From Pelagomonas calceolata (taxonomy: Eukaryota): DNA of 64,000 bases. The position numbers and the translations under genes were made by a program. The stretch spans positions 3,224,001-3,288,000 of the forward strand of contig CAKKNE010000004.1 in NCBI GenBank assembly GCA_918797485.1. Direction: 5' to 3'. Shown here one piece after another: positions 1-64,000 of this stretch. Positions within the stretch are counted from its first letter, which is position 1. Every line of letters begins with the position of its first letter. Below the pieces are notes generated by a model. That model searched no databases. It worked only from the letters and a program-made list of their open reading frames with translations, and was not told where the DNA came from.

Positions 1-749
1 GCGCGGTTCGACGAAGCGCCCGCGTACGCTTGTAATGCGTCGCCGAGCATGGCCGGGCCGGTCAGGTCGAGCACCGGGATATGGCCGCCCGCGCAGTACG
101 CGCTACGCTCGCCCGCGCATGCCTCGGCGTCCCCAGAAAACGCCGCGATGCGATCCGCGGCGAGCAAGGCGGCGTGCAACGGGAAACCGTGGCCCTTCTC
201 GCAGGCGAACGCCCAATTCAGCGGCGCCGAGGGGTCGTCGGCGACCGAGCCCTCCCACGCGAAGACGCAGCCGTCGATCTCGAGTTCGGAGAGAGGATCG
301 TCGATGCAGACCGCATCCGCGTCGAGCCACCAACCTCCGTAAGTGTGGACAAGCAGCAGCCGCGCGAGGTCCGTGCGCAGGACGAAATGTTTCGAGAACG
401 GTGGTCTCCGAAGAGCATCAATGGCGGTCGCGATTCTCGCGTCGAGCGCCGCCGCCTCGTCGAGAAACGCGTCTAGCGCCGCGTCGTCGTACCAGATCGT
501 CGCGTAGCCGGGGTTCTGTACCGCGCAGGAGACGACGTTGCGCCGCGTGCGACCGAGTCGCGCGCCGCCGCCGGCCGCCGTCAGCGCCGCGGCGGAGAAG
601 TTGTGGGACCGGTGTAGTACTCGCAGGTCGTCAATGATGCGCGGCGGCGCGTCGTGCCAGTGCGGCACGCCCGTCGCAGCGGTCTTGCGGTGGTCTAGGT
701 ACTGCTGCCCATGAATGACAGTGATTGTGCACATCAATTGCCATATCAT
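1..749 (-). CDS. Glycosyltransferase family 32 (DXD sugar-binding, OCH1-like), secreted; runs off window start
   Basis: Manual translation (absent from ORF track): MIWQLMCTITVIHG...QNPGYATIWYDDAAL...LRTDLARLLLVHTYGGWWLDADAVC...LNWAFACEKGH...VLDLTGPAML, with GG..DxD and TGP motifs of GT32. Confidence 0.8.
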   Translation of the reverse strand, partial: MIWQLMCTITVIHGQQYLDHRKTAATGVPHWHDAPPRIIDDLRVLHRSHNFSAAALTAAGGGARLGRTRRNVVSCAVQNPGYATIWYDDAALDAFLDEAAALDARIATAIDALRRPPFSKHFVLRTDLARLLLVHTYGGWWLDADAVCIDDPLSELEIDGCVFAWEGSVADDPSAPLNWAFACEKGHGFPLHAALLAADRIAAFSGDAEACAGERSAYCAGGHIPVLDLTGPAMLGDALQAYAGASSNR

Positions 750-856
750 CCTGGAGTCATCGAACCCTTACGCATGGATCGCAGACGAAGGATTTGGGCT
801 GCCCGATGCAGTGACGGCGTGTTTAGGCCACCAAAAAAGCAGGCTTGTCGGAATTC

Positions 857-879
857 CTAGTGTCTTACCGGCCGCTAGC
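857..879 (+). promoter_or_regulatory. CTAG-N14-CTAG intergenic element copy
   Basis: ctagtgtcttaccggccgctagc, ~110 bp upstream of the GT32 ATG. Confidence 0.75.
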
Positions 880-974
880 AAAGCCGTGCACAAACTATAT
901 TCGCGCCAAACTTCAGGCAATTTTAACTGGCCCTAGCCGAATGAGAAAATTGTGCGCGGACATAACAAATCACA

Positions 975-2232
975 TCAATAAAGGTCGACGCTCCGCCCCG
1001 CGAAAGCCGCGTCGACGGCCTCGACGAGCTCGCCGAGGATCGCCTCGACCAGCCCGGGCGAAAAGCAGAAGTGCGTGCAGTCGCGGCCGCCCGGGTGCAA
1101 GTCCCAGAGCGGCTGCGTGAGCTCGTGGAGCCGGAGCATGCGCAGCCGCGGCGTCGGTCCGCCGGTGCGGTTCCCCTGGGCCGCGCGGAAGGCGTCCCAG
1201 GCGACGGCGTTGCGCCAGCCCGTGTCGAGCTCCGCCTCGGGGTGCTGCCGTCCCGCGCCGTGGCAGGACGCGTTGTGGAACGACGCCGGCACGCAGTTGT
1301 AGTGCGCGATGGGGCGCGCGCTGGATTTCATCCCAGATGCGAAGTAGCCGCCCGTCGTCGTCGCCTGTGTGGAAATCAAAATTTTACGGCGCGTTCCTCC
1401 ACGCCATCGACGCGACGCCTGCTCGATGGCGTGGCGATGCCGGTTCCGCTCGACCGAGCCACGACGGCCGCGTCATGCACCCGACGCACTGGTTGATTTC
1501 CACACAGATCGTCGCGAAGTGCTGGGCCGTCGTTTCCGCGTACAGGGCGACCGCGCCCGCGTCGACGGCCTCCATGAGGACGGAAAAGATGACCTTGAGG
1601 TGCGCCGCCAGCTCCGCGTGGTCGTGGTGGTGCAGCCCCATGTTCGCCACGAAGACAGTTTGGGAAGAGGCCGCGCCCACCACGCCCCGCTGCCACGCCT
1701 CGTTTTCGGTGGACGGTATTATAGGAGCCCCCGCTGGAAGCAGGCTTCGACGAGCGACGCCCAACTCATCGAAGGGACTGAAGCCGCAGTACTCTTGGCT
1801 CGTCTCGACGATCTGCCGCGCCACGGAGTCGCCCATCCACCGGACCAGAGTAATGTCGCGGCGCGCCCGCATCTCACGATACGCTCCGCAACGATTGGTC
1901 GCGTTGGGCCCGGGGAGCCAGCTCGGCCACGCGTAGGTCGACTTACGCGCCCGCAGCGCGGGCCAGCCCTCGTGCGGCCGGTTCGGTACCGCGTTCACGA
2001 ACTTCGGGCAGTCGTGGCGCGTCTGGTGCTTGCCGTCTTGCCGATGAGGCTTGCAGGCTTTTTTTGTGCAGTTGCCCGCCGTGAAGAGCAGGCAGGCCTC
2101 GCAGTCAGTGCGCGGCACGGCCGCCCAGACGGCGCGCTGCGCCGTGTCGTTCCGCGACGAGAGGTCGTAGGTGCGGCAGGCCCGCTCGGTCGCGCTGGCA
2201 GCAATGAGCGTGCAGAGCAGGTGCCGGATCAT
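975..2232 (-). CDS. Secreted SGNH/PC-esterase (TBL-like O-acyltransferase/esterase); exons 2232-1516 and 1364-975
   Basis: Signal peptide MIRHLLCTLIAASA, WMGDSVARQ (GDS) in exon 1, RDCTHFC (DxxH) in exon 2; removing 1365-1515 joins the two ORFs in frame. Confidence 0.75.
1365..1515 (-). mobile_element. Introner-type intron (GC-AG) with 15-bp TIRs and 8-bp TSD
   Basis: TIRs ctgtgtggaaatcaa (1365-1379) / ttgatttccacacag (1493-1507); flanks gtcgtcgc (1357-1364) / atcgtcgc (1508-1515); splicing restores frame. Confidence 0.85.
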
Positions 2233-2431
2233 CTCTCAGCTGCAGCTGTCTATGCTGCGCGGCGACCGTGGATATGAGGAGGTACCCTATCCTCTTGCCG
2301 CAGCCATTGCCATTCGGCCTAGCGCCGATAGCAATCGAGTTGCCGAGTGATATATGGATCGCAGACGAAGGATTGGGCTGCCCGATGCAGCGGATAGCGC
2401 GTGCCAGGCGCGACAAGTGACGGCTTGTATT

Positions 2432-2455
2432 GCTAGTGTCTTACAGGACGCTAGC
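2432..2455 (+). promoter_or_regulatory. CTAG-N14-CTAG element copy
   Basis: gctagtgtcttacaggacgctagc, midway between divergent ATGs 2232 and 2645. Confidence 0.8.
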
Positions 2456-2644
2456 GGATTATCCCGGCACACGTTAAGTTTTCAGCCCACGCGCGGCAGC
2501 CGGTACCCCGCCGCGTCGACGGTGTGACAACGCTGCGCCACAGCCCAGGTGCCACGCGCACCACCGGACACAAGAGCCCGCGCGTCTCACGCGTCGTTAC
2601 AGCAAAACCGTCTGACGACGCAGCAGCGGAGTAAAAAAGCGACC

Positions 2645-3412
2645 ATGGAGTTCATCACGCAACAAACACAAAGCATGAGCCTCGCCGGCGCGCCGCCGCA
2701 GCGCCAGCCCAAAAAGTACGGCGGCGGCGGCCAGCGCCACCAAAAGAACCGCCGCGGCGGCAAGGCGAATCACAACAAACAGAAGCAGCCGGGCGACAAC
2801 AAGGAGAACCAGAGGAACGGCGCCAACGCGCGAAGGAGGCACCGCCAGCACCGCGGCGGCGGCGGCCAGAAGCGGGCCCTCGCGGCCGCGGCCGCGGCCG
2901 GCCAACCGCCGCCGCAGGGCTTCTACTGGGTCGGCTACGGCGGCATGCCCTTCCAGCCGGCGCCGGGGACCTACCCGAACCGGACCTACGTCAGACCCAA
3001 CGTACAGGCGCCGCCACCGTGGCCGGGCGTCTTCCACGCGCCGCCCCGGGCGCCGGCCGAGGAGGGACCCTCGTTATGCTTCACGGTCGGCGACACGCCG
3101 GCCAAGGCCGTCGTCACGCCGCAGCGCAAGCCGTCTTCTACAATCTGCCCGACGACCTGCGGGCCGACGCCGAACTCGGACGCAAAGCTGCGGCGGAACC
3201 TCGCGGACGTCTACGCGTCCTTCGACTGCGTGCTCATGAACCACGCGATTGAAGTGAGCGAGCGGGCGGCGGCTGCACGGACACAGGGGCCACGCGAAGA
3301 GCTCACGGCCGACGCGGCGTTGGCGGCGGCCGCGGCGGCTTCTGCGGATGCGGCCCTTGCCGCTGCGGCGGACGCCGCGCTCGGGGATGCTTCGACGTCG
3401 TCGGAGAGGTGA
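2645..3412 (+). CDS. Hypothetical low-complexity protein
   Basis: ORF from accATGgag, GC-rich third positions, Gln/Gly/Ala-rich; no recognised domain. Confidence 0.6.
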   Translation: MEFITQQTQSMSLAGAPPQRQPKKYGGGGQRHQKNRRGGKANHNKQKQPGDNKENQRNGANARRRHRQHRGGGGQKRALAAAAAAGQPPPQGFYWVGYGGMPFQPAPGTYPNRTYVRPNVQAPPPWPGVFHAPPRAPAEEGPSLCFTVGDTPAKAVVTPQRKPSSTICPTTCGPTPNSDAKLRRNLADVYASFDCVLMNHAIEVSERAAAARTQGPREELTADAALAAAAAASADAALAAAADAALGDASTSSER

Positions 3413-3472
3413 CACGGTGCGTAAGAAGACATATCGTATGAGTCCGACGTCGCGTCGATAGCGTTCCGCGCT

Positions 3473-3496
3473 GCTAGTGTGTTACAGGCCGCTAGC
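3473..3496 (+). promoter_or_regulatory. CTAG-N14-CTAG element copy
   Basis: gctagtgtgttacaggccgctagc upstream of ATG 3725. Confidence 0.8.
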
Positions 3497-3724
3497 TAAA
3501 TAGCCCAGTGCCAAAAAGTGGTGGACTGCGGCGCACAGATCGCTGGTACACCAGCCGTAGCGCGGTGGTTCGAACAGCGCCTGATCGCTGCTAGTGCTGG
3601 CGAAGAGAAAACGGCACCTCGCGCCGTAGCGTAGACAAAAAGCTCTTCAGACTCCCAGAGCCCCTGGCCGAAAAAAGCGCTCCGGCGAGGACAAAAGAAT
3701 AAAACACGAGGTCAAAAGCATAAA

Positions 3725-4774
3725 ATGGCCGCCCTCGTCGCCAGCCCAAACCAAGACACCCCTTTGGGAGGCGAAAACTACGTCGTCGTGACGATCGAGG
3801 AGGTCGAGCTCTCGCTGAACGCCGTCGTCGCCTTACCGAGCGACGACGAGGACGATAATGAAGGCGCCGCCGACGCCGCGCTGGAGGCGCGCGTGGCGGC
3901 GACGCAGCAGGTCGCCGACGTCCAGGAGCTCTGGATGTTAGATAGGTCCGCGAAGGCTCGAAGGGACGCGGCTTTGTTAGGCGGTTCCTCTGAAGCCGTC
4001 GTGCCCGAGGACGATGAACTGAGACGGAATCAATTACGGGCGTCCCTCATAACGAGGCAGGCGCCCTCACCACAATTGAATCCGCCGCCCTCGTTTACGA
4101 CGACCGACGACTTGGTCGCCCACGTCCAGGAGGGCGTCACGTACACGCACGCGGTCAAACAAAGCGCGACGAAACGCGACGGCGGCGAGGCGCAGTCGCG
4201 GAGGGACGTGGAAAGAGACCGGTTGTTGCTGGATGGGCGGGGGCCGGCGCTCGAGGGTGGTAGGGTCGGCTACGACCGCGTCGTCGCGTCGTTGGTGAGC
4301 GCGCAGCGGAAACTCGTGCAGCGGGCCGACGCGGCGGCCTGGCGCCAGAATGTAAATGATGCGACGTACGATGCCTTCGCCAAGGCGGCTCTGGTTGCGG
4401 TGAATCGCACGGAGAGCGGCGGGGCCGCCTTAGACGCGGTCGTCGCGACGGTGGCCGGCGAAGACGGTTCAAAACTATTAGTACCGGTGCCCGATTCCAG
4501 AAGAGCGGAACCTTTGAGGGTCCACTTGGATCTGGGGCCGTACGCTTGTGACGACGGCTGGCGCTGGGGCATTAGGGCAAGGGTCGAGGGCACGACGTTC
4601 TACCGCCTCTTCGCGCCGGACGACTTCGACGAGGAACGGTTGCGGTGTACGGCGCGCTACGCGAACGCGCTGCTGCTGCCGCTCGACGGGCTGGGCGCCG
4701 AGGCGGTCGTCCGGGACGCGTCACGCGCGAGCGTCGTCGTCGCGCTCGAGCCGCCGGATCCGAAGCAGGCGTAG
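3725..4774 (+). CDS. Hypothetical protein (349 aa)
   Basis: Long ORF with aaaATGgcc start and coding-like composition. Confidence 0.7.
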   Translation: MAALVASPNQDTPLGGENYVVVTIEEVELSLNAVVALPSDDEDDNEGAADAALEARVAATQQVADVQELWMLDRSAKARRDAALLGGSSEAVVPEDDELRRNQLRASLITRQAPSPQLNPPPSFTTTDDLVAHVQEGVTYTHAVKQSATKRDGGEAQSRRDVERDRLLLDGRGPALEGGRVGYDRVVASLVSAQRKLVQRADAAAWRQNVNDATYDAFAKAALVAVNRTESGGAALDAVVATVAGEDGSKLLVPVPDSRRAEPLRVHLDLGPYACDDGWRWGIRARVEGTTFYRLFAPDDFDEERLRCTARYANALLLPLDGLGAEAVVRDASRASVVVALEPPDPKQA

Positions 4775-5069
4775 TCCCTCTCTCGTCGTGTGTATGTAGT
4801 AGTTTCCATTGGCCTGTGGTTTTACGCGGCGATGGCGTCCGGGCAAAACCTGTTTTGTTGCTCGAGTCTCGAGGCTGCAGCAAAGAGCGATTGCCGCGAT
4901 AGCCGTAGCCGCCCGCGTTCGTGAGTCGCTCCTTTCAAACGCCTCGAGACGCGCGAACGACGAGCCATCAATCTCTCGGCTCCTGCTGCACAGTTTTGCT
5001 TCAGTGATCCACAGGCGATTTTATTGTGAGGACCGGCGGAGCTGCGAGCTTAGATACACGATACAGGCG

Positions 5070-5486
5070 ATGCCCGAAGCCGCCGACGCGCCGGGCGCGG
5101 AGGAGGAAAAGGACGACGACGCGGGCCTGGGCGGGCTCTTCGACGACTCGCCGGACTCGGAGCCGGGTTCGCCACACATCATGAGCGCCGCCTGGGTCGA
5201 ACAAATGGCACGTGACCCAGGTTTCCAGCGGCATTTGCCTGGGATCGATCTCGCCTCCGCGCTGGCACGGATGGACCTTTCCCAGCGGGGTCAGGTCACA
5301 GAGCTCATAGCCAGGATCGAGGAACAGATGGCAAGAGCCGACGCGGAGGAAGCACGATGCGTCGCGACTGAGGCACAAATTGCCGAGGCAGTTAGACGAC
5401 GCGTTGCGGCGGAGGCACGAATTGCCGAGAGCAATAGACAAATCGCCGAGGAACACGCGAACGACCAATTCCCGGCAGGCGGGTAA
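5070..5486 (+). CDS. Hypothetical acidic/coiled-coil protein
   Basis: MPEAADAPG... ORF, converging on the next gene with a 12-bp gap. Confidence 0.5.
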   Translation: MPEAADAPGAEEEKDDDAGLGGLFDDSPDSEPGSPHIMSAAWVEQMARDPGFQRHLPGIDLASALARMDLSQRGQVTELIARIEEQMARADAEEARCVATEAQIAEAVRRRVAAEARIAESNRQIAEEHANDQFPAGG

Positions 5487-5498
5487 GAAATGATAAGG

Positions 5499-6428
5499 TT
5501 ACACGGCGAACAGCGCCTCCCACTTGTCCCCCCGCTTCGGCGGCGGTCGCTTCGGCGGCGGCTCGTCGACGTCCTCCGACGGCTCGACGACGACGCGCCG
5601 CTGCTTCCCGTCCACGTCCTCGAGCAGCTCCTCTGCCAGCGCCCGCGCGACGGGCGACCCGCGCCGGAGCGCCCGTCGCGACACGCGCCGCGCGGAGAGC
5701 TCCGCGGCACACAAACGCCCGGGCCCGGCCCAGGCCGGCGCCTCGCCGAGCCGCCGGTACGAGACGGCGTTCCGCGAGACGACGTATGATTCCCTACATT
5801 TCAGGCCCTTCTGCGCGCGCCGCGCCGCCGCCGTCTTCGCGCCGCCGACGCCGACGCCGAAGAGCCGCGCGAGGCCCCGCTTTTTGGGAGTCCCAACGTA
5901 GGCGTCGACTCTAGTTTCAAAGCCCTCGACGGCGAAGGTGGACACGCGCGGTTCCAAAGCTTTGTCTGCCGTCCGCGAACGGAGGGCCACCGTCGTGCCA
6001 TCGCGACGCAGTCCCAAGCGCACCGTCGCCGCGTAGGGCGGCGGCCGCGCTACGCTACGCGGCGGCGCGTCGGGCCGCGCGCGCCACTCGATGAGTTCGT
6101 CGCTTTCGTCGGCGTACGCGTACCTCCTTCGCACCTCGAACGCCCGCGGCTCTACCAAAAAGTCGTCGTCGTTCACATCATCCTCAGAATCGCCTCTTCT
6201 CGCGTCGCCCCGCAGCGCACGCGTCGCCTCGACGCCCTCGAGCCGCGCTATAACCACTCCCGTCGCCGGGTCCGTGAGCTGCCCGCTGCAGCGCCAGTAG
6301 TGCCACTGGCGCCCGCAGCCGAAGCGGGCGTCGCGCCATTTGTTAAATTGACGCGCGCGCGTGCGGAGCTTGTTGGCACATGCTGTTGTTGCCAGAAGTA
6401 ATAGCAGGCAGCGGCACGGCTTCGTCAT
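5499..6428 (-). CDS. Hypothetical protein with signal peptide
   Basis: MTKPCRCLLLLLATTACA leader; the ORF-track extension to 6836 overlaps the next gene and is likely spurious. Confidence 0.6.
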   Translation of the reverse strand: MTKPCRCLLLLLATTACANKLRTRARQFNKWRDARFGCGRQWHYWRCSGQLTDPATGVVIARLEGVEATRALRGDARRGDSEDDVNDDDFLVEPRAFEVRRRYAYADESDELIEWRARPDAPPRSVARPPPYAATVRLGLRRDGTTVALRSRTADKALEPRVSTFAVEGFETRVDAYVGTPKKRGLARLFGVGVGGAKTAAARRAQKGLKCRESYVVSRNAVSYRRLGEAPAWAGPGRLCAAELSARRVSRRALRRGSPVARALAEELLEDVDGKQRRVVVEPSEDVDEPPPKRPPPKRGDKWEALFAV

Positions 6429-6530
6429 GCTCAGCGAACGGCCGCACGGGTGCGCGCTGCAGCGATGCGATATCAGAACGGTCTGCGCGCGCGTCTGTGC
6501 AGCTGTGGGCGAGCTGTGCGGCTGAATGGG

Positions 6531-6553
6531 GCTAGCGGTGCGTAACACACTAG
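6531..6553 (-). promoter_or_regulatory. CTAG-N14-CTAG element copy
   Basis: gctagcggtgcgtaacacactag between divergent ATGs 6428 and 6688. Confidence 0.7.
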
Positions 6554-6687
6554 ATTTCTTTTTGCTTTGGGCTGCCCATCGCTGCCAAACACTGGCATAC
6601 GTGCTCGTCGGGCCCGCAGAATACGCTCCAGGCCGTTGAGGCTGCCCACTCCCACGCTTGCCGCCGCGGCAGCAAAGACAGACAGCC

Positions 6688-7563
6688 ATGGCACCCGCTC
6701 CCCCAAGCAAGGAGCTCTCCAGCCTCGAAAGCACGATAATCGGAGGCATCACTGGGAGCATCGCGGAAGCAGTGGTCATGCCGGCATTGGTCATCAAGAC
6801 GAGGATGATGGCCCAAGGCGCCGACGCGTCGCTCACGAGCTACCGGAGCGCCGCCCATGCTGCCTCGACCATGCTCCGCGACGAAGGGTTTGGCGCGTTC
6901 TACAAGGGGCTCGGTCTCTCTGTAGTATTCACTCCGTTAGCGCGCGGTTTGTACATGACGGGCATCGAAATGAGCCATTCGACCTTCGGCTCCGGCACTT
7001 CCGCGACGGATTTTGCGGCCGGGATGAGCGCCCAGCTCGTGTCGTCGATCGCGTACGTGCCCCGCGATATTGTGGTGGAGCGCTGCGCCATCGACGGCCA
7101 GATCGCCAAGCAGGTCGGCTCGACGGCCTCGTCGCTCGCGGCTCTGCGTACAATTTTCTCGACGGAGGGCGCCATGGGCTTCTTCCGGGCCTTCGTGCCG
7201 CACCAGCTCGTCTGGGTGCCCTTCAACGGCATCTTCATGTGGGCCCTGGGCCGGTGCAAGCAGTTCGGAGACGGTGAGCAGACCTACATAAGGGGCGTCG
7301 GGAACACGTTCTGCGCCGCGGCCTTCGCCGCCGCGTGCACGAACCCGATCGACGTCATCAAGACGCGGATGCAGATCGCCGGCGCGAACACGGAGGTCTT
7401 CGCCTACTCAGGACCGGCGGACTGCCTGAAGCAATTGATAAGGAAGGAGGGCGTGCGCGCCCTCTTCGCCGGCATCGGCGGGCGCTTCCTCTACACCGGC
7501 CCGGCCTTCGCGATCTTCTTCCCGACCTACGATTTGCTGAAGACGGCGTACGTGGCGCTGTGA
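6688..7563 (+). CDS. Mitochondrial carrier (SLC25 family) protein
   Basis: Three Px[DE]xx[KR]x[KR]-type repeats (PALVIKTR, PRDIVVER, PIDVIKTR) and EG..GFFR/EGVRALF motifs. Confidence 0.92.
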   Translation: MAPAPPSKELSSLESTIIGGITGSIAEAVVMPALVIKTRMMAQGADASLTSYRSAAHAASTMLRDEGFGAFYKGLGLSVVFTPLARGLYMTGIEMSHSTFGSGTSATDFAAGMSAQLVSSIAYVPRDIVVERCAIDGQIAKQVGSTASSLAALRTIFSTEGAMGFFRAFVPHQLVWVPFNGIFMWALGRCKQFGDGEQTYIRGVGNTFCAAAFAAACTNPIDVIKTRMQIAGANTEVFAYSGPADCLKQLIRKEGVRALFAGIGGRFLYTGPAFAIFFPTYDLLKTAYVAL

Positions 7564-7775
7564 CGCGCGAGGACTCTTGAATTCGCCGGTCCGGGGAGTT
7601 GTGTGTCGTCGCTGCGACCACTGGGGCCACGACGCCATCGACGCGCGCGCGGCGGCGACCACGCAGATCTCGTGGCGCAGCTCCACCTGCTCGAGAGCAT
7701 TGATTTGCCCATAGTTAACATAGTAAGCCTGTTGTGCATTAATAAACGAACGTAAGTTACTTCAGTACAACCCTC

Positions 7776-9479
7776 CTACTTGCGCGGCTTGCCCTTGCCG
7801 CCGGACTTCTTCTTGGCGACCTTGGACACGACGGGCTTCTTCTTCGCCGCGCCGGGCTTCGGCGGGAGCACCTTGAAGAAGGAGTCCATACGCCGCTGGG
7901 TCCGCGCGCCCTGAGCTTTCACAAGTTTCTTGAGCGCGCCCTCGACGCGGTCCGCGTTGAAGCCCATCTTCTCGATGAGGAACTCGCGGAGCTTCGCCTC
8001 GTCGGGCTTCTTCCACTCTAACGATACATCGGCGGCGGGCGTGACCTCGTGCTCGAGGAAGAGCTGGCGCGCCCAGACGTAGCGCGGCAGGAAGGGGCCC
8101 TCTTCTTCCGGTTCCTCCGGCGCCTCGGCCTCGGCCTTGGGCACCTTAGCGGCCGTCTCATCGCTGGCGTCCTCGCTCGGGCGCTTGGCGGCGGGCGTCT
8201 CCGCGGTTGCAACCGGCTCCGTGGCCATGGGCTCGGCGGCCGGCTCGGCCGGCTCGACGGCCATGGGCTCGGCCGCCTCGGCGGGCTTGGCCGGCTCGGC
8301 CGCGGGCTCGGTGGCCATCGGCTCGGCCGGCGCCGGCTCCGACGCGGCGGCGAACGCCGGCTCCGAGGCCGCGCTGAACGCCGGCTCCGAGGCCGCCGCG
8401 AACGCCGGCTCCGGCTCAGACGTCGAGGCGAAGACGGGCTCGGAAGAGGCCGCGAACGCGGGCTCGGAAGCCGCGCTGAACGCCGGCTCGGACGAGAACG
8501 TCGGCTCCTCCGCCGCCTTGACCTCCTTCAGCGGAGACGGCTTCTTCGGCTGACCAATCTCAGGCTTCTTCTTCTTGGGCGGCGCCACGCCTTGCCCGGC
8601 CACACGTTCATCGGGAGGCAGCCAGTTCGCGGGAACGTTCGCGCGATCCTTCGCCTTGAGACCCTTGCGCAGAATCTCTTCAATCGAACCGTGCTCCTTG
8701 ATGAGCTTGAGAGCCGTTTTAGGACCGACGCCCCGGATGGTGCCCGAATAGTCGCAGCCACATAAAATGCAGAAGTCGACGAATTGGGCATTCGTCAGCT
8801 CCAGACCCTCCAGCACGCGTTGATGCGTGATCTCCAGAATTTTTTTATCCGAATCTTTCCCCTTCTTCGTGAAGGTTAAGTTCCTTAATTGACGAGTAGC
8901 CCCAAAAGTTAACGCGTCCATGTCCTCCGTGCCGACGGCGTGCGCCTTCCCGCCTTTCACGAGCTCGCCGCATTGCGCTTCCGCTTCACAAGGAGCTTCG
9001 ACGACGGGCACGCCCATCATCCTCAGGAGGGCTTTGACATCTTCACAATCCTTGCGACTGACTTTTGTTAACATACCACTGTACTTTTCGATGTCTTCGG
9101 TGTTGCCCTCCTGTTGCGCCTTCTTGAGCTTCTCCTCGGCCTCCTTGCGCTTCGCTTGGCGCTTGGCCAATTCTCCATCTTTGGCCTCGGGCGGTCGCCC
9201 GTCGAAGACGTAAACCGGCTTCACGCCGCTTTCGAGCAACTTAATCGTGCGGTTGAACATGCCCTGGATGTGGCTCGTCTGTTCTCCCTCACTATTGGTG
9301 AGGACCGTGGCCGGGCCGCCCTCCCTACCATGGCCTCGGATCGCAATGAGGAACTGGTAGAGCGACATCGACGCGTCGATCGCGACGATGCGGCCCGTGT
9401 AGGCTTCCGGGCCCTGCAATTCCCGCACGGCGCCCGGGGCGAACTCCTGGATGAGGGGCATGAGGCCCTTGATGCCCAT
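7776..9479 (-). CDS. FEN1: Flap endonuclease 1 with a long low-complexity insertion
   Basis: MGIKGL, AIDASMSLYQF, VFDG, EAPCEAEAQC, EDMDALTFG, LCGCDY, GVGPKTA, PIP box QRRMDSFF. Confidence 0.97.
   Translation of the reverse strand: MGIKGLMPLIQEFAPGAVRELQGPEAYTGRIVAIDASMSLYQFLIAIRGHGREGGPATVLTNSEGEQTSHIQGMFNRTIKLLESGVKPVYVFDGRPPEAKDGELAKRQAKRKEAEEKLKKAQQEGNTEDIEKYSGMLTKVSRKDCEDVKALLRMMGVPVVEAPCEAEAQCGELVKGGKAHAVGTEDMDALTFGATRQLRNLTFTKKGKDSDKKILEITHQRVLEGLELTNAQFVDFCILCGCDYSGTIRGVGPKTALKLIKEHGSIEEILRKGLKAKDRANVPANWLPPDERVAGQGVAPPKKKKPEIGQPKKPSPLKEVKAAEEPTFSSEPAFSAASEPAFAASSEPVFASTSEPEPAFAAASEPAFSAASEPAFAAASEPAPAEPMATEPAAEPAKPAEAAEPMAVEPAEPAAEPMATEPVATAETPAAKRPSEDASDETAAKVPKAEAEAPEEPEEEGPFLPRYVWARQLFLEHEVTPAADVSLEWKKPDEAKLREFLIEKMGFNADRVEGALKKLVKAQGARTQRRMDSFFKVLPPKPGAAKKKPVVSKVAKKKSGGKGKPRK
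8328..8505 (-). repeat. Coding tandem repeat (~24-bp unit, AAASEPAF) in FEN1 insertion
   Basis: Repeated gaacgccggctc units encoding EPAF[SA]AAS. Confidence 0.8.
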
Positions 9480-9811
9480 GGTAGCTGTGCGGCGCTTTAG
9501 CGCTCGTTTGGGGCTTGGCGCTTAAAACGCTGTGTGCGGCTCGGCCGCTGCGAATGTGGCGCGGCGGCGGCGTGAGGTGGCGCAGCGGTGCTGGCGTCAG
9601 CTTTTGACAGCGTTGTGGCTGTCGGCGGCACGTCTATCGCGTGTGTGAGGCTGCGAGAGAACGATTTTCAAAATCAGTCTCGCAAACTAGCGTACATCAG
9701 CCCACTAGCCAGAATCTTGTGGCGCCCGCACTGGCGGAGGGCTTCAGAGTACCCCAGCGAGACAAAGGAAGTCATTATCACATCAAAATTACAACAAAAA
9801 AGCTCGTCTCG

Positions 9812-10864
9812 TCACCGCTTCTTCCGCCGCTTCTTCCGCGACGACGCCGAAGCCGCAGCCAAAGAGGCTTCGCGGACGCGCGCCATCAGCTCCGCGTCGA
9901 GGCGCACAACTCGACAAACGCGCCGCGACGTCACGACATCCCGCGCGGGTGGCAAGGCGCCCTCGTAGAATGGTGACGGCGCCCCGTTCGACGACGCGAG
10001 AGGAGGCAGCGTCGGCGGCGCGCCGGCGCCGTCCCGCGCGTAGACGTACACGACCGCGTCGATAGCAGAGAATGATTTGCGGTCGCGCGCCTTGCGATTC
10101 GCGTACGGCTGGTAGGCGGCGCGGTCGAAGACGAGCGCGCCGCGGTACGTCAGGAGAGCATGAGAGACCAAACACGGGAAGCCCCACCAACTGAACGGCT
10201 CCTTGGTCTTGTGCGCTACATGAATCTCGCCGCCCGGCGCGAGCAGCGGCACTGCTGAGCGCACGAAGGCCCGTACTAATGCCTTGTTTTCTTCGATGGC
10301 CGAAGCGTCCGCCTTCCCGGAACCTTCCGAGTTCCCGTCTTTTCCATCAGAGACGGGCAGGCACGGGAAGTTGAAGACGATGCGGTCGAAACTTTCATCA
10401 AATGAGAGGCGCCGCGCGTCGACGCCGTACCTCACGTCGTCGATGCGCCTCGCGTGGCCGCGCACATCCAAACCATCGTACTCTCGTTGCAAAGTCTCCA
10501 GGTCCGGTTCTAGCGTGGACGCGGTCAACGACGCACACTCGCCGCGCTCGGCCAGCGCCACGGAGAAGGATAAATCTCCGTCACCCACGGTAAGGACGCG
10601 ACAGCCGCCGTACAGCTGTCCTAAATCCGGTCCGGGACTCTCATCTACGACCCTAGGACAGCTCTCGGGTCTTTGTGGAGGCGGCAGCGGCCGGCCGGGC
10701 GCGCCGTGCTGGCAGATCCGGTGCGCGCAGACCGCGCAGCCATCTAGAGCGCAGCGAGCGGTGGCTTGCAAACAGTAGAGCGTCGCGAGGTCGGCGCGTT
10801 CCGTCGCGGGCGGCGGTTTCTTGGGACGCTTTTTGGGTTGTTGTGTTGGCTGCACGTCCGCCAT
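9812..10864 (-). CDS. BMT5-like 25S rRNA (uridine-N3)-methyltransferase domain (DUF2431) protein
   Basis: VLTVGDGDLSFS, GVDARRL, FDRIVFNFP, GGEIHVAHK...PF..W motifs. Confidence 0.85.
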   Translation of the reverse strand: MADVQPTQQPKKRPKKPPPATERADLATLYCLQATARCALDGCAVCAHRICQHGAPGRPLPPPQRPESCPRVVDESPGPDLGQLYGGCRVLTVGDGDLSFSVALAERGECASLTASTLEPDLETLQREYDGLDVRGHARRIDDVRYGVDARRLSFDESFDRIVFNFPCLPVSDGKDGNSEGSGKADASAIEENKALVRAFVRSAVPLLAPGGEIHVAHKTKEPFSWWGFPCLVSHALLTYRGALVFDRAAYQPYANRKARDRKSFSAIDAVVYVYARDGAGAPPTLPPLASSNGAPSPFYEGALPPARDVVTSRRVCRVVRLDAELMARVREASLAAASASSRKKRRKKR

Positions 10865-11333
10865 GGCTGCAGCTTGACACCGGCAGTGCAGCGGTGCCGC
10901 ACGCTGTCGCGGCGATGGCGTTGGGTGCAGCAGCGACGTGCAGTTGAGACGACCACGATCCGGTGTCTGAGAATCTCCTGGAGCGATGCGTACAGGCACA
11001 CTGTACAGGCACGCTGCTGTCCCGGCAGAGCTAGCGTCTTGACATACTAGGCTCCGAGACGACTGCTCCCGCAACCTGTCCAAGGGACGTGTCCTCGACA
11101 CGTAGACAACTCCCTACCTCCGGCCTCTCCAAGACATCTTAAAGCTTCGGGCTTTCGATCATCTCGCGGGCGTCGCCGCGCGGGCCTTCGGACTAGCTGC
11201 GGACGTGCGCGGGCAGCTTCTCGACGCAGCCCCCAACATCTAAAGAGATCGCCAGTGCACTCGAGCGCTGCGCGCGAACGCAAGGGCGCGCGCGCGGCAC
11301 AGGACCAGCTAGAAGCCAATCCAGCCCCCAAGC

Positions 11334-14300
11334 ATGAAGCTCTACGTCGAGGACGAGGAGGGCGACGCCGTCTGGGTCAAGGCCACGCTACCGAGACCGC
11401 CGGAGCAGTACGAGCCCGGCCTGGTCGTCGACGCGGTCGTCCGCGGCCGGCCGATGAGCGTGAAGCTCCCCGCGGAGGAAATGTATCAGCAGGAGGGTCT
11501 GGACATGGAGAACTGCGACGACCTTTGTGATCTCGGGCACGTCCACGAGGCGTCTATTTTAGATACGATCCAGGAACGGGCCCATTGTAGCAAGCCCTAT
11601 ACCGCGGCCGGAGACGTGGTGGTCGCCGTGAATCCGTTCAGGTGGCTGAAATTGTACACGCCCGAGTTAAGAGCGCTACATAGCGCACCACCCAACTCGT
11701 ATGAAGAACGTCGAGCTGCTCATTGCTATTCCGTGTCCGGTGCCGCGGCTAGAGGTGCCGCCAGGGGAGACGACCAGTCCATCCTCGTGAGTGGTGAAAG
11801 TGGTAGTGGAAAGACCGAAACCGTGAAGATCATGCTCGTCCATCTCGCCGACGTCGCGCGGCACGGCGGGGCCACGCAGCAGATCATTACGCAAGTTTTA
11901 AGGGCCGGGCCTCTCTTGGAGTCCTTCGGCAACGCCGCGACCCTCCGAAACGGCAATTCGTCGCGCTTCGCCAAGTTCCTGCGGATCGAGTTCGATCGCC
12001 GTACAATGGCCCTCGAGTCCTCGTGGTGCGAGACCGCTTTATTGGAGAAGACGCGCGTGGTGGAACGAGCCAAGGGCGAGCGCGCCTTCCACGTCTTCTA
12101 CGAGTTGTTACAACAAAGAAGACGACGCACACCGAAATACCTGCCGGAGCACCCTTGTAGATCTGCAGATGCCTCAGCAACCAAAGCGCGCGGCTTCGAC
12201 GACCGCCAGTCCTACCCAAAGATGATTGAGAGTCTAGAAACGGTGTGCCAGCTCGACGAGGCCGAACGGGAAGCTTTGTTGCACTGCGTCGACGCTGTTT
12301 TGAGCTTGGGCGAGGTCCAGTTCGACTCCGTCTACGCGCGCACGGAGGACCACGGCTGCAAGGTACGGAACGCGTTGGACTTGACGCAGGCCGCTAACGC
12401 CTTGGGTTGTGATCATTCATTACTGGAAGAAGGTTTTCTTAGACGTACTGTTGGTACTTCTACTACTTCGTTAAGTGCGGAGCAAGCGGCGGACGCGAGA
12501 GATGCCTTGGCCAAGGAGTTGTATTCTAGACTGTTTGATCGCGTTGTCGAGTTGTCCAACGCCACCACAAAAAGGCAGTGGGCGTTGCAACAGACCGAAT
12601 CAGTAGTCATCGGGATGCTCGATTTGTTCGGCTTTGAATTTTACGGTGCGGCCGGTTCGACAAATGGCTTCGAACAACTCCTGATCAACTTCGCCAACGA
12701 GCGGTTGCAACAGAGATTTGTCGCCGACGTCCTGGCCAGAGCGCAACGGGAGTTACTAGCGGAAGGCGTGCCGTGGACTAGAGTTGATTACCAGGACAAT
12801 GCCCAGGTCCTAAGGTTGATCGAAGCGCGAGGCGGCCTCGTGGACATCCTGAACGAGGAGTGCATCCGCGGCGGGAGCGGTGCCGACGCGAATTTCGTCG
12901 GGAAATTGCTCAGGACGTATACCGGAGATATCTTAAGTACACCGAAGATCCGCATCACGCAAGCAGGAGAAGCGTTACCTTTCAAGATCATGCACTACGC
13001 GGGCGATGTCTTGTATAGATGTACTGATACCGCTTCTTGGGTCGAGAGGAACCGGGACGTCCTACCGGCGAAGTTAGTCGAGGCCATGACGACGCCGGCG
13101 GGCCCAGCCTCACCAGGAGGCTCGGCGAACGTGGCGTCGCCCGTCGCGGTCTTTGGCGCCGCCGAGGCGAGGCAAGCCGCACTCCAGCGGAAGCAGCGAC
13201 GGCAGTCGGGCCAGCGAGCGTTGAGGCGAGGCTCGCAAGTCAACGCCGCGGAGACCGTAGCCTCGAAATTTAGGGCTCAACTGAAAAACCTGATGCACCA
13301 GATCGCGGCCACGAAGTGCCGCTACGTCCGGTGCATCCGCCCGAACGACGAAGCGGCGCCGATGGGCCAAGCTGGGTCCTTTGATCGCATCGCCGTGGTG
13401 GAGCAGTTGCGGTGCTGCGGCGTGTTAGCTGCTCTACGAGTAGCTAGAGCTGGTTATCCTGATAGAAAGCCGTTGCGGGCCTTTGTCGAGAGATTTGCGG
13501 TTTGTCTGCCCGGCGATGGCCGGTCGTCCACACTGAAGCGGTGCCGCGATGCGGCGAACGCGGCGGGCTTGGGTGATTTCGACGCTTCTCTCGATGGCCT
13601 GGCCGTCACGGACGACGTCGACGCGCCGACGGCCCAGGACCTGCGCGAGGGCGAGGACGAGGACCTGGTGCTGGATCGGGCTGTGGTGGCTGCGGCCCTA
13701 CCTTGGAGGAAAGCCTGCGAGGACATCCTGAGGTGTCTGGAACGGGGTGGGAGGAAGGGCGCTTTGGCCAAGCATCCTGCTCTGAAACCGGGACGGGTCT
13801 TCGTGGGCAAGACGAAGGTCTTCTTGCGGGATGGTGCTCTGGATGATATTGAGAGAGTACGAGCAGTGGTATGTTTTGATTTAGCGGCGCGGCTGCAGGC
13901 TCATGGTAGAGGATACCTCGGCAAGAAGTACTACCGGAAGGTGCTGCGTGCTTTGCTGATCGTGGCGTGTGCCTTGCGCGTGAAACTGGCTCGTAGAAGG
14001 GCAGCTAAAAGGCGACGACTCGTCAAGGCCATCTCCTGCTTTCAAGCGAGATGGCGCGGCATCGACATCCGCATGGTCGGCTATCTACAGTTAGCGAAGG
14101 CCGCGGCGTTGACGATCCAGACTAAAATAGCCCGTCCTGAAGTGGCTAGACGTAGATGCATCTTGGTACGAGACTTAAGGGCGCGAGGAGAAAACCTCGA
14201 CTCGATCACCAAGCGCCTGAACCGCATCGCCATGGAGAAGGCCGGGAGCATACCTAAAGCGTCAAATCAGAGAGGTTCTGCCGTGGCGCGCGCCGCGTCC

Positions 14301-15224
14301 ATGGGTACGAGAAGTGGGAGCGGCGGCTCGATCTCTGGGACGGAAAAAGCAGAACTTGAGGGCGAGGCAAATGCTATGAGGGAATTGGCGGGCGAGGCGT
14401 CCAAGGCGCTGGAGGAGATCCGGGCCGAGAACGCGGAGCTGCGCGAGAAGGCTCGACTACTGGCGCTGGACGTCGAGGCGGAAAAGGAAAAAGGGCGAAA
14501 GTGGCAGCAGCGCGAGCAGGTCCTGGCGGCGGTCGTGGATGAGGCACGACGGGAGGCTACCAAAGCGACAGCAGCGATGCACCGCCACATGGCCGATTCG
14601 GCGGCGCTCGCGGGCGCCTCCGAGGCGAACGACGCGTACGCTAGATTTAGGAGGAAGTTACTTAGGCACAGTGATTCAATGACGCCGGCGATGCGTAGTA
14701 AACTACTTGAACAAAAAAGACCGACGCAGAAGGTGACCATTACCAGAGCTGATTTAGCTAGATTTGTCAATGATTGCCAGACGGTAGGGCTGGACGTCGT
14801 CAAGCACAACCGCAAGGGGAAAGCAGAGAGAAGGTTGTTGAAGCTGACGTCGGACGCCGCGGCCCTATACTGGACGATGCCGAACGGCAAGGCCGCTTCC
14901 AGTAAAGAGCGCTTCTACCTGCACAAGTGCCTTGAATTGAGAGCCGGCCACGACGTGGATCCCGATGCCAGGAACAAGCTCATCTGCGGGACGGAAACAT
15001 TACGAAAGTCGCTGCAGGCCAAGCACTGCAAGCTCGCCTTCAGTTTTATCTTCGCGGACCGCACCGTGGACATCTCGTTCGCGACGGTCGAGGACTGCAA
15101 GCGGTCGATGCGCTACTTCAAGGCCCACGTGCAGGACCTGAAGAACAAGGCGGACCACGCGGTCATGCTCAAGGACGAGCAGCACATCGCGTCGACGCCG
15201 GTCGGCAAGAACGGCGCCTTTTAA
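11334..15224 (+). CDS. Myosin heavy chain (motor, IQ-like motifs, coiled coil, C-terminal PH-like domain)
   Basis: GESGSGKT P-loop, NSSRFAK, DLFGFE, YVRCIRPN, GKTKVFLR; LQAHGRG/FQARWRG IQ motifs. Confidence 0.95.
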   Translation: MKLYVEDEEGDAVWVKATLPRPPEQYEPGLVVDAVVRGRPMSVKLPAEEMYQQEGLDMENCDDLCDLGHVHEASILDTIQERAHCSKPYTAAGDVVVAVNPFRWLKLYTPELRALHSAPPNSYEERRAAHCYSVSGAAARGAARGDDQSILVSGESGSGKTETVKIMLVHLADVARHGGATQQIITQVLRAGPLLESFGNAATLRNGNSSRFAKFLRIEFDRRTMALESSWCETALLEKTRVVERAKGERAFHVFYELLQQRRRRTPKYLPEHPCRSADASATKARGFDDRQSYPKMIESLETVCQLDEAEREALLHCVDAVLSLGEVQFDSVYARTEDHGCKVRNALDLTQAANALGCDHSLLEEGFLRRTVGTSTTSLSAEQAADARDALAKELYSRLFDRVVELSNATTKRQWALQQTESVVIGMLDLFGFEFYGAAGSTNGFEQLLINFANERLQQRFVADVLARAQRELLAEGVPWTRVDYQDNAQVLRLIEARGGLVDILNEECIRGGSGADANFVGKLLRTYTGDILSTPKIRITQAGEALPFKIMHYAGDVLYRCTDTASWVERNRDVLPAKLVEAMTTPAGPASPGGSANVASPVAVFGAAEARQAALQRKQRRQSGQRALRRGSQVNAAETVASKFRAQLKNLMHQIAATKCRYVRCIRPNDEAAPMGQAGSFDRIAVVEQLRCCGVLAALRVARAGYPDRKPLRAFVERFAVCLPGDGRSSTLKRCRDAANAAGLGDFDASLDGLAVTDDVDAPTAQDLREGEDEDLVLDRAVVAAALPWRKACEDILRCLERGGRKGALAKHPALKPGRVFVGKTKVFLRDGALDDIERVRAVVCFDLAARLQAHGRGYLGKKYYRKVLRALLIVACALRVKLARRRAAKRRRLVKAISCFQARWRGIDIRMVGYLQLAKAAALTIQTKIARPEVARRRCILVRDLRARGENLDSITKRLNRIAMEKAGSIPKASNQRGSAVARAASMGTRSGSGGSISGTEKAELEGEANAMRELAGEASKALEEIRAENAELREKARLLALDVEAEKEKGRKWQQREQVLAAVVDEARREATKATAAMHRHMADSAALAGASEANDAYARFRRKLLRHSDSMTPAMRSKLLEQKRPTQKVTITRADLARFVNDCQTVGLDVVKHNRKGKAERRLLKLTSDAAALYWTMPNGKAASSKERFYLHKCLELRAGHDVDPDARNKLICGTETLRKSLQAKHCKLAFSFIFADRTVDISFATVEDCKRSMRYFKAHVQDLKNKADHAVMLKDEQHIASTPVGKNGAF

Positions 15225-15388
15225 ATATCCCTCATCTCCCCCGCTCGCCGTCTCTAAGGGATCCTCGAGTTATCTTTTGTCGCGGCGCGGTTGTTCCCCG
15301 TCGTTGTAGACGCGTAGTGATACGTCGAAAGCGTATGGTAGACGGTGTTTATGATACGATGCTGGTGCCGCCGCGTATCGAGGCATAA

Positions 15389-15419
<31 letters not shown>

Positions 15420-15420
15420 A
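15389..15420. repeat. (TAAA)8 microsatellite
   Basis: taaataaataaa... directly visible, in an AT-rich patch. Confidence 0.9.
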
Positions 15421-15518
15421 TTAAGGAAGACCTAAAAAAAAGGAACAAGCTCCTAAAAAACGGGTTTTCCAAGCCGAGTCAAGCCGCCGCAAGCCCTTAA
15501 CTCACCGCAAAACGCAAG

Positions 15519-16673
15519 ATGATCCTCACAACTTGCGCCGCCTGTGCCGCCCCACTGGCCCACGACGCGCCGCGATGCGTGCGCTGTAAGCTAAGATACT
15601 GTGATGCCACTTGCCAACATGACCACTGGCGCCGCGGCCACAAGCAGATGTGTAAGAAAATACACCGCGGCGGCAACGCAGAACAGTATAATGCAGACAA
15701 AAAATACAAGGAGGCCGTCGCGGAGGCGGTCGAGGCCTGCGCCGACGACACGAAGGGCCAGACGTGCTACATCTGCACGCAAGCTCTCCATTGGAAGACA
15801 AAGGAGGGCCTCGTGCGCATGTGTGCGTGTCGCGGGACGGCGGGTTTTGCCCACGTGTCGTGTCTGGCGGAGCAGGCCAAGATTTTGTTCGCGGAGGCCG
15901 AGGCGAACAATTTGGACAAGAATGCGTGGAATGAGAGGTGGAAGCGGTGGCAGAAATGTAGCTTGTGTGAACAAGATTACCACGGCGTCGTGCGGTGCGC
16001 GCTTGGGTGGGCCTCCTGGAAGACGTACTTGGGGCGGCCGGAGACGGACCAGATTCGCCGCATGGCGATGAACCTGCTTGGGAACGGCTTATACGCTGCA
16101 AATCGGGACGAGGAGGCGCTGTCCGTGTTCGAGGCCAATTTGGCTACGCTGCGGCGCTTTGGTGCACCAGAGGCCCACTTGCTCGACATGAAGGGCAATC
16201 TTGCGAGCACGCATCATAAACTCGGACGGCACAAGGAATCGTTATCCACCACCCGAGAAATCTATGCTGGAGTCAAGTCACTCTACGGTGACCGCCACTT
16301 TCGCACGCTCCAGGCGGCCTTTAATTTGGCACTTGCGCTCAACAAACTAGGGAAGTACGCAGAGTCCGAATCATTGCTGCGCGGACCAATCTCGGACGCT
16401 CAACACACGTTCGGAAACGACAACGAGTACACGCTCGATCTTCGCTCGGTGCTCGCAGACACTCTGGCTTGTCTCGGTGGCATCGATAATCTGCGCGCGG
16501 CCGTGGCTATGCGCGAGGACGTTTATAAACGCACGCGGCAGATCTTTGGGGCTCTGCACCCGATGACACAACGACGCCAGCGTCGTCTGGAAGAATACCG
16601 GGCGGCGGTTGCGCAGGGTTACACTATCGTACGCGAGCACCGTGACGGCGGCCGGGACGACCCGAACCCCTAG
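15519..16673 (+). CDS. MYND zinc finger + RING-variant + TPR-repeat protein (copy 1)
   Basis: CAAC..CVRC..YC...CQ..HW..GHK..C; CYIC..CACRG....HVSCL...CSLC; kinesin-light-chain-like TPRs. Confidence 0.85.
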   Translation: MILTTCAACAAPLAHDAPRCVRCKLRYCDATCQHDHWRRGHKQMCKKIHRGGNAEQYNADKKYKEAVAEAVEACADDTKGQTCYICTQALHWKTKEGLVRMCACRGTAGFAHVSCLAEQAKILFAEAEANNLDKNAWNERWKRWQKCSLCEQDYHGVVRCALGWASWKTYLGRPETDQIRRMAMNLLGNGLYAANRDEEALSVFEANLATLRRFGAPEAHLLDMKGNLASTHHKLGRHKESLSTTREIYAGVKSLYGDRHFRTLQAAFNLALALNKLGKYAESESLLRGPISDAQHTFGNDNEYTLDLRSVLADTLACLGGIDNLRAAVAMREDVYKRTRQIFGALHPMTQRRQRRLEEYRAAVAQGYTIVREHRDGGRDDPNP

Positions 16674-16702
16674 TCTGATAAGTCCATTTTACGCGAGACG
16701 GA

Positions 16703-17782
16703 CTAGTCCCCGTCGACGAGCTGGTGGTACGACGTCGTCACGCTCTTCAGCTCCCGCTTGGGCGCGTAGAGCCGCACGCTCCGCGCCAGGAACCTAGAAG
16801 AGGTCCCCGGGTCGCCCTCCATCATGATGCCCTTGCGCACGGAGATGGGCAACTGCCCCTGCCGGTCGTCCTCGTCGACAAAACAACCAGCCTCGACGAA
16901 GAACGCCTTCTCCTCGTCAAGAGCGAAGGGGCACAAGGCATAACAGCCCGGTAGGATACATAAAACGGCGCCGTCCTCGCGAAACACCACGGAATCATAA
17001 GCAAGACCCGGCTCGGAGACCTCCCCATAACTCTCCAGCAAGGTCCTTTCGGTCTTGGCATCAGTAGAAAAAAGGTCCCCGGGCATCCGCATCTCCAAAC
17101 CCCGATAAAACCGCTCGCCGTCACATCGCAACACGAAGTCCTGCTTCAGAACCCTACAAGCGCTGTTGTCCGGCCGTCGGACAGTAGCATCTCCGGCCCA
17201 TTCACCACTTACAGCGAAGACGTCGTCGACCTCGGCCGCTAATGCCGCGCCCCCTGTGCTTTCCGTCGCGCCCACGCGCTGTTCGTCTAAGCACGCGATG
17301 CGTTTGAGTAGACCAGTCGCGCCATCATATAAAGCTAGGATACGTATCCTCGCCTCGTCCGACACGGCGAGACCCGTCTCGATGGTGAACGATGGGGCTG
17401 TACCAGCGACCAATGACGACGCGCGGTCGCAGGAGTAGGAGCCGTCGAAGTCGCACACGACGTCTTTTGACGGCAGCGTCGTCTCGATGGCGTCGTCGTC
17501 GTCCCAGCTGAATCGTTCTTCGAGATCGCCGTTCGTGCGCCGTTTCACGGCCGCGGAGTAGCGCTTTCCATCTAAATCCGCGTCGTAGTCCACTCTTCGT
17601 CTAGTGGCGTCGACGACGACGGACCGGCAGACGCCGCGCCAGGCGTGCGCGTTGTACTGCAAATAGGATTCGCGCTCCGTCGCGTCGGTGGCGCTCGCGC
17701 TCTGAACGATGCGGTGCGGCGCGCGGTGTCGCAGCCGTGCTGGTTGCAGCGCCGCCGCCGCGGTGATCAAGGCGGCGATCAT
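16703..17782 (-). CDS. Probable plastid-targeted DUF3598/BFA1-like beta-barrel protein
   Basis: Leader MIAALITAAAALQP; two repeats with W.G, F.IETGL...RIRILALYD and F.VEAG...RSVRLY patterns. Confidence 0.55.
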   Translation of the reverse strand: MIAALITAAAALQPARLRHRAPHRIVQSASATDATERESYLQYNAHAWRGVCRSVVVDATRRRVDYDADLDGKRYSAAVKRRTNGDLEERFSWDDDDAIETTLPSKDVVCDFDGSYSCDRASSLVAGTAPSFTIETGLAVSDEARIRILALYDGATGLLKRIACLDEQRVGATESTGGAALAAEVDDVFAVSGEWAGDATVRRPDNSACRVLKQDFVLRCDGERFYRGLEMRMPGDLFSTDAKTERTLLESYGEVSEPGLAYDSVVFREDGAVLCILPGCYALCPFALDEEKAFFVEAGCFVDEDDRQGQLPISVRKGIMMEGDPGTSSRFLARSVRLYAPKRELKSVTTSYHQLVDGD

Positions 17783-18168
17783 GTCGCTACCGCGGCTGGC
17801 GCTCCCCCTGGCAGTGCAAGCCTGCTGTGCTGCCGCTCACGCGCCGTCGCGGCACGGATGCGCGATGCCGCTTGGCTCGATCGTCTTTCGACGGAGCGCT
17901 GCGAGTGCTGACCGACTCACGAATCCGCTCGTGCGACGCAGCGTCTGCCAGCGTTGAGCGAGGTGCTGCCTGCGGCGCTTGCCCTTAAGAGTGCCTGCAC
18001 CTGTCGCCGCAAACGTATCGCACCAACGCACAGCTCTCGTCGGCGTCGCCAGGGAGTACTCACGAAGGCGTCTGAGCGACCAGCAGTCGAAGACGCGGCC
18101 GCCGCCGGGCGCACAGTGAGCTGCTGAAGTGCACGCCGCAGGACAGCCAAGCGGCCGCACGTTAAGCC

Positions 18169-19626
18169 ATGCGGCGCGCCGCCGCGCTGGCGATGCTATG
18201 CGTAACAACAGCTCTAATCCCGCCGCTCGCGAAACCCATAGCACGACGAAGGGCCGTGCCCGTCGACATCGAGACGAGCGACAGGAGCGACTGGTACATT
18301 TTGCAGTGCTACGTGGGCAACGAGTTGTGGTGCGGCGAGACGCTCAAAGAAATACTGTCGTATCCGGAGAACGCCGAAGCCAAGTCGCGAGTCGATGAGA
18401 TTCTCGTGCCCACCGAAAAAGTCGCGTCGACGCGAGGCAAGAAGGTCTACCATAAAGATAGAATAATATACCCAGGCTACGTCTTCGTCAAGTGGCGCCC
18501 GGACCAGAACTCCTGGGCGGTGCTGACCAAAGTGCCAAAAGTAGCGAATTTCGTGGGCGACGACAAAGGCATGCGCAACGGCATAGGAGATGTTGTTGTA
18601 GGGTATAAAGGTGCCGTGACGCCCACACCATTGACAGAAAGAGAAGTGCAGGGCATGCTCAAGATCCACCAGGAGGGCCAGGACGTCGGTCTGGATTCGA
18701 TCGTAGATAACTATGCTCTTGGGGATATTGTCGCGGTCGTCAAAGGTGACCTCACCGGAGAACGAGGGTTGATTCGTTCAGTGAAGAACGACCAATTGAT
18801 CATTCGATTGACGGGCGGCACGTCGGCCTTCGACGTCCCTCTGGACCCCGACCAAGTGAGATTGTTGACACCGGAGGAAATTGCCCAGATGGAACAGGCC
18901 GAGGAATTGGCCCAAGCGCGGGCGGACGCTGCTGCTCGCGAAGCTGCGGAGAGAGAAGCTCGGAGATCGGGCGAGGCGGACTATGGGAGAGGGGACGCCG
19001 GCCTCGCGTCGCGGCGACAGCGCCGTGCGGACAGGAAGGAGCAAGATGTCTATGATGTCGACGACGGCGCGGGGCGAGCGGCTCGACGAAGCAGGTGGGA
19101 CACGATGGCCGAGGCGTCGGCACGGGAAGGCGCGCTAGGCTTTGGAAGTGCAGTGGATAGAGACCTGGACGAAGATGAGTATACCACTGCAGAAGATGAT
19201 CCGGATGATGCGTTGCTGGGCCAGCCGTCGGAAGCCGATGACGCCTTCTTCGACTCCTTGTTTGCGTCCATGGGCGACGACGAGAAGCCGAAGAAGGAGA
19301 AATCGAGGAAGGCCGAGGCGGCGTCGGACGACGACTTGCTGCGATCTTTGTTGTCCGATGATAGTGAAGACTTCGAGGAGGACGAGGATGAGTCCTTCGC
19401 GTCGTTTCTTGGATCTGATGAAGATGATCTGGGCGATGAGGACGACGCCGAGTTATTGTCTATCCTGGGCATCGGCGGCGACGACGCGCCTCCTGCGGTG
19501 CCCGTCGCCACGACCGACTACGACGCGATGAAGGTGCCCGAGCTCAAGGCGCTGCTCAAGGAGCGGGGCCTCAAGGTCGGGGGCAAGAAGGCGGACCTCG
19601 TCGCGCGGCTCCGCGAGGCGGCGTAA
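18169..19626 (+). CDS. nusG: Plastid-type NusG (NGN+KOW) with acidic linker and C-terminal SAP domain
   Basis: WYILQCYVGNE, ILVPTE, IYPGYVFV, KOW GDIVAVVKG; SAP MKVPELKALLKERGLKVGGKKADLVARL. Confidence 0.85.
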   Translation: MRRAAALAMLCVTTALIPPLAKPIARRRAVPVDIETSDRSDWYILQCYVGNELWCGETLKEILSYPENAEAKSRVDEILVPTEKVASTRGKKVYHKDRIIYPGYVFVKWRPDQNSWAVLTKVPKVANFVGDDKGMRNGIGDVVVGYKGAVTPTPLTEREVQGMLKIHQEGQDVGLDSIVDNYALGDIVAVVKGDLTGERGLIRSVKNDQLIIRLTGGTSAFDVPLDPDQVRLLTPEEIAQMEQAEELAQARADAAAREAAEREARRSGEADYGRGDAGLASRRQRRADRKEQDVYDVDDGAGRAARRSRWDTMAEASAREGALGFGSAVDRDLDEDEYTTAEDDPDDALLGQPSEADDAFFDSLFASMGDDEKPKKEKSRKAEAASDDDLLRSLLSDDSEDFEEDEDESFASFLGSDEDDLGDEDDAELLSILGIGGDDAPPAVPVATTDYDAMKVPELKALLKERGLKVGGKKADLVARLREAA

Positions 19627-19644
19627 CACTGTGTACCTAGATAC

Positions 19645-20382
19645 TTAGTCGAACAGCGACGACGTCGACGCGGGCGCCTTCGGCGAGCTCCCGAAGAGCG
19701 AGTTCTCGCCCTCGTCGTCCGAGCCTACCAAATCGCCGAGGACCTTGGACCGCGACGCCGCGAGCTTGGCCTGCTGGGCCTTTTTTGCCGCTTCAATTTT
19801 GCGCCGCTCGGCCTCCTCGGCCTCCTTCTTCAGGCGCGCCTCTTCCGCGCGCTTGGCCGCGAGGGCCTCGCGTTCCTTGCGCTGCGCCTCGGCGCGCGCC
19901 TCGGCCTCCCTTCTTAGTTGGTCCTGGCGCTCCCGTTCCCGTTGCGCGCGAGCCTCGCGCTCGCGCTGCTCTTGGGCCAAACGCTCGGCGTGGGCTCGTC
20001 TCGCCGCCTCGCCGCGCTGGCGCTCCGCTTCTAAACGCTGGGCGTGCTCCCGCGCGCGCGCGGCGCTCGGGTCGCTCGCCGACCCGGGGCCGTACGCCGC
20101 GGGCTGGGCGCCGTAGCCCGTCGGGCCCGTGCGCGAGCTCGTGGAGGGCGCGTAGGCCTGTCTGGTGGGGCTCGCGGCGGCGTAGGCTTGGGGCGCGGGC
20201 GGTGGGAGCGCGGCTGTTGATGGTATGGCGGCGCCCTTCTCGACGGCGCGCAGCAAACGGTCCATCGTGACCTGCTGCGCTCTTACTAAACTTGTCAAGG
20301 CGTCGATGCGGTGCGACTGGCCATCGATCACTTCTTTGAGATCTGCGATGGTCACCTCGTCGTCCTTTTTGGCTTCCTCCAT
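19645..20382 (-). CDS. Hypothetical coiled-coil protein
   Basis: MEEAKKDD... ORF with E/R/A-rich helix. Confidence 0.7.
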   Translation of the reverse strand: MEEAKKDDEVTIADLKEVIDGQSHRIDALTSLVRAQQVTMDRLLRAVEKGAAIPSTAALPPPAPQAYAAASPTRQAYAPSTSSRTGPTGYGAQPAAYGPGSASDPSAARAREHAQRLEAERQRGEAARRAHAERLAQEQREREARAQRERERQDQLRREAEARAEAQRKEREALAAKRAEEARLKKEAEEAERRKIEAAKKAQQAKLAASRSKVLGDLVGSDDEGENSLFGSSPKAPASTSSLFD

Positions 20383-20481
20383 GGCTGCGGCTGAAGCTGT
20401 GCTGACTGCTGCTTGCGTGCCGTGGTCCAGGAAGGCCCACGCTGTACACAAGGCAAAGCCAAAGCGCGCTCCCCGGAATTA

Positions 20482-20505
20482 GCTAGCGGTCTGTAAGACA
20501 CTAGC
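20482..20505 (-). promoter_or_regulatory. CTAG-N14-CTAG element copy
   Basis: gctagcggtctgtaagacactagc between divergent ATGs 20382 and 20628. Confidence 0.85.
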
Positions 20506-20627
20506 ACGCTCTCAGACGGCTTTTCACCAGCGTGGCGGCTGTTGTGAGCGGCTAGAGTACGCTGTCGTGACGGCAGGAGAGCCTCCATACACCCCTGCTG
20601 CTGCACGAGCGGCTGCGCCATTCATAA

Positions 20628-21350
20628 ATGCTCCGCGCCATCGCTCTGCTGGGTGCTGCCGGCCGCGCCTTCCAGGCTCCAGCTCTGGGCGTCGCCGCGC
20701 CGCTCTCGCAACGCGCCGCCGCCGCGACCAGTGCCGAGATGACTGATGTAGCTCTCGAGAACCCCACCTGCCGCGACCGCGACTACGCCGGCAACGCGGC
20801 GCGGTACCTCGTCGACCTGCACGAGAAGAAGGCGGTCTTCGACTTTTGCGGCGGCATGATGTTCCAGCTCGTGCTCACCGACGCTCTGGTCGACAAACTC
20901 AAAGGCCCGGACGCGCCGAACGTCGTGATCCACGACGCGTCGACGCGGCGCATGGCGCAGGTGCCAGGGTATGATAAATCCAACTTCGCCGACGACGCGA
21001 CGTTCTTCCACGGCCGCGAGGTCCGCAAAGTGCCGAACGCCGCGGGTGGCATGAATTTTGTGCTGCAGCTGTCCGCCGTCGAGGACAAGGACGGCTGGGT
21101 CGCGGGCGAGCGCGACGGCTACGACGGCTGGGGCCACGACTCGTCGCGCGTCTGGCGCGACGGGAAAAGGTTAGAGGACGAAGGCGTCGCGGGGTTTCGG
21201 GAGCGCTACGGGCCGAATTCCTTCACGCTGAACCACCGCTTCTACCTGCATTTGGATAACACGAACCAGCTCTGGCTCTCGGCCGAGGACGGGTGCGAGG
21301 GGCGGCTCGTCGACCCGGGCGAGAAGAAGAAGCTGTTCGGCCTCTTTTAA
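20628..21350 (+). CDS. Hypothetical protein with bipartite plastid-type leader
   Basis: MLRAIALLGAAGRA-FQAP (ASAFAP-like) followed by a globular region. Confidence 0.75.
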   Translation: MLRAIALLGAAGRAFQAPALGVAAPLSQRAAAATSAEMTDVALENPTCRDRDYAGNAARYLVDLHEKKAVFDFCGGMMFQLVLTDALVDKLKGPDAPNVVIHDASTRRMAQVPGYDKSNFADDATFFHGREVRKVPNAAGGMNFVLQLSAVEDKDGWVAGERDGYDGWGHDSSRVWRDGKRLEDEGVAGFRERYGPNSFTLNHRFYLHLDNTNQLWLSAEDGCEGRLVDPGEKKKLFGLF

Positions 21351-21371
21351 GTTTATCTATAGATACTTAGT

Positions 21372-22133
21372 CTACCAGGCCTTGTTGTGCTCGCCGGGCA
21401 TGAGCTTCTTGCCCTTGCCCTTCAGGGCGGCCACGGCCTTCGTTTTCAGCATTTTGTTCCACCACGCGCCGAGGCCGTCCGGCAGCTCGCTCTCGTCGAC
21501 GGCCGCCGTGAAGGACGAGATCGCGAGCTCGAGGGCCGTGAATAATAAGAAGTCGCTGTAGTTGACGGGCGCGTCGGCCGACGTCACCGCGGCAAAATGC
21601 GTGAGCCACTTCTGCTTGCGGTCGCTCCCGAAGTCGGGCTTCGTGGCCTCGGTGATAAAATCCACGGCGTCGCAACAAATCTGGAGCGCCTTCGCGTCGG
21701 CGGCGGCGTCGGCCGGGGCCAACCCGAGCTCGTGGCCGAGCACGTGACAAATGGCGGGCGTCTGGCTCACGACGACGCCCGACGGCGTCTTTATGGCCGG
21801 GAGCGCGAAGATGCCCTCGGGCTTGTGGGACTGGTCCTTGATCACGTATTTTGTGCCTGCGCGGTGACGGCGTGGTGAGCCGTCCGGGCCTCAGGCCCTC
21901 AGCCGGCGACGGGCCGACGGAGTCACGGCGCCGTCGGCGCGGTCGCGACTGGAGCCGCGCGCCACGGTTGCGACAAATCCACGCCATCGACGCGACATTA
22001 ACAAGCCCGAAGCCGCGTCGATGGCGTATCGTAGGCGCGGGCTCGGACCACTCTCCTCAAAAATGAGCAAAGGGCTTAGGGCTCTCCCATAGAATTCTCC
22101 ACACGCGCCCCAATAATACAGCTCATACGCCAT
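21372..22133 (-). CDS. Glutathione S-transferase; exons 22133-22049 and 21856-21372
   Basis: MAYELYYW...GRA..., FALP, SQTPAI, NYSD; GT-AG intron 21857-22048 gives in-frame ESG-TKYVIKD. Confidence 0.85.
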
Positions 22134-22205
22134 TGCGGTGAGTGAATTGCTGATATTCGCCGCGCAATCCTATAACCACTGGCAGGCCTGTAAAGCAGGT
22201 CTATA

Positions 22206-22225
22206 TATGGTATGGTATGGTATGG
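22206..22225. repeat. (TATGG)4 microsatellite
   Basis: tatggtatggtatggtatgg upstream of GST. Confidence 0.85.
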
Positions 22226-22261
22226 TAGGTGTATGGTCGTCACATCTCATAAAACAACTAC

Positions 22262-23068
22262 TTACCCCGCACACGTCCCAAAAATATCCAGCTCCCACAC
22301 GCTCGTCCCCCACCGCGTCCCCGGCCGCGCGATGTCTAATTTGATCTGGTCGACCGGCGCCATCGAGTTCGAAGAAAGACGATGCAAAATGCGCTGCTTC
22401 GCGGGTCGCGACTCGACAGCAGAAGCGCCGACGGCCAGGCTGACCCAGGCGCCGGTTTTACTCCGCCCTTTGAGAGTGTAATCGCGTGCGAACGCCGACT
22501 CGAACTCGACGTCGATGCGCTCGACGACGCATGTCGCTTCGAGATCCACCAAAAGCCAGTGGGCGCCGGGGATGGGCGCGCCCTGCATGTTTTTGGCCGC
22601 TTGCCATCGATCCTTCAGCCAGTCGTTTTTGAGACCGTTCGTGACGACCGAGGCCTCGCCCAGATTACCTCGCACACTCGCGGTAACTGGTTTATTCCTC
22701 GATATTAACCGCATCTGCTGGTGCGGCGTCGGCGGCCGCGTCAGGTCGATGTAGTGGACGAGGCGCTTTTGCGGAGGCGCCCACTCGTGCGGGTGGGGTA
22801 AATTCGTGTCAAGCGTTGGGGTCGCGATGCGTGGTGGTGGAGGTGGTTCCTCGTCGGCGTCGCGACGGGTGCATGCGAAGACCATCACTGCCAACATGAG
22901 GGCAGCCCCTACTCTCTTCAGGTAGTGGTAGCGCGGCGGCGGCAGCGGTGCCGCCTCCTCGTCCGGGGCGTCGTAGAAGAGACCGTCTTCCTCCTGTTGT
23001 TCCTTGGTCCGTGACCGCATCTTGTACATGCTATTTAGGCTGCCCCAAAGCGCCTCTCTGGCGCGCAT
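22262..23068 (-). CDS. Membrane-anchored F5/8 type C (discoidin/CBM32-like) protein
   Basis: TM segment then RNKPVTAS, HWLLVDL, F..A.ARDY, WGTSVWELDIFG; start uncertain. Confidence 0.75.
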   Translation of the reverse strand: MRAREALWGSLNSMYKMRSRTKEQQEEDGLFYDAPDEEAAPLPPPRYHYLKRVGAALMLAVMVFACTRRDADEEPPPPPRIATPTLDTNLPHPHEWAPPQKRLVHYIDLTRPPTPHQQMRLISRNKPVTASVRGNLGEASVVTNGLKNDWLKDRWQAAKNMQGAPIPGAHWLLVDLEATCVVERIDVEFESAFARDYTLKGRSKTGAWVSLAVGASAVESRPAKQRILHRLSSNSMAPVDQIKLDIARPGTRWGTSVWELDIFGTCAG

Positions 23069-23243
23069 GATTTAACTCGACCCGCGCGCTTGCAGGCGTC
23101 GTCGTCGTTACTTGTTGGAAGGTGTATAGAAGGACTCATGGGCTGTGGGCGTTGTAGTGGTCTCAGCTGTGCGGGTTCTGACCCCGCGCCAAAAATTGAA
23201 TTGGCAGCTTTTGTGGCATTGAATAGCAACTGCACTCAACGCA

Positions 23244-24176
23244 ATGGCCTTCTGCGACGTTACGAACCACCGCAACGACGGCACCGTGCACGGGGCAGCC
23301 CCTGCTAAAAAATTCGGCTGCGGCGACGGCGGCACAAAGCGCTATCACAACGCCTACAACGCCTGCGACCAAAATTACTGGCGTGACGTGCATGGCTACG
23401 ACTCGCGGGACGACGGATGCACGAGGCGCGATGAAGACAGCTACTGCGAGCGTCGGACCCGAGGCTACGACCGGGAGCGCTCGCGCTCGCGCTCGCGATC
23501 ACGGTCGCGATCGCGGTCGCGATCGCAGTCGCGGTCGCCGGTGGTGCGGCCGGCGTCGCCGCCGCCGCGCCAGCCCACGGCTACCCCCAGCACAACTGCT
23601 GCAGCTCTCGTGCACAAGGCGGTGTTGGCAAACGAGTTTCCCGCCAAGGCGTGCCCACTCTCGTACCGGTTGCCGCTCTACGAGAAGATAGCGAAAGAGG
23701 CGGAAGCGGCCGGCGACCAGGCCGGCGCCGATGCACTCCGCCAGGAGTGTAAGGACTGCTGCCGTAAGACAAAAAACAAGTTTCTGTCGGACAAGGCGCT
23801 GTTTTCGCACCTCGGAGCTAACTCGGACGACAATCATTTCTTCCACGGCATCGCCTTACAGGCCATGGCGCAACGAATTGCGGAGGGCCCACTCGGCCCG
23901 AAAGGAGAAAGTCACTTGTTTCCCTCGACGAACGTATCGGCGCAGAACATCAGGAACAGATTTCCGGAACTCATGATGATGCGGGCTCGCCGGGCACGCC
24001 TTGCATCCGCGACGACGCACAAATGCACGTCACAAATGCGTGGCAGGTCGGGATTATCCGCGACGACGCCACAAATGCAGTGGCGGGCCGCCACCGACGC
24101 GCTGGGCCGCACCTACTACTACAGTAGCACGGGCCAGACGAGCTGGACGCGGCCGACCGGTCTCGTCACACCATAA
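23244..24176 (+). CDS. RS-repeat protein with C-terminal WW domain
   Basis: RSRSRS tract and WRAATDALGRTYYYSSTGQTSWTRP. Confidence 0.6.
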   Translation: MAFCDVTNHRNDGTVHGAAPAKKFGCGDGGTKRYHNAYNACDQNYWRDVHGYDSRDDGCTRRDEDSYCERRTRGYDRERSRSRSRSRSRSRSRSQSRSPVVRPASPPPRQPTATPSTTAAALVHKAVLANEFPAKACPLSYRLPLYEKIAKEAEAAGDQAGADALRQECKDCCRKTKNKFLSDKALFSHLGANSDDNHFFHGIALQAMAQRIAEGPLGPKGESHLFPSTNVSAQNIRNRFPELMMMRARRARLASATTHKCTSQMRGRSGLSATTPQMQWRAATDALGRTYYYSSTGQTSWTRPTGLVTP

Positions 24177-24339
24177 TCTCGTGGGCGCACGCGCAGATTT
24201 TGTAAGAGGAGCGCGCACGCTGTAGCGTGGCTCGCCCCCACGCCTCGCCCCCCATTCCCCAAGAAGTAAGTGCAAAGAAAACTATAAAAAGGACTCTCTT
24301 GCACTAGTGTATTTTTGTTACGGTGAAGGCCTCTGGCCC

Positions 24340-24364
24340 GCTAGCGGAACGTAAAGACACTAGC
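24340..24364 (-). promoter_or_regulatory. CTAG-N15-CTAG element copy
   Basis: gctagcggaacgtaaagacactagc upstream of ATG 24508. Confidence 0.75.
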
Positions 24365-24507
24365 AAGCTGCCACACGAGCGGCTGCTCAGCGTTGTACGT
24401 GACTGACTGGACAGCACCAACTACCGAGCAGTAGTGCAGCCGAAGACGCTTCGGCGCAGCGAGATCCAGCGCTAGCGATTGCACCCGTGACAACCTGAAA
24501 CCTGACC

Positions 24508-25323
24508 ATGCCCTCCCACCTGCAGCCTCTCCTCGTCGTCGCATTGATCGCATTCGTGCCCGCGGCGACCGCACTAGTGGTCGGAGGCATCGACATCCCA
24601 CATGCAAAAGTATCACCCACGTCCCGAGCATTAGAGGACCAGACCTACCCCGACAGGTGGCCCTTCGACGCTCGGGATTTAACGCCGCAGGACCCGAGCG
24701 ACGACCAGCTCTTTTATCTCATCCCGAAATTCGTGCAGCATGCGGGAGCGGAATGCAGGGAGTCACTGACAAAGTACTACGGCTGCGTCCTGCCGGATAA
24801 TGGTGATGTGCTGGATTTGTGCAGCTCCTGGACGTCGCACTACCCCAAAAACTACAAAGCGAAGCGCTGCGCCGCGCTCGGGTTGAATGCGTTGGAGCTC
24901 CTCGCGAACCCCGCGAAGACCGAATGGACCGTGCGGAACCTCAACAAGGACCCGACTTTACCTTATGATGATAATAGCTTCGACGTCGTCACGAACAGCC
25001 TGTCGGCGGACTACCTCACGAGCCCCCTCGAGGTGTTCAAAGAAATCAGGCGCGTGCTCAAGCCGGGCGGCCTCGCGGCGATGGCGTTTACAAATAGATG
25101 TTTTCCCTCGAAAGTAGTCCCGTGCTGGACGCGGCCCTTCACGGAGCCGTCGCACGCGCGCATCATCGCTTCTTATTATCATTATGCGGGCTTCGATGAT
25201 GATGATATATCGGTGGTGGACGTGTCGCCCGACGGCTGGGTGGGCCAGCGCGATCCCATGGTCGTCGTCCAAGCGCGGAAAGCGCCGGCCGACCGGTTGG
25301 GGAGCCTCGAGGCGCTGGCGTAA
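24508..25323 (+). CDS. SAM-dependent methyltransferase (type 11), signal peptide
   Basis: VLDLCSSWTSH, LPYDDNSFDVV, S.DYLT.P..VF.EI.RVLKPGG, FTNRCFP. Confidence 0.9.
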   Translation: MPSHLQPLLVVALIAFVPAATALVVGGIDIPHAKVSPTSRALEDQTYPDRWPFDARDLTPQDPSDDQLFYLIPKFVQHAGAECRESLTKYYGCVLPDNGDVLDLCSSWTSHYPKNYKAKRCAALGLNALELLANPAKTEWTVRNLNKDPTLPYDDNSFDVVTNSLSADYLTSPLEVFKEIRRVLKPGGLAAMAFTNRCFPSKVVPCWTRPFTEPSHARIIASYYHYAGFDDDDISVVDVSPDGWVGQRDPMVVVQARKAPADRLGSLEALA

Positions 25324-25382
25324 GTATTTGTTGTGAAACTGCACACGGGACGCGTCTTAGGCGGGGGGAGGGAGGAAACAGA

Positions 25383-25979
25383 CTAGCCCTTCATGGTCTT
25401 GCCCGGCGGCAGCGCGCGCGAGGCGAAGCCGTGGAACGAGAGCCGCGCGGACAACTCCGGCGGCCCGCCGTCCTTGCCCTTGGTCCACTGGTAGAGCTCC
25501 GTGTTCGCGCGCGACTCCTTGTCCGTGACGACGGTCGTCTGGCCGTGGGCCCAGCCGACCTTGAAGTTCGTGATGCCGTTCCGTTCTTCCTCGGGCACGT
25601 TCAGCACGACGCATTTTATGGAGGCGGGCACGTAGGTCTTGGGCGGGCCGTCGTCCTTCTTCACCGCTCTCTGAGGCTCGGCGGGCTCGAAGCAGGCCTC
25701 GTAGTCGTCGCAGCGCGGGACCGGGCCGCCTCTCACGCCCTGGGGCAGGACCTCGACGCACTTCGCACTCAACCAACCATTGAGCGGCTCCGTGACGCGG
25801 CAGCGGCCTATTTTGGTCCCGTCGCCCTTCAGGTGGAAGCCCGACTCCCACACCCGCACCTCGGCGCCCGTCGGCAACTCTCCTATTAACTCAGAGTCGA
25901 GGGCGCGGCCCGCGCGGACGACGGCGCCCTGGTTCGCCTTGACTCGACATAGGTGGCCGCACCAGGCCTCGGCGACCAT
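25383..25979 (-). CDS. Hypothetical protein with SH3b-like N-terminal region; 5'-UTR intron 25994-26258 inferred
   Basis: MVAEAW...AVVRAGRALDSELIGELPTGAEVRV...RCRVTEPLNGWLS; upstream AG|GTGAGC donor and CGCGCAG| acceptor. Confidence 0.65.
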   Translation of the reverse strand: MVAEAWCGHLCRVKANQGAVVRAGRALDSELIGELPTGAEVRVWESGFHLKGDGTKIGRCRVTEPLNGWLSAKCVEVLPQGVRGGPVPRCDDYEACFEPAEPQRAVKKDDGPPKTYVPASIKCVVLNVPEEERNGITNFKVGWAHGQTTVVTDKESRANTELYQWTKGKDGGPPELSARLSFHGFASRALPPGKTMKG

Positions 25980-26017
25980 CGTTGACGTGGTACCTGCGCG
26001 CGGCGCCGCGTCGCGTA

Positions 26018-26088
26018 AACCGCCCGAGGGAATCGAACCCCCACTGCGCGGGCTAAAGCCACGAGTCCTCCCATTAGACCAGAGCGGT
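26018..26088 (-). tRNA. tRNA gene with TTA anticodon (putative ochre suppressor; Glu/Gln-like body)
   Basis: Reverse complement folds as ACCGCTC TG GTCT AATGGGA GGAC T CGTGG CT-TTA-GC CCGCG CAGT GGGGG TTCGATT CCCTC GGGCGGT T: all four stems pair, with T8, A14, G18G19, T33, TTCG and A15-T48 present. Confidence 0.85.
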
Positions 26089-26411
26089 CGTGGACGCCGG
26101 CGCGGCGCCTCAGTCTCGTCACGACGACTGCGGAGGCGACAGCTTTGCCTGTGGGGAATGGGGTCTGGCGCTGCGCTTTTGATGCGCGCGGCGACGGCGT
26201 GGTGGCTGCCCTCTCTTTGGCGGTGCGCGCGTCGATTACGAGACACGCGTTAGCTCACCTATGCACTGCACAGCGAGGAATGCCACCACAAACAAAGTGG
26301 CCTCTTGCAAACGAGTTCGGGTTTTGCGCGTGACCACCGAGCTCTGCCGCCACGTAGGACTCCTCCTGATGCACAGCAGAATGATGCCTAACGGACGCAT
26401 CCCGGGAAGTG

Positions 26412-26435
26412 GCTAGTGTCTTACAGGCCGCTAGC
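26412..26435 (+). promoter_or_regulatory. CTAG-N14-CTAG element, consensus copy
   Basis: gctagtgtcttacaggccgctagc between divergent transcription units. Confidence 0.85.
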
Positions 26436-26608
26436 GGATTATATGCTCTCCGCGCGCTCGAGAGAGAAAGCGGCTCACGGGTGCATTTCAGACGCGCTCA
26501 CGCTGTAGACCAGTAGCTGAGACTGCCACCCAGCACTCCAGCAAAAAAATCCGCTCCGCGCGGCGCTCAGCACGAGCAACAGCCTCGATCCACCCGCAGC
26601 GAAACGCC

Positions 26609-28312
26609 ATGGCCGAGATCACCGTCGGTTCAGAAGTAGAGAAGAAGTTCCCGGGCTACGGTGTTTATCAGGGCACCGTCGAATCCATTGATGGTGATAC
26701 GTGCCTCGTGCGGTGGCGCTGCGCCGAGCCCGAGGAACCCACGACTTTAACACTGGCCGAGGCCGCCAAGTGCCTCGTCACCAAGCACAAATCACCCCCA
26801 TCGAAGAAGAAAGCCACGAAGAAGCCCGCGCCCAAGCGCGCCCCACCCACTGATGATGAAAAACCGTCAAAGAAGACGAAGAAGGACCCGCCCAACGCGG
26901 CAGCGCTCGCGAACGCGCCGGGCGACGCGAGCTGTGCGGCCGAGGTGCGCACGGGCCTCAAGAAGGTTGAGGCTTATGCCCAGAACTGGTTGAGCAAGCA
27001 CAAGAAGGATGACGCGCCTTCGGGAAGTGAGGTCGTCGAGATGTTGAAATTGCTCAATGGGAAATGGCCGACGCAGGCCCGGCCGAACGTGACGGACACC
27101 GGAAGACCGGTGCCGGGCATGTGCGCCGGGTTGGTGTTCGCTCTAGGGCAAGGTGCTCGCACGTCGCTGATCTCGACCAATCATCCCCAGATGACGAAAT
27201 TTCTGGTCAAGTGGTGCCGGGCGACGCTCCCGAAGACGAAGAAGGGCGCGGAGTTCCCCTTCTCGTCGCTGCAGGTCAATTATAATTATGCGGTGCGATG
27301 CCGCGTATCTTACCGTCGCGTCGATGGCGTCCACCGTTGACACGCGCAGGCCAAGAAACATGTTGATGGGAATAATATAGGACCGTCCTACATCATCTCG
27401 CTAGGGAAACACACGGGCGGCAACCTCTGGACGGCGGACCAAGGTATCATCGAGTGCCACGACCAGTGGAAATTGTTCGACGGGAATACCGAGCACTACA
27501 CGACGCCCTTCAAAGGTGAAAGGATTTCATTTATAGCCTTCGCCCACGAGCAGTACAACAAGCTCGAAGCTCCAATCGCGAAGAACTTACAAAGCTTAGG
27601 CTTCACGGCGGCGCGGTCGGATCGAAAGGATCTGGAATTCTTCGCTCGGTTTCGGATTGAGCGTAGTTACTTGACGGAGGAACACAACGCCAAGTTCAAG
27701 GCCGAGCTCAAGAAGCGCGCGCAGAAAAGCGCGCCGGCCTCGACGCTCAAGCTGCATGATGTGGCGGTTGAGTGCTATGGCAGGCAGGCGGACCGGGGCG
27801 GCGGCTGGATGGCGTTCCACGGTATTAATGGTGTGGAGACGTTGCAACTCACCCCGAACAGTGTGGGCATTTGGTGCGCGGAGCTCAAATTTGTTGATGG
27901 CAAGCTCGCGTTAGTTTCGCACAAGCGGTTGGACTTCTATAATAAGAGAGAAAAAGCCACCGCCGAGTTCCAGAAGCAAGTCGAGAAGATGAAGGACGGC
28001 ACGCCCGTGTTACTCGGTATTGCTGATACGGCCTGCGCCGCGTCGCGGCCGTTGGGCCAAGGTTTGTATAATGCGCTCTACAAGCTCGGCGCGCCCAAGG
28101 ACATGCCCAAGATCGAGTACCGGGCGGCCTGGGCCTTTATTGGCTATAAAGGAGCGAAGGCTGGTACGGCGCAACACGCCATGGGCACGCGGTCCACTCT
28201 ATTGAGATTGGACGCGTCGATCCCGAAGAAAGGGTCCCTGGTGAAGAAGGACGTCGACAACACGTCGATCATCGACGTCTGCATCGGCACGGGCCAGGAC
28301 TCTGCCAAATAA
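26609..28312 (+). CDS. Tudor + TET/JBP-like 2OG-Fe(II) dioxygenase + ILEI-like domain protein; exons 26609-27292 and 27350-28312
   Basis: GT-AG intron 27293-27349 gives LQVNYNYA-AKKHVDGNNIGPSYIISLGKHTGGNLW...LFDGNTEHYTTPFKGERISFIAF (HxD..H..RxS); N-term VGSEVEKKFPGYG; C-term LG.....IEYRAAWAFIGYKG. Confidence 0.75.
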
Positions 28313-28403
28313 GTATCTAGTAACAAGCAGGTAGTTTACTTAGCGCGGAGCGTCGGCTCCGTGCGACACGATGTTGCGCCTGGGGCGCGAACACAACACA
28401 AAA

Positions 28404-28823
28404 TCAGGTGGAGGGCTTCGCCAGGCTCCACTTCGAGGCGGAAGCGCGCGACTCCGTCAGAGGGCTCACCACTGGTTGCTCGATGTCGAAGCTCACGGCG
28501 CGGACCCTCGTGTCCTCGGGCACGGCCTCCACGGGCGCCACGGGCTTGGCGTGGCGCGACGCCGAGAGCTCGTCTTCTGGGCCCTCCTTCGACTCCTCGT
28601 CGAGGACAGCGTCTACTTCTATCGGCTTCTCCTCGGGCTCGGCGAGCGTCGTCCGCTTCGATTTCAGGCACGCCGCGACGGCGCAGCAGACGATGGCCAG
28701 GACGACCAGTAAAGAGGTCGTGGCGCGGCTCCGGCCGCCGCGGGAGGCCGCGTGGTGGACGGCCGTGGCGTTGTGCGCCGCGGCCACTGCCAGGCAGAGC
28801 GCTGCCCTGATGTGGATCGTCAT
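28404..28823 (-). CDS. Small single-pass membrane protein
   Basis: Signal peptide plus TM SLLVVLAIVCCAVAACL, acidic tail. Confidence 0.55.
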   Translation of the reverse strand: MTIHIRAALCLAVAAAHNATAVHHAASRGGRSRATTSLLVVLAIVCCAVAACLKSKRTTLAEPEEKPIEVDAVLDEESKEGPEDELSASRHAKPVAPVEAVPEDTRVRAVSFDIEQPVVSPLTESRASASKWSLAKPST

Positions 28824-29233
28824 ACCGCCGACCGGGGCTGCCGTTCACGGGCCAACGTGTTCGAAATAATACATGGTACCGTGTTCGCGAAGCCCTTTTC
28901 GCGTCTGTCACCGTGCTTGCGCGCAGCGCAGATGACAACAGGTCTGTGATTCTGCAGACCTTCGTCAAGCGCGCTGCAGTCTCGGTGCGGCACGGTAATC
29001 GTGCGATGCCTCGAGGGCATGCGTGCAACGTTGCGCGTGGATGCTTGCTTGGACGGGGCCTAGCGGAGTGAGGCACTAGCCAGGGAGAGGACGCAAGTTT
29101 CAAATCCTTACGTCGGCCCATCGGGAGCTCTGTGCACGTCGGTGCGCTCGCAGACAGTTGCTCATTACGGCTGCATCGCCTGCTCTCGCCGACAGCCGGC
29201 GATAGCGCACCACTGTGCTGCTGCATTGGCAAA

Positions 29234-30946
29234 ATGGCAGCACACGTAACCCAGCAGCTCAGCAGCGCTTCCTTGGAAGACGCCTGCGACGACGACGACG
29301 TGTATGAGGTCTGCACGCACGTCGCCATCGTGAGAAAAACACCGGAGCTCGACAGCCCGGAGTTAGCCGCTGTCCCAAGAGGAGCAAGAAATCTGCTGCT
29401 GGAGGGCGACTTAGGGAAGCTTTCCAAGCACGTGAGGCGGGTGCGCTGGCGGGTAGGAAGGGACGAGGGCTTTGTTTCCAGAAGATGTGTGAGACCTGTC
29501 TCCTGGAAAAGTATCTGCCGACGGACGGGACGAGCGCGCTGGCGGTTGGATGTTTCCGACTGGCGGCCCGTGCGCGGCGAGCAAGGTAGGGAGTGGGCGT
29601 TCCTGATGGATCTGATTCCCGAGCCGTCAGAGAAAGAAAGAATAGGGAGGTTCCACCACGCGTCCGACCGGTACAAGGCGTTAGTATCAAGGTTATGTGC
29701 GCGTAGAGTGTGCGCCGTGTGTTTAGGGCTCGAGGACGCGACTGTCGAGGTCGGACGGACCAAGGGCAAGAAGCCGTTCTTGTTACAAGGGGGTTCAGAT
29801 GAGAAGCCGAACTTCAATTTCAACGTGAGCCACGACGGGAGGCATGTCGTCGTATGTGCGGAGCCTCGTACAGTAGTAGGTGTCGATGTGTGCGCCCCTG
29901 ATTCGGAACGGAAGGGCGGCGGCGAGCACGACCTCGAGGCCATGAAAGATATGTTGACAGCACGGGAGTGGGCCTGGTTAAATACTGAAGATAGAGCTGA
30001 AAGATTCAGGTTGCTGTGGAGCGGGAAGGAGGCCTTCGCGAAGGCTCGGGGCGACGGCCTGGGCTTCGAGTTCAAACGGCTGGATCTTGTTATCACACAA
30101 GTCAAATGTAAGGATGGGCGACGGCTCTTCGAGGGTAAACCCATTGTGGATGGTGTTTCACTGGAAAAGGAGTGGCGCCTGTCGCTCGAAATCTTCGAAG
30201 ATGGACACGTCTTTGCCTCCGCGAGAGGGCCGGTCCATGCTGTCGTAGATGCGCACGGCCTGTTCAAAGCGACCCTTCGAAAGCAATCAATCACGTCTGA
30301 AGAGTTAGACGCAGACTTACATCTCGAGTGGACGCCTTTATCTATTGCAGACTTAGTACCCGACGAGCAGAGGAAAGCCTACCTGAGGTGCGTCGACGAC
30401 GATGAGAGATCACTGGCGCCGCCTCCACCAGCACTGTCGCCGGACTCGACGACGCCCGGCTCCGTGCGCTACCAGACGTCGCCGCCGCCACCGGGCGACG
30501 TGAAGAAGGGGTCTGGCGTTTATGTAAGTGAGGCGCCCATGGACTGCCAATGGGCCGTCTACGGGCGCGACGACGATTATCGATCTTCTTGTGCGAAGGA
30601 TGGGTGTGTCACGAACAATAGGGGCATGATCCTAGGTTATCTCACGGAGACGCAAGCGGGGTCGGCTTCCGAGGAGTTTTTGGGCGAGCTCGAGCCCGAC
30701 GCCACCGGTTCGGCGTTGAACGCGCTCGATGGCCAGGATACGCATATTTGTACATTACATTTGGACGGCTGTCGTTTAGTATCATTGGAAGGGTCGACGC
30801 TGTGTGAAGTCGACCGCTCGGGCCGGATTCTCGGGCCGCGGTCTCAAGTATTAGGTGAGGTCCGGCCCTTTTCCTACGCGATGCAGCGCGAGGTCGCGCT
30901 GTATCTATGCTTCCTGGACCCGGGTTTATTGGATTCTCAAGTGTAA
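29234..30946 (+). CDS. 4'-phosphopantetheinyl transferase (AASDHPPT/Sfp type) with N- and C-terminal extensions
   Basis: RTKGKKPF, NFNFNVSHDG, VGVDV, F..LWSGKEAFAKARGDGLG. Confidence 0.9.
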   Translation: MAAHVTQQLSSASLEDACDDDDVYEVCTHVAIVRKTPELDSPELAAVPRGARNLLLEGDLGKLSKHVRRVRWRVGRDEGFVSRRCVRPVSWKSICRRTGRARWRLDVSDWRPVRGEQGREWAFLMDLIPEPSEKERIGRFHHASDRYKALVSRLCARRVCAVCLGLEDATVEVGRTKGKKPFLLQGGSDEKPNFNFNVSHDGRHVVVCAEPRTVVGVDVCAPDSERKGGGEHDLEAMKDMLTAREWAWLNTEDRAERFRLLWSGKEAFAKARGDGLGFEFKRLDLVITQVKCKDGRRLFEGKPIVDGVSLEKEWRLSLEIFEDGHVFASARGPVHAVVDAHGLFKATLRKQSITSEELDADLHLEWTPLSIADLVPDEQRKAYLRCVDDDERSLAPPPPALSPDSTTPGSVRYQTSPPPPGDVKKGSGVYVSEAPMDCQWAVYGRDDDYRSSCAKDGCVTNNRGMILGYLTETQAGSASEEFLGELEPDATGSALNALDGQDTHICTLHLDGCRLVSLEGSTLCEVDRSGRILGPRSQVLGEVRPFSYAMQREVALYLCFLDPGLLDSQV

Positions 30947-31197
30947 CTTTTCAAGTTTGTGCCAGTGGTACTCGTTCTCTCGCGCACCGTCTAGGATCAC
31001 GCCATCGCCGCGACAACACACCAAGACTAGAAGAGATGAATCGTATTTATAGGTGACCGCGTGGGCCCCGCCCGGGCGGCGGCGACCGGCGTTCGCTCGG
31101 CACGTATGTCACATGCGCCGTTTTGTAGCGAGGCCGTTTTTCCAGGCTCACAGGAGCCCCCCAGAAAAGTGTCGCCGCGCTCGAGGGCGAGCGCAGT

Positions 31198-32475
31198 CTA
31201 GTAGCCGCCGTAGCCCTGCTGCCTAGGGGCATAGCGGCGTCTATCAGCATCGCCATACCCCACGGACAGCAAGTTGAGAGCTGCCGTGTCCGCCGCCAAC
31301 GAATCGGCAGCATAGGCGTCCGACGACTCGGGCGCCGGCGCGTAGAGGCCGCCGCCGCCAAAACCATTGGAACCAGAAGGCGCCGAGGGCGCCGGCGCGC
31401 CCCAGCCGTCGCCCGCCGCGGAATAATTGGTAGACCAGATGCTCCCGGAGTCGAAGAAGCCGGCGCCGGCGACGGGCGACGCGTCCAGCCGAAACGCGGG
31501 GCGGTGGCCGTTCGATGGCGGCGCCGGCGCCGGCGCGTTCCACAAACCAGCCACATCTAACGGCGGCTGCCTCGACTGTTGGGGAGGTGGCGGCGGCGCC
31601 GGCGCCGGCTGGCGCGTCCCGCCCAACAGCGAATCTAGACCCGTCGAGCCCCCTCTGCCGAAGCCGTACTCGCCGCCGAGAGACTGGAGGTTGTCTGTCG
31701 AAGACCCGTACCCGTAGGACTGGGTAGGAGCGCGCGGCGGCCGGCCCTCCGGCCGCTTCTGCTGCTCCTGGTCCCGCAGCGACGCCGCAATGGCCTGCTG
31801 CCGCTGCTGCTCCTCCAAGAGCTCCGCATTGCGTTTAGCCTCGGCCCGGCGCTGCTGGCGATTCGGCGCGTTCTCACTATCGCTCCCGGCCCGGTTCCGG
31901 CGCAGCGTCAGAGGATGCTCCGACGGCAGCGGAATGCGCTGGACGCCCGTCGCCGCGACGATGGCCTCGCGCTTCTCCTTGTTTCTTTCCTTCTTCTCCT
32001 TCTCGCGCAGCTTCATCTCGCGCTTGTTCCGCATGATTTCTTCCTTTTCTACGGCACTGAAGGCGTGCGGGTTGTCGTGGTACGGATTCCTACAAGCCGG
32101 GCAGAGATTATTCAAATTCTCCTTGATGTGGTGCCAGCACCACATGCAGACCTGCGTGTCGCGTGGTGAGTTTGTCAGCGTTGGGCGGTGCTCTCTCGCG
32201 CTCTCTCGCGGTCGCGTCGACGACAGCCTCGGCGCGTCCGGGGGCGCTCTCAGCAGCCCCGGAGCCCGGCCCGGGGCGCGCCGGGCGTCGCGCTGCTCGT
32301 GCCGGCCGCGTCGCGCGCGCGCGCGGCGACCCGAACACAAATTAGTTCGCCAGCTGTTTTCTCGTCGGACGCCGCGTCTCGCCTGGTAGCCACATTTGCA
32401 CGGCAGGAAGTTCTGGTCCGAGATGTCCAGCTCCTCGCAGCACAGCGGGCACACCTGCTCGTCGCTGTCCGACAT
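31198..32475 (-). CDS. CNOT4/Not4-type C4C4 RING protein; exons 32475-32383 and 32151-31198
   Basis: CPLCCEELDISDQNFLPCKCGYQ | VCMWCWHHIKENLNNLCPACRNPY after removing the GC-AG intron 32152-32382; no RRM seen. Confidence 0.8.
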   Translation of the reverse strand: MSDSDEQVCPLCCEELDISDQNFLPCKCGYQARRGVRRENSWRTNLCSGRRARARRGRHEQRDARRAPGRAPGLLRAPPDAPRLSSTRPRESAREHRPTLTNSPRDTQVCMWCWHHIKENLNNLCPACRNPYHDNPHAFSAVEKEEIMRNKREMKLREKEKKERNKEKREAIVAATGVQRIPLPSEHPLTLRRNRAGSDSENAPNRQQRRAEAKRNAELLEEQQRQQAIAASLRDQEQQKRPEGRPPRAPTQSYGYGSSTDNLQSLGGEYGFGRGGSTGLDSLLGGTRQPAPAPPPPPQQSRQPPLDVAGLWNAPAPAPPSNGHRPAFRLDASPVAGAGFFDSGSIWSTNYSAAGDGWGAPAPSAPSGSNGFGGGGLYAPAPESSDAYAADSLAADTAALNLLSVGYGDADRRRYAPRQQGYGGY

Positions 32476-32774
32476 GATTGCGCCGCGCTCCTCGCTCCTC
32501 GCGCGCTTTTGGCCTAGCCTCTGCCGCCGCCGAAACTAGGGGTCCCCAGCCTTCAGCGCCCAAAGGGTCGCCTTCGGCTCGCTGTCCTGCCTCCCGCCAA
32601 CGCCCGCTTGGGTAGCGGACTAGCTGCGGCGGGGGCGCGCGTCGCTGTGCCGCAGAGGACGGAGGACAGGCTAGTGTGCTCCGCGGCGCCGCGCTTGAAT
32701 TTTCTGGCCGTCTGGCAGCCTCTGCAGGCCTCACAAAGACAAGCGAAGCAACCGGAGCCGAAAGCTGCAAATTT

Positions 32775-32798
32775 GCTAGTGTCTTTATGGCCGCTAGC
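32775..32798 (+). promoter_or_regulatory. CTAG-N14-CTAG element copy
   Basis: gctagtgtctttatggccgctagc between divergent ATGs 32475 and 32864. Confidence 0.8.
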
Positions 32799-32863
32799 TA
32801 GTCCATCCGCAGCCAAAAAGCGTAGCTGCTAGGGCTGCCCCACGCGGCCGCCGCGACAACGAG

Positions 32864-34018
32864 ATGATCCTCACGCAATGCGCCGTCTGCGCCACCGAGC
32901 TTGGCTTGACCTTGGGCAAGAAATGCGGTCGCTGCAGCACGCGCTACTGCGGGGCAGCCTGCCAGGTGCAGCACTGGAAAGAGGGCGGGCACGACCAGCT
33001 CTGCAAACCAATAAAAAAGGCTGGCGGCGCGGAGCAATACAACGCAAATAACAAGTACGCGGAGGCTGTATCGGTCGCGGCGGAGGCGTGCGCGGAGGAC
33101 ACCAAGGGGCAGACGTGCTACATCTGCACGCAAGCCTTGCATTGGAAAACGAAGGAAGGCCTCGTGCGCGGGTGCTCTTGCCGCGGGACGGCGGGCTTCG
33201 CGCACGTGTCGTGTCTGGCGGAGCAGGCGAAGATCTTGGTTGCGGAGGCCGAGGAGAACAATTTGGGCCACAAGGCGTTGAATGAGAGATTTGCGCGGTG
33301 GCACACGTGCGGTCTGTGCGAGCAACGGCACCACGGCGTCGTGCTGTGCGCTCTCGGGTGGGCCTGCTGGAAGACCTACGTGGGGCGGCCGGAGACAGAC
33401 GCTCACCGGCTCGTGGCGATGAGCGTGCTTGGGAACGGTTTATCCGCAGCAGACTATAACGAGGAAGCGTTGACTGTGAGAGAGGCCGAGTTGGCTATGC
33501 TGCGGCGCGCTGACGCACCAGAATATAACACTCTCTCCGTGATGAGCAATCTTGCGATTGCGTATGAAGCGCTTGGACGACCCGAGGCCCTGCAAGCGAA
33601 ACGGGACGTATACTATGGATATTTGAAGCTCCAAGGTGATGAACATCAACATACCCTCAATGCAGCCAGCAACTACGCGTGGGGTCTTGTTCAGCTTGAG
33701 CGCTTCGAAGAAGCCAAGGCACTGTTTCGCAAAACGATACCCATAGCCCGGCGCGTTTTCGGCGAGGGTAAGGAACTCACGCTCAGGATGAGATGGCTTT
33801 CCGCAGAGGCGCTCTACAAAGCCGACGGCGCCACGCTCGACGATCTCCGCGAGGCCGTGACGACGCTCGAGGACACCGCACGGATTGCGCGGCGCGTGCT
33901 CGGACCTTCGCACCCGACCACAGAAGACATTGTGCGCGATTTGCAACTCGCGCGAGCGGCGCTTGGCGCCCGCGACGTCGAGCCTCTCCGGGAGGCCGTG
34001 GGGGCGATGGACGTGTAA
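32864..34018 (+). CDS. MYND + RING-variant + TPR protein (copy 2)
   Basis: Same architecture and near-identical core DTKGQTCYICTQALHWKTKEGLVR..CRGTAGFAHVSCLAEQAKIL as 15519-16673. Confidence 0.85.
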   Translation: MILTQCAVCATELGLTLGKKCGRCSTRYCGAACQVQHWKEGGHDQLCKPIKKAGGAEQYNANNKYAEAVSVAAEACAEDTKGQTCYICTQALHWKTKEGLVRGCSCRGTAGFAHVSCLAEQAKILVAEAEENNLGHKALNERFARWHTCGLCEQRHHGVVLCALGWACWKTYVGRPETDAHRLVAMSVLGNGLSAADYNEEALTVREAELAMLRRADAPEYNTLSVMSNLAIAYEALGRPEALQAKRDVYYGYLKLQGDEHQHTLNAASNYAWGLVQLERFEEAKALFRKTIPIARRVFGEGKELTLRMRWLSAEALYKADGATLDDLREAVTTLEDTARIARRVLGPSHPTTEDIVRDLQLARAALGARDVEPLREAVGAMDV

Positions 34019-34028
34019 GAAAGACTGT

Positions 34029-34682
34029 TTACACAATAGCAACCCCCAGAAGAGCGACGAGGGCCGCTCCCGCGACCCCGCGCCGCGCCGCCGCGTTGCA
34101 GGGGATGTCCACGTCGTGCTTGTACGCCTTCTTGTTCACGCAGCACGTCGTCTCGACCGTGAAGCCCGCGATCTCGTATTTGAAGGGCGTGTCGTCCAAA
34201 TTGGACAGGTCCGCGTTAACGGTAGAGATGCCCATGGCCTTCTGCTCCGCCGCCGTCGGGTAGCACTGGCTGTGGTTCGCGCAGCTGCGAATAATCGCAC
34301 ATTTTCTATTTTCTGGATCGACGTTATCGCGGTTGTCGGGGTCGTGGAACTCCTCGCAGACCTTCGTGCGCGCGCAGTACCAGGGCCCCGCGCAGCTCGG
34401 ATCATTTTTGTTGTCCGAGAGGCACTCGGCGTCGCAGAACACCGAGCGGAGCATGTACTCGTCCGTGCCGGAGTAGCACTCGGAACGATCGTCGAGCTTC
34501 CAGCGCTCGTCCTCCATGCCGCCGCCCGTTCTCGGTTTCACGGCGTCTCTTACCTTCTTGTATTGATTGTCGCCGAAGGTCCATTCTTTTTTCGCGCCCT
34601 GCTGGAAGGTCGTCGTCGTCTGCGTTTGTTGTTGGGCCGTGGCGGCGGCGATTGCGGCGAGGCGGAGGAGGCGCCGCGCCAT
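34029..34682 (-). CDS. Secreted Cys-rich, probably GPI-anchored surface protein
   Basis: Signal peptide, ~12 Cys including TCC...CN, hydrophobic C-terminus AALVALLGVAIV. Confidence 0.75.
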   Translation of the reverse strand: MARRLLRLAAIAAATAQQQTQTTTTFQQGAKKEWTFGDNQYKKVRDAVKPRTGGGMEDERWKLDDRSECYSGTDEYMLRSVFCDAECLSDNKNDPSCAGPWYCARTKVCEEFHDPDNRDNVDPENRKCAIIRSCANHSQCYPTAAEQKAMGISTVNADLSNLDDTPFKYEIAGFTVETTCCVNKKAYKHDVDIPCNAAARRGVAGAALVALLGVAIV

Positions 34683-34872
34683 CGCTCTCGCGCGGCCGTG
34701 GCGTTTTGGGTCACAGGTCCAATATTTAGTCTTTTTATAAGAGTAAAATAGTGTGAGCGGCGCGACGGGAACCGTACAGGTCGGAGGCGGCGGTTATGGG
34801 TGTCCCTCTGAGTCGCCTTGAACCGCGCCGGCGTGCCGACTGAGCGCGAAAGCCAGTCGATGAAACCACTGG

Positions 34873-34895
34873 GCTAGCGGCTGTAAGACACTAGC
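34873..34895 (-). promoter_or_regulatory. CTAG-N13-CTAG element copy
   Basis: gctagcggctgtaagacactagc midway between divergent ATGs 34682 and 35094. Confidence 0.85.
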
Positions 34896-35093
34896 ATACA
34901 GCAGCAGACGAGACCGAGCGCTCGACGCCACGACGTACACGCCGCGTAGAGCTAGAACGAGAAGCGCGCAAGTGCTCAGCGATCACTGCGCCAGCAGCCA
35001 GCAGCACGCAGCGACCGCTGAGCCGCTGTAAGCACTCGCCACACAGCAAGGCAGCAAGGAGCAACTGAGAGAGCCAGGCGAGCAAAAGAAACG

Positions 35094-38000
35094 ATGCCCA
35101 AGGCCCGCTTCACCGTGAGCGACGTCGCCGCCATGGCAAGAGAAGTGCGAGAAAGGTGCGGCGACTGGCGCGTCAACCAAATTTATGATGGGGACGCCCG
35201 GACGTTCGTCCTGAAGCTGCAGCAGTCTGGAATTCCAGAAAAACGCTTGTTACTCCTAGAATCGGGCACGAAGTTCCTCGTCACCAAATTCGATGCGCGC
35301 GAAGATCCACAAGCTATGCCGTCGCCCCTATGTTCGAAATTGCGTTCATCGTTAAAAGGCAAGCGTCTGACCGACGTGAAAGCGCTTGGTAGAGATCGAG
35401 TCGTTTCCCTGCGCTTCGGCGCCGGGCCCGGCACGTTCAACTTATTCCTCGAGCTGTACGCCGCGGGCAACGTCGTTTTGTGTGATGCGTCGTATGTCGT
35501 GGTCGCCGCGCTACGCACCGACAGCCTCAAAGTCGGCGACTCATATACTGTTGCGGTGCGGGCCGTGGCGCCGCCTTCAGAATTACTGCCTGCTGATGGA
35601 CTACAAAAGTTCTTGGAAGAAGCTTTACGCACGCGCGTCCAGCGGAGCGAGGCCGCGGCGCTCGCGCAACAAACGAAGAAGAAGAAAAAAAGAAGAGGCG
35701 CCTGGACCCTCGCCCAGCTTTTGTTGGATAGAGGTAGTGGCGTCGACGCCTACGGCAGTGATGTGGTGGACCACTGTATCGTAGCGTCGGGTCTCGACGG
35801 CTCGTTACCACTAGCCGAGCAGCCCGAGGACTACGTCCACAAACTCCACGCGTCCTTACGAGCCGCGCCATCCTTGGCCGACGCCATCACCACAGGCACT
35901 TGTGGCAAACCTCGTCTACTGTTAGAAAACGACAAATTCGTCTCGTTCGCACCCGGCGTGTTTTTGCAGCACGAGGCCTACGACGTGCGAGAATTTTCGT
36001 CGTTCTGCGAAGCGGTAGATGAATACTTCCGGGAAACGAAGGAAACGAAGTTACAATCGAAAGCTAAAGATGCTACCCATGCTATTACCGCGAAGGTCGA
36101 GAAGATCCGCATCGATCAGAAACAGCGCGTTGACGATCTAGAAGCTTCCCTAGCACTGAAAGAGAGAACTGCATCGTTGTTAGAAGAACGAGCGGACCAG
36201 ATCGACGCCGTCGTGCAGGTGCTGAACAATGCGCTACAGTCGGGCTTGCGGTGGGATGAAGTACAAGATTACGTGCGCGAGGAGCAGGCGAAGGGCTCTC
36301 CCCTCGCGTCGTTAATTCAAGAAATTGATTTTGAACAACGAGTAGTGACAGTGGCACTAGATGAGTGTTCCGCAAAAGTCTCGCTCGATGAAAGTGCGCG
36401 CGCCGCATCATCCACACTATGGTCGTTGGCAAAAAAAGCTAGGATGAAGGTCACAAAAACGCAGGAGGCTTCCGTCTCTGTCATCAAAGCGGCCGAGAAA
36501 CAAGCCGACAATAAGTTGAAAGCAAGGGCCTGGCAGCAGGACGCATCGCGCCTGAAAAGACAGAAATCCACACAAGCGTGGTTCCAGCGCTTCGCCTGGT
36601 TCGTTTCCTCCGAAGGGTTCTTAGTGGTCGCCCCTAGGGACAAAGGACAATGTGAACAAGTTTTATTTGGTGGGGTTCTCCGTCCTACCGATGCTCTGGT
36701 GCTCTGCGAACAGAACGGCCCCCCTACAGTAGTACGAGCTAGGAATGGTGTGTTATCACCATTGGCCCTGCACGAGGCCGGGTGCTTCGCGGCGTGTCGC
36801 TCGGACGCGTGGCAGCGGCGGGATCGCGCGCCGGCCTATTGGGTGCCCGGGTTTTCTGTGCGGCGCGTCGGCTCATCTAATAGTACGCAAGTGCTGAACG
36901 TGCTGGGAGACGTAGCGATTTCATCTGGTACGAAGAAGACGTATTTACCACCTACTCAACTAGAGCTCACTTTCGCGCTGCTCTTCAAGCTCTCGGATGA
37001 CAGTCTGGAGGCGCATTCAGGTGATAGGCCCGGTCGCGTGCCCGACGAGGAATTGTTGCGGTTGACACCGTCGGAAGAAGCTACGGAAAGTGAGGAGGAG
37101 GTTGCGCCTGTTGTTGTCGAGGACGCTTTGCCGCCCGCGCCGGAGCCGCACTTCGCGCGTACCGGCCTGTGTGGAAATCGACGCGCGTACCGGGCACGGG
37201 GACAATGTCGCGTCGATGGCGTGGAATCGCCGCGCCATCGTGCGGACGCGTCGCGTCGGTGTGGCGCCCAAAATTTGATTTCCACACAGGTACCGGCAAA
37301 CTCACGGCGAGGGAGCGCAAGCTCCTCAAGAAGTATGGCGGTGATATCGACGCCATGCGCGAAGCGGAGCAGCGGCGCATTGGGTCTAGAACGAGAGAGG
37401 GTAGACGGGCACCGTCGCCCGAGCCTTTGCCGGTAGACGAGGAGGAGGAAGTGCCGTCACCTGTGCAACAGAAGAAGACTAGTAGAAGACAGCGCGGCCA
37501 GAAGAAGAAGAAGAATAGACGGAGGGACGACTCGTCTGAGGACGAGGGACCGCGCGTGCCGCTGCGGTTGCAGAAGGTGCCCACTATATCTCGTAAAAAG
37601 AAGACGAAGAACGAGGGTTTGGAAGTATTAATAGGGATGGGCTTCGCTAGAGATGCCGCCGCCGCAACGTTAGCCGCACATGATGGTGATGTAAATGCCG
37701 CCGCGACGGCGTTGTCCGCCTTTGATCAAGAAGAGGAAGCACCGCCAGCACCACCGTCGACGGCGGAGTTGCTGGACGGGACTTCATCTCAAGCCGTAGC
37801 TCGATTAGGCCCGCTCGCGTCAGACGCGTGGGCGCGCTGTACGAGGGAAATTCCAGCATTGGACGAAGCGGCGATGGCTTATGAATTACACAGAGTGGCG
37901 GATTTGAATGACGACGCGAAGGCTTGTCAGGTTTTTGAGGCCTTTTTAACGGCCGACGTCGAGGAGCGGGAGCGAAATGATAGAAGGAGAAACGAGGCCG

Positions 38001-38494
38001 CGGCTCGCGAAAAGCGCACTGGAATCGCAAGTGATTTCGTGGAAGCGCCTAGGAACCTGCCCGCCCTACTCTCGGGCATCTGCCGACGAATTGCAAGAGG
38101 CGACGCCCCGAAGACGACGAAAAGTGCCGGTATTGTTATTGAGGGAGACGACGCCGAGCATGTCGCGAGGTTGACGGGGACGCCCCTACCAACCGATTCA
38201 TTAACAGAAGCCGTCGCCGTGTGCTGTCCTACGAGTGCTTGTAGAGGATTTGCGCACTCCCTCAAACTGCAGCCGGGGGGGACGAAGAAGGGTCGGGCCG
38301 CGCGCGACGCTCTTGAAATATTAGCGAGAGCGGCTTCTGATCATGTGGATTTGATACGAGACGTCGACGCGAACGAGGCGATCCTCGCGCTGGTGGGAAA
38401 CACGCGCGTGACGCATCAAGCGGCTTCTCAACTAAAAAAGGATCGAGCGGTGGATGAAAAACAAAACAAGAAGAAGAAGAAAACTAGTGTGTAA
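35094..38494 (+). CDS. NEMF: Ribosome quality control NEMF/Rqc2 homolog with UBA-like insertion; exons 35094-37158 and 37290-38494
   Basis: MPKARF..SDV, NQIYD, LLLESG, DRVVSLRFG, ELYAAGNVVL, WFQRFAWFVSSEGFLVV, C-terminal KLQPGGTKKG. Confidence 0.88.
37159..37289 (+). mobile_element. Introner-type intron (GT-AG) with TIRs and perfect 8-bp TSD
   Basis: TSD gtaccggc at 37159-37166 and 37290-37297; TIRs ctgtgtggaaatc / gatttccacacag; splicing gives FAR-TGKLTARERK. Confidence 0.9.
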
Positions 38495-38500
38495 GTAATG

Positions 38501-39106
38501 TTACTGGAGCGGTAGGAGTCGGCACCCGAGGAGCCCCTCGCCGGCCCATGTTCTAGCAGTCATCTCGAGTTTCACGCGATTGTTTCCCCTTTCTACCCAG
38601 ACGGCAAAGGGCCGTCCCACGTGTCCCAGCACGAACGGCTTCACCTGATCTAATGAGATCGCGTCGCCGAAGGCCACGACCAGATCTCCCAGCCTCAACC
38701 CGGCCTCGGCCGCGGGTGACGAAGCGCGCACCTCGGTAATCGAGCACCAGGGCGCGTTTGAGGGCGGCGCCGGCGGCGGTTTCACACTACGTGAAGGCGG
38801 CGGCGTTGTCCGAGCGTCCTCCGGCGGCGCGGCGAGCGCGATCGGTAACAAGGCTTCGATCTTCTTCATCAGCGCCTTGTGGTCCGTTCTTATGGTAGCG
38901 TGGCGGCCGCGCTGGCTTCTTACCCTATACAGATCCAAGTCCGCGCGCGGGTAGCCCTCGGCGTCGACCAACGCATCCTTGAGGCCGACGCCGAGGCCGT
39001 CCAATTCAGAGACGATGGCCGCGGCCTCGTCCTCTAAAGCTTGGCGCTGCCTTTCTAATTCCTTGAGCTGGGACCTGGCGTCGTCGCAGTCCATCTGTGC
39101 GGCCAT
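38501..39106 (-). CDS. PSMD9: 26S proteasome assembly chaperone PSMD9/Nas2 (Nas2_N + PDZ)
   Basis: LVDAEGYPRADLDLYRVR, SPAAEAGLRLGD, W.GEGLLGC. Confidence 0.92.
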   Translation of the reverse strand: MAAQMDCDDARSQLKELERQRQALEDEAAAIVSELDGLGVGLKDALVDAEGYPRADLDLYRVRSQRGRHATIRTDHKALMKKIEALLPIALAAPPEDARTTPPPSRSVKPPPAPPSNAPWCSITEVRASSPAAEAGLRLGDLVVAFGDAISLDQVKPFVLGHVGRPFAVWVERGNNRVKLEMTARTWAGEGLLGCRLLPLQ

Positions 39107-39504
39107 TTCTCTGATTCTATGGCGATTTTGGCGTCCTGGTTTTGTGTTTTGTGCTTGCTCTCCTGAACTTTGTCTGCGTTTCTGTGGCGGCGGTGCAATA
39201 CTGCTGGCTGCGACTTGTCTTAGAACGACCTCGAGTGCTGCTCTTGGCCCGCGATTGCGTCGCGCGGCACTTTTTAGCCGCGGCGCGCTTGGCCTAGCTA
39301 GCGTCGATAAACGTACTAGTTTTGTTAGCAGCCGAACTTGCCAAAAAGCGCCAGTGCACGGCGCGATTGGACCGGTAGACATAGGTAAACCGCTAAGGCG
39401 TAAGCCCATCCACAGGGGATTGCTATTCCCAAGCAGCAGAATCGCTGCGGCCGCCCCGGCTGTGTTCGGCTGCCTCGCTTCCAGAGAGAGCATTCCGTAA
39501 CTTA

Positions 39505-40629
39505 ATGGAGACCGCGAGCATCACCTTCTCCCGCGCGGCGCCCGACGAGGCCTGGGACGCCAACCAGACCAAGGAGGCGCCACAAACGGTCTGCCTCGCG
39601 TGCCCGCCGCACAACAAGCACACCGCGCACACGTGCGGCACGCGGGGCCGCCTCAACCCGTTGCCGCGCGGCCCGAAGAAGGGCCGGAAGAAGGGACCGG
39701 AGCCGCTCGCCGAGCTGTGCGGGGCCTGCATGGGAAAAGGAGGGGCCCACACGTGCGGCAACTTCGGCGACGACGCCGTGGCGCCGCCGCCGGTGGCCGC
39801 GCCGCCTCCATTGGAAGAAGACGACTCGAGCGACGCGGACTCGGCGGCCTTCGGCATCACGTCCTTCGAGAACGAGGAGGAGCTGCGGAAGGCGTGCCCG
39901 CCGCCTCCCCCCAAACCCTCGAGGTCGCCGTCGCCGTCGCCGCCGCGCATGCCGTCGCCGCCGCGGCGCGCGCGCCAGAAAGGCGGCCAGAAGTGCGGCC
40001 CCTGGTTCCAGTATTGGTTGGAGAACGACGCGGCCGCCTCCGAAGAGTTCTGGCAGGCGCTCGGTGACGCCGACAAGCGGCCTATTAGGGTCCTCTGGAC
40101 GCGCAAGTACGAGGAGAGCCTGCGGGCCACGGGCCAGAGCATGTGGCTCCAGAGTCCACCGCCCCTACCCCTCCCGCTCGCCGCGCAGCAGCGCTACCGC
40201 TCGCACGGGAGAAGCCCGTCGCCGTCGCGCACGAAAGGCGCCGGCATCCGTCCGTCGCCGCCGGGCTGGCGCGCGGGCGACTCGCTCGAAACATTTGAGA
40301 GCGACCGCCCAGCACCCGTAAGGGCGCCCGGTGCGGTCCCGAAGCGCTACAACAACGACAAGGCCTGGCAAGTCAAGCCGAAGCGGCCGCGCATCAAGGA
40401 CGCGCGGCCCGAGGTGCCCCGGGGCACGCGCGTGCGGCTGGCCGACCCGCGCTTCCGGGGCAAGCTCGGGACCGTCGTGGACCACAAGCACGCCTGGTAC
40501 CGCGTTCAGTTGGATACGGGCGGCGTCCAGTCCGTGCGCGTCATGTTCCTCCAGCGCGAGGACGGCTCGCCGATGCACCCCGAGTTCGCGCGGCGCATGG
40601 CGGAGCTGTCGAGCGACGAGTCGGACTAG
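39505..40629 (+). CDS. Hypothetical protein, two CxxC..HxC motifs, C-terminal KOW/SH3-like barrel
   Basis: CLAC....HTAHTCG, CGAC....AHTCG; GTRVRL....GKLGTVV....WYRVQL. Confidence 0.6.
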   Translation: METASITFSRAAPDEAWDANQTKEAPQTVCLACPPHNKHTAHTCGTRGRLNPLPRGPKKGRKKGPEPLAELCGACMGKGGAHTCGNFGDDAVAPPPVAAPPPLEEDDSSDADSAAFGITSFENEEELRKACPPPPPKPSRSPSPSPPRMPSPPRRARQKGGQKCGPWFQYWLENDAAASEEFWQALGDADKRPIRVLWTRKYEESLRATGQSMWLQSPPPLPLPLAAQQRYRSHGRSPSPSRTKGAGIRPSPPGWRAGDSLETFESDRPAPVRAPGAVPKRYNNDKAWQVKPKRPRIKDARPEVPRGTRVRLADPRFRGKLGTVVDHKHAWYRVQLDTGGVQSVRVMFLQREDGSPMHPEFARRMAELSSDESD

Positions 40630-40670
40630 TGCTCTCTTGGCGCGTAATTTTCCCCCAACCACGACTCTAC

Positions 40671-41483
40671 TTAATAATAAGGCGCGTGAAGCCAGTAAAA
40701 CTCGACGACGCGCCGTACGAGCTCAGGCGGGAGGACATGGGCGAATTTCGGGATGAAAATTGCGTTGATGGCGTGGCGGCGCGCGCGTTCGTAATTCTGG
40801 AAGCCGTTCCCACGAAAGCCGCCTGCCTTGAGTATTTTTGCAAGGTAAGGATCAGGGTGCGCTGGGGCCCTCAAAAAGGTGGCGCCCGCTCTGAGGAGGA
40901 TGGGGTAGAGGCTCGGGTTCATCCAGGCTTTGTCGAGACTCAGGTCTGGCCTGTTAACCGCGGCGCCTGCTCTCAGGAGCAGGGCAATGCACTCCCGGCG
41001 CCGTGCGGAGGCTCCGAATCCAACTGCAAGCGCTAGCGGTAAACCACTGCCGCTCTTGGCCCCCGGAGCGCAGGCCGCATTTACATTCGCCCCGGCCTCG
41101 ATCAGGGCGGCCACGAGAGAGACGCGGCACATCACGACAGCGAAATGTAGCGGCCTCCATTGAGCGTGCCATCCAGGGTGACGGCATCTAGGTGCATTAT
41201 GGTTATCGTTCGCGTGTATATCCGCTCCCGCGCCGACGAGTGCATGAAAGCAGGCTAGTCGTTCTTCCAGGTTATCCGCGGATTTGCCCTCGCTACTTCT
41301 AGTCGAGAACGCGGATTTGCCCCGCTGCCATCCGCACAGTAAATGAAGTGGTTTTAACCCATGGTGTCTGGTAGGAGCGTTTGGTGAGGCTCCTTTCGCG
41401 AGTTCTCGCCGCAGCGCAACCAGATCGCCGTCACGAGCGGCCACGTGTATGGCCAGAAGCACCATGGCCCTGTACAGCCACAC
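40671..41483 (-). CDS. Ankyrin-repeat protein
   Basis: IHVAARDG, PLH..., AGADI, AGANVN repeats; start could be the internal Met (MVLLAIH). Confidence 0.8.
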   Translation of the reverse strand: MWLYRAMVLLAIHVAARDGDLVALRRELAKGASPNAPTRHHGLKPLHLLCGWQRGKSAFSTRSSEGKSADNLEERLACFHALVGAGADIHANDNHNAPRCRHPGWHAQWRPLHFAVVMCRVSLVAALIEAGANVNAACAPGAKSGSGLPLALAVGFGASARRRECIALLLRAGAAVNRPDLSLDKAWMNPSLYPILLRAGATFLRAPAHPDPYLAKILKAGGFRGNGFQNYERARRHAINAIFIPKFAHVLPPELVRRVVEFYWLHAPYY

Positions 41484-41566
41484 GAAAGCAAAACGGAGCA
41501 GGCGAAACCCGTCCCAATCAGAAAATCAGATGTGCCAGGCTAGCAACTATCTTAACAACCACAATG

Positions 41567-44158
41567 TTACGCCGCGGCGCCGGCAGCGAAGGACACGCTG
41601 CGGTCCGGCGAGTTATCCCCCACCAAGCACGCCCGCGGGACGTAGCCGGCGTCGCCACCCTTCGTCGCGAAGATCCAGCCCGGCTCGCCGTCCAATTCGT
41701 CGCGCTTCACTATTAACGTATCGCCCTTCCGCATCCGCATCTCCATGGCCTCCGTGGGGACGTGGGCGCGGCGCGCCTTGATCCGGCACAGCGGCCCTCT
41801 ATCCACTTCGATGCCCTCGGCGGCCTTGCGCTTGTTCCAGTACGACGCGCTCTCTTTTACCGAAGCCGCATCCGGCGAGGCCGCCGGTGCGGGCGCCGGC
41901 GCCGGCGCCGTCACGTCTTTTTTCTGCGCCCGGGCCACCTCCGCCTTCGCTGATAGCCGCTCGGGGTTCCACGAGTCCCGGAGTTGCCCCTGCGACTTGC
42001 CCCACACTAACCGCATCATGAGTTCGCGGCACGCGTCCATGGACTGCGCTATGAGCGTGGGCGTCTTGGCGAACGTCTCCTTCTCGCGACCCTTCATCCG
42101 CGCATTCAGCGTCTTGACGACGCCCATCAGCAATGCTTTACGTAAATTCGGCTTCCTACCAATCAACACGCCCAACAGGAGACAATAAGGCCGCAAATAC
42201 GCGACGTGCTGGTGCTCCAAGTCCAGACAGATGTGCTCGACCAACACAGCATTGTCAAAAGTCCGGTCGTGCATCACTTGTTCCGGCTTGTTCGCGTGTC
42301 GAAACGCCACGGCCACGGCGGGCAAATCCTTCTTCTGCTCCGGTTCGAGAGCGAATTTCAAAAAACGTAACTGCTCGCGAGGCGGCTCCCTTATGAAGAA
42401 CGCAGCAACTTCACCAGACAGTAACTCAGCATCAGTAGGAACCTGCTTCACCGGTGCACGCGGCTTCACAGGAGAAGCCGCCCTTTTCTTCGCGATCATT
42501 TTTATGGTTTCGACGGCCTTCTTCTGTTGCTTCGCATCTTTTTTCGCAGCTTCGGCTTCCTGCGCCTTCGTATCTTGTAGATTCTTCTCGGCTATCGATC
42601 GGCGAATAAATTTCACGCGCTCCATCTCCTCCTGGACGCGAGCTTTCGCCAAAGCTCTTTTGGTTTCGAGGTCCGCGTACGCCGCTTCGCGCCTCGCCTT
42701 TTTCAAGTCGTCTTCCTGGCGCTTGCGTAGGGCCGCGTCCATGCCGGGGCCGTCGGAATACTCCGACTCCGACGACTCATCTGATGAAGACTCCTGTCTA
42801 AGCTGTCGAGCCTGCTGCGCCAATTGTTCAGCCTCGCGCCTAGCGCGCGCTACCTCCGCCGTCGCGGTATTCAAGGCTTTGGAAGCATCACCACCGGACA
42901 CGCGTTCCGTCGCCGTCTGGACGTACTCCCGGAGTGCCCGTGTGTCATCCTGCGGAGCACTTGCTTCGGCCTTTTTCGCCTCGCGCTGGACGCGTTTTGC
43001 CTTCCTCTGCTTCATCTTCCTTCGTAGTACCGAGGGCGGCACGCGCGTCGGCACGGGCTTATTCTCATCTTCACTAGAAGTACTATCGGCATTCATATCG
43101 TTCGGCCTCGCCCACATCTTTCTACAAGCTTCTACCTCGGGGTGCAGCGGCGTCGCGCCGAACTCGTCATCAACTTCATTCCGCGCGCGCGTCGAGACGC
43201 GTTCGGCCGTCGCCGCGACGTCGGCCTGGGCCCGTTCCACTTCCCTCACGAGCTTGGCCCTCCTTGCCAATTCTTCCGCTCGTCGTTCCGAGACGGACGC
43301 CTCTTGGAGGTTGTGTTTCACGGCCATGTCCGACGCTATGCTCGGCTGTGCCAGCGAGCCCGACGCGACGGACGGCCGTGACAATGATCCTTGTTCTAAT
43401 GAAGGTCTCGATAATGATCCTTGCTCGAGCGACGGTCTGGATAGAGACGCCTGCTCGAGGTCCCTCATCCTCCTTGCTTCAGCAGCCTGTCGAGCTTTCG
43501 CCTTGACCTCCTCGGAGGGCTTCCGCTTCGCTCGTTCGACGGCCGCCGTGGCCCTTGCTCTATCGCGCTGGTCCTCGGACGGCTTCGTGAACCGCGAGCC
43601 GTGCGGAAAGAGATTCAAAGCGGGCACGGCGTCCGGCGATGACACACGTCCGGCCGGCCGGTTCACGCGCGCCATGTCGCTCTCTGATGAATATTGGGAG
43701 GCGGGGTACGAGTACTCGGATACCGCTCGAGATGACGCCATCGGGTCCGTGCGAGACGTCGGGTGTGACGACCGCGCCGTCGGGTGCGACGAGGCCGCGG
43801 CCGCCTCGAGCTCCTGCTTCGCCGCGGCGTAGCGCGCCGCCGACAGCTTGCGGTCCATTGCCCGTCGCTCGATGTCCTCCGCGCGCGCGACCATGCGCCG
43901 CCGCATCAACTCGACCTCCTGCAGCTGCTTGTTCGCCTCCTCCCGATTTATGAGGATTTCCTCCATGGGGTTCAGATCCGCGATCGAGGGTCCCGTCTTC
44001 CGCTTCGGCGGCTTCGTGCCGCCGATCTTTGTCTCGGGTACTGAGTCCTCGGCGATGGCGGCGAGCTCTGGTTCCAGCGCTGCGGCCGCGGCTTTTTCCC
44101 GCCGTCGTTTTGCGATCTCCTTGCGCTGCTCGGACGTGAGCGGTTGGCGCTCCGCCAT
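41567..44158 (-). CDS. Large coiled-coil protein with C-terminal SH3 domain
   Basis: ARRAH.P....EM.MRKGD...GWI......GYVP; internal SLSRPSLEQG repeats. Confidence 0.75.
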   Translation of the reverse strand: MAERQPLTSEQRKEIAKRRREKAAAAALEPELAAIAEDSVPETKIGGTKPPKRKTGPSIADLNPMEEILINREEANKQLQEVELMRRRMVARAEDIERRAMDRKLSAARYAAAKQELEAAAASSHPTARSSHPTSRTDPMASSRAVSEYSYPASQYSSESDMARVNRPAGRVSSPDAVPALNLFPHGSRFTKPSEDQRDRARATAAVERAKRKPSEEVKAKARQAAEARRMRDLEQASLSRPSLEQGSLSRPSLEQGSLSRPSVASGSLAQPSIASDMAVKHNLQEASVSERRAEELARRAKLVREVERAQADVAATAERVSTRARNEVDDEFGATPLHPEVEACRKMWARPNDMNADSTSSEDENKPVPTRVPPSVLRRKMKQRKAKRVQREAKKAEASAPQDDTRALREYVQTATERVSGGDASKALNTATAEVARARREAEQLAQQARQLRQESSSDESSESEYSDGPGMDAALRKRQEDDLKKARREAAYADLETKRALAKARVQEEMERVKFIRRSIAEKNLQDTKAQEAEAAKKDAKQQKKAVETIKMIAKKRAASPVKPRAPVKQVPTDAELLSGEVAAFFIREPPREQLRFLKFALEPEQKKDLPAVAVAFRHANKPEQVMHDRTFDNAVLVEHICLDLEHQHVAYLRPYCLLLGVLIGRKPNLRKALLMGVVKTLNARMKGREKETFAKTPTLIAQSMDACRELMMRLVWGKSQGQLRDSWNPERLSAKAEVARAQKKDVTAPAPAPAPAASPDAASVKESASYWNKRKAAEGIEVDRGPLCRIKARRAHVPTEAMEMRMRKGDTLIVKRDELDGEPGWIFATKGGDAGYVPRACLVGDNSPDRSVSFAAGAAA

Positions 44159-44289
44159 CGTCGCGGACGCCGCCGGGGCAGCCTGTTGACGGTCCGGAGG
44201 CCGCCTGGGCAGCTGCCTTCCGAGGCGTCGAGCCGTCAAGGCCGCTGGCAGACGGATTTAACTCACAGCGCGCGGTTGGCGTTTTGCTT

Positions 44290-44312
44290 GCTAGTGTCTT
44301 ACATCCGCTAGC
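44290..44312 (+). promoter_or_regulatory. CTAG-N13-CTAG element copy
   Basis: gctagtgtcttacatccgctagc between divergent ATGs 44158 and 44457. Confidence 0.85.
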
Positions 44313-44456
44313 AACGCCGGCTTTTCACAGCGCTGGCTTGTCGAGGTACAGCTGTCCGGAGGCCGCATCGGTGGTTGAACGGACGCACGGATCGCAGCGC
44401 TCGGCGCAGCGGCAAGCGCAGGTAACGCCGACGACGTGTGCCCTCCAACAACGAGT

Positions 44457-45821
44457 ATGGACACCGCGTACCTGCTACTGCGCTACGCGGCCGCGCTCGT
44501 AATAATCATGGTCACGACCCGCATCCGACGGCACCTGCGACGCAAAAAGGTCGTCGCCTTCCTGCACCCCTACGCGGCCCAGGGCGGAGGTGGCGAGCGT
44601 GTGCTGTGGGTCGCGGTCGCCGCGTTGCGCAAGGCGCGGCCCGACGTGAGGATAGTGATCTACTCCGGCGACGGGCTCTCCGCTAAAGAACTTGTAGCGC
44701 ATGCGCGCGAGCGGTTTGGTGTTGCGGTGCCGGACGTCACCATACAACCCGTGTGTACACGACGATTAACAAACGCCAAGACGTGGCCCGTCGCGACGAT
44801 GGCGGGGCAGGCGTTGGGAGCGATGATTCTGGCCATGGAAAGCGTCCTGCGAACGCCGCCCGACGTCCTCGTGGACACGACGGGGCTCGCGTTCGGCGTA
44901 CCCCTCGCCAAATTGTTGGCAGGCTGCGCGGCGGCGGCCTACGTGCACTACCCGGCCGTGTCGCAGGACATGCTCGATGCTTTGGATAGGCCGGCGTTCA
45001 ACAACTCGAAACGCTGGGTACGGCTACGGCGCGTCAAGGCCGTCTATTACCGGCTGCTCGGCAAAGTATACGGGTGGTGCGGCCGGCGCCACGACGTCGT
45101 CATGGCGAACTCGTCGTGGACGCGCGGCCACATCCAACAAGTGTGGGGCCGCGGCGCTTTATTAGCTTACCCGCCGTGCGGCGCGATGAAGGGTATTACT
45201 AGAAAAGAGACCGGGAAAGTCACCGTCCTGTCGCTGGCCCAGTTCCGGCCCGAGAAGGACCAGATGAAGCAGCTCGAGGCCTGGGCGTTGTTACCTCCAG
45301 AAACGCGGCGGAAGGCCAAACTCGTGATTGCGGGCGCCGTCCGCCATGCCGACGACCAGCGCGTGTTGGATGCCCTGAAGCGACAAGCAGTAGGTATGGA
45401 TGGCGTCGAGTTCCTCGTGTCCGCGCCACGACATGAAATCATGGCGCTGCTCCAGACGGCGTCGGTCGGGCTGCACACGATGCGATTGGAGCACTTCGGA
45501 ATTGCGGTCGTCGAGTTCATGGCCGCTTCATTGGTAGTTGTGGCCCACGCGTCGGGCGGGCCCTTGCTGGATATCGTTGGTACTAGTGGAGAGCGCGGCT
45601 TCTTGGCGACGGACGCGCGTGACTACGCGGCGAAGCTCTCGTCAATAATCGAGATGGACGCGTCTTCACGTCGAAAAATTGGGGAGAACGCGAGGGCCTT
45701 TGTGGCGGAGCGGTTCTCTGATTCTGCTTTCGGGCGGACGTTCGTGTCGGCCCTCGCTGTGTTGTTGAACCCTGCTAGGCCGCCGGCGGCCGCGACGGTG
45801 CTCAAGGGGGGGCTGAATTAG
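44457..45821 (+). CDS. ALG11: GDP-Man:Man3GlcNAc2-PP-Dol alpha-1,2-mannosyltransferase
   Basis: FLHPY..GGGGERVLW, YVHYP, NSSWT, AQFRPEKD, EHFGIAVVEFMA, H.SGGP..DIV. Confidence 0.95.
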   Translation: MDTAYLLLRYAAALVIIMVTTRIRRHLRRKKVVAFLHPYAAQGGGGERVLWVAVAALRKARPDVRIVIYSGDGLSAKELVAHARERFGVAVPDVTIQPVCTRRLTNAKTWPVATMAGQALGAMILAMESVLRTPPDVLVDTTGLAFGVPLAKLLAGCAAAAYVHYPAVSQDMLDALDRPAFNNSKRWVRLRRVKAVYYRLLGKVYGWCGRRHDVVMANSSWTRGHIQQVWGRGALLAYPPCGAMKGITRKETGKVTVLSLAQFRPEKDQMKQLEAWALLPPETRRKAKLVIAGAVRHADDQRVLDALKRQAVGMDGVEFLVSAPRHEIMALLQTASVGLHTMRLEHFGIAVVEFMAASLVVVAHASGGPLLDIVGTSGERGFLATDARDYAAKLSSIIEMDASSRRKIGENARAFVAERFSDSAFGRTFVSALAVLLNPARPPAAATVLKGGLN

Positions 45822-45841
45822 GTTGTGTTTTTGTATCTTAC

Positions 45842-46099
45842 TCACCTACCCACCTTTTCCGCCGCTTTATATCGGTCGATAAACTTCTCCACACCTCCTA
45901 TCATCTCACGTAGTCTTTCCCTGGCTCGCACGTCGGGCAGGACCGCCGGGTCATCCCACTTGCCTGAAGCGCATAAATCGAACAACTGCAACGGTATGGA
46001 CTCGCCCACACCGTCCCAGCGGCGCGCTAAGAGGGGGCAGCATTGCGCGTGATGCGAAAAATCCAAGGCTTGACACTCCTCCTCGCAGTAGCGAGCCAC
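45842..46099 (-). pseudogene. MYND-finger C-terminal fragment (last exon or pseudogene)
   Basis: ARYCEEECQALDFSHHAQCC half-MYND; no clear upstream exon or ATG. Confidence 0.35.
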
Positions 46100-46507
46100 C
46101 GCGTGAAACGCGTCGGGAGAAAACGCGTCCGCGGTCCGCCGCGAATATTTGCGTCGGGGTTCGATAACTTTTCCTCTTTTCGCTCAGCGCCGATGCATAT
46201 GACCCTGGGGCCCCGCCGGGGCGCCTCGGACCAGCCCCGCTTTCGTCCAGCGGCGAGCGCGGCGCGTTACGAGGCGAAAGCAGGGTTCGAGAACGAGCGA
46301 ATACGGCACCGTTTTGAGCGCTGTAAGTTACGAGGGGCAAGTCACGGCCCACGTAGAGCCTGTCGCGCGGCCCAGGCCTTGGACGTGCAAGACGGGCCGA
46401 GCAATATCGATTTTTTCTCGAGCGAGGCGCGAGCGAGCCGCAAGGAAAACCTGCAATTAAATTAATAGCTAAAAAATAGGCAAGCTCAAGGGGGGGTAAA
46501 TCGCGGA

Positions 46508-46531
46508 GCTAGCGGCATGTAAGACACTAGG
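46508..46531 (-). promoter_or_regulatory. CTAG-N14-CTAG element copy
   Basis: gctagcggcatgtaagacactagg upstream of ATG 46727. Confidence 0.8.
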
Positions 46532-46726
46532 AACATAGCCCCAAGGCAAAAGCAGAGTGCTACGAGCCATATAAGTCGATAGCGGTGGTCAGAGCAGCGC
46601 AAACGTATTGGACAGCTGGGTGGGCTCAAGACTTGCAGCACTGCGCGACGCCACCACGCAATAGCAGCAGCAGCATAAAAAGCAGACAGCAGCACAAATC
46701 GCCGCGGCGGCGCAAGCGACGCACAA

Positions 46727-46915
46727 ATGGTTTTCCTCACGATGGTCGACATCTGGCGCGAGACGGTCGAGGAGCTGGGCGGCCTGCGCGGCTTCTTCTA
46801 CATCTTCCTCGTCATGGTCGTCTTCACGCTGATCGTGCAGTGGGCCGTCGGGCGCGCGTCCGCAACACGTGCCGCGAAACGCATGAACCGCCAGCGCATG
46901 CGCAAGCTGCGGTAG
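46727..46915 (+). CDS. 62-aa single-TM microprotein
   Basis: acaaATGg start, C/G-ending codons, TM FFYIFLVMVVFTLIVQWAV, basic tail. Confidence 0.6.
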   Translation: MVFLTMVDIWRETVEELGGLRGFFYIFLVMVVFTLIVQWAVGRASATRAAKRMNRQRMRKLR

Positions 46916-46941
46916 CGCTTCGCCATCCCTAACCACCCAAC

Positions 46942-47550
46942 ATGCCGCCTCGCGTTTACATCCCTGTGACCGTCCAAGACGAGTCTGAGAGACCACGGTC
47001 GCCACGCGGCCTCGGCGCCGTCGTCAGCGCGGGCCTGATGTCTGCGGACGACGGCCCGCCCGAGTGGCGCGAGAAGATCTTCGGCTCCGCGTGGTGGTAC
47101 CGCTGGTCTTCCTTCGCCTACTGCCTCGCCGGCGGGCTGCTCGTCATTAGACCAGCACCGATGTACCGGCACGCGCGGCCCTGCTGCTTTCTTTTCCCGT
47201 TCCGCTCCATGGGCGCGCTGATCTTTTTGAACGGTATCCTGTCGTACCTGGCCGACACGCACACCTTTGGCCGACCTTCCGCGTGGCGGGCGGCGGACTC
47301 TTACGTGGCGACGTTCAACACGATCCTACAGTTCGTGCTAATTTTGCTGCAGATCATCGGCCCGATGTCCTTCCCACGCGACATGGTGACCGTCTTCACG
47401 GCGTCGCTGCTCGTGGCGATAGCGTGCAAGCGCCGCGCCGTCGCCGCATTCGCGCGCCGAGACCGCGACGCGTACCTCGTCTGGCACGCGCTCTGGCACG
47501 TCGTGCTGCCCGCGGGCGCCGTCGCGGGGCAGCTGCTCTTGGAGCCGTAG
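46942..47550 (+). CDS. Multi-pass membrane protein (CREST-like S...D / H..WH residues)
   Basis: Several hydrophobic helices, SYLAD and WHALWH. Confidence 0.65.
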   Translation: MPPRVYIPVTVQDESERPRSPRGLGAVVSAGLMSADDGPPEWREKIFGSAWWYRWSSFAYCLAGGLLVIRPAPMYRHARPCCFLFPFRSMGALIFLNGILSYLADTHTFGRPSAWRAADSYVATFNTILQFVLILLQIIGPMSFPRDMVTVFTASLLVAIACKRRAVAAFARRDRDAYLVWHALWHVVLPAGAVAGQLLLEP

Positions 47551-47596
47551 CTCGACGCTGTTTAATTTTTTTCTACAAGTATCGAACCTAACGTAT

Positions 47597-47620
47597 GCTA
47601 GCGGCGTGTAAGACACTAGC
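47597..47620 (-). promoter_or_regulatory. CTAG-N14-CTAG element copy
   Basis: gctagcggcgtgtaagacactagc just before an ankyrin-like fragment. Confidence 0.8.
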
Positions 47621-47639
47621 AAGCCTGGTAACAAAAAGT

Positions 47640-47900
47640 ACCAACGCGGCCCGCGGCGGCAGCGTCGCCACCGTGCGACGACTCCATGAACTCGGGGCTC
47701 CCTGCGCCGTCGGGTGCGAGATCGAGACGAAATGGTATGATCCGCGCACCTGGCTCAGCGACGTGTACGAGGGCGACGGGAGTTTGTGTCCCCTCCGCGT
47801 CGCGGCCGATGCGGGCCACGCCGACGTCGTCGCGTTCCTCGCCGAGCTGCTGCCCGACGTCGACCCGGCCACCGGCAAGCGCCAGACGAAAGAGCTCTAG
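47640..47900 (+). pseudogene. Ankyrin-like fragment with KEL C-terminus
   Basis: AARGGSVATVRRLHELGA and PLRVAADAGHADVVAFL; the only upstream ATG abuts the promoter element. Confidence 0.4.
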
Positions 47901-48004
47901 ATATACTGTAAGGTATTAGGATCTCTCTCAGGTTCTCTCTCGAAGGGGAAGGAACGCGACGTCCAATCGGCCGCACCGCTTAATACCACCATTTCCACCA
48001 AAAC

Positions 48005-49811
48005 CTACATGCCCGGCCCGAAGTCGAAGGCCTTCTGCGGCGTGTTCTGCGCCACCCCAAAGGCGAAGTTGTTGCCGATCGTTTCCGGCGCCACGTTAAC
48101 ATCTTCCTCGTCAACTCCGAAATACGTCTCCAGCACTCTGACGGCCTTCTCGTAGATGTCATTGTTGTCGTGCTGCTGGAGGTCCTCGATCTTCTTCAAG
48201 CCTTCACTGTCGGCAATATGATTGGCCATCAAGTTATGGCCGCCCATTTGTTTCGACTCCGCGTCGCCGACCTTGAGGATGTTTTCTAGGGCCTCTAACG
48301 CTACGATGATGATCTTGACGTCCGCGACACTGAGCAGTTCGCATAGGGGCGGGATGCAGGCCTGGCTCACGAGGAATTTAATTTGTTCCGGGGTTCCGCC
48401 AGAGGTAGCGTTGGAGATGGCCCACGCGGCCTCTTTTCTGATGTCGAATTCCGCACTATTCAATAAATTGACCAATGGAGGAATGACATTCGCGTCCACG
48501 ACGGACTGGATCTGGTCCTTATTACCCGCCGTGATGTTGCTGATCGTCCAGCAGGCCTCTTTTCTGATACCCTTCTTGGGATTACCTAACAGTGCTAACA
48601 AGCAAGGCAGCGCCGAGAAGTTGATGATGATCTGCGTCTGTAAATCATCACCGGTCACGATGTTGCCTACGGTCCTTAGAGCAGGGGTCTGCACCGACGG
48701 CGACGGGTGCATGAGCAGTTCCACCAATCTTCTACATACACCAGCTTCGATGACGGCCTGGATCTTCTCATTAGGACCATCAGATAAATAGGATAAGGCC
48801 CAGCACGCGTCCGTCAGGACCTCTTCGTCCGGGGAGTAAATTAATTGTGCTAGGGTAGGTAAGGCGGGCCTTACTGTCCCGAACTCGGGCTGCGGCTTGC
48901 CTCGGCAGAAGTTCGAGAGGGTCCACGTCGCGTTCCTAAGCATGCTCAGCTTGGAATTCTCATGCAATTGCTGCAACAGGGGCTGCATCGCGCCTTCTCG
49001 CAACACTAAGTCGCGACACGTGGGAGAATCACCAGCAATATTCCCCAAAGCCCAGACGGCCTGCTCCCGCACGTCATCGTTCGGCGACAAGAGCAATCTA
49101 CAGAAGATGGGCACGGCACCTTCCTCAATCACCACGCGCGTGTGGTCCGAGGTCCCGGACGCAATGTTCGTCAGCGCCCAGGCCGCCTCGAACTGCAACG
49201 CCGGCGCGTCGTCCTTTTGTAAGAATTGCACTAAGCGAGGCACGACGCCGGCGTCGATGACCGTCTGGATGGGCGGATTCCGTTCGATCGATAAGAGTTT
49301 GCGGAACTGCGTCGTCGCCTCCAAATGCACCGAGGGATCCATACTATGGACGCCCGCGACCAGATTAGGCAGCTGCTCCAGCTTCTGGACGACCGTCGCG
49401 TCCATCTGCGCGGGCGTCTGGCCCTGCGCCGGCCGCTGGACGCCCTGCCGCCTTTTATTCATGCGCTCCTCCTTCTTGGACTTGCGGATCTGGATCGTCG
49501 TCTCCTCCCGCCGCCTCCGCGAGTCCTCGGCGGAGATGCCGGCCTTGAACTGGCTCTTGCGCTGCGTGGAAATCACCGGATGAGAGCGGCGGGCGCGGGG
49601 TTTCAGGGGACGGCTCTCTTCTCTAGACGAACGAGCGCGCGCGGCTGCGGCGAGCAGCGCGCGGCTGTGGGAAGGGCGCTCGCCGGGCCCGGCCCGCCAG
49701 CGCTGCGCTGCGCGTCGTTTCGGCCGCCAGGCTCGCCACAGAGGGATTGGGTAGGGCGCGTGCTGCGGACGCCGAGAGCCTCGCGTCGCTTGGCCTTGCG
49801 AACCCGCTCAT
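48005..49811 (-). CDS. Importin subunit alpha; short first exon from 49811, intron acceptor at 49562, donor uncertain
   Basis: IBB RRRREE..IQIRK.KKEE, ARM repeats [37 protein letters not shown]. Confidence 0.95.
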
Positions 49812-49893
49812 ATTTGCTTAATTTCTTGCCTCTACTGAGCCCTCCTGCCCTGGCTTTAGGCTCTGCGCGGGCGTGTGTGGAAGGTCTCGGCTA

Positions 49894-49916
49894 GCTAGTG
49901 TCTTACAGACGCTAGC
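49894..49916 (+). promoter_or_regulatory. CTAG-N13-CTAG element copy
   Basis: gctagtgtcttacagacgctagc between divergent genes. Confidence 0.85.
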
Positions 49917-50227
49917 TGCCAACCGTCGCAAACGACAGCCGTCGAACGGGCTATTGCCGAGTCCCCGAGAGGTCCTGGATACGCCTGCTCGAATTTGTGA
50001 GGCTGTCGAGACCAGCAAAATAGCAGGCCCAGGCAGGCCAAAAAAACAAGGTCCGCCGGCGTACCGTTACGCGCGGAGCGTTTTTAGAATCATTTGTTGT
50101 CGTGCGTCGTCGTGGCGCGGCGGCGGCACCGCTCGTCGGACTGTGTACAAAAGCTCTCACAGAGAGCATTGTGAGACGCATTGATTAATCGGCCGCCGCG
50201 GCGACGCGCGCGGACCAATTGTGCGCG

Positions 50228-51232
50228 ATGAATAGCGCCATGAAGGCCCTCGCCGCCGAACGCGCCGCGAGGAACGGTAGCGCCCTCCCGCGCCAGACGC
50301 CGAAGCCGGCGCCCCAAGGTACCCGCGTCGCGTTCACCGGCCAAAGAATCAAGGCCGAACCGAAAGCGATGTTCGACAAAGAACTCAATAGCGTCCCGCG
50401 CGGTCACGAGCCGCGCATAATCAAATTTCCTGGCGGCCGCGCCGCGCCGTTCCGACTCACGACTCGCACACGTGTGACGAGTCACTTGTTGATTTGCACA
50501 GGCCTCGAGGACCTCGTGAAGCCCCTGCCCCCGGGCGACGCCTCGACGGTGCACACGCGCATCCTCGGCGTCGCCCAGAACATCCTCGACGCGCCCGACG
50601 ACATGTCGGCCAACGGGCCACGAGTAGTTAACAAGGAGAAGTTCCTGCGAGCCCTCAAAGGCGCGCGCAAGCCCGAGGACTTGCTCAAGCGCATCGGCTT
50701 CGCGACGCGCCGCGGCGCCGACAAGCACGGCAAGCAGGTCGACTGGCTCGTGTTGGATGTGGTCAACGAGACGGAAAACGCGCCGTCGGACCTCCAGAAG
50801 CTGAAGCGCATCGCGAAGGCGATCCAAGATGCGGAGGCGCGCAACGCCCCGAAAGCCCACCAGTCGCGCGCGGACGCGGACGCGCAGGACCGGACGCGCA
50901 TCCTGCGCAACATGGCCGAGGACCGCATGGACGTGAGCGCGAAGAAGCCCAAAAAGACCGCCCCTACGCCTCCGCCTCCGCCGCAGCTGATCGTGCGCGT
51001 CCGAAGGGCCGACGGGTCCGTGACACGCGTGGCCTTCGACGGCGCCCCGACGCTCGACGACCTCCGCGCGCGGAGCGGCGCAGCCGAGCTCTTCGCCGAC
51101 GAGGCATTGACGCGGGCGTGCGCCGCCGCGGACCTGGTGCACGGCGCCGTCGTCTACGCTCCGCCCGACGGTGACGCCGTGGCGGACGGGGAGGAGGGCG
51201 GCGACGCCATGGTGGGGGAGGAGGAGGGCTAG
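50228..51232 (+). CDS. PUB-like + UBX/ubiquitin-like protein (possible p97/CDC48 cofactor)
   Basis: QNILDAP....VVNKEKF.......LLKRIGF and LIVRVRRADGS..RVAF....TLDDL. Confidence 0.55.
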   Translation: MNSAMKALAAERAARNGSALPRQTPKPAPQGTRVAFTGQRIKAEPKAMFDKELNSVPRGHEPRIIKFPGGRAAPFRLTTRTRVTSHLLICTGLEDLVKPLPPGDASTVHTRILGVAQNILDAPDDMSANGPRVVNKEKFLRALKGARKPEDLLKRIGFATRRGADKHGKQVDWLVLDVVNETENAPSDLQKLKRIAKAIQDAEARNAPKAHQSRADADAQDRTRILRNMAEDRMDVSAKKPKKTAPTPPPPPQLIVRVRRADGSVTRVAFDGAPTLDDLRARSGAAELFADEALTRACAAADLVHGAVVYAPPDGDAVADGEEGGDAMVGEEEG

Positions 51233-51248
51233 ACTCTAAGAAGATAGA

Positions 51249-52172
51249 TTAACGGGCGGACACCATGACGTTGTCGATGAGCCAGTACCCGTCGTCGCTC
51301 GTGTCGCAGAGCTCCTTGCAGTCCGCCGCGTCCCGCAGACTCAGCGCCCACTTCGTCTTCACCCATAAACCTGAAGGGTCCTGGAGCTGCACGGTTTGGA
51401 ACGCCCGGTTGCCGTCCACATTTAAGTTCATCGTGCCCTTGAACGAGAGGTCCTCCCACCTCAATAGTATATCATACTCCGAATCCATGACGAACGCGAT
51501 GAAATCCTCGTCGTCCACCGGCTCGCTGCCGAAGGACGACGCCGGCGACAGAAACCGTAGTAATGTAGGAACGCCGGTGTTCTCCGTCTCCTCGACCTCG
51601 GCGACGCGATTGCCCTCGCGCAACGCCCGCAACACGCCGGAAATCACTTCCCCCGGCGTCTGGCCCGACGACGGCGCGAACTCGCTCCAGTCCGGCGACG
51701 TTAATACGGGAGGTAAGAACGTGTTCGTGCCCATGGAACGGTTCTGCAGCGCCTCGTTGAGCTGCTTCGACACCAATGGAAAATCGCCCTTCCGCGCCAG
51801 CGTCTCGTAGATCTCGGAGTCGGCCATTGTTGTATCTTTCTCCTCGAGCTGCTTCAGGCGCTGCGCCTTGAGCGCGGCGTACATGTCCTTGTTCTCGCCC
51901 TCGTCGAGCCTGTGCGGTTACGGACGTCGCGTCGATGGCGTGGGGCGTCCGACATGTGATTTCCGCACGGCGTCGAGCGTCGGCGGTCTTTGATCCGTCT
52001 CGTCCTTGCCTCGGAGCTTATCCCACAGTTTTTTGGCTTTACTGCGCTTGGACTCCTCATCATCAGCCGCTCTGAGGATGCAAGCCGGTGCGCGCGGCGC
52101 GCCGCGGTGCAGCACAAAGGCCGTGCAGGCACTGGTGGCTAGCAGAGCGACGGCGCCACGGCGCGGCGCCAT
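51249..52172 (-). CDS. Plastid-targeted hypothetical protein; exons 52172-51979 and 51909-51249
   Basis: Leader ..SACTA-FV; splicing 51910-51978 gives PPT-LDEGENKDMYAALK in frame. Confidence 0.75.
51910..51978 (-). mobile_element. Short (69-bp) introner-type GC-AG intron with perfect 8-bp TSD
   Basis: cgtcgagc at 51902-51909 and 51971-51978; degenerate TIRs ctgtgcgg / gatttccgcacgg; internal cgcgtcgatggcgtgg. Confidence 0.85.
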
Positions 52173-52282
52173 TTCTCTTCACCGCCTTGCGAAGGTTACA
52201 AGAGATGAAATGAGCAAATCTGGATGCAAACGGCTGCTCCGCGGCGGAGTTTTGGACGTGAATCTGAATCCCGGCTTGGCTT

Positions 52283-52307
52283 GCTAGTGTCTTACCAGGC
52301 CGCTAGC
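52283..52307 (+). promoter_or_regulatory. CTAG-N15-CTAG element copy
   Basis: gctagtgtcttaccaggccgctagc ~110 bp upstream of ATG 52172. Confidence 0.85.
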
Positions 52308-53162
52308 TCGATCAGGTCATTAATTACGACCGAGATAAGGCTCGCATAAGTTCTCGCGCCGATAGCGTTTGTCGCCTTATCTCGCGTAGTCGCCCACAAC
52401 TCGCAGTCCGGTCAAAAAACCGCCGCGGCACGTATTCCTTGAGCCAGGTCAAAGAGAGCAAAAAAAAGGTCACAAATGCTCGCGACGCTCGCAAGCGCCG
52501 CCGCCGCGCCCCCGCTAGCACCGCCAGGCGCCGCCGATGCGCCGACACTAGACTTGTATGTGGGTGACGAGCGCCGGACCACCATCACAACAACCTTCGG
52601 CACCGCGACCGAGGCCCTCGCGGCCGCCGTCCTGATGCGGCCCGGGGTCCAGACGACGCGTAATCAAATTTTGTTAACAAGGCCTGCACTTGGGTCGGCT
52701 TTGCTGCTATCCTCGCGCGCGTTTCGCTACCAAATATTGGACATGCGATTGCTTTGAGTGGAAACGACTCCTTTTTCGCGCGAGCCGACCTCACAACAAA
52801 TTATGGTGCACCTCGACCTCTTTGCCATTAACATGCAAGCCCCAAGGCGTCCAAGCCATCTGTCTAGAAGAGAGTAGAGCCGTCGGGATGCGTGTGCGAG
52901 GCCTCTTTGCCGAAACATATCGATATGTCTGTGGACGTGTGAGCTAGCGGTGTAATGCGGAGCTCACCGCGCTCGCAGTTCTGCGCGCCGTCGTGACCTA
53001 ACTAGAGGCGAAAAACACAGCGCCAAAGGTGAGCAAGCACTGCGCAACGCGCCGAGCCACCAGTCGGCGCAGCAGCCGAGAAACCGTGAGAGCGCCAGGA
53101 CGCTCTCCGGTGCCGCGCGCGAAATTAGAACGAACCGCGCGAGCGCCACACACGGAAAACCG

Positions 53163-56100
53163 ATGTGCGACTGCGCCGGCGACGCCTCGTGCGTCCTGCG
53201 CTTCTGCCGGGCCATCAGCTTGGACGCGCCCAAGGTCGCCGACGTGCGCGCCGCCGCGGACTGCGTCGAGGATTTAAGAGGAGCGGCGCCCGACGAGGTC
53301 GAGGCCATCTGCGCCCAGTGGAAGGTGCTCGCGAAGGGCAAATTTAGAAGAGCCGTCGCGGCCTTACAAGAAGAGGTGCGCCAGGGCGCGGACGGCGCCT
53401 TTGATCTGGACGACGCCGCGCCGGTGACACCCGCGGCGCGCGAGGGCGAGGTGCGGGCCGCGGTCGCGCGGGACGGCGGCGGGCCCGAAGAGGCCCCGGC
53501 GCCGGTGGAGGCCCCGGCGCCGGCGCCCGCCGAGTGGCTCGCGTCGCGCAGCGGCGTCCGCGTCGGCGCGACGGTCGAGAAGCGGTTCCCGGGCTACGGG
53601 CTTCACAGGGGCACAATCGTCGAGCTCGGCGCCGACGACGTCGTCGTCAAGTGGGAGACGGACGAGCGCACGACGCTCTCGCTCAAGGAGGCCTCGCGGC
53701 GCGTCATCGCCGCGCCATCCAGAAAAACGGAGCGGGTCGCGCCGGCGCCGGCGCCCGCGGCCGCCCCGCCGACGTTCCGCGTCGGCGACCTCGTCGTCGT
53801 CGCGCCCGACACCTCGCCCGGCCACAACCGCGAGGGCGGTCCGGGCACGATCGTCGCCGCGAACGACGACGGCTCCTTCGACGTCCGGTCGCCCGTCAGC
53901 CGCCACACGATGCTGCGCGTGTCGCCCGCGGACCTCGCCCACGACGAGGCCGCGCGCGGCGGCCGCGCGACGCGCCGGAGCGGCGGCCGAGACGACGCGC
54001 CGGCCGCACCACCGCCGCGCCGGCGCCGCGCCATCGCCGAGAGCAGCGACGACGACGACGCGCCCGCCGCCGAGCCGGCCGCCGCCGAGCCGGCCGCCGC
54101 CGAGCCGGCCGCCGCCGAGCCGGCTGCGGCCGAGGAGCCGGCCGCAGCGTCGCCCCCGCCCCCGCCCCCGCCGGCGACGCCGAAACCCGCCGCGGCCGCG
54201 CCGGAACCCGCCGCGCCGGCGCCGGCGCCCGCCGCGGCCGCGCCACCCGCCGCGCCGACTAACGGACAAGGACAAGCACAACCGGCGTGGGCCGCCGTTT
54301 GCACGGAGGTGCTGGCCGCCGTCCGGGACAGCAACATCATGGGCGTGCGCGACCGCCTCGTGGGCCGCGGCTTCCGCTGCGGCCCGGTCTACGGCGGCAG
54401 CAAGCAGAAGCCCGGCCAGGGCTACTATGAGATCACGCCTCCGCCCGCATTCCCGTCAAGCTACTACCTCGTCGGGAAGAACGTCCGGATGAACAAGGAG
54501 GTGCTGCGTTCGAAGACCCAGCTCGTCAAGTACTTCGAGGCCTGCCTCGCGCTCGCGCAGAGCGGCGGCGCGTACCGCACGCAGTCCGAGCGCGATGAAG
54601 AGCGCCGCGCCGCGATGGAGAGCAGCGATGACGACGACGACGACGACGACGCGGCGCCGGCGCCGGCGCCGGCGGCCCAAGTGGAGGCCGCGCCGCCCGC
54701 CGAGGCCGAGGCGGCGCCGGCTCTCGCAGACGAGTCGGAGGAGGCCGACGCGCCGGCCGCGGCCGACGACGACGAAGAAGAAGATCCCGAGCTCGCGGCC
54801 ATCGAGGACGGCCGCGCGGCCGAGGCCGCCTTGATCGCGGAGGGCGAGCGCCGCCTCGCGGCGGCGACGGAGGACGAGATCCGCGCGGCGGCGCCCTACG
54901 CCGAGGGCGACCAGGTCGAGGCGCGCTTTAGAGGTGGATCTAATTGGTACCCGGCCGTCGTCGTCGCGCTCGTCGTGGACGCGCGAGGGTCGTTCTTCGT
55001 GGACCTGAAATACGCGGACGGGTCCGACCACGCCGAGGAGGCCGTGCCCGTGGAGCTCGTGAGGCCGCTGCGGCGGCGCCGCCAGGCGACGGAGGAGGCC
55101 GTCGTCGAGGCGCCGGCACCGCCGGCTCCCGTCCCGGCGGACGCCGTCCGCGTGCTGCACAAGTTTAGCGGCTACGGCGACTTCGAGGGCTCCGTCGTGT
55201 CCACGGAGGCGGACGGCGCGTGTTCAGTGAAGTGGGACGCCGACGGTTCCATTACAACTCTCGACCAACCGCGGTTCGAGCGCGCGCGGCGCCGCTACGC
55301 GGAGAAGCACGGCCTCATGCCCCCGCCCTCATCGAGCGGCCGGCCGAAGAAGGGCGCGCACGACACGCGCGCGCCGCCGGCGCCGGCGCGCGGCCGCCAG
55401 GCGCCGACGCCGGCCCGGACGCCGACGACGCAGAAGCGGTCGCCCCGCGCGGCGCCGCGACGGTGGTCGGCGGACGAGGAGGCGTCGCTGCGCCGGCTCG
55501 TGGGCGAGCTCGGGCGCGACGCCTGGGAGACGATAGCGGAGCGGCTGGGCACGGGGCGGTCGGCGAGCGCGTGCGAGCAGAAGTGGCAGGCCCTGATGAA
55601 TTGGAGCTCGACTCCCGCGGCGCCGCCGCGGGCGCCGCCGCCCGGGGCGACACCATTGCCGGACGCGCCGACGCCGCCCGAGCGGAAGCCCGCGAAGCGC
55701 GCGCGGCCGGCGCCGGCCGAGGAGGCGCCGACAGCAGAAAGGCCGTACCCGGTCGGCACGCAAGTCGAGGCGCGGTTCAAGGGCGGCGCCAAGTTCTACG
55801 CGGCGATCGTCGTCGCCGCGCGCGACGGCGCCGTCGACGTGACCTACTGCGACGGCTCGAGCGACTCCGAGGCCAACGTCCCGCTGGACCTCGTGCGGCC
55901 GCTGCAGCGCCGCAAGCGCACGGCGGTCGTCGCGCCGCCCGCGCCGCCGCCCCCCTCAAAGAAGCCCGCGAAGAAGAAGCCCAAGGCGAAGCCGGCGACC
56001 AAGGCCACCTCGGCCATCTGGGACAATGGCAGCAGCTGGCGGCCGCGCGCCGAGGCCGGCACCCGCAACCCGGCCTATCACGGCTGCGGCAAGTGCCGCT

Positions 56101-56699
56101 GGAGGCCGAGCGGCTGCCGCGGCTGCATCGCCGCCGACGCGGAGCGCGGGCCCCAGCCGCCGCCGCGCCCTTTGGTACGGGGCGCCGTGACCGTCGCGGC
56201 GGACAAGTTCCTCGCGCCGCTGCTCGGGGCGGTGGGCGTTCCCGATGCGGAGCGCCGCGCGTGCTGGGCGGGGCAACGGCAGACGCTCGAGTCGCTCGTG
56301 AGCGTCACGTCCGCGGGCGTCGTCGACGAGAACGGCTTCGGCGTCGTGGCCAAGCAGCCCCTGCGGGCCGACCAGATCATCATCGATCCGACGGTGCTCC
56401 TGGTGCCGCGGCCCTCGGATTACGCGCGCGCGCACCTGCCGCCCTACGACTACATCGCCTTTGGCGCGAACGATTATGCGCTGTTAAGGGAGGTCGCCCT
56501 GAAGCATTGCTCGCTTACGTTCTATTTGAACGGCGCAGACTATGCTGGTTCAAGGCACGCGCCGAACGTCAAGTGGTTCGTCCACCGCCACGGCCGCGGC
56601 GGCGCGCAGCTCGCGTGGAAGCTGCTTTCGGACGTCGCCGTGGGCGAGGAGCTGCTGGCGACGTACACGGCGCCGGAGTTCGCGGACCCCCCGGTGTAA
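53163..56699 (+). CDS. Chromatin protein: multiple Tudor-like domains, Myb/SANT, C-terminal SET-like domain
   Basis: VGATVEKRFPGYG, GDQVEARFRGGSNWYPA, WSADEEASL...W..IAERLG.GRS..AC..KW, GFGVVAK...YLN...PNV...DV.VGEELLATY. Confidence 0.8.
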   Translation: MCDCAGDASCVLRFCRAISLDAPKVADVRAAADCVEDLRGAAPDEVEAICAQWKVLAKGKFRRAVAALQEEVRQGADGAFDLDDAAPVTPAAREGEVRAAVARDGGGPEEAPAPVEAPAPAPAEWLASRSGVRVGATVEKRFPGYGLHRGTIVELGADDVVVKWETDERTTLSLKEASRRVIAAPSRKTERVAPAPAPAAAPPTFRVGDLVVVAPDTSPGHNREGGPGTIVAANDDGSFDVRSPVSRHTMLRVSPADLAHDEAARGGRATRRSGGRDDAPAAPPPRRRRAIAESSDDDDAPAAEPAAAEPAAAEPAAAEPAAAEEPAAASPPPPPPPATPKPAAAAPEPAAPAPAPAAAAPPAAPTNGQGQAQPAWAAVCTEVLAAVRDSNIMGVRDRLVGRGFRCGPVYGGSKQKPGQGYYEITPPPAFPSSYYLVGKNVRMNKEVLRSKTQLVKYFEACLALAQSGGAYRTQSERDEERRAAMESSDDDDDDDDAAPAPAPAAQVEAAPPAEAEAAPALADESEEADAPAAADDDEEEDPELAAIEDGRAAEAALIAEGERRLAAATEDEIRAAAPYAEGDQVEARFRGGSNWYPAVVVALVVDARGSFFVDLKYADGSDHAEEAVPVELVRPLRRRRQATEEAVVEAPAPPAPVPADAVRVLHKFSGYGDFEGSVVSTEADGACSVKWDADGSITTLDQPRFERARRRYAEKHGLMPPPSSSGRPKKGAHDTRAPPAPARGRQAPTPARTPTTQKRSPRAAPRRWSADEEASLRRLVGELGRDAWETIAERLGTGRSASACEQKWQALMNWSSTPAAPPRAPPPGATPLPDAPTPPERKPAKRARPAPAEEAPTAERPYPVGTQVEARFKGGAKFYAAIVVAARDGAVDVTYCDGSSDSEANVPLDLVRPLQRRKRTAVVAPPAPPPPSKKPAKKKPKAKPATKATSAIWDNGSSWRPRAEAGTRNPAYHGCGKCRWRPSGCRGCIAADAERGPQPPPRPLVRGAVTVAADKFLAPLLGAVGVPDAERRACWAGQRQTLESLVSVTSAGVVDENGFGVVAKQPLRADQIIIDPTVLLVPRPSDYARAHLPPYDYIAFGANDYALLREVALKHCSLTFYLNGADYAGSRHAPNVKWFVHRHGRGGAQLAWKLLSDVAVGEELLATYTAPEFADPPV

Positions 56700-57324
56700 G
56701 AACTGTGATCTAGTTTCGATTCCTTTGGGACCTACGTACCCCTCAGAGAGTTTCTGCACCGCTTGATGTTCGCGCCGCCCGCGGGCCTCGCGGTGGGGGG
56801 AGGCCGAGACAGGCATATGAAGAGGCGCGGATGAGAGGTCTGAGAAGAGAAAACGATCCACACGACATCCGTTTTTTTTCCAGTTGCAGTTTCCCCAGCG
56901 TTCTCACACATCCCAGGAGCTCAAAGCATCACTGCTGACTATTACGCGCGACACAGCGTCTCAAATTGCACGGCTTCACTTCTCACAGCGTAAGCGCGAC
57001 CCAGAGGTACTAACAAGCCCACGCAACGCTTCTCTCGCGCGTTTCGAGAGATATATACGCACTTTTTTTCAGCCCTCTAACTCACCGTGTCCAGAGAGCG
57101 CGCCCAGTTCGTCCCGGCCCTCGCAAGCGTCTTATTACCTCCTCCTTGACCCGTGGGCGCGCCCGGGGGGGTCGCTTCTGCAAATCACTCGCTTGCAAAT
57201 TTTTCGTCGCGGCGCAAGTGCGGCGACTTCCGCGCCCGCCGAAGCGAGACATTCCGCGCAAGGCCGCGAGGCGAGACATCACGCGCGCTCCGCTCGCAGA
57301 CCCGCATCCACAACCAGACCAATC

Positions 57325-58183
57325 ATGCCGTCGCTTACCAAGGTCCTCCTCGCTTTAAGCCTCGCCTCCACTGACGCGTGGTTCCAGAAGACGTTCTGCT
57401 CCTACTTCGAGGAGCGCGCCAACAAGTGCATGTGCCAGAACCTGCCGCAGGCGATCGCTCTCGAGTTTGGAGATTCAACTGAAAATCTCGAGACGAACAC
57501 GCAGTGGCTGGTCCAACCGGAGCAGATCCTCACGTATCCGTGCTCTACTGGCTACCTCGGCACGAGCAGCGCAGAAATCAACATGATCGGGCAACTCGAC
57601 GTTACTCGAGAGTCGAGCCTAGACCATGATTCCCGCACAGGCAACGCCGCCGCAAACTACGAACTCGAGCACGACATCCAGGACGCCATCACCGATCTCG
57701 GCGAAAGCTTGATTGATTCGGTGAAGTGTGGCGTCAAGTGCGACATCAACAACAACGCCGTCGCGAGCGGCACCCTCGACACCGGTATCTACGAGTCCAA
57801 CAACGCGAACTCGATCTTGGAGGCGAACCGCTGGGGCTGGCCGATCTACAATCACGAGGAGATCGAGTACCTCTGCGGCGCCCACCCGGGCGTCGGCCCC
57901 CAGTCCGAGCGCACCGGCGCCCTCGACAAGTGGTGGATCGACAAGGGCTTCGGCGAGCTCGTCGACGGCCTGAGCGCGTGCGACTGCAAGACGGACGTGA
58001 CCTTCGGCGACGGCTCCATTGGTTCCATTGCGACGGGCTGCTACCGCTGCGCCGGGACTATCACGTACGGCATCACCGAGTCCACCGGCTGCTACGTCAG
58101 CGACTCAGTGTCGAATTTCAATCGATGCGATATAATCGTGCCAACGAACGCGTCGCATTTCCACACAGGACGTCGGCCACTAA
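57325..58183 (+). CDS. Secreted Cys-rich protein; tentative last intron 58096-58168
   Basis: MPSLTKVLLALSLASTDA leader; coding style degrades after GCY; atttccacacag matches the introner end; 3' structure uncertain. Confidence 0.6.
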
Positions 58184-58350
58184 GTCCGGCGCCGGTCGTG
58201 AAACTACCCACGCGACCACGACTACGACTACGAAGCCTACCGCTCCTCCTCTTCCCCAACCAGTACCAACGTGCCCATCTCATCTGAACCGAGCGCGTGC
58301 CGTACCCATCCCCCGAGTAGAGTGAGCCCTGTCTATATAACATACCCACG

Positions 58351-61320
58351 TTACGCCGACGACGACAGTGCCCCCACGCTCGCCTCGAGCGCGAGCCGCG
58401 CCACCTCGGGGTTCGGCGACCGCACCGTCACGAGCGCGGCCGACGTCGCGAGGAGCTTGACGTGCCACAGGCAGATCGCGGCCGTCGGCGTGTGCGTCGC
58501 GGCGAGGATGAGCTCGCGCGTCGCGGGGATCGCCTCGACGAGCACGGCGCCGACCTTGGCCAGGCCGGCCGCGACGGCGTCGGGCGTCGTCTGCGTCGGA
58601 GTCAACGAGACCTCGGCGCGCTTCTCGTGTTTTGTGGGACCCCAGCGGCCGCCAAAGTCCGCCGTCGTCAGCTTCTCCGGGGCGAACGCCGTACTTGGTG
58701 TGGCCTCGGTTAAAGATAAACCGTCGAAGGCCGCGAAGGGGTCGCTCGCGGTAGAGGGAGGCGGCACGGGCGCCGGCGCCGGCGCCGAGAGGTCTCCTAA
58801 CAAATCTGAGACCGGCGGCGGCGGCGGCGCGGGCGCGGGCGGCTCCTCGGGCGCGCCGAGATCTAATAAAGACGGCTCCGGCGCCGGCGGCGGTGCCGGC
58901 GGCGGCGGCGACCGGCTGGCCTGGCGCGACGACGCGTTCGACGCCTTGCGCGGCGCGCGCCGCGGCGCCGCGGCGGTCGCCGCGCCGACGCCGCCGAAGA
59001 GCGCGGCGGCCATGCGCTCCTTCTCGGCCTGCTCCGCCGTCTTCTCCTCGGGCTCCGTCGGCGTCGGCGCGCGCTGCTGCTGCGTAGGTGCGGCGGCCGG
59101 TCGTGGCGCCGCCGGCGTTGGCGCAACGGGCTGCCGCGGCGCGCCCCAGGGCCCCGACGCCGCCGCGAGGCCGCCGCCACTACCAATGGCGTTGCCGCCG
59201 CGCGCCGTCGTTCTTTGTGGAGGCTGGTTCGCGTACTCGGCCTCCTGGAGGCGCCGCGCGATCTCCTCGTCGTTTTCCGTCGAATCGCCCATGGGATACG
59301 ACGTCTGTTGCACCCTTCTTCCAGGCTTCTGGGGCTCGGCGTAGGCCTCGAACTTAAAGTTGGAGGTCTCCTCCTCGGACTCGGACTCCGTTTCATTCTC
59401 GTCGTCGACCGGTTTTTGGTAAGGCGCGGCCCCCGCGTTCAAGGCAGAAGCGACGAAGCGATCCAAGAAACCTAGGGCGTCGCCGCCGTTTCGATCTTCT
59501 CCTTCTCCGGTCACTACACCATCCAGCGGATCTTCGAGTGAGGCATCATAAGGTAATGCATCTTCCAACAATCCGGAGTCCTCCGTCGAGGCATCCAGCA
59601 AGTTCAACGCTTCGAGGGCTCGCTGCTGCAACTCGATGTTCGAGGACGATGCGAACCGTTCAGCTAACGATCTTAAAGCTGCTTTTGTGTTGATATCATC
59701 ACTTTGAGCCGCTAATTTGATCAGCGCAGTTAACAATAGTTCACGAGCTCTAGGTGCACCCTTCAGTCTAGCATCGTCCGCAGCTAGTGTAGCAATAGCT
59801 TCAGCAACGCTAGCAGACTCGGACGACAGCTGCGCGAACTCGCCCAGTACCCAAGCTAACACGTGGAATAACCCATCAGGTACCACTTCCCGGTGGAGCA
59901 TGCCCACGAACCGATCGACGGCGTCCGCTCTAAGAGCGTCGGCGTCGCCCTCCTCGCCGCCCTCGGCCACTAACGACAGCATCTGCTGAGCCACCTCGTT
60001 AGGTACGAGCTCACCAGCTAATTCCATGACCCTCACGATCGTCGCGACGTACCAGGCGTTCGACGGGGCGAACCTCTCAGCTGCGGTGCACAACCTCGAT
60101 ACGAGAGCTCTTCTCAGAAAGTCGTCGGTCGACTGTTCTAGAGACTCTACCAACTTCGAGGCGATAAATTCGACGTTGACCGGATTCATCATCCGGTAGA
60201 GTAAATCCAAAGTCTTTCTTTTTAGGGTATCGTCGACCGACGACAGACAGTCGATGACGGCTAATTGATGTTCCGCCGCGTATTTCGGGTGCTGTTCTAC
60301 GACCTGTGCCAAACCTGTGATTCCTAAATATTTCAAGTTGTGGTTCTCCGAACCTAAGAACCTAGCGATGGCTCTCGCGGCCTCATCTAACAGGTTGTTG
60401 TTCGGGTAAATGGTCGTGACGGTCCGTACGCACTCGTAGACTATCGCGTAGCCCACATTAATACCCGTATCGGCCCTCCGAATCACATCGCCCAGCACCT
60501 CGTACATACCCTCTGAAGTTGATTGATCGGCCCGTCCTAGTAGAGCCAAGATACGGAGCAACCTGAGTTGAGCCCAAGGAGCGGGCATCCTATGGTAGTC
60601 GAAATCTCTAGGTAAACGATGTTCCACGATCTGTTTTAATATAGAAACGAACGACGGCACGAGCTCCTTGAATCCCAAAGGTTTTTCTGTGATCTGAGCG
60701 TGTAGTAAGCACAAAGATGCGGCCATAACGGAAGGGTCTTTATCACATAAAGTACGGCGCATCTGCGGCCCCAAGTGCGAAACAGCGGAGGCGTCCAATC
60801 TATGAAATCTATGTAAGACCATGACCGTCTTCTTTCTGACTAATTCTCTATCATGTTGCAACAACTTAACGACGTGAGCTAGGAGCGGTGGAATCATATC
60901 CGTCGTAGCTAATCTAATCGTAGCACCCAATGCAGCGGCCACCTCTAGAAAGTTGGAGGACGTCATGTCCTGCTGGAGTTGATTGACCAACATAAATCTA
61001 AATTCGTGATCAGGAGATAAACACAACCCCGAACATAAATACCCAACGCGCTTCTGGATCAAGTTCTTCGACGCCGCCAACTCGATCGCGCGGATGTACC
61101 CAAAGGCCGCGTCGTGGCCCAACATTTCCACATATATCAATCGCACGAGGAACTCCTTCATTTTCTTCCTCGATATTTTAGCCTCAGGCATCTTCTTTTT
61201 TAATGTTTGGACCTCATCACTTATGATGCGATCCTCCTGCTGCTTGGACTTGGATTCCCCAATAGCTTTGACCAAGTCGAAGAAGTCCTTGCTCAGGTGC
61301 GCGGACATCATCGAGGCCAT
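58351..61320 (-). CDS. AP4E1: AP-4 complex subunit epsilon
   Basis: LSKDFFDLVKAIGESKSKQQEDRII, YVEMLGHD, KRVGYL, DYHRMPAPW, C-terminal TTADFGGRW. Confidence 0.95.
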   Translation of the reverse strand: MASMMSAHLSKDFFDLVKAIGESKSKQQEDRIISDEVQTLKKKMPEAKISRKKMKEFLVRLIYVEMLGHDAAFGYIRAIELAASKNLIQKRVGYLCSGLCLSPDHEFRFMLVNQLQQDMTSSNFLEVAAALGATIRLATTDMIPPLLAHVVKLLQHDRELVRKKTVMVLHRFHRLDASAVSHLGPQMRRTLCDKDPSVMAASLCLLHAQITEKPLGFKELVPSFVSILKQIVEHRLPRDFDYHRMPAPWAQLRLLRILALLGRADQSTSEGMYEVLGDVIRRADTGINVGYAIVYECVRTVTTIYPNNNLLDEAARAIARFLGSENHNLKYLGITGLAQVVEQHPKYAAEHQLAVIDCLSSVDDTLKRKTLDLLYRMMNPVNVEFIASKLVESLEQSTDDFLRRALVSRLCTAAERFAPSNAWYVATIVRVMELAGELVPNEVAQQMLSLVAEGGEEGDADALRADAVDRFVGMLHREVVPDGLFHVLAWVLGEFAQLSSESASVAEAIATLAADDARLKGAPRARELLLTALIKLAAQSDDINTKAALRSLAERFASSSNIELQQRALEALNLLDASTEDSGLLEDALPYDASLEDPLDGVVTGEGEDRNGGDALGFLDRFVASALNAGAAPYQKPVDDENETESESEEETSNFKFEAYAEPQKPGRRVQQTSYPMGDSTENDEEIARRLQEAEYANQPPQRTTARGGNAIGSGGGLAAASGPWGAPRQPVAPTPAAPRPAAAPTQQQRAPTPTEPEEKTAEQAEKERMAAALFGGVGAATAAAPRRAPRKASNASSRQASRSPPPPAPPPAPEPSLLDLGAPEEPPAPAPPPPPVSDLLGDLSAPAPAPVPPPSTASDPFAAFDGLSLTEATPSTAFAPEKLTTADFGGRWGPTKHEKRAEVSLTPTQTTPDAVAAGLAKVGAVLVEAIPATRELILAATHTPTAAICLWHVKLLATSAALVTVRSPNPEVARLALEASVGALSSSA

Positions 61321-61607
61321 GGTCGCGGCGGGTCGCGTTCGGTGCCGCGGTTTTTACTGCGTGCGCTGTTGCGCTGGTGCGGCGCGGTCGTCGCTCGTCC
61401 CGCGAGGGTTATGCGCACTCGCAAAACGCCCCCGAGTCACCGCGCGCGGCCGGGTCTCTTGGGTGGTGCAGGTGGAGCTTACGAGGCGCGCTCGGCGACG
61501 CTCGCTTGCGCCAGAGAGCACTGTTGGCTAGCGCCCGCAAGTGTTAAATCGCCGAAACTCGCGCGCGTCGTCGTGCACGGCTGCCGCGTCCAAGCCAGCA
61601 TTTTCTG

Positions 61608-61630
61608 GCTAGTGTCTTACTGCCGCTAGC
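61608..61630 (+). promoter_or_regulatory. CTAG-N13-CTAG element copy
   Basis: gctagtgtcttactgccgctagc between divergent ATGs 61320 and 61740. Confidence 0.85.
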
Positions 61631-61739
61631 TTGCGCTGCGGCCTTGACAAGTGATGCGAGGAAGGACCCGTGAGCGGTTTAGGCAATCGTTCGATCGCTG
61701 GGGTCAGCTGTACAGCAGCAGACCAGCATTATTGCAGCA

Positions 61740-62828
61740 ATGGCAGAGCTTGTTTCGCAGCAGTCGAGCAGCCCTGTCTACCGCGCCGCCTGCGAGCTGG
61801 CGGCGTATCGTCTGCGCGACGCGCTGACTGACAAACCGTTCATAGAGTACGACAGTAGCCTCAGAACGGTGCTGCTGCGGTGCCTGCCGGATGAGGTCGC
61901 TAGCATCGCTGTGTGTTCGGCGGTCGACGGGTCTCGCGCACTGCTGCATCGTGACGCTGTGAGCGGTCCCGGGTATGTCTTGGACACGGCGACGAAGACG
62001 TCGCCGCCGTGGCTGAAGCGCTGCGGCCTCGAGCCGGGCTGGAGCCGGCCGTACACGGACCCCGACACGCAATCGGTCGTCATAAGCTTCGTCGCACCGC
62101 TCGTGCGGGACGGCAAGGTCGTCGCCGCCGTAGCGGCGGGCTCGATCCCCGTCGGAGCGCGTGCAAGCAAGAAGCGGCCCGCGGCGCCCGCGTGGCTCTC
62201 CGTGACGGAGCCGCGCCTGCGGAGCCGACTCCTGTATCCGAATCCGGTTTGTTTGCTGACGACGTGGGGCGAGGTCGACGGCTCATGGCGCAAGAACGTC
62301 ATGACCATCTCGTGGCTGACGTGCCTGAACAACGACGCCGACGTCCTCCTGTCGATCAACGCGCGGCGGCACAGCGCCGCGGCGGTGCTGTCCGGGCGGG
62401 CCTTCGGCCTCTCCGTGCCGACGTCCGATCTGGCGGCAATGGTTCTGAAAATCGGCGCCTGCTCCGGCAGTAAAACGGACAAGCTCGCGACGGTCGAGGG
62501 CTTGGCCGCCGTCGAGGCCGACGCAGAAGCCAAGGCCGGCAAGGGCGGCTTCGCGGCGCTCATGAGCGACTCGTCGGACGACGACGACGGCGTCGCGGCG
62601 CCGCCGGACGCGCCATGGTTCGTCGAGGGCTGCGTCGCGCGGCTGGCCTGTGTGGTGGAGAGGCGCCTGACAGAGGGCGAGGACCACCACGTCGTCGTCG
62701 CCAAAATCACGGACGCGTCCGTGCGCGAGGACTACTGGGACGGCAAGACGTTCCGCGCGCCCCACGGCCGGGCGCCTTTCTTGTCTTTCCTCGGGTCGCA
62801 GAGCTTCGGGCACACAGTTCAATCATAA
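61740..62828 (+). CDS. Flavin-reductase-like split-barrel protein with N-terminal Cache-like segment
   Basis: RLLYPNPVCLLT, NVMTISW, F.LSVP, IG.CSG...DK, C......DHH; N-term WSRPYTD.....VISFVAPLVRDGKVVAAV. Confidence 0.7.
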   Translation: MAELVSQQSSSPVYRAACELAAYRLRDALTDKPFIEYDSSLRTVLLRCLPDEVASIAVCSAVDGSRALLHRDAVSGPGYVLDTATKTSPPWLKRCGLEPGWSRPYTDPDTQSVVISFVAPLVRDGKVVAAVAAGSIPVGARASKKRPAAPAWLSVTEPRLRSRLLYPNPVCLLTTWGEVDGSWRKNVMTISWLTCLNNDADVLLSINARRHSAAAVLSGRAFGLSVPTSDLAAMVLKIGACSGSKTDKLATVEGLAAVEADAEAKAGKGGFAALMSDSSDDDDGVAAPPDAPWFVEGCVARLACVVERRLTEGEDHHVVVAKITDASVREDYWDGKTFRAPHGRAPFLSFLGSQSFGHTVQS

Positions 62829-62832
62829 AAAT

Positions 62833-63333
62833 TTATTCGGCACTAGGCTTGTCGAGCCCGCCATCCAAGTCGGACAGGTCGACGTCGTCATCGCTGTCCG
62901 GCTCGTCGGCCGCCACCGCGCTAGCTGGCGCGAACGAATCCGCGCCCTGTAACGCCGACATGTCGAAGGCGCCCGCGTCGTCCTCCTCGTCCTCGTCGAC
63001 GTAGCGGCTCCAGTCCGTGGCCACGTGTCTCTTCTCGAAAACTTTATCATTTGTCAAACGGCACCAGTGGTCCGCCTCCTGGTCCTTCTTCACGACGTGC
63101 ATCTGGATCGACCTCCCATGCACCTTCCAGACCGACTCGTCGGGGAGGACCTCGGCCGCGAACGTGACGTCGAAGGCGTACTTCTTCTCGTCGGCGTCGC
63201 ATTGGAATTTTAGAGTTGTGCTTTGCAAATCAACGGTAACGCCCGTCGCTTCGGCTACTTTTATCACAACGTACAAGCCGTCCTTGCGCTGGCTCCACTC
63301 GATGGGCGGTACTATCGTGGCCAGGGCTGCCAT
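62833..63333 (-). CDS. Hsp90 co-chaperone p23 (CS domain; PTGES3/SBA1 family)
   Basis: P.I.WSQR, W.RL..DK....VATDWSRYVDEDE. Confidence 0.9.
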   Translation of the reverse strand: MAALATIVPPIEWSQRKDGLYVVIKVAEATGVTVDLQSTTLKFQCDADEKKYAFDVTFAAEVLPDESVWKVHGRSIQMHVVKKDQEADHWCRLTNDKVFEKRHVATDWSRYVDEDEEDDAGAFDMSALQGADSFAPASAVAADEPDSDDDVDLSDLDGGLDKPSAE

Positions 63334-63514
63334 TTTTGGTGCTGGAGGCTGTCTTGGTCCTGGAGGCTGTGTAAGTGTCCGAAGCGATGGAGTGCTCTCT
63401 CAAGATTCGCGCAGAGCACCTCTGGCAAAGTCCTGCACCAGCACTGAAGCTCTATTGGCAAATCTGTGAGAGTTTGCACAGGTTCCAAGCCGCGGAGTTC
63501 CAGGGCATAATAAT

Positions 63515-63538
63515 GCTAGCGGCTTGTAAGACACTAGC
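63515..63538 (-). promoter_or_regulatory. CTAG-N14-CTAG element copy
   Basis: gctagcggcttgtaagacactagc between divergent ATGs 63333 and 63823. Confidence 0.85.
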
Positions 63539-63822
63539 ATGATTGCTCGGCTCTTACGCTCTTTGTATAGCGCAAGCGAGCAGCACAGCGGCGCGAATAC
63601 GAACCGTCGCGTCTATATTGACCCCGCAGCCCAGCCTGTGCCACTCGCTTGACCCGCGCTTGCCTCGGCGCGGTTTGCAGCAAGTGCTCTGGGAGAGTGC
63701 TCTGCGGTGAAGCTGTCGCAGCCCCGTGTCTCCAGACACGTGCACTGCACGAAGATTAACATATAACCGCTGCCAGACGCCATCGACGCGTGTTTTGGAA
63801 CGCACGGTATCTGCACGCGATA

Positions 63823-64000
63823 ATGGCGACCTTCGACGGCCTCTTCGATCCCGCAAAAGTAGCGGAGAAGCGCCGCCAGGACGCCGAGAAGCGCGAGGCG
63901 TTAGCCAGGATCAAGGCCTGGGCCGAGGAGCTGCTGCCGGAGCCCGCTCGGGGCCGCCTGAAGGTGACGGTGAACGAAGTTGTCTGTGGCGACCCGGCCT
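63823..64000 (+). CDS. Hypothetical protein, 5' part only
   Basis: MATFDGLFDPAKVAEKRR...VTVNEVVCGDP open to window end. Confidence 0.6.
   Translation, partial: MATFDGLFDPAKVAEKRRQDAEKREALARIKAWAEELLPEPARGRLKVTVNEVVCGDPA

What the first reader, a model, noticed from the sequence alone, without database searches (positions are those of the whole stretch)
26018..26088. Intact tRNA with a UUA anticodon (reads the UAA stop) in a genome that uses TAA as a stop
Seen: full cloverleaf with 7/4/5/5-bp stems (only Watson-Crick and G-U pairs), invariant residues intact, anticodon loop CT-TTA-GC. The D-arm and 4-nt variable loop resemble tRNA-Glu, but A1-T72, G37 and T73 are atypical, so it is not simply a one-base mutant of a standard tRNA. 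Many genes here end in TAA (myosin, NEMF, AP4E1, PSMD9) and no conserved CDS contains an in-frame TAA, so there is no wholesale code change. Inference: a dedicated ochre-suppressor or programmed readthrough tRNA, a tRNA with novel identity, or a non-translational tRNA-like RNA.
Basis: partly seen in the sequence, partly recalled or inferred. Interest (0 to 1): 0.9.

Follow-up and report, generated by a model that had tools for sequence, protein, structure and literature searches.

The report
Paired stop-codon tRNAs inside algal introns
This alga carries a small, conserved family of well-formed tRNA genes whose anticodons match the stop codons UAA and UAG although most of its genes here end in those codons; this copy sits inside a spliced-out intron, and the family likely reads through stops weakly or only in special contexts, which is untested.

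Summary
The tRNA is real: ARAGORN and Rfam call it, and TTA recurs in an independent DNA run and in an orthologous metagenome contig (71/71 identical). It is not a lone mutant. Contigs of the same organism show at least four copies, three TTA and one CTA (the CTA copy in one run only). A more distant eukaryote contig (L069) carries a tandem CTA + TTA pair of the same family. Six stem pairs co-vary and 97% of cells pair. The window copy fills a 115-nt GC-AG intron with inverted-repeat ends in a 5' UTR, spliced in 44 poly(A) reads. TAA/TAG end 23 to 27 of 28 genes and no in-frame UAR was found in a clear gene, so there is no wholesale recoding. The body matches no tabulated synthetase identity set; glutamine is the best guess. 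Best reading (0.45): weak or conditional UAA/UAG decoders. Rivals: uncharged non-elongator role, mobile-intron passenger, edited anticodon. Mature tRNA, charging and readthrough were not shown. Not found in print in 7 searches.

The parts
26018..26088 (-). tRNA gene, 71 nt, anticodon TTA, no encoded CCA
   Evidence: ARAGORN, Rfam RF00005 49.5 bits; identical in X14 contig and L093
26054..26056 (-). anticodon T34 T35 A36, followed by G37 (26053)
   Evidence: sequence; paralogue with 26056 A>G, i.e. CTA, in X3 record 17
25994..26108 (-). 115-nt GC-AG spliceosomal intron in the 5' UTR of the host gene; holds the tRNA in sense orientation
   Evidence: joint 25992/26108 in 27+9+7+1 = 44 raw poly(A) reads and an RNA contig; the cut placed one base on, within the 3-base ambiguity, gives GC..AG
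26098..26109 (-). 5' inverted-repeat arm of the intron
   Evidence: 12 nt, 92% complementary to 26002-26013; conserved in L093, L102, L112
26002..26013 (-). 3' inverted-repeat arm of the intron
   Evidence: whole intron folds as a stem that extends the acceptor stem, -55.7 kcal/mol, no shuffle control
26109..26148 (-). non-coding exon 2 of the host gene; its last five bases are shared by all four intron copies aligned
   Evidence: RNA contig X12 record 1, alignment A2
26149..26258 (-). upstream 110-nt GT-AG intron of the host 5' UTR
   Evidence: joint 26147/26258 in 3+4 raw reads and X12 contig
25383..25979 (-). host gene CDS, 198 aa, no Pfam family, ends in TAG
   Evidence: cluster of 151 members, 13 of the 15 listed are 198 aa

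Best explanation
This is one member of a conserved two-anticodon (UUA + CUA) tRNA family in an organism that still stops at UAA and UAG, and the family likely works on the ribosome as a weak or context-limited reader of these stops, most likely inserting glutamine. Shown: cloverleaf, paralogues, both anticodons in two lineages, compensatory stem changes, intron location and splicing, UAR as the main stops. Inferred: the gene is transcribed from its intact internal A and B boxes or cut out of the excised intron; RNase P/Z and CCA addition mature it; a synthetase that keys on Y34-U35, G10 and a weak 1-72 pair charges it poorly, because the acceptor stem lacks the usual glutamine sequence; release factor therefore wins at nearly all gene ends and readthrough is confined to a low level or to particular mRNAs. 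In this lineage the gene has been copied between loci as the cargo of an introner-like intron; in L069 it is an ordinary intergenic tandem pair.
For: Anticodons are only TTA or CTA in every member seen: 4 TTA + 1 CTA among 5 metagenome genes, 3 TTA + 1 CTA in the window's organism. A U34/C34 pair with fixed 35-36 is the pattern of isoacceptors for a purine-ending codon box (established knowledge). Loop, D arm and variable loop stay fixed while the anticodon stem changes on both sides: 6 of 21 pairs and 11 cells with two-sided change, 97.1% of 105 cells paired, 0 of 500 shuffles reach it, slid controls 40-58% (5 distinct rows, related). The CTA paralogue adds two more compensated pairs, 31-39 and 29-41. 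U33, G18G19 and the T loop are intact; G37 in 5 of 5 family sequences against 5 of 88 other stop-anticodon tRNAs. 0 of 71 substitutions against 30 of 320 in other non-coding positions versus L093, Fisher p 0.003. G10, Y34 and U35 are listed glutamine determinants in bacteria (PMC9976931 Table 1, passage).
Against: No mature tRNA, charging or readthrough was shown; poly(A) reads over the body come from a paralogue's retained intron. No sign that stops are leaky: a second in-frame stop within 6 codons in 11 of 28 genes against 22 of 56 in the other frames, p 1.0; genes do not escape to TGA (1 of 28 hand-picked, 5 of 28 by rule). No target mRNA found. Positions 1-72 and 73 differ between lineages, and G2-C71, G3-C70, G36, A37, U38 of the bacterial glutamine set are absent; no eukaryotic glutamine set is tabulated. 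The intron arms and neighbouring UTR exons are about as conserved as the tRNA (1/20, 1/24, 1/40, 0/14). Only three T follow the window copy, a weak Pol III terminator. The CTA copy of this organism was seen in one run, which may be the window's source.
Confidence: 0.45

Rival explanations
1. The RNAs are made and folded but are not elongator tRNAs: they stay uncharged, or are charged for another use, and act by pairing with stop codons (a helper or brake of termination, a decoy for an anticodon nuclease) or off the ribosome.
For: No tabulated identity set is met, and 1-72 and 73 are free to vary. No genomic footprint of leaky stops. Copy ratio TTA 3: CTA 1 runs with stop usage (TAA 14-17, TAG 9-10), which fits any stop-pairing role.
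Against: T arm, D loop and U33 are elongator-like; six of seven acceptor pairs are kept, two by two-sided change. An off-ribosome role gives no clear reason to keep both U34 and C34.
Confidence: 0.25
2. A tRNA-shaped passenger of a small mobile intron (MITE or introner), kept alike by recent copying or gene conversion, with no function of its own.
For: The unit shared by four loci is the whole intron with inverted-repeat ends and sharp borders; arms as conserved as the tRNA; one copy has a 7-nt insert in the loop that could be a damaged tandem duplication; L102 has a C-C mismatch at the base of the T stem.
Against: L069 holds the same family without the intron, as a tandem pair before a T8 run and near an ordinary tRNA-Ile; two-sided stem changes between and within lineages; few copies, none other in the window; no target-site duplication seen.
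Confidence: 0.15
3. The anticodon is changed after transcription, most simply A36 to inosine, so that TTA/CTA become the two glutamine isoacceptors.
For: A single change at 36 turns the pair into UUG/CUG; D stem, short variable loop and U73 are of the glutamine type; no same-body TTG/CTG copy appeared in four runs laid at 80% likeness.
Against: I recall no deaminase for position 36 (recalled, not searched). Acceptor stem differs from the GGTTC-type stem of the eukaryote-type UAR tRNAs in the scan, which are at most 46/71 identical. Copy ratio TTA > CTA is opposite to codon use here (CAA 118, CAG 283; also GAA 216/GAG 613, AAA 177/AAG 433); n = 4 is weak. No A-to-G at 26054 in raw reads, but those are unprocessed intron RNA.
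Confidence: 0.1
4. UAA and UAG are reassigned genome-wide, or are sense inside genes and stop at their ends as in Condylostoma or Blastocrithidia.
For: A UUA + CUA pair is what UAR-recoded nuclei carry (PMC5304391, passages).
Against: 28 genes, 11,982 codons, 401 CAA/CAG, 27 end in TAA/TAG. Of 96 TAA/TAG triplets preceded by coding-like sequence, 15 were also followed by it; on inspection these were antisense shadows, gene ends facing another gene, or one unclear stretch at 3410-3424, none inside a clear gene. Cluster members end at the same residue. One 64-kb window only; the gene set is stop-free by construction.
Confidence: 0.03
5. Assembly error or lone decayed pseudogene.
For: X3 and X5 contigs do not show the insert-free copy at this locus.
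Against: X14 contig and L093 reproduce it exactly; family and covariation.
Confidence: 0.02

Closest known systems
tRNA-Gln(UUA) and tRNA-Gln(CUA) of UAR-recoded nuclei (Tetrahymena, Condylostoma, hexamitin diplomonads; PMC5304391 passages)
   Same: A pair of stop-cognate anticodons, short variable loop, glutamine-type D stem; U73 in the window copy.
   Different: Those differ from ordinary tRNA-Gln at about one anticodon base and serve a code with in-frame UAR. Here UAR are the main stops, the acceptor stem is unrelated, 37 is G, and eukaryote-type UAR tRNAs in the scan are at most 46/71 identical.
Yeast SUP4-o, tRNA-Tyr with a UUA anticodon (PMC10275265 passage)
   Same: UUA anticodon in a standard-code cell; an insert at the canonical 37/38 intron site in one paralogue.
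   Different: SUP4-o is a laboratory mutant with the C1-G72/A73 tyrosine identity, absent here; this family is natural, multi-copy and includes CUA.
Putative UAA suppressor tRNA-X of the Vischeria mitochondrion (PMC4824035 passages)
   Same: Stramenopile alga, unusual tRNA proposed to read UAA where UAA is otherwise a stop.
   Different: Mitochondrial, single gene, expanded anticodon loop, and a known target (rps3 with in-frame TAA). Here nuclear, 7-nt loop, paired anticodons, no target found.
Pelagophyte introner elements (PMC9481584 Supplementary Note 3, passage; bioRxiv 10.1101/2022.06.06.494994 passages)
   Same: GC donor, AG acceptor, terminal inverted repeats, the same intron at unrelated loci, a few element bases left in the mRNA.
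   Different: 115 nt against a peak near 210; 71 of 115 nt are a tRNA gene; about four copies; UTR positions; no target-site duplication seen; the word tRNA does not occur in the main text of the introner preprint.
Stop-anticodon tRNAs of phages (gut and rumen contigs)
   Same: TTA or CTA anticodon; some occur where that codon is still a stop (earlier finding e1-9727454, unchecked here).
   Different: Different body: profile scores 69-78 bits for the family against at most 29 for the rest; mostly A37; no family member in viral or GTDB contigs.

Membership tests
tRNA (Rfam RF00005) | Cloverleaf with invariant residues above the gathering score | tested here: met
   49.5 bits vs 29; ARAGORN
tRNA (Rfam RF00005) | Mature, CCA-ended, aminoacylated RNA | not testable with these tools
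   Only poly(A) libraries and contigs were available
tRNA-Gln(UUA/CUA) of UAR-recoded nuclei | Both UUA and CUA anticodons in one genome | tested here: met
   X3 record 17 (one run); L069 tandem pair
tRNA-Gln(UUA/CUA) of UAR-recoded nuclei | Body nearly that of ordinary tRNA-Gln, with its acceptor stem and A37 | tested here: not met
   Acceptor stem unlike L077, L101, L105, L063, L026, L052; at most 46/71 identity; G37. The organism's own tRNA-Gln was not available.
tRNA-Gln(UUA/CUA) of UAR-recoded nuclei | In-frame TAA/TAG in conserved genes; UAR not the main stops | tested here: not met
   (window only)
tRNA-Gln(UUA/CUA) of UAR-recoded nuclei | eRF1 with altered stop recognition | not tested
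   No genome held; no eRF1 sequence fetched
tRNA-Tyr-derived ochre suppressor (SUP4-o type) | C1-G72 and A73 | tested here: not met
   A1-U72/U73 or A1.A72/G73 against Table 1 of PMC9976931
tRNA-Sec / tRNA-Pyl type special decoders | Long variable arm (Sec) or Pyl body with its own synthetase | tested here: not met
   4-nt variable loop; ARAGORN's Pyl label for L069 follows the anticodon alone; no 'pyrrolys' entry in the stored part of one published pelagophyte annotation (file cut)
Pelagophyte introner (TIR type) | Spliced intron with GT/GC donor and AG acceptor | tested here: met
   44 spliced reads; GC..AG
Pelagophyte introner (TIR type) | Terminal inverted repeats | tested here: met
   12 nt, 92%
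Pelagophyte introner (TIR type) | Target-site duplication and many dispersed copies | tested here: inconclusive
   No duplication visible in 4 aligned loci; at least two unrelated host genes; about four copies; genome not held
tRNA-derived SINE | Decayed tRNA head, tail and high copy number | tested here: not met
   Intact co-varying cloverleaf, no tail, one copy in 64 kb
Canonical eukaryotic tRNA intron (paralogue with 7-nt insert) | Insert after base 37 with pyrimidine 32 pairing to the third-last intron purine | tested here: met
   L112 insert placed after G37 has G third from its end opposite C32 (rule from PMC10275265 passage); removal of the insert was not shown and other placements are possible

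The most novel reading that the evidence does not exclude
Pelagophyte-like algae run a hidden second reading of UAA and UAG in a standard-code nucleus: a dedicated tRNA pair with its own identity, kept away from ordinary stops and used only on chosen mRNAs (a selenocysteine-like, signal-dependent recoding) or used uncharged as a stop-codon-pairing termination factor, and spread through the genome as the cargo of self-copying introns.
Probability: 0.15. Interest if true: 0.93.

Novelty: new variant of a known kind. Interest (0 to 1): 0.74.

Why it matters
Cognate UAA/UAG tRNA pairs in nuclei are known from lineages that have given up these stops. A pair kept by selection where UAR are the main stops would be either a natural, tolerated readthrough system (the ambiguous intermediate that theories of code change need, and a model for suppressor tRNAs that spare normal stops) or a new use of tRNA at stop codons. 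The organism is culturable by the look of its public RNA runs, so charging, editing and readthrough are directly testable. A tRNA gene carried in an inverted-repeat spliceosomal intron, and a possible 7-nt tRNA intron, are unusual in their own right.

Tried and rejected
No whole genome is held, so the full tRNA set, ordinary tRNA-Gln genes and eRF1 were not seen. Folding z-score is uninformative. Viral contigs: exact 29-nt pattern 0 hits, family-body pattern 0 hits, loose pattern 5 hits of other bodies. GTDB genomes: 0 hits. The metagenome scan required TTA or CTA and stopped after 15 of 64 parts, so it cannot show same-body genes with other anticodons nor the full range. Lineage of L069 could not be fixed: its protein has only itself as a hit, no Atlas hit; its dinucleotide ratios resemble the window's, which is weak. 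The L069 frame sent to Pfam was out of register, so that row says nothing. Host protein of L102/L112: 8 unnamed relatives. A Pfam scan across stops gave no result; a codon-score test replaced it. Tandem-stop enrichment: none. Apparent TGA avoidance (1 of 28, p 0.004 against local triplets) fell to 5 of 28 in a rule-based set, so I do not claim it. The idea that the window's upstream exon is a duplicated tail of the L102/L112 host gene was not supported: similarity stops five bases into the exon. Organelle import as the purpose: no recoding mentioned in the passages of PMC7936722 that I saw; not pursued. Earlier-findings look-ups by sequence, place and first word set returned nothing. Literature: 7 searches showed no report of this family; subscription papers and tRNA databases are not covered; supplements of PMC4967479 and PMC10089648 as held had no pelagophyte rows, the large data archive of the former was not among them, and bioRxiv supplements are closed.

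Full report
Observation. The 71 nt at 26088-26018 (minus strand) form a full cloverleaf with anticodon TTA at 26056-26054. ARAGORN calls it tRNA-Stop, the only tRNA in the window; Rfam RF00005 scores 49.5 bits against a cut-off of 29. Minimum free energy is not better than shuffles (z 0.05). The window is GC-rich eukaryotic DNA with short introns; a pelagophyte-like alga is my inference and was not established.

It is not an error. Of four contig sets laid on 25300-26800 at 80% likeness, X14, from another study, spans 26019-26340 without a difference. L093, a metagenome contig, is the orthologous locus (91.7% over 653 nt) with 0 of 71 substitutions in the tRNA against 30 of 320 in other non-coding positions (p 0.003) and 9 of 247 in the CDS. 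The nearest flanks are also well kept (1/20, 1/24, 1/40, 0/14), so this test alone does not single out the tRNA. X3 and X5 show a 7-nt insert in the contig that could stand for this copy; collapse with a paralogue is the likelier cause, an allele is possible.

It is a family with two anticodons. One search shows three further loci: A (X3 record 16, X5 record 23; anticodon unchanged, one listed change in the variable loop), B (X3 records 15 and 18, X12 record 3; TTA plus a 7-nt insert after base 37) and C (X3 record 17 only, depth 488 against 523-591 for the window's flanks), in which 26056 A>G gives CTA and four more changes keep the anticodon stem paired (31-39 G-C to A-U; 29-41 U-G to G-C). 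The metagenome scan asked for TTA or CTA with this D arm and returned 119 loci from 15 of 64 parts; 4 loci with 5 genes belong to the family, scoring 69-78 bits on a family profile, of which they are the training set, against at most 29 for the rest. The other loci look like phage or ciliate-type tRNAs by sequence and low GC; I did not annotate them. L102 and L112 are the B locus in two other lineages, without and with the insert. L069 (71% GC, lineage unknown) holds a tandem CTA + TTA pair 84 nt apart, between genes, before a run of eight T and near an ordinary tRNA-Ile; the copies are 52/71 and 55/71 identical to the window's. Across 5 distinct sequences 97.1% of 105 cells pair, 6 of 21 pairs change on both sides, 0 of 500 shuffles reach the paired share or the covariation score, and slid controls give 40-58%; the rows are few and related, so this is support and not a probability. 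Fixed: D arm, U33, T35-A36-G37, variable loop, T loop, pairs 2-71, 5-68, 6-67, 7-66. Free: anticodon stem, 1-72 (A-U or A.A), 73 (U or G). No member was found in viral contigs or GTDB genomes.

Context. Raw poly(A) reads join 25992 to 26108 in 44 reads and 26147 to 26258 in 7. The tRNA therefore fills 71 of 115 nt of a GC-AG intron in the 5' UTR of the 198-aa gene at 25979-25383, on the same strand. The intron ends are 12-nt inverted repeats that extend the acceptor stem in the fold. The same intron, with five exon bases before and three after, stands just behind the TGA stop of an unrelated gene in L102 and L112, where those five bases supply the stop. GT/GC donors, AG acceptors and inverted repeats are the marks of pelagophyte introners (PMC9481584, supplementary passage), and one Aureococcus family leaves element bases in the mRNA (10.1101/2022.06.06.494994, passages). 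No target-site duplication was seen. Reads over the tRNA body carry B's flanks and insert (16 of 26 at 26049 in X21, 6 more clipped there), i.e. a retained intron and not mature tRNA. The insert, placed after G37, has the third-last G opposite C32, the rule for eukaryotic tRNA introns (PMC10275265, passage); it also resembles bases 4 nt downstream and could be a damaged duplication; ARAGORN parsed it once as an intron giving ttt and once as tta.

The code is standard here. From 145 ORFs of 150 aa or more, 48 passed a GC3 filter. I picked 27 genes from the list and added one: stops TAA 17, TAG 10, TGA 1, 11,982 codons, 401 of them CAA/CAG. A rule-based set gives TAA 14, TAG 9, TGA 5. Of 96 TAA/TAG triplets with coding-like sequence before them, 15 also had it after; by eye none lies inside a clear gene, one stretch (3410-3424) being unclear. 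Relatives end at the same residue. There is no excess of back-up stops (11 of 28 against 22 of 56).

Mechanism. Keeping U34 and C34 variants with fixed 35-36, in two lineages, with free but always paired anticodon stems, is what decoding of a purine-ending codon box selects for; read as written, that box is UAA/UAG. But an efficient pair would clash with the stop usage, and the genome shows no sign of leaky stops. The simplest reconciliation is weak charging or restricted use. The body meets no identity set in Table 1 of PMC9976931 (passages): tyrosine (C1-G72, A73) and histidine fail; glutamine shares G10, Y34, U35, the D-stem type and, from my recall of bacterial suppressor genetics, the weak 1-72 pair, but lacks G2-C71, G3-C70, G36, A37, U38. 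One published pelagophyte annotation lists two glutaminyl-tRNA synthetases, one with a bacterial best match and an extra tRNA-binding domain, and one eRF1 in the stored part; an organellar role for the second is the plain reading. I give weak or conditional readthrough 0.45, an uncharged or non-elongator role 0.25, passenger 0.15, edited anticodon 0.10, hidden recoding 0.03, error 0.02. Every step after splicing is inferred.

Known relatives and novelty. It works like the UAR tRNA pairs of recoded nuclei (PMC5304391, passages) but fails their membership tests on body and on codon use. The Vischeria mitochondrial tRNA-X (PMC4824035, passages) is the nearest stramenopile case and differs in compartment, loop and having a target. 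Twenty predicted suppressor genes among about 11,000 tRNA genes of Phytophthora (PMC9584435, passage) are scattered predictions. Seven searches (listings only) showed no report of this family; other papers seen as passages only were PMC7936722, PMC8450103, PMC4967479 and PMC10089648. tRNA databases may already list these genes as Sup without comment. Verdict: real, conserved, new variant of a known kind; interest 0.74.

Noticed in passing
window 857, 2433, 3474, 6541, 20492, 26413, 34882, 44291, 46518, 47607, 49895, 52284, 61609, 63525: A 24-nt motif with 5-6-nt inverted ends occurs 14 times (0.38 expected, 0 of 100 shuffles); 13 of 14 lie outside the 28 genes used, 11 within about 430 nt of an ATG, several between head-to-head genes. 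At 26413 it lies about 30-45 nt before the RNA 5' ends at 26457-26469. Likely a promoter element.
   Followed up: partly
L112:286-363 (-); paralogue B: 7-nt insert at the 37/38 position with a possible anticodon-intron pair: a very short tRNA intron or a damaged duplication; absent from the orthologous L102.
   Followed up: partly
paralogue B, X12 record 3 and X21-X24 reads: The tRNA-bearing 3' UTR intron of locus B is retained in poly(A) RNA and is about 150 nt longer than in L112.
   Followed up: no
window 1396-1416, 21978-21997, 37206-37225; L102:536-557: A 20-nt repeat shared with L102, probably the end of another introner family.
   Followed up: no
L069:1463-1472 and 1859-1932: A third B-box-like 10-mer just upstream of the tandem pair (possible tRNA relic) and an intron-less tRNA-Ile(TAT).
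   Followed up: no
L077:1200-1496; L018:819-946: Other contigs with neighbouring stop-anticodon tRNAs (TTA + CTA of the ciliate type in L077, two CTA in L018).
   Followed up: no
PMC9481584 supplement 4, row 3755: A published pelagophyte has a second glutaminyl-tRNA synthetase with a bacterial best match and a fused tRNA-binding domain.
   Followed up: no
window 3410-3424 (+): TGA and TAA four codons apart with coding-like sequence on both sides, between two long ORFs; intron, gene border or real readthrough not resolved.
   Followed up: no

Follow-up and report, generated by a model that had tools for sequence, protein, structure and literature searches.

To our knowledge, hypermodified bases occur in the nuclear DNA of only a few eukaryotic lineages (base J, 5gmC). 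The system closest to the one described here is that of the trypanosomes, in which JBP1 and JBP2 work together with JGT, a TAGT (TET-associated glycosyltransferase) type enzyme. In JBP1 the oxidase is coupled to a part that reads the glycosylated mark, and in JBP2 to SWI2/SNF2; base J itself has been described from kinetoplastids and close algae alone (PMC11065753). Systems combining an oxidase with a glycosyltransferase are known from trypanosomes and from phages (PMC11065753, PMC8256090, PMC13229309, PMC6163654). Phage TETs oxidise 5mC or T on DNA, and glycosyltransferases are encoded alongside (Burke 2021, PMC8256090; PMC13229309). In dinoflagellates, CryTJ1 and AmpTJ1 were found as divergent TET/JBP homologues by iterating PF12851; they are thymidine hydroxylases which make 5hmU and are reported to prefer non-nucleosomal DNA (PMC11572971).

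In the open ocean, Pelagomonas ranks with the most abundant eukaryotes. We analysed a gene of Pelagomonas calceolata situated in a stretch of 64,000 nucleotides, referred to as the window in the following. Like the trypanosome system, the family to which this gene belongs brings together a dioxygenase, predicted to act on 5-methylpyrimidines, and a TAGT-type glycosyltransferase (PMC11065753); SNF2 fusions are found in it as well (P0193, P0234), as in JBP2. In contrast to the base J system, the gene belongs to a stramenopile host, an ILEI lectin fold takes the place of the J-binding domain as candidate reader, and the base pocket looks TET2-like (N, H), whereas JBP has D. The best fold matches are TET2, NgTET1, and CcTet, with which the spacings HxD-x-x-N and R-x5-aromatic-x-H are shared. 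The gene product differs from these three enzymes by its low identity (14-16%), its sub-threshold Pfam score, the fused ILEI domain, the lack of a Cys-rich or CXXC region, and a Gln at the spacing of T1372. Unlike the phage clusters of TET and glycosyltransferase, the gene is eukaryotic and nuclear, and its viral kin are single-ORF TAGT fusions of virophage/Polinton-like elements. Compared by description only, it resembles CryTJ1 and AmpTJ1 in being a divergent TET/JBP homologue, whereas no ILEI domain was seen in the description of the dinoflagellate enzymes (PMC11572971).

Gene structure and domain layout

The gene starts with an ATG at 26609 and ends with a TAA at 28310-28312 (Table 1). Its intron keeps the reading frame, carries the TGA at 27338, and splits the dioxygenase domain three codons upstream of the histidine of the HxD motif. 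Stranded polyA RNA-seq was available as raw reads of four runs of one sample; in these runs 21, 11, 6, and 34 reads, respectively, skip exactly the 57 nt, and this is the sole splice joint listed across 26400-28500. Transcript 5' ends were found at ~26457-26469 and 3' ends at ~28325. The gene is real, spliced, and expressed. On the basis of the junction reads and of the intron lengths in relatives, which are often not divisible by 3, we rejected read-through or retention of the intron as the predominant form. The spliced translation of 548 aa is identical to CAH0374433.1 of P. calceolata (P0053).

The initial annotation had proposed a catalytic core hidden by an intron between two exons that are joined. 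The joining is borne out by the reads, and the motifs quoted at that time are found in the spliced frame. The gene as such is not hidden, as it is present in the public annotation; only its dioxygenase part is unnamed there, the UniRef name being restricted to ILEI/PANDER domain-containing.

Among 78 metagenome loci, 55 contained both flanking motifs and could be compared at the intron site. Apart from the intron-free majority (Table 1), 12 loci carry an intron at this position, with lengths of 49-125 nt that in many cases are not divisible by 3, and two have an insertion with different first letters. A 12-nt motif inside the Pelagomonas intron is present in eight copies in the window, the others being located, for example, at 1401, 22016, 37211, and 51930. 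This variable-length, motif-bearing intron resembles the mobile 'introner'-type introns of pelagophytes.

Table 1. Features of the gene and of its neighbours in the window
Feature	Position	Strand	Basis
Coding exon 1 (aa 1-228)	26609..27292	+	sequence, junction reads, protein identity
57-nt GT-AG intron, in-frame TGA	27293..27349	+	72 junction reads; absent in 41/55 related loci
Coding exon 2 (aa 229-548 + stop)	27350..28312	+	sequence, junction reads, protein identity
Tudor/SH3-like barrel (aa 2-58), accessory	26612..26782	+	pLDDT 79-94; SMN Tudor Z 6.8
Lys-rich disordered linker, NLS-like motif (aa 60-104)	26786..26920	+	pLDDT <50; motif scan
TET/JBP-like Fe(II)/2OG dioxygenase domain (aa 137-312)	27017..27601	+	Pfam sub-threshold, fold, residues
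ILEI/PANDER (FAM3 / POMGnT1-stem) lectin-fold domain (aa 362-523)	27749..28234	+	Pfam; Z 15.0
Class I methyltransferase	24508-25323	+	Pfam
4'-Phosphopantetheinyl transferase	29234-30946	+	Pfam

The full-length structure model (38 sequences, pLDDT 87, pTM 0.71) comprises, in this order, a small barrel, a disordered linker, a DSBH, two helices, and a C-terminal domain. The barrel gave no match in the Pfam scan. Over 53 aligned residues it resembles the SMN Tudor domain with an rmsd of 2.1 and a Z score below the tool's bar of 8, and the residues F14, Y17, Y20, and W36 are candidates for an aromatic cage. It is found in only 3 of 30 aligned homologues and is therefore an accessory; a Tudor domain as the defining module of the family was ruled out on the same ground. 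The Tudor-like barrel of the initial annotation consequently stands as a resemblance in fold but not as a hallmark of the family. A second, unrelated N-terminal domain, beta-rich and without Pfam match, occurs in one sub-branch (P0027, P0034, P0037, P0100, P0102).

An NLS-like motif is present in 21 of 30 homologues compared with a mean of 6.5 and a maximum of 13 after shuffling, in agreement with a nuclear, nonsecreted character and with the NLS-like linker noted in the initial annotation. No signal or transmembrane segment is apparent among the aligned members. Therefore, the protein is predicted to be intracellular and not lumenal or secreted.

The dioxygenase domain and its relatives

For the fold ranking we used a domain-only model (pLDDT 94) of an intronless homologue with 69% identity. 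The top matches were NgTET1 (Z 10.9), CcTet (9.9), and TET2 (9.9), and the same three TETs led the ranking for this domain when the full-length model was used. An uncharacterised 2OG enzyme from Burkholderia ranked fourth with a Z score of 9.2, which is a tie with CcTet and TET2, followed lower down by NMAD-1 (9.1), FTO (8.9), PHD (8.3), and LH3 (7.6). The lead over the first non-TET is 1.7 for NgTET1 and below 1 for CcTet and TET2, and the TETs are ahead of the AlkB-type enzymes by 1-2. Prolyl, lysyl, and aspartyl hydroxylases were listed at 8.3 or less, at least 2.6 below NgTET1; the prolyl and lysyl enzymes score below both TETs and AlkB-type enzymes, and small-molecule hydroxylases stay below 7. 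Foldseek ranked CcTet first, and TET/JBP-named viral proteins were among the best matches in BFVD.

At the level of profiles the resemblance is fainter. The Pfam family Tet_JBP (PF12851) matches with 23.7 bits (E 3e-5) against a cut-off of 34.9 bits; it is the commonest Pfam match in the family (16 of 43 members), and its gathering score was reached by none of the members scanned. When PDB sequences were searched with profiles, ILEI proteins were recovered and no TET; PiuC was the only 2OG enzyme among the matches and was insignificant (E about 0.3). Since fold and motif agree while the Pfam score is below threshold, the domain is probably best described as TET/JBP-like, with formal TET/JBP membership only in part. 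The 2OG-Fe(II) core of TET/JBP pattern proposed in the initial annotation is thus recovered, the best structural match being a TET and not a protein or small-molecule hydroxylase.

The residues of the HxD...H iron triad and the 2OG-binding arginine (H232, D234, H277, R286) are invariant in all 30 aligned members, and so is R158. If the aligned starts are continued ungapped, which is not a residue-level superposition, R158 falls within one residue of TET2 R1261, the equivalent of NgTET1 R224. The iron ligands of TET2 were assigned following PMC6244454. TET2 recognises 5mC via N1387, Y1902, and H1904, and changes of N1387 or the exchange H1904Q shift the enzyme towards thymine (PMC11804724). We mapped the pocket by motif spacing and alignment end-points rather than by superposition of residues; the end-points fit exactly for NgTET1 and are two residues off for TET2. 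On this basis N237, F292, I290, and H294 lie at the spacing of N1387, Y1902, V1900, and H1904. Within the 52 ILEI-bearing rows N237 is kept in 49 (the other three have gaps), F292 in 48, and H294 in 32, with P in eight and N in seven; in nine viral rows the position of H294 is taken by L or Q. For the Pelagomonas enzyme the N237/F292/H294 spacing would favour 5mC. Q222 is found at the spacing of TET2 T1372, a residue at which mutation causes oxidation to stall once 5hmC is formed (PMC11065753), and may be a weak hint that oxidation stops at the hydroxymethyl stage.

The first search yielded 52 relatives; those with a name belong to Aureococcus and to a cercozoan. With a two-domain profile up to 4404 clusters at 50% identity were collected, ILEI-only proteins included. 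The dioxygenase domain lies below database cut-offs across this large family. A quick tree was calculated from 132 domains, leaving out the near-duplicates P0054-P0095, short rows, and rows without HxD. In this tree a branch of 63 rows (SH-aLRT 99) contains 37 of the 38 ILEI-bearing rows, and 25 of its 26 ILEI-less rows stop no more than 150 residues from the dioxygenase and look truncated. The pair of dioxygenase and ILEI is a conserved protist clade; P0216 lies outside it on a long branch. A tblastn search with a family member against GenBank phages gave no match. We also scanned 77 long relatives, 70 of which bear the dioxygenase. TAGT, SNF2, HMG, C2H2, or HA domains scored above cut-off in 8 of these 70 and most had nothing further; a chromodomain is present in one family member. 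The chromatin-targeted character suggested at the outset is thus supported by the wider family, through its fusions to SNF2, HMG, C2H2, and chromo domains.

The ILEI domain and the link to glycosyltransferases

The C-terminal domain matches the Pfam family ILEI (PF15711) with 35.2 bits (cut-off 27 bits), and its fold is close to the POMGnT1 stem (Z 15.0, rmsd 2.5), FAM3A (Z 14.4), and TMEM2 (Z 11.4). POMGnT1 binds GlcNAc through R129, D179, and R207, and a FAM3-like domain without the equivalents of D179 and R207 did not bind sugar (PMC9802357). In the HMMER alignment D454 and R486 are placed on D179 and R207. Both are invariant in the 30 aligned members, whereas V or T takes the position of R129; in P0216, N replaces D454. 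A sugar site is therefore likely to be present but altered. A further difference from the POMGnT1 stem, FAM3, and TMEM2 is the predicted location, which is intracellular and not lumenal or secreted.

Fusions to TAGT were found in several architectures. P0096/P0237 read TAGT-dioxygenase-ILEI, with a TAGT score of 26.9 bits against a cut-off of 27.5 and an ILEI domain that is cut short. The order in P0216 is dioxygenase-ILEI-TAGT (TAGT 38.4 bits), its ILEI part being recognised by a custom profile with 26 bits and within the hhalign alignment, and P0234 reads SNF2-TAGT-dioxygenase. P0240, a 98%-identical sibling of P0096, is called as TAGT plus linker only, without the dioxygenase. Altogether, TAGT is fused in 2 of the 38 ILEI-bearing tree rows.

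Two query alignments free of TAGT found eight viral contigs, and in all eight a single ORF encoded the dioxygenase and TAGT. A follow-up search raised the number to ten distinct viral contigs, all with the dioxygenase fused to TAGT, and in the nine fusions scanned Pfam TAGT scored above cut-off. Scans using P0053 or P0216 alone confirmed nothing. These ten IMG/VR contigs (L001-L012) are virophage/Polinton-like, with a Sputnik-type capsid in one and an A32 ATPase in three, and the fusion is a single ORF of ~420-430 aa. It is a candidate for a one-protein base-J-like synthase, and its modification perhaps shields the DNA from nucleases of the host or of giant viruses. Pfam matches to a methyltransferase were not found among 58 ORFs scanned from the fusion loci, nor was a C5-methyltransferase found in the one whole viral record searched.

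Stand-alone relatives of the P0096 TAGT are present in Aureococcus (EGB11276.1, EGB07407.1), Chrysophaeum, CCMP2097, and Aureoumbra, that is, in Aureococcus and three further pelagophytes. With Pfam, TAGT is recognised in them either below threshold or not at all, and CXXC or PHD-like fingers occur in two relatives. The cluster members listed included no TAGT under the name Pelagomonas, and neither the window nor the 78 metagenome loci, which are mostly short, contained one.

Together with the conserved sugar-binding residues, the TAGT link recasts the ILEI domain, which is likely to be a lectin in a hydroxylate-then-glycosylate pathway. We found no description in the literature of the ILEI-dioxygenase fusion or of the virophage TAGT-dioxygenase fusion. 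TAGT was reportedly defined by Iyer et al. 2013 (NAR), who may already have described the clade.

Proposed pathway, alternatives, and surroundings of the gene

Since relatives of the gene are fused to sugar-adding enzymes, a sugar-coated DNA base resembling base J may be formed in these algae. In the best reading the protein is a DNA 5-methylpyrimidine hydroxylase which feeds a glycosylation, with the ILEI domain possibly reading the sugar mark as in JBP1, and we give this reading a probability of roughly 0.55. The protein would be located in the nucleus and hydroxylate the methyl group of a pyrimidine in DNA, with 5mC presumably preferred over T and the oxidation possibly ending at the hydroxymethyl stage. 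A stand-alone TAGT would then add the sugar in trans. Finally, the ILEI domain could hold the enzyme on DNA which already carries the sugar and thereby maintain or spread the mark, as the J-binding domain of JBP1 does (PMC11065753); this step is the least secure and we hold it to be rather doubtful.

The CpG o/e of the window is 1.31, and heavy CG methylation in nucleosome linkers has been described for Aureococcus (PMC9998398). If a TET-like enzyme works together with a glycosyltransferase, an additional layer on this methylome would be expected, which bisulfite sequencing could not distinguish from 5mC. In its widest form the proposal is that pelagophytes and other marine protists contain an unrecognised sugar-coated base, either glycosyl-5hmC or an analogue of base J. 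The clade would make it together with TAGT, and a lectin domain recruited from the extracellular FAM3/POMGnT1 fold would maintain it as a nuclear reader. Such a system would be a convergent counterpart of JBP1 beyond Euglenozoa, and virophages would have single-ORF versions of it. This wide form is tentative and less likely than not to hold. If true, a lectin fold reading a sugar mark on DNA would represent a new type of epigenetic reader.

The strongest competitor places the same chemistry on a protein: a nuclear or cytosolic protein would be hydroxylated and then glycosylated by TAGT, similar to Skp1 or to collagen with LH3, and ILEI would bind the glycoprotein. ILEI/FAM3 domains are indeed known as protein-glycan binders (PMC9802357), and GREB1, a TAGT protein, was reported to be a protein O-GlcNAc transferase, so that a TAGT domain does not prove a DNA substrate (PMC7968844). 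Collagen-repeat genes lie in five of nine viral loci scanned, but those repeats whose starts were inspected are of the Gly-Ala-Thr type. With the protein hydroxylases well down the fold ranking, the TET-type N/F/H spacing kept, and SNF2, HMG, C2H2, and chromo domains as fusion partners, we consider a protein substrate unlikely. A lower chance still is given to a plain TET-like oxidase acting on 5mC or T of DNA; Pelagomonas would then lack the glycosylation step, and the ILEI domain would be structural or bind another ligand. It would account for the 36 of 38 ILEI-bearing rows without fused TAGT, for the lack of a Pelagomonas TAGT among the cluster members listed, and for the one missing residue of the three that bind sugar. 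It would leave unexplained two separate three-domain architectures, the strict conservation of D454 and R486, and the stand-alone TAGTs of four pelagophytes.

RNA as the substrate, with m5C or m5U in tRNA, rRNA, or mRNA being modified, is suggested by the lowest-ranked row of the structural comparison, a similar diatom cluster with PseudoU_synth_1 in 27% of its members, and by a review according to which at least one TET/JBP clade has shifted to RNA (PMC4738411). However, an RNA-enzyme domain was found in none of the 70 dioxygenase-bearing relatives, and the viral homologues reside with TAGT in small DNA-virus contigs; we rate this possibility slightly below that of the plain oxidase. Hydroxylation of a free small molecule or of a sugar held by ILEI is very improbable: the ILEI domains of other proteins do bind monosaccharides in vitro (PMC9802357), and both the Burkholderia enzyme and PiuC appear in the searches as stated above, but small-molecule hydroxylases score low by fold, and NLS-like motifs and chromatin fusions point elsewhere. 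The reading as a DNA hydroxylase feeding glycosylation is accordingly preferred.

A functional cluster with the neighbouring genes was considered and rejected, as no link of the methyltransferase or the phosphopantetheinyl transferase to the gene was seen. Upstream, at 26017-26089 on the minus strand, ARAGORN identified a tRNA-like element with the anticodon UUA (Rfam tRNA 49.5 bits), which would read the stop codon UAA. The anticodon is kept in 6 syntenic loci of 22 scanned. The element lies inside a 115-nt stretch (~25993-26107) which is spliced from the neighbouring minus-strand mRNA (28 reads). In three loci the start of the acceptor stem shows indels, and the flanks are conserved about as much as the body; therefore, a pseudogene or a repeat within the intron may be a better description of the element than a suppressor. 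At ~26412-26442 minus-strand reads match over only ~30 nt and continue unlike the window on both sides. Here the window has a short repeat in common with a transcript that originates from another place.
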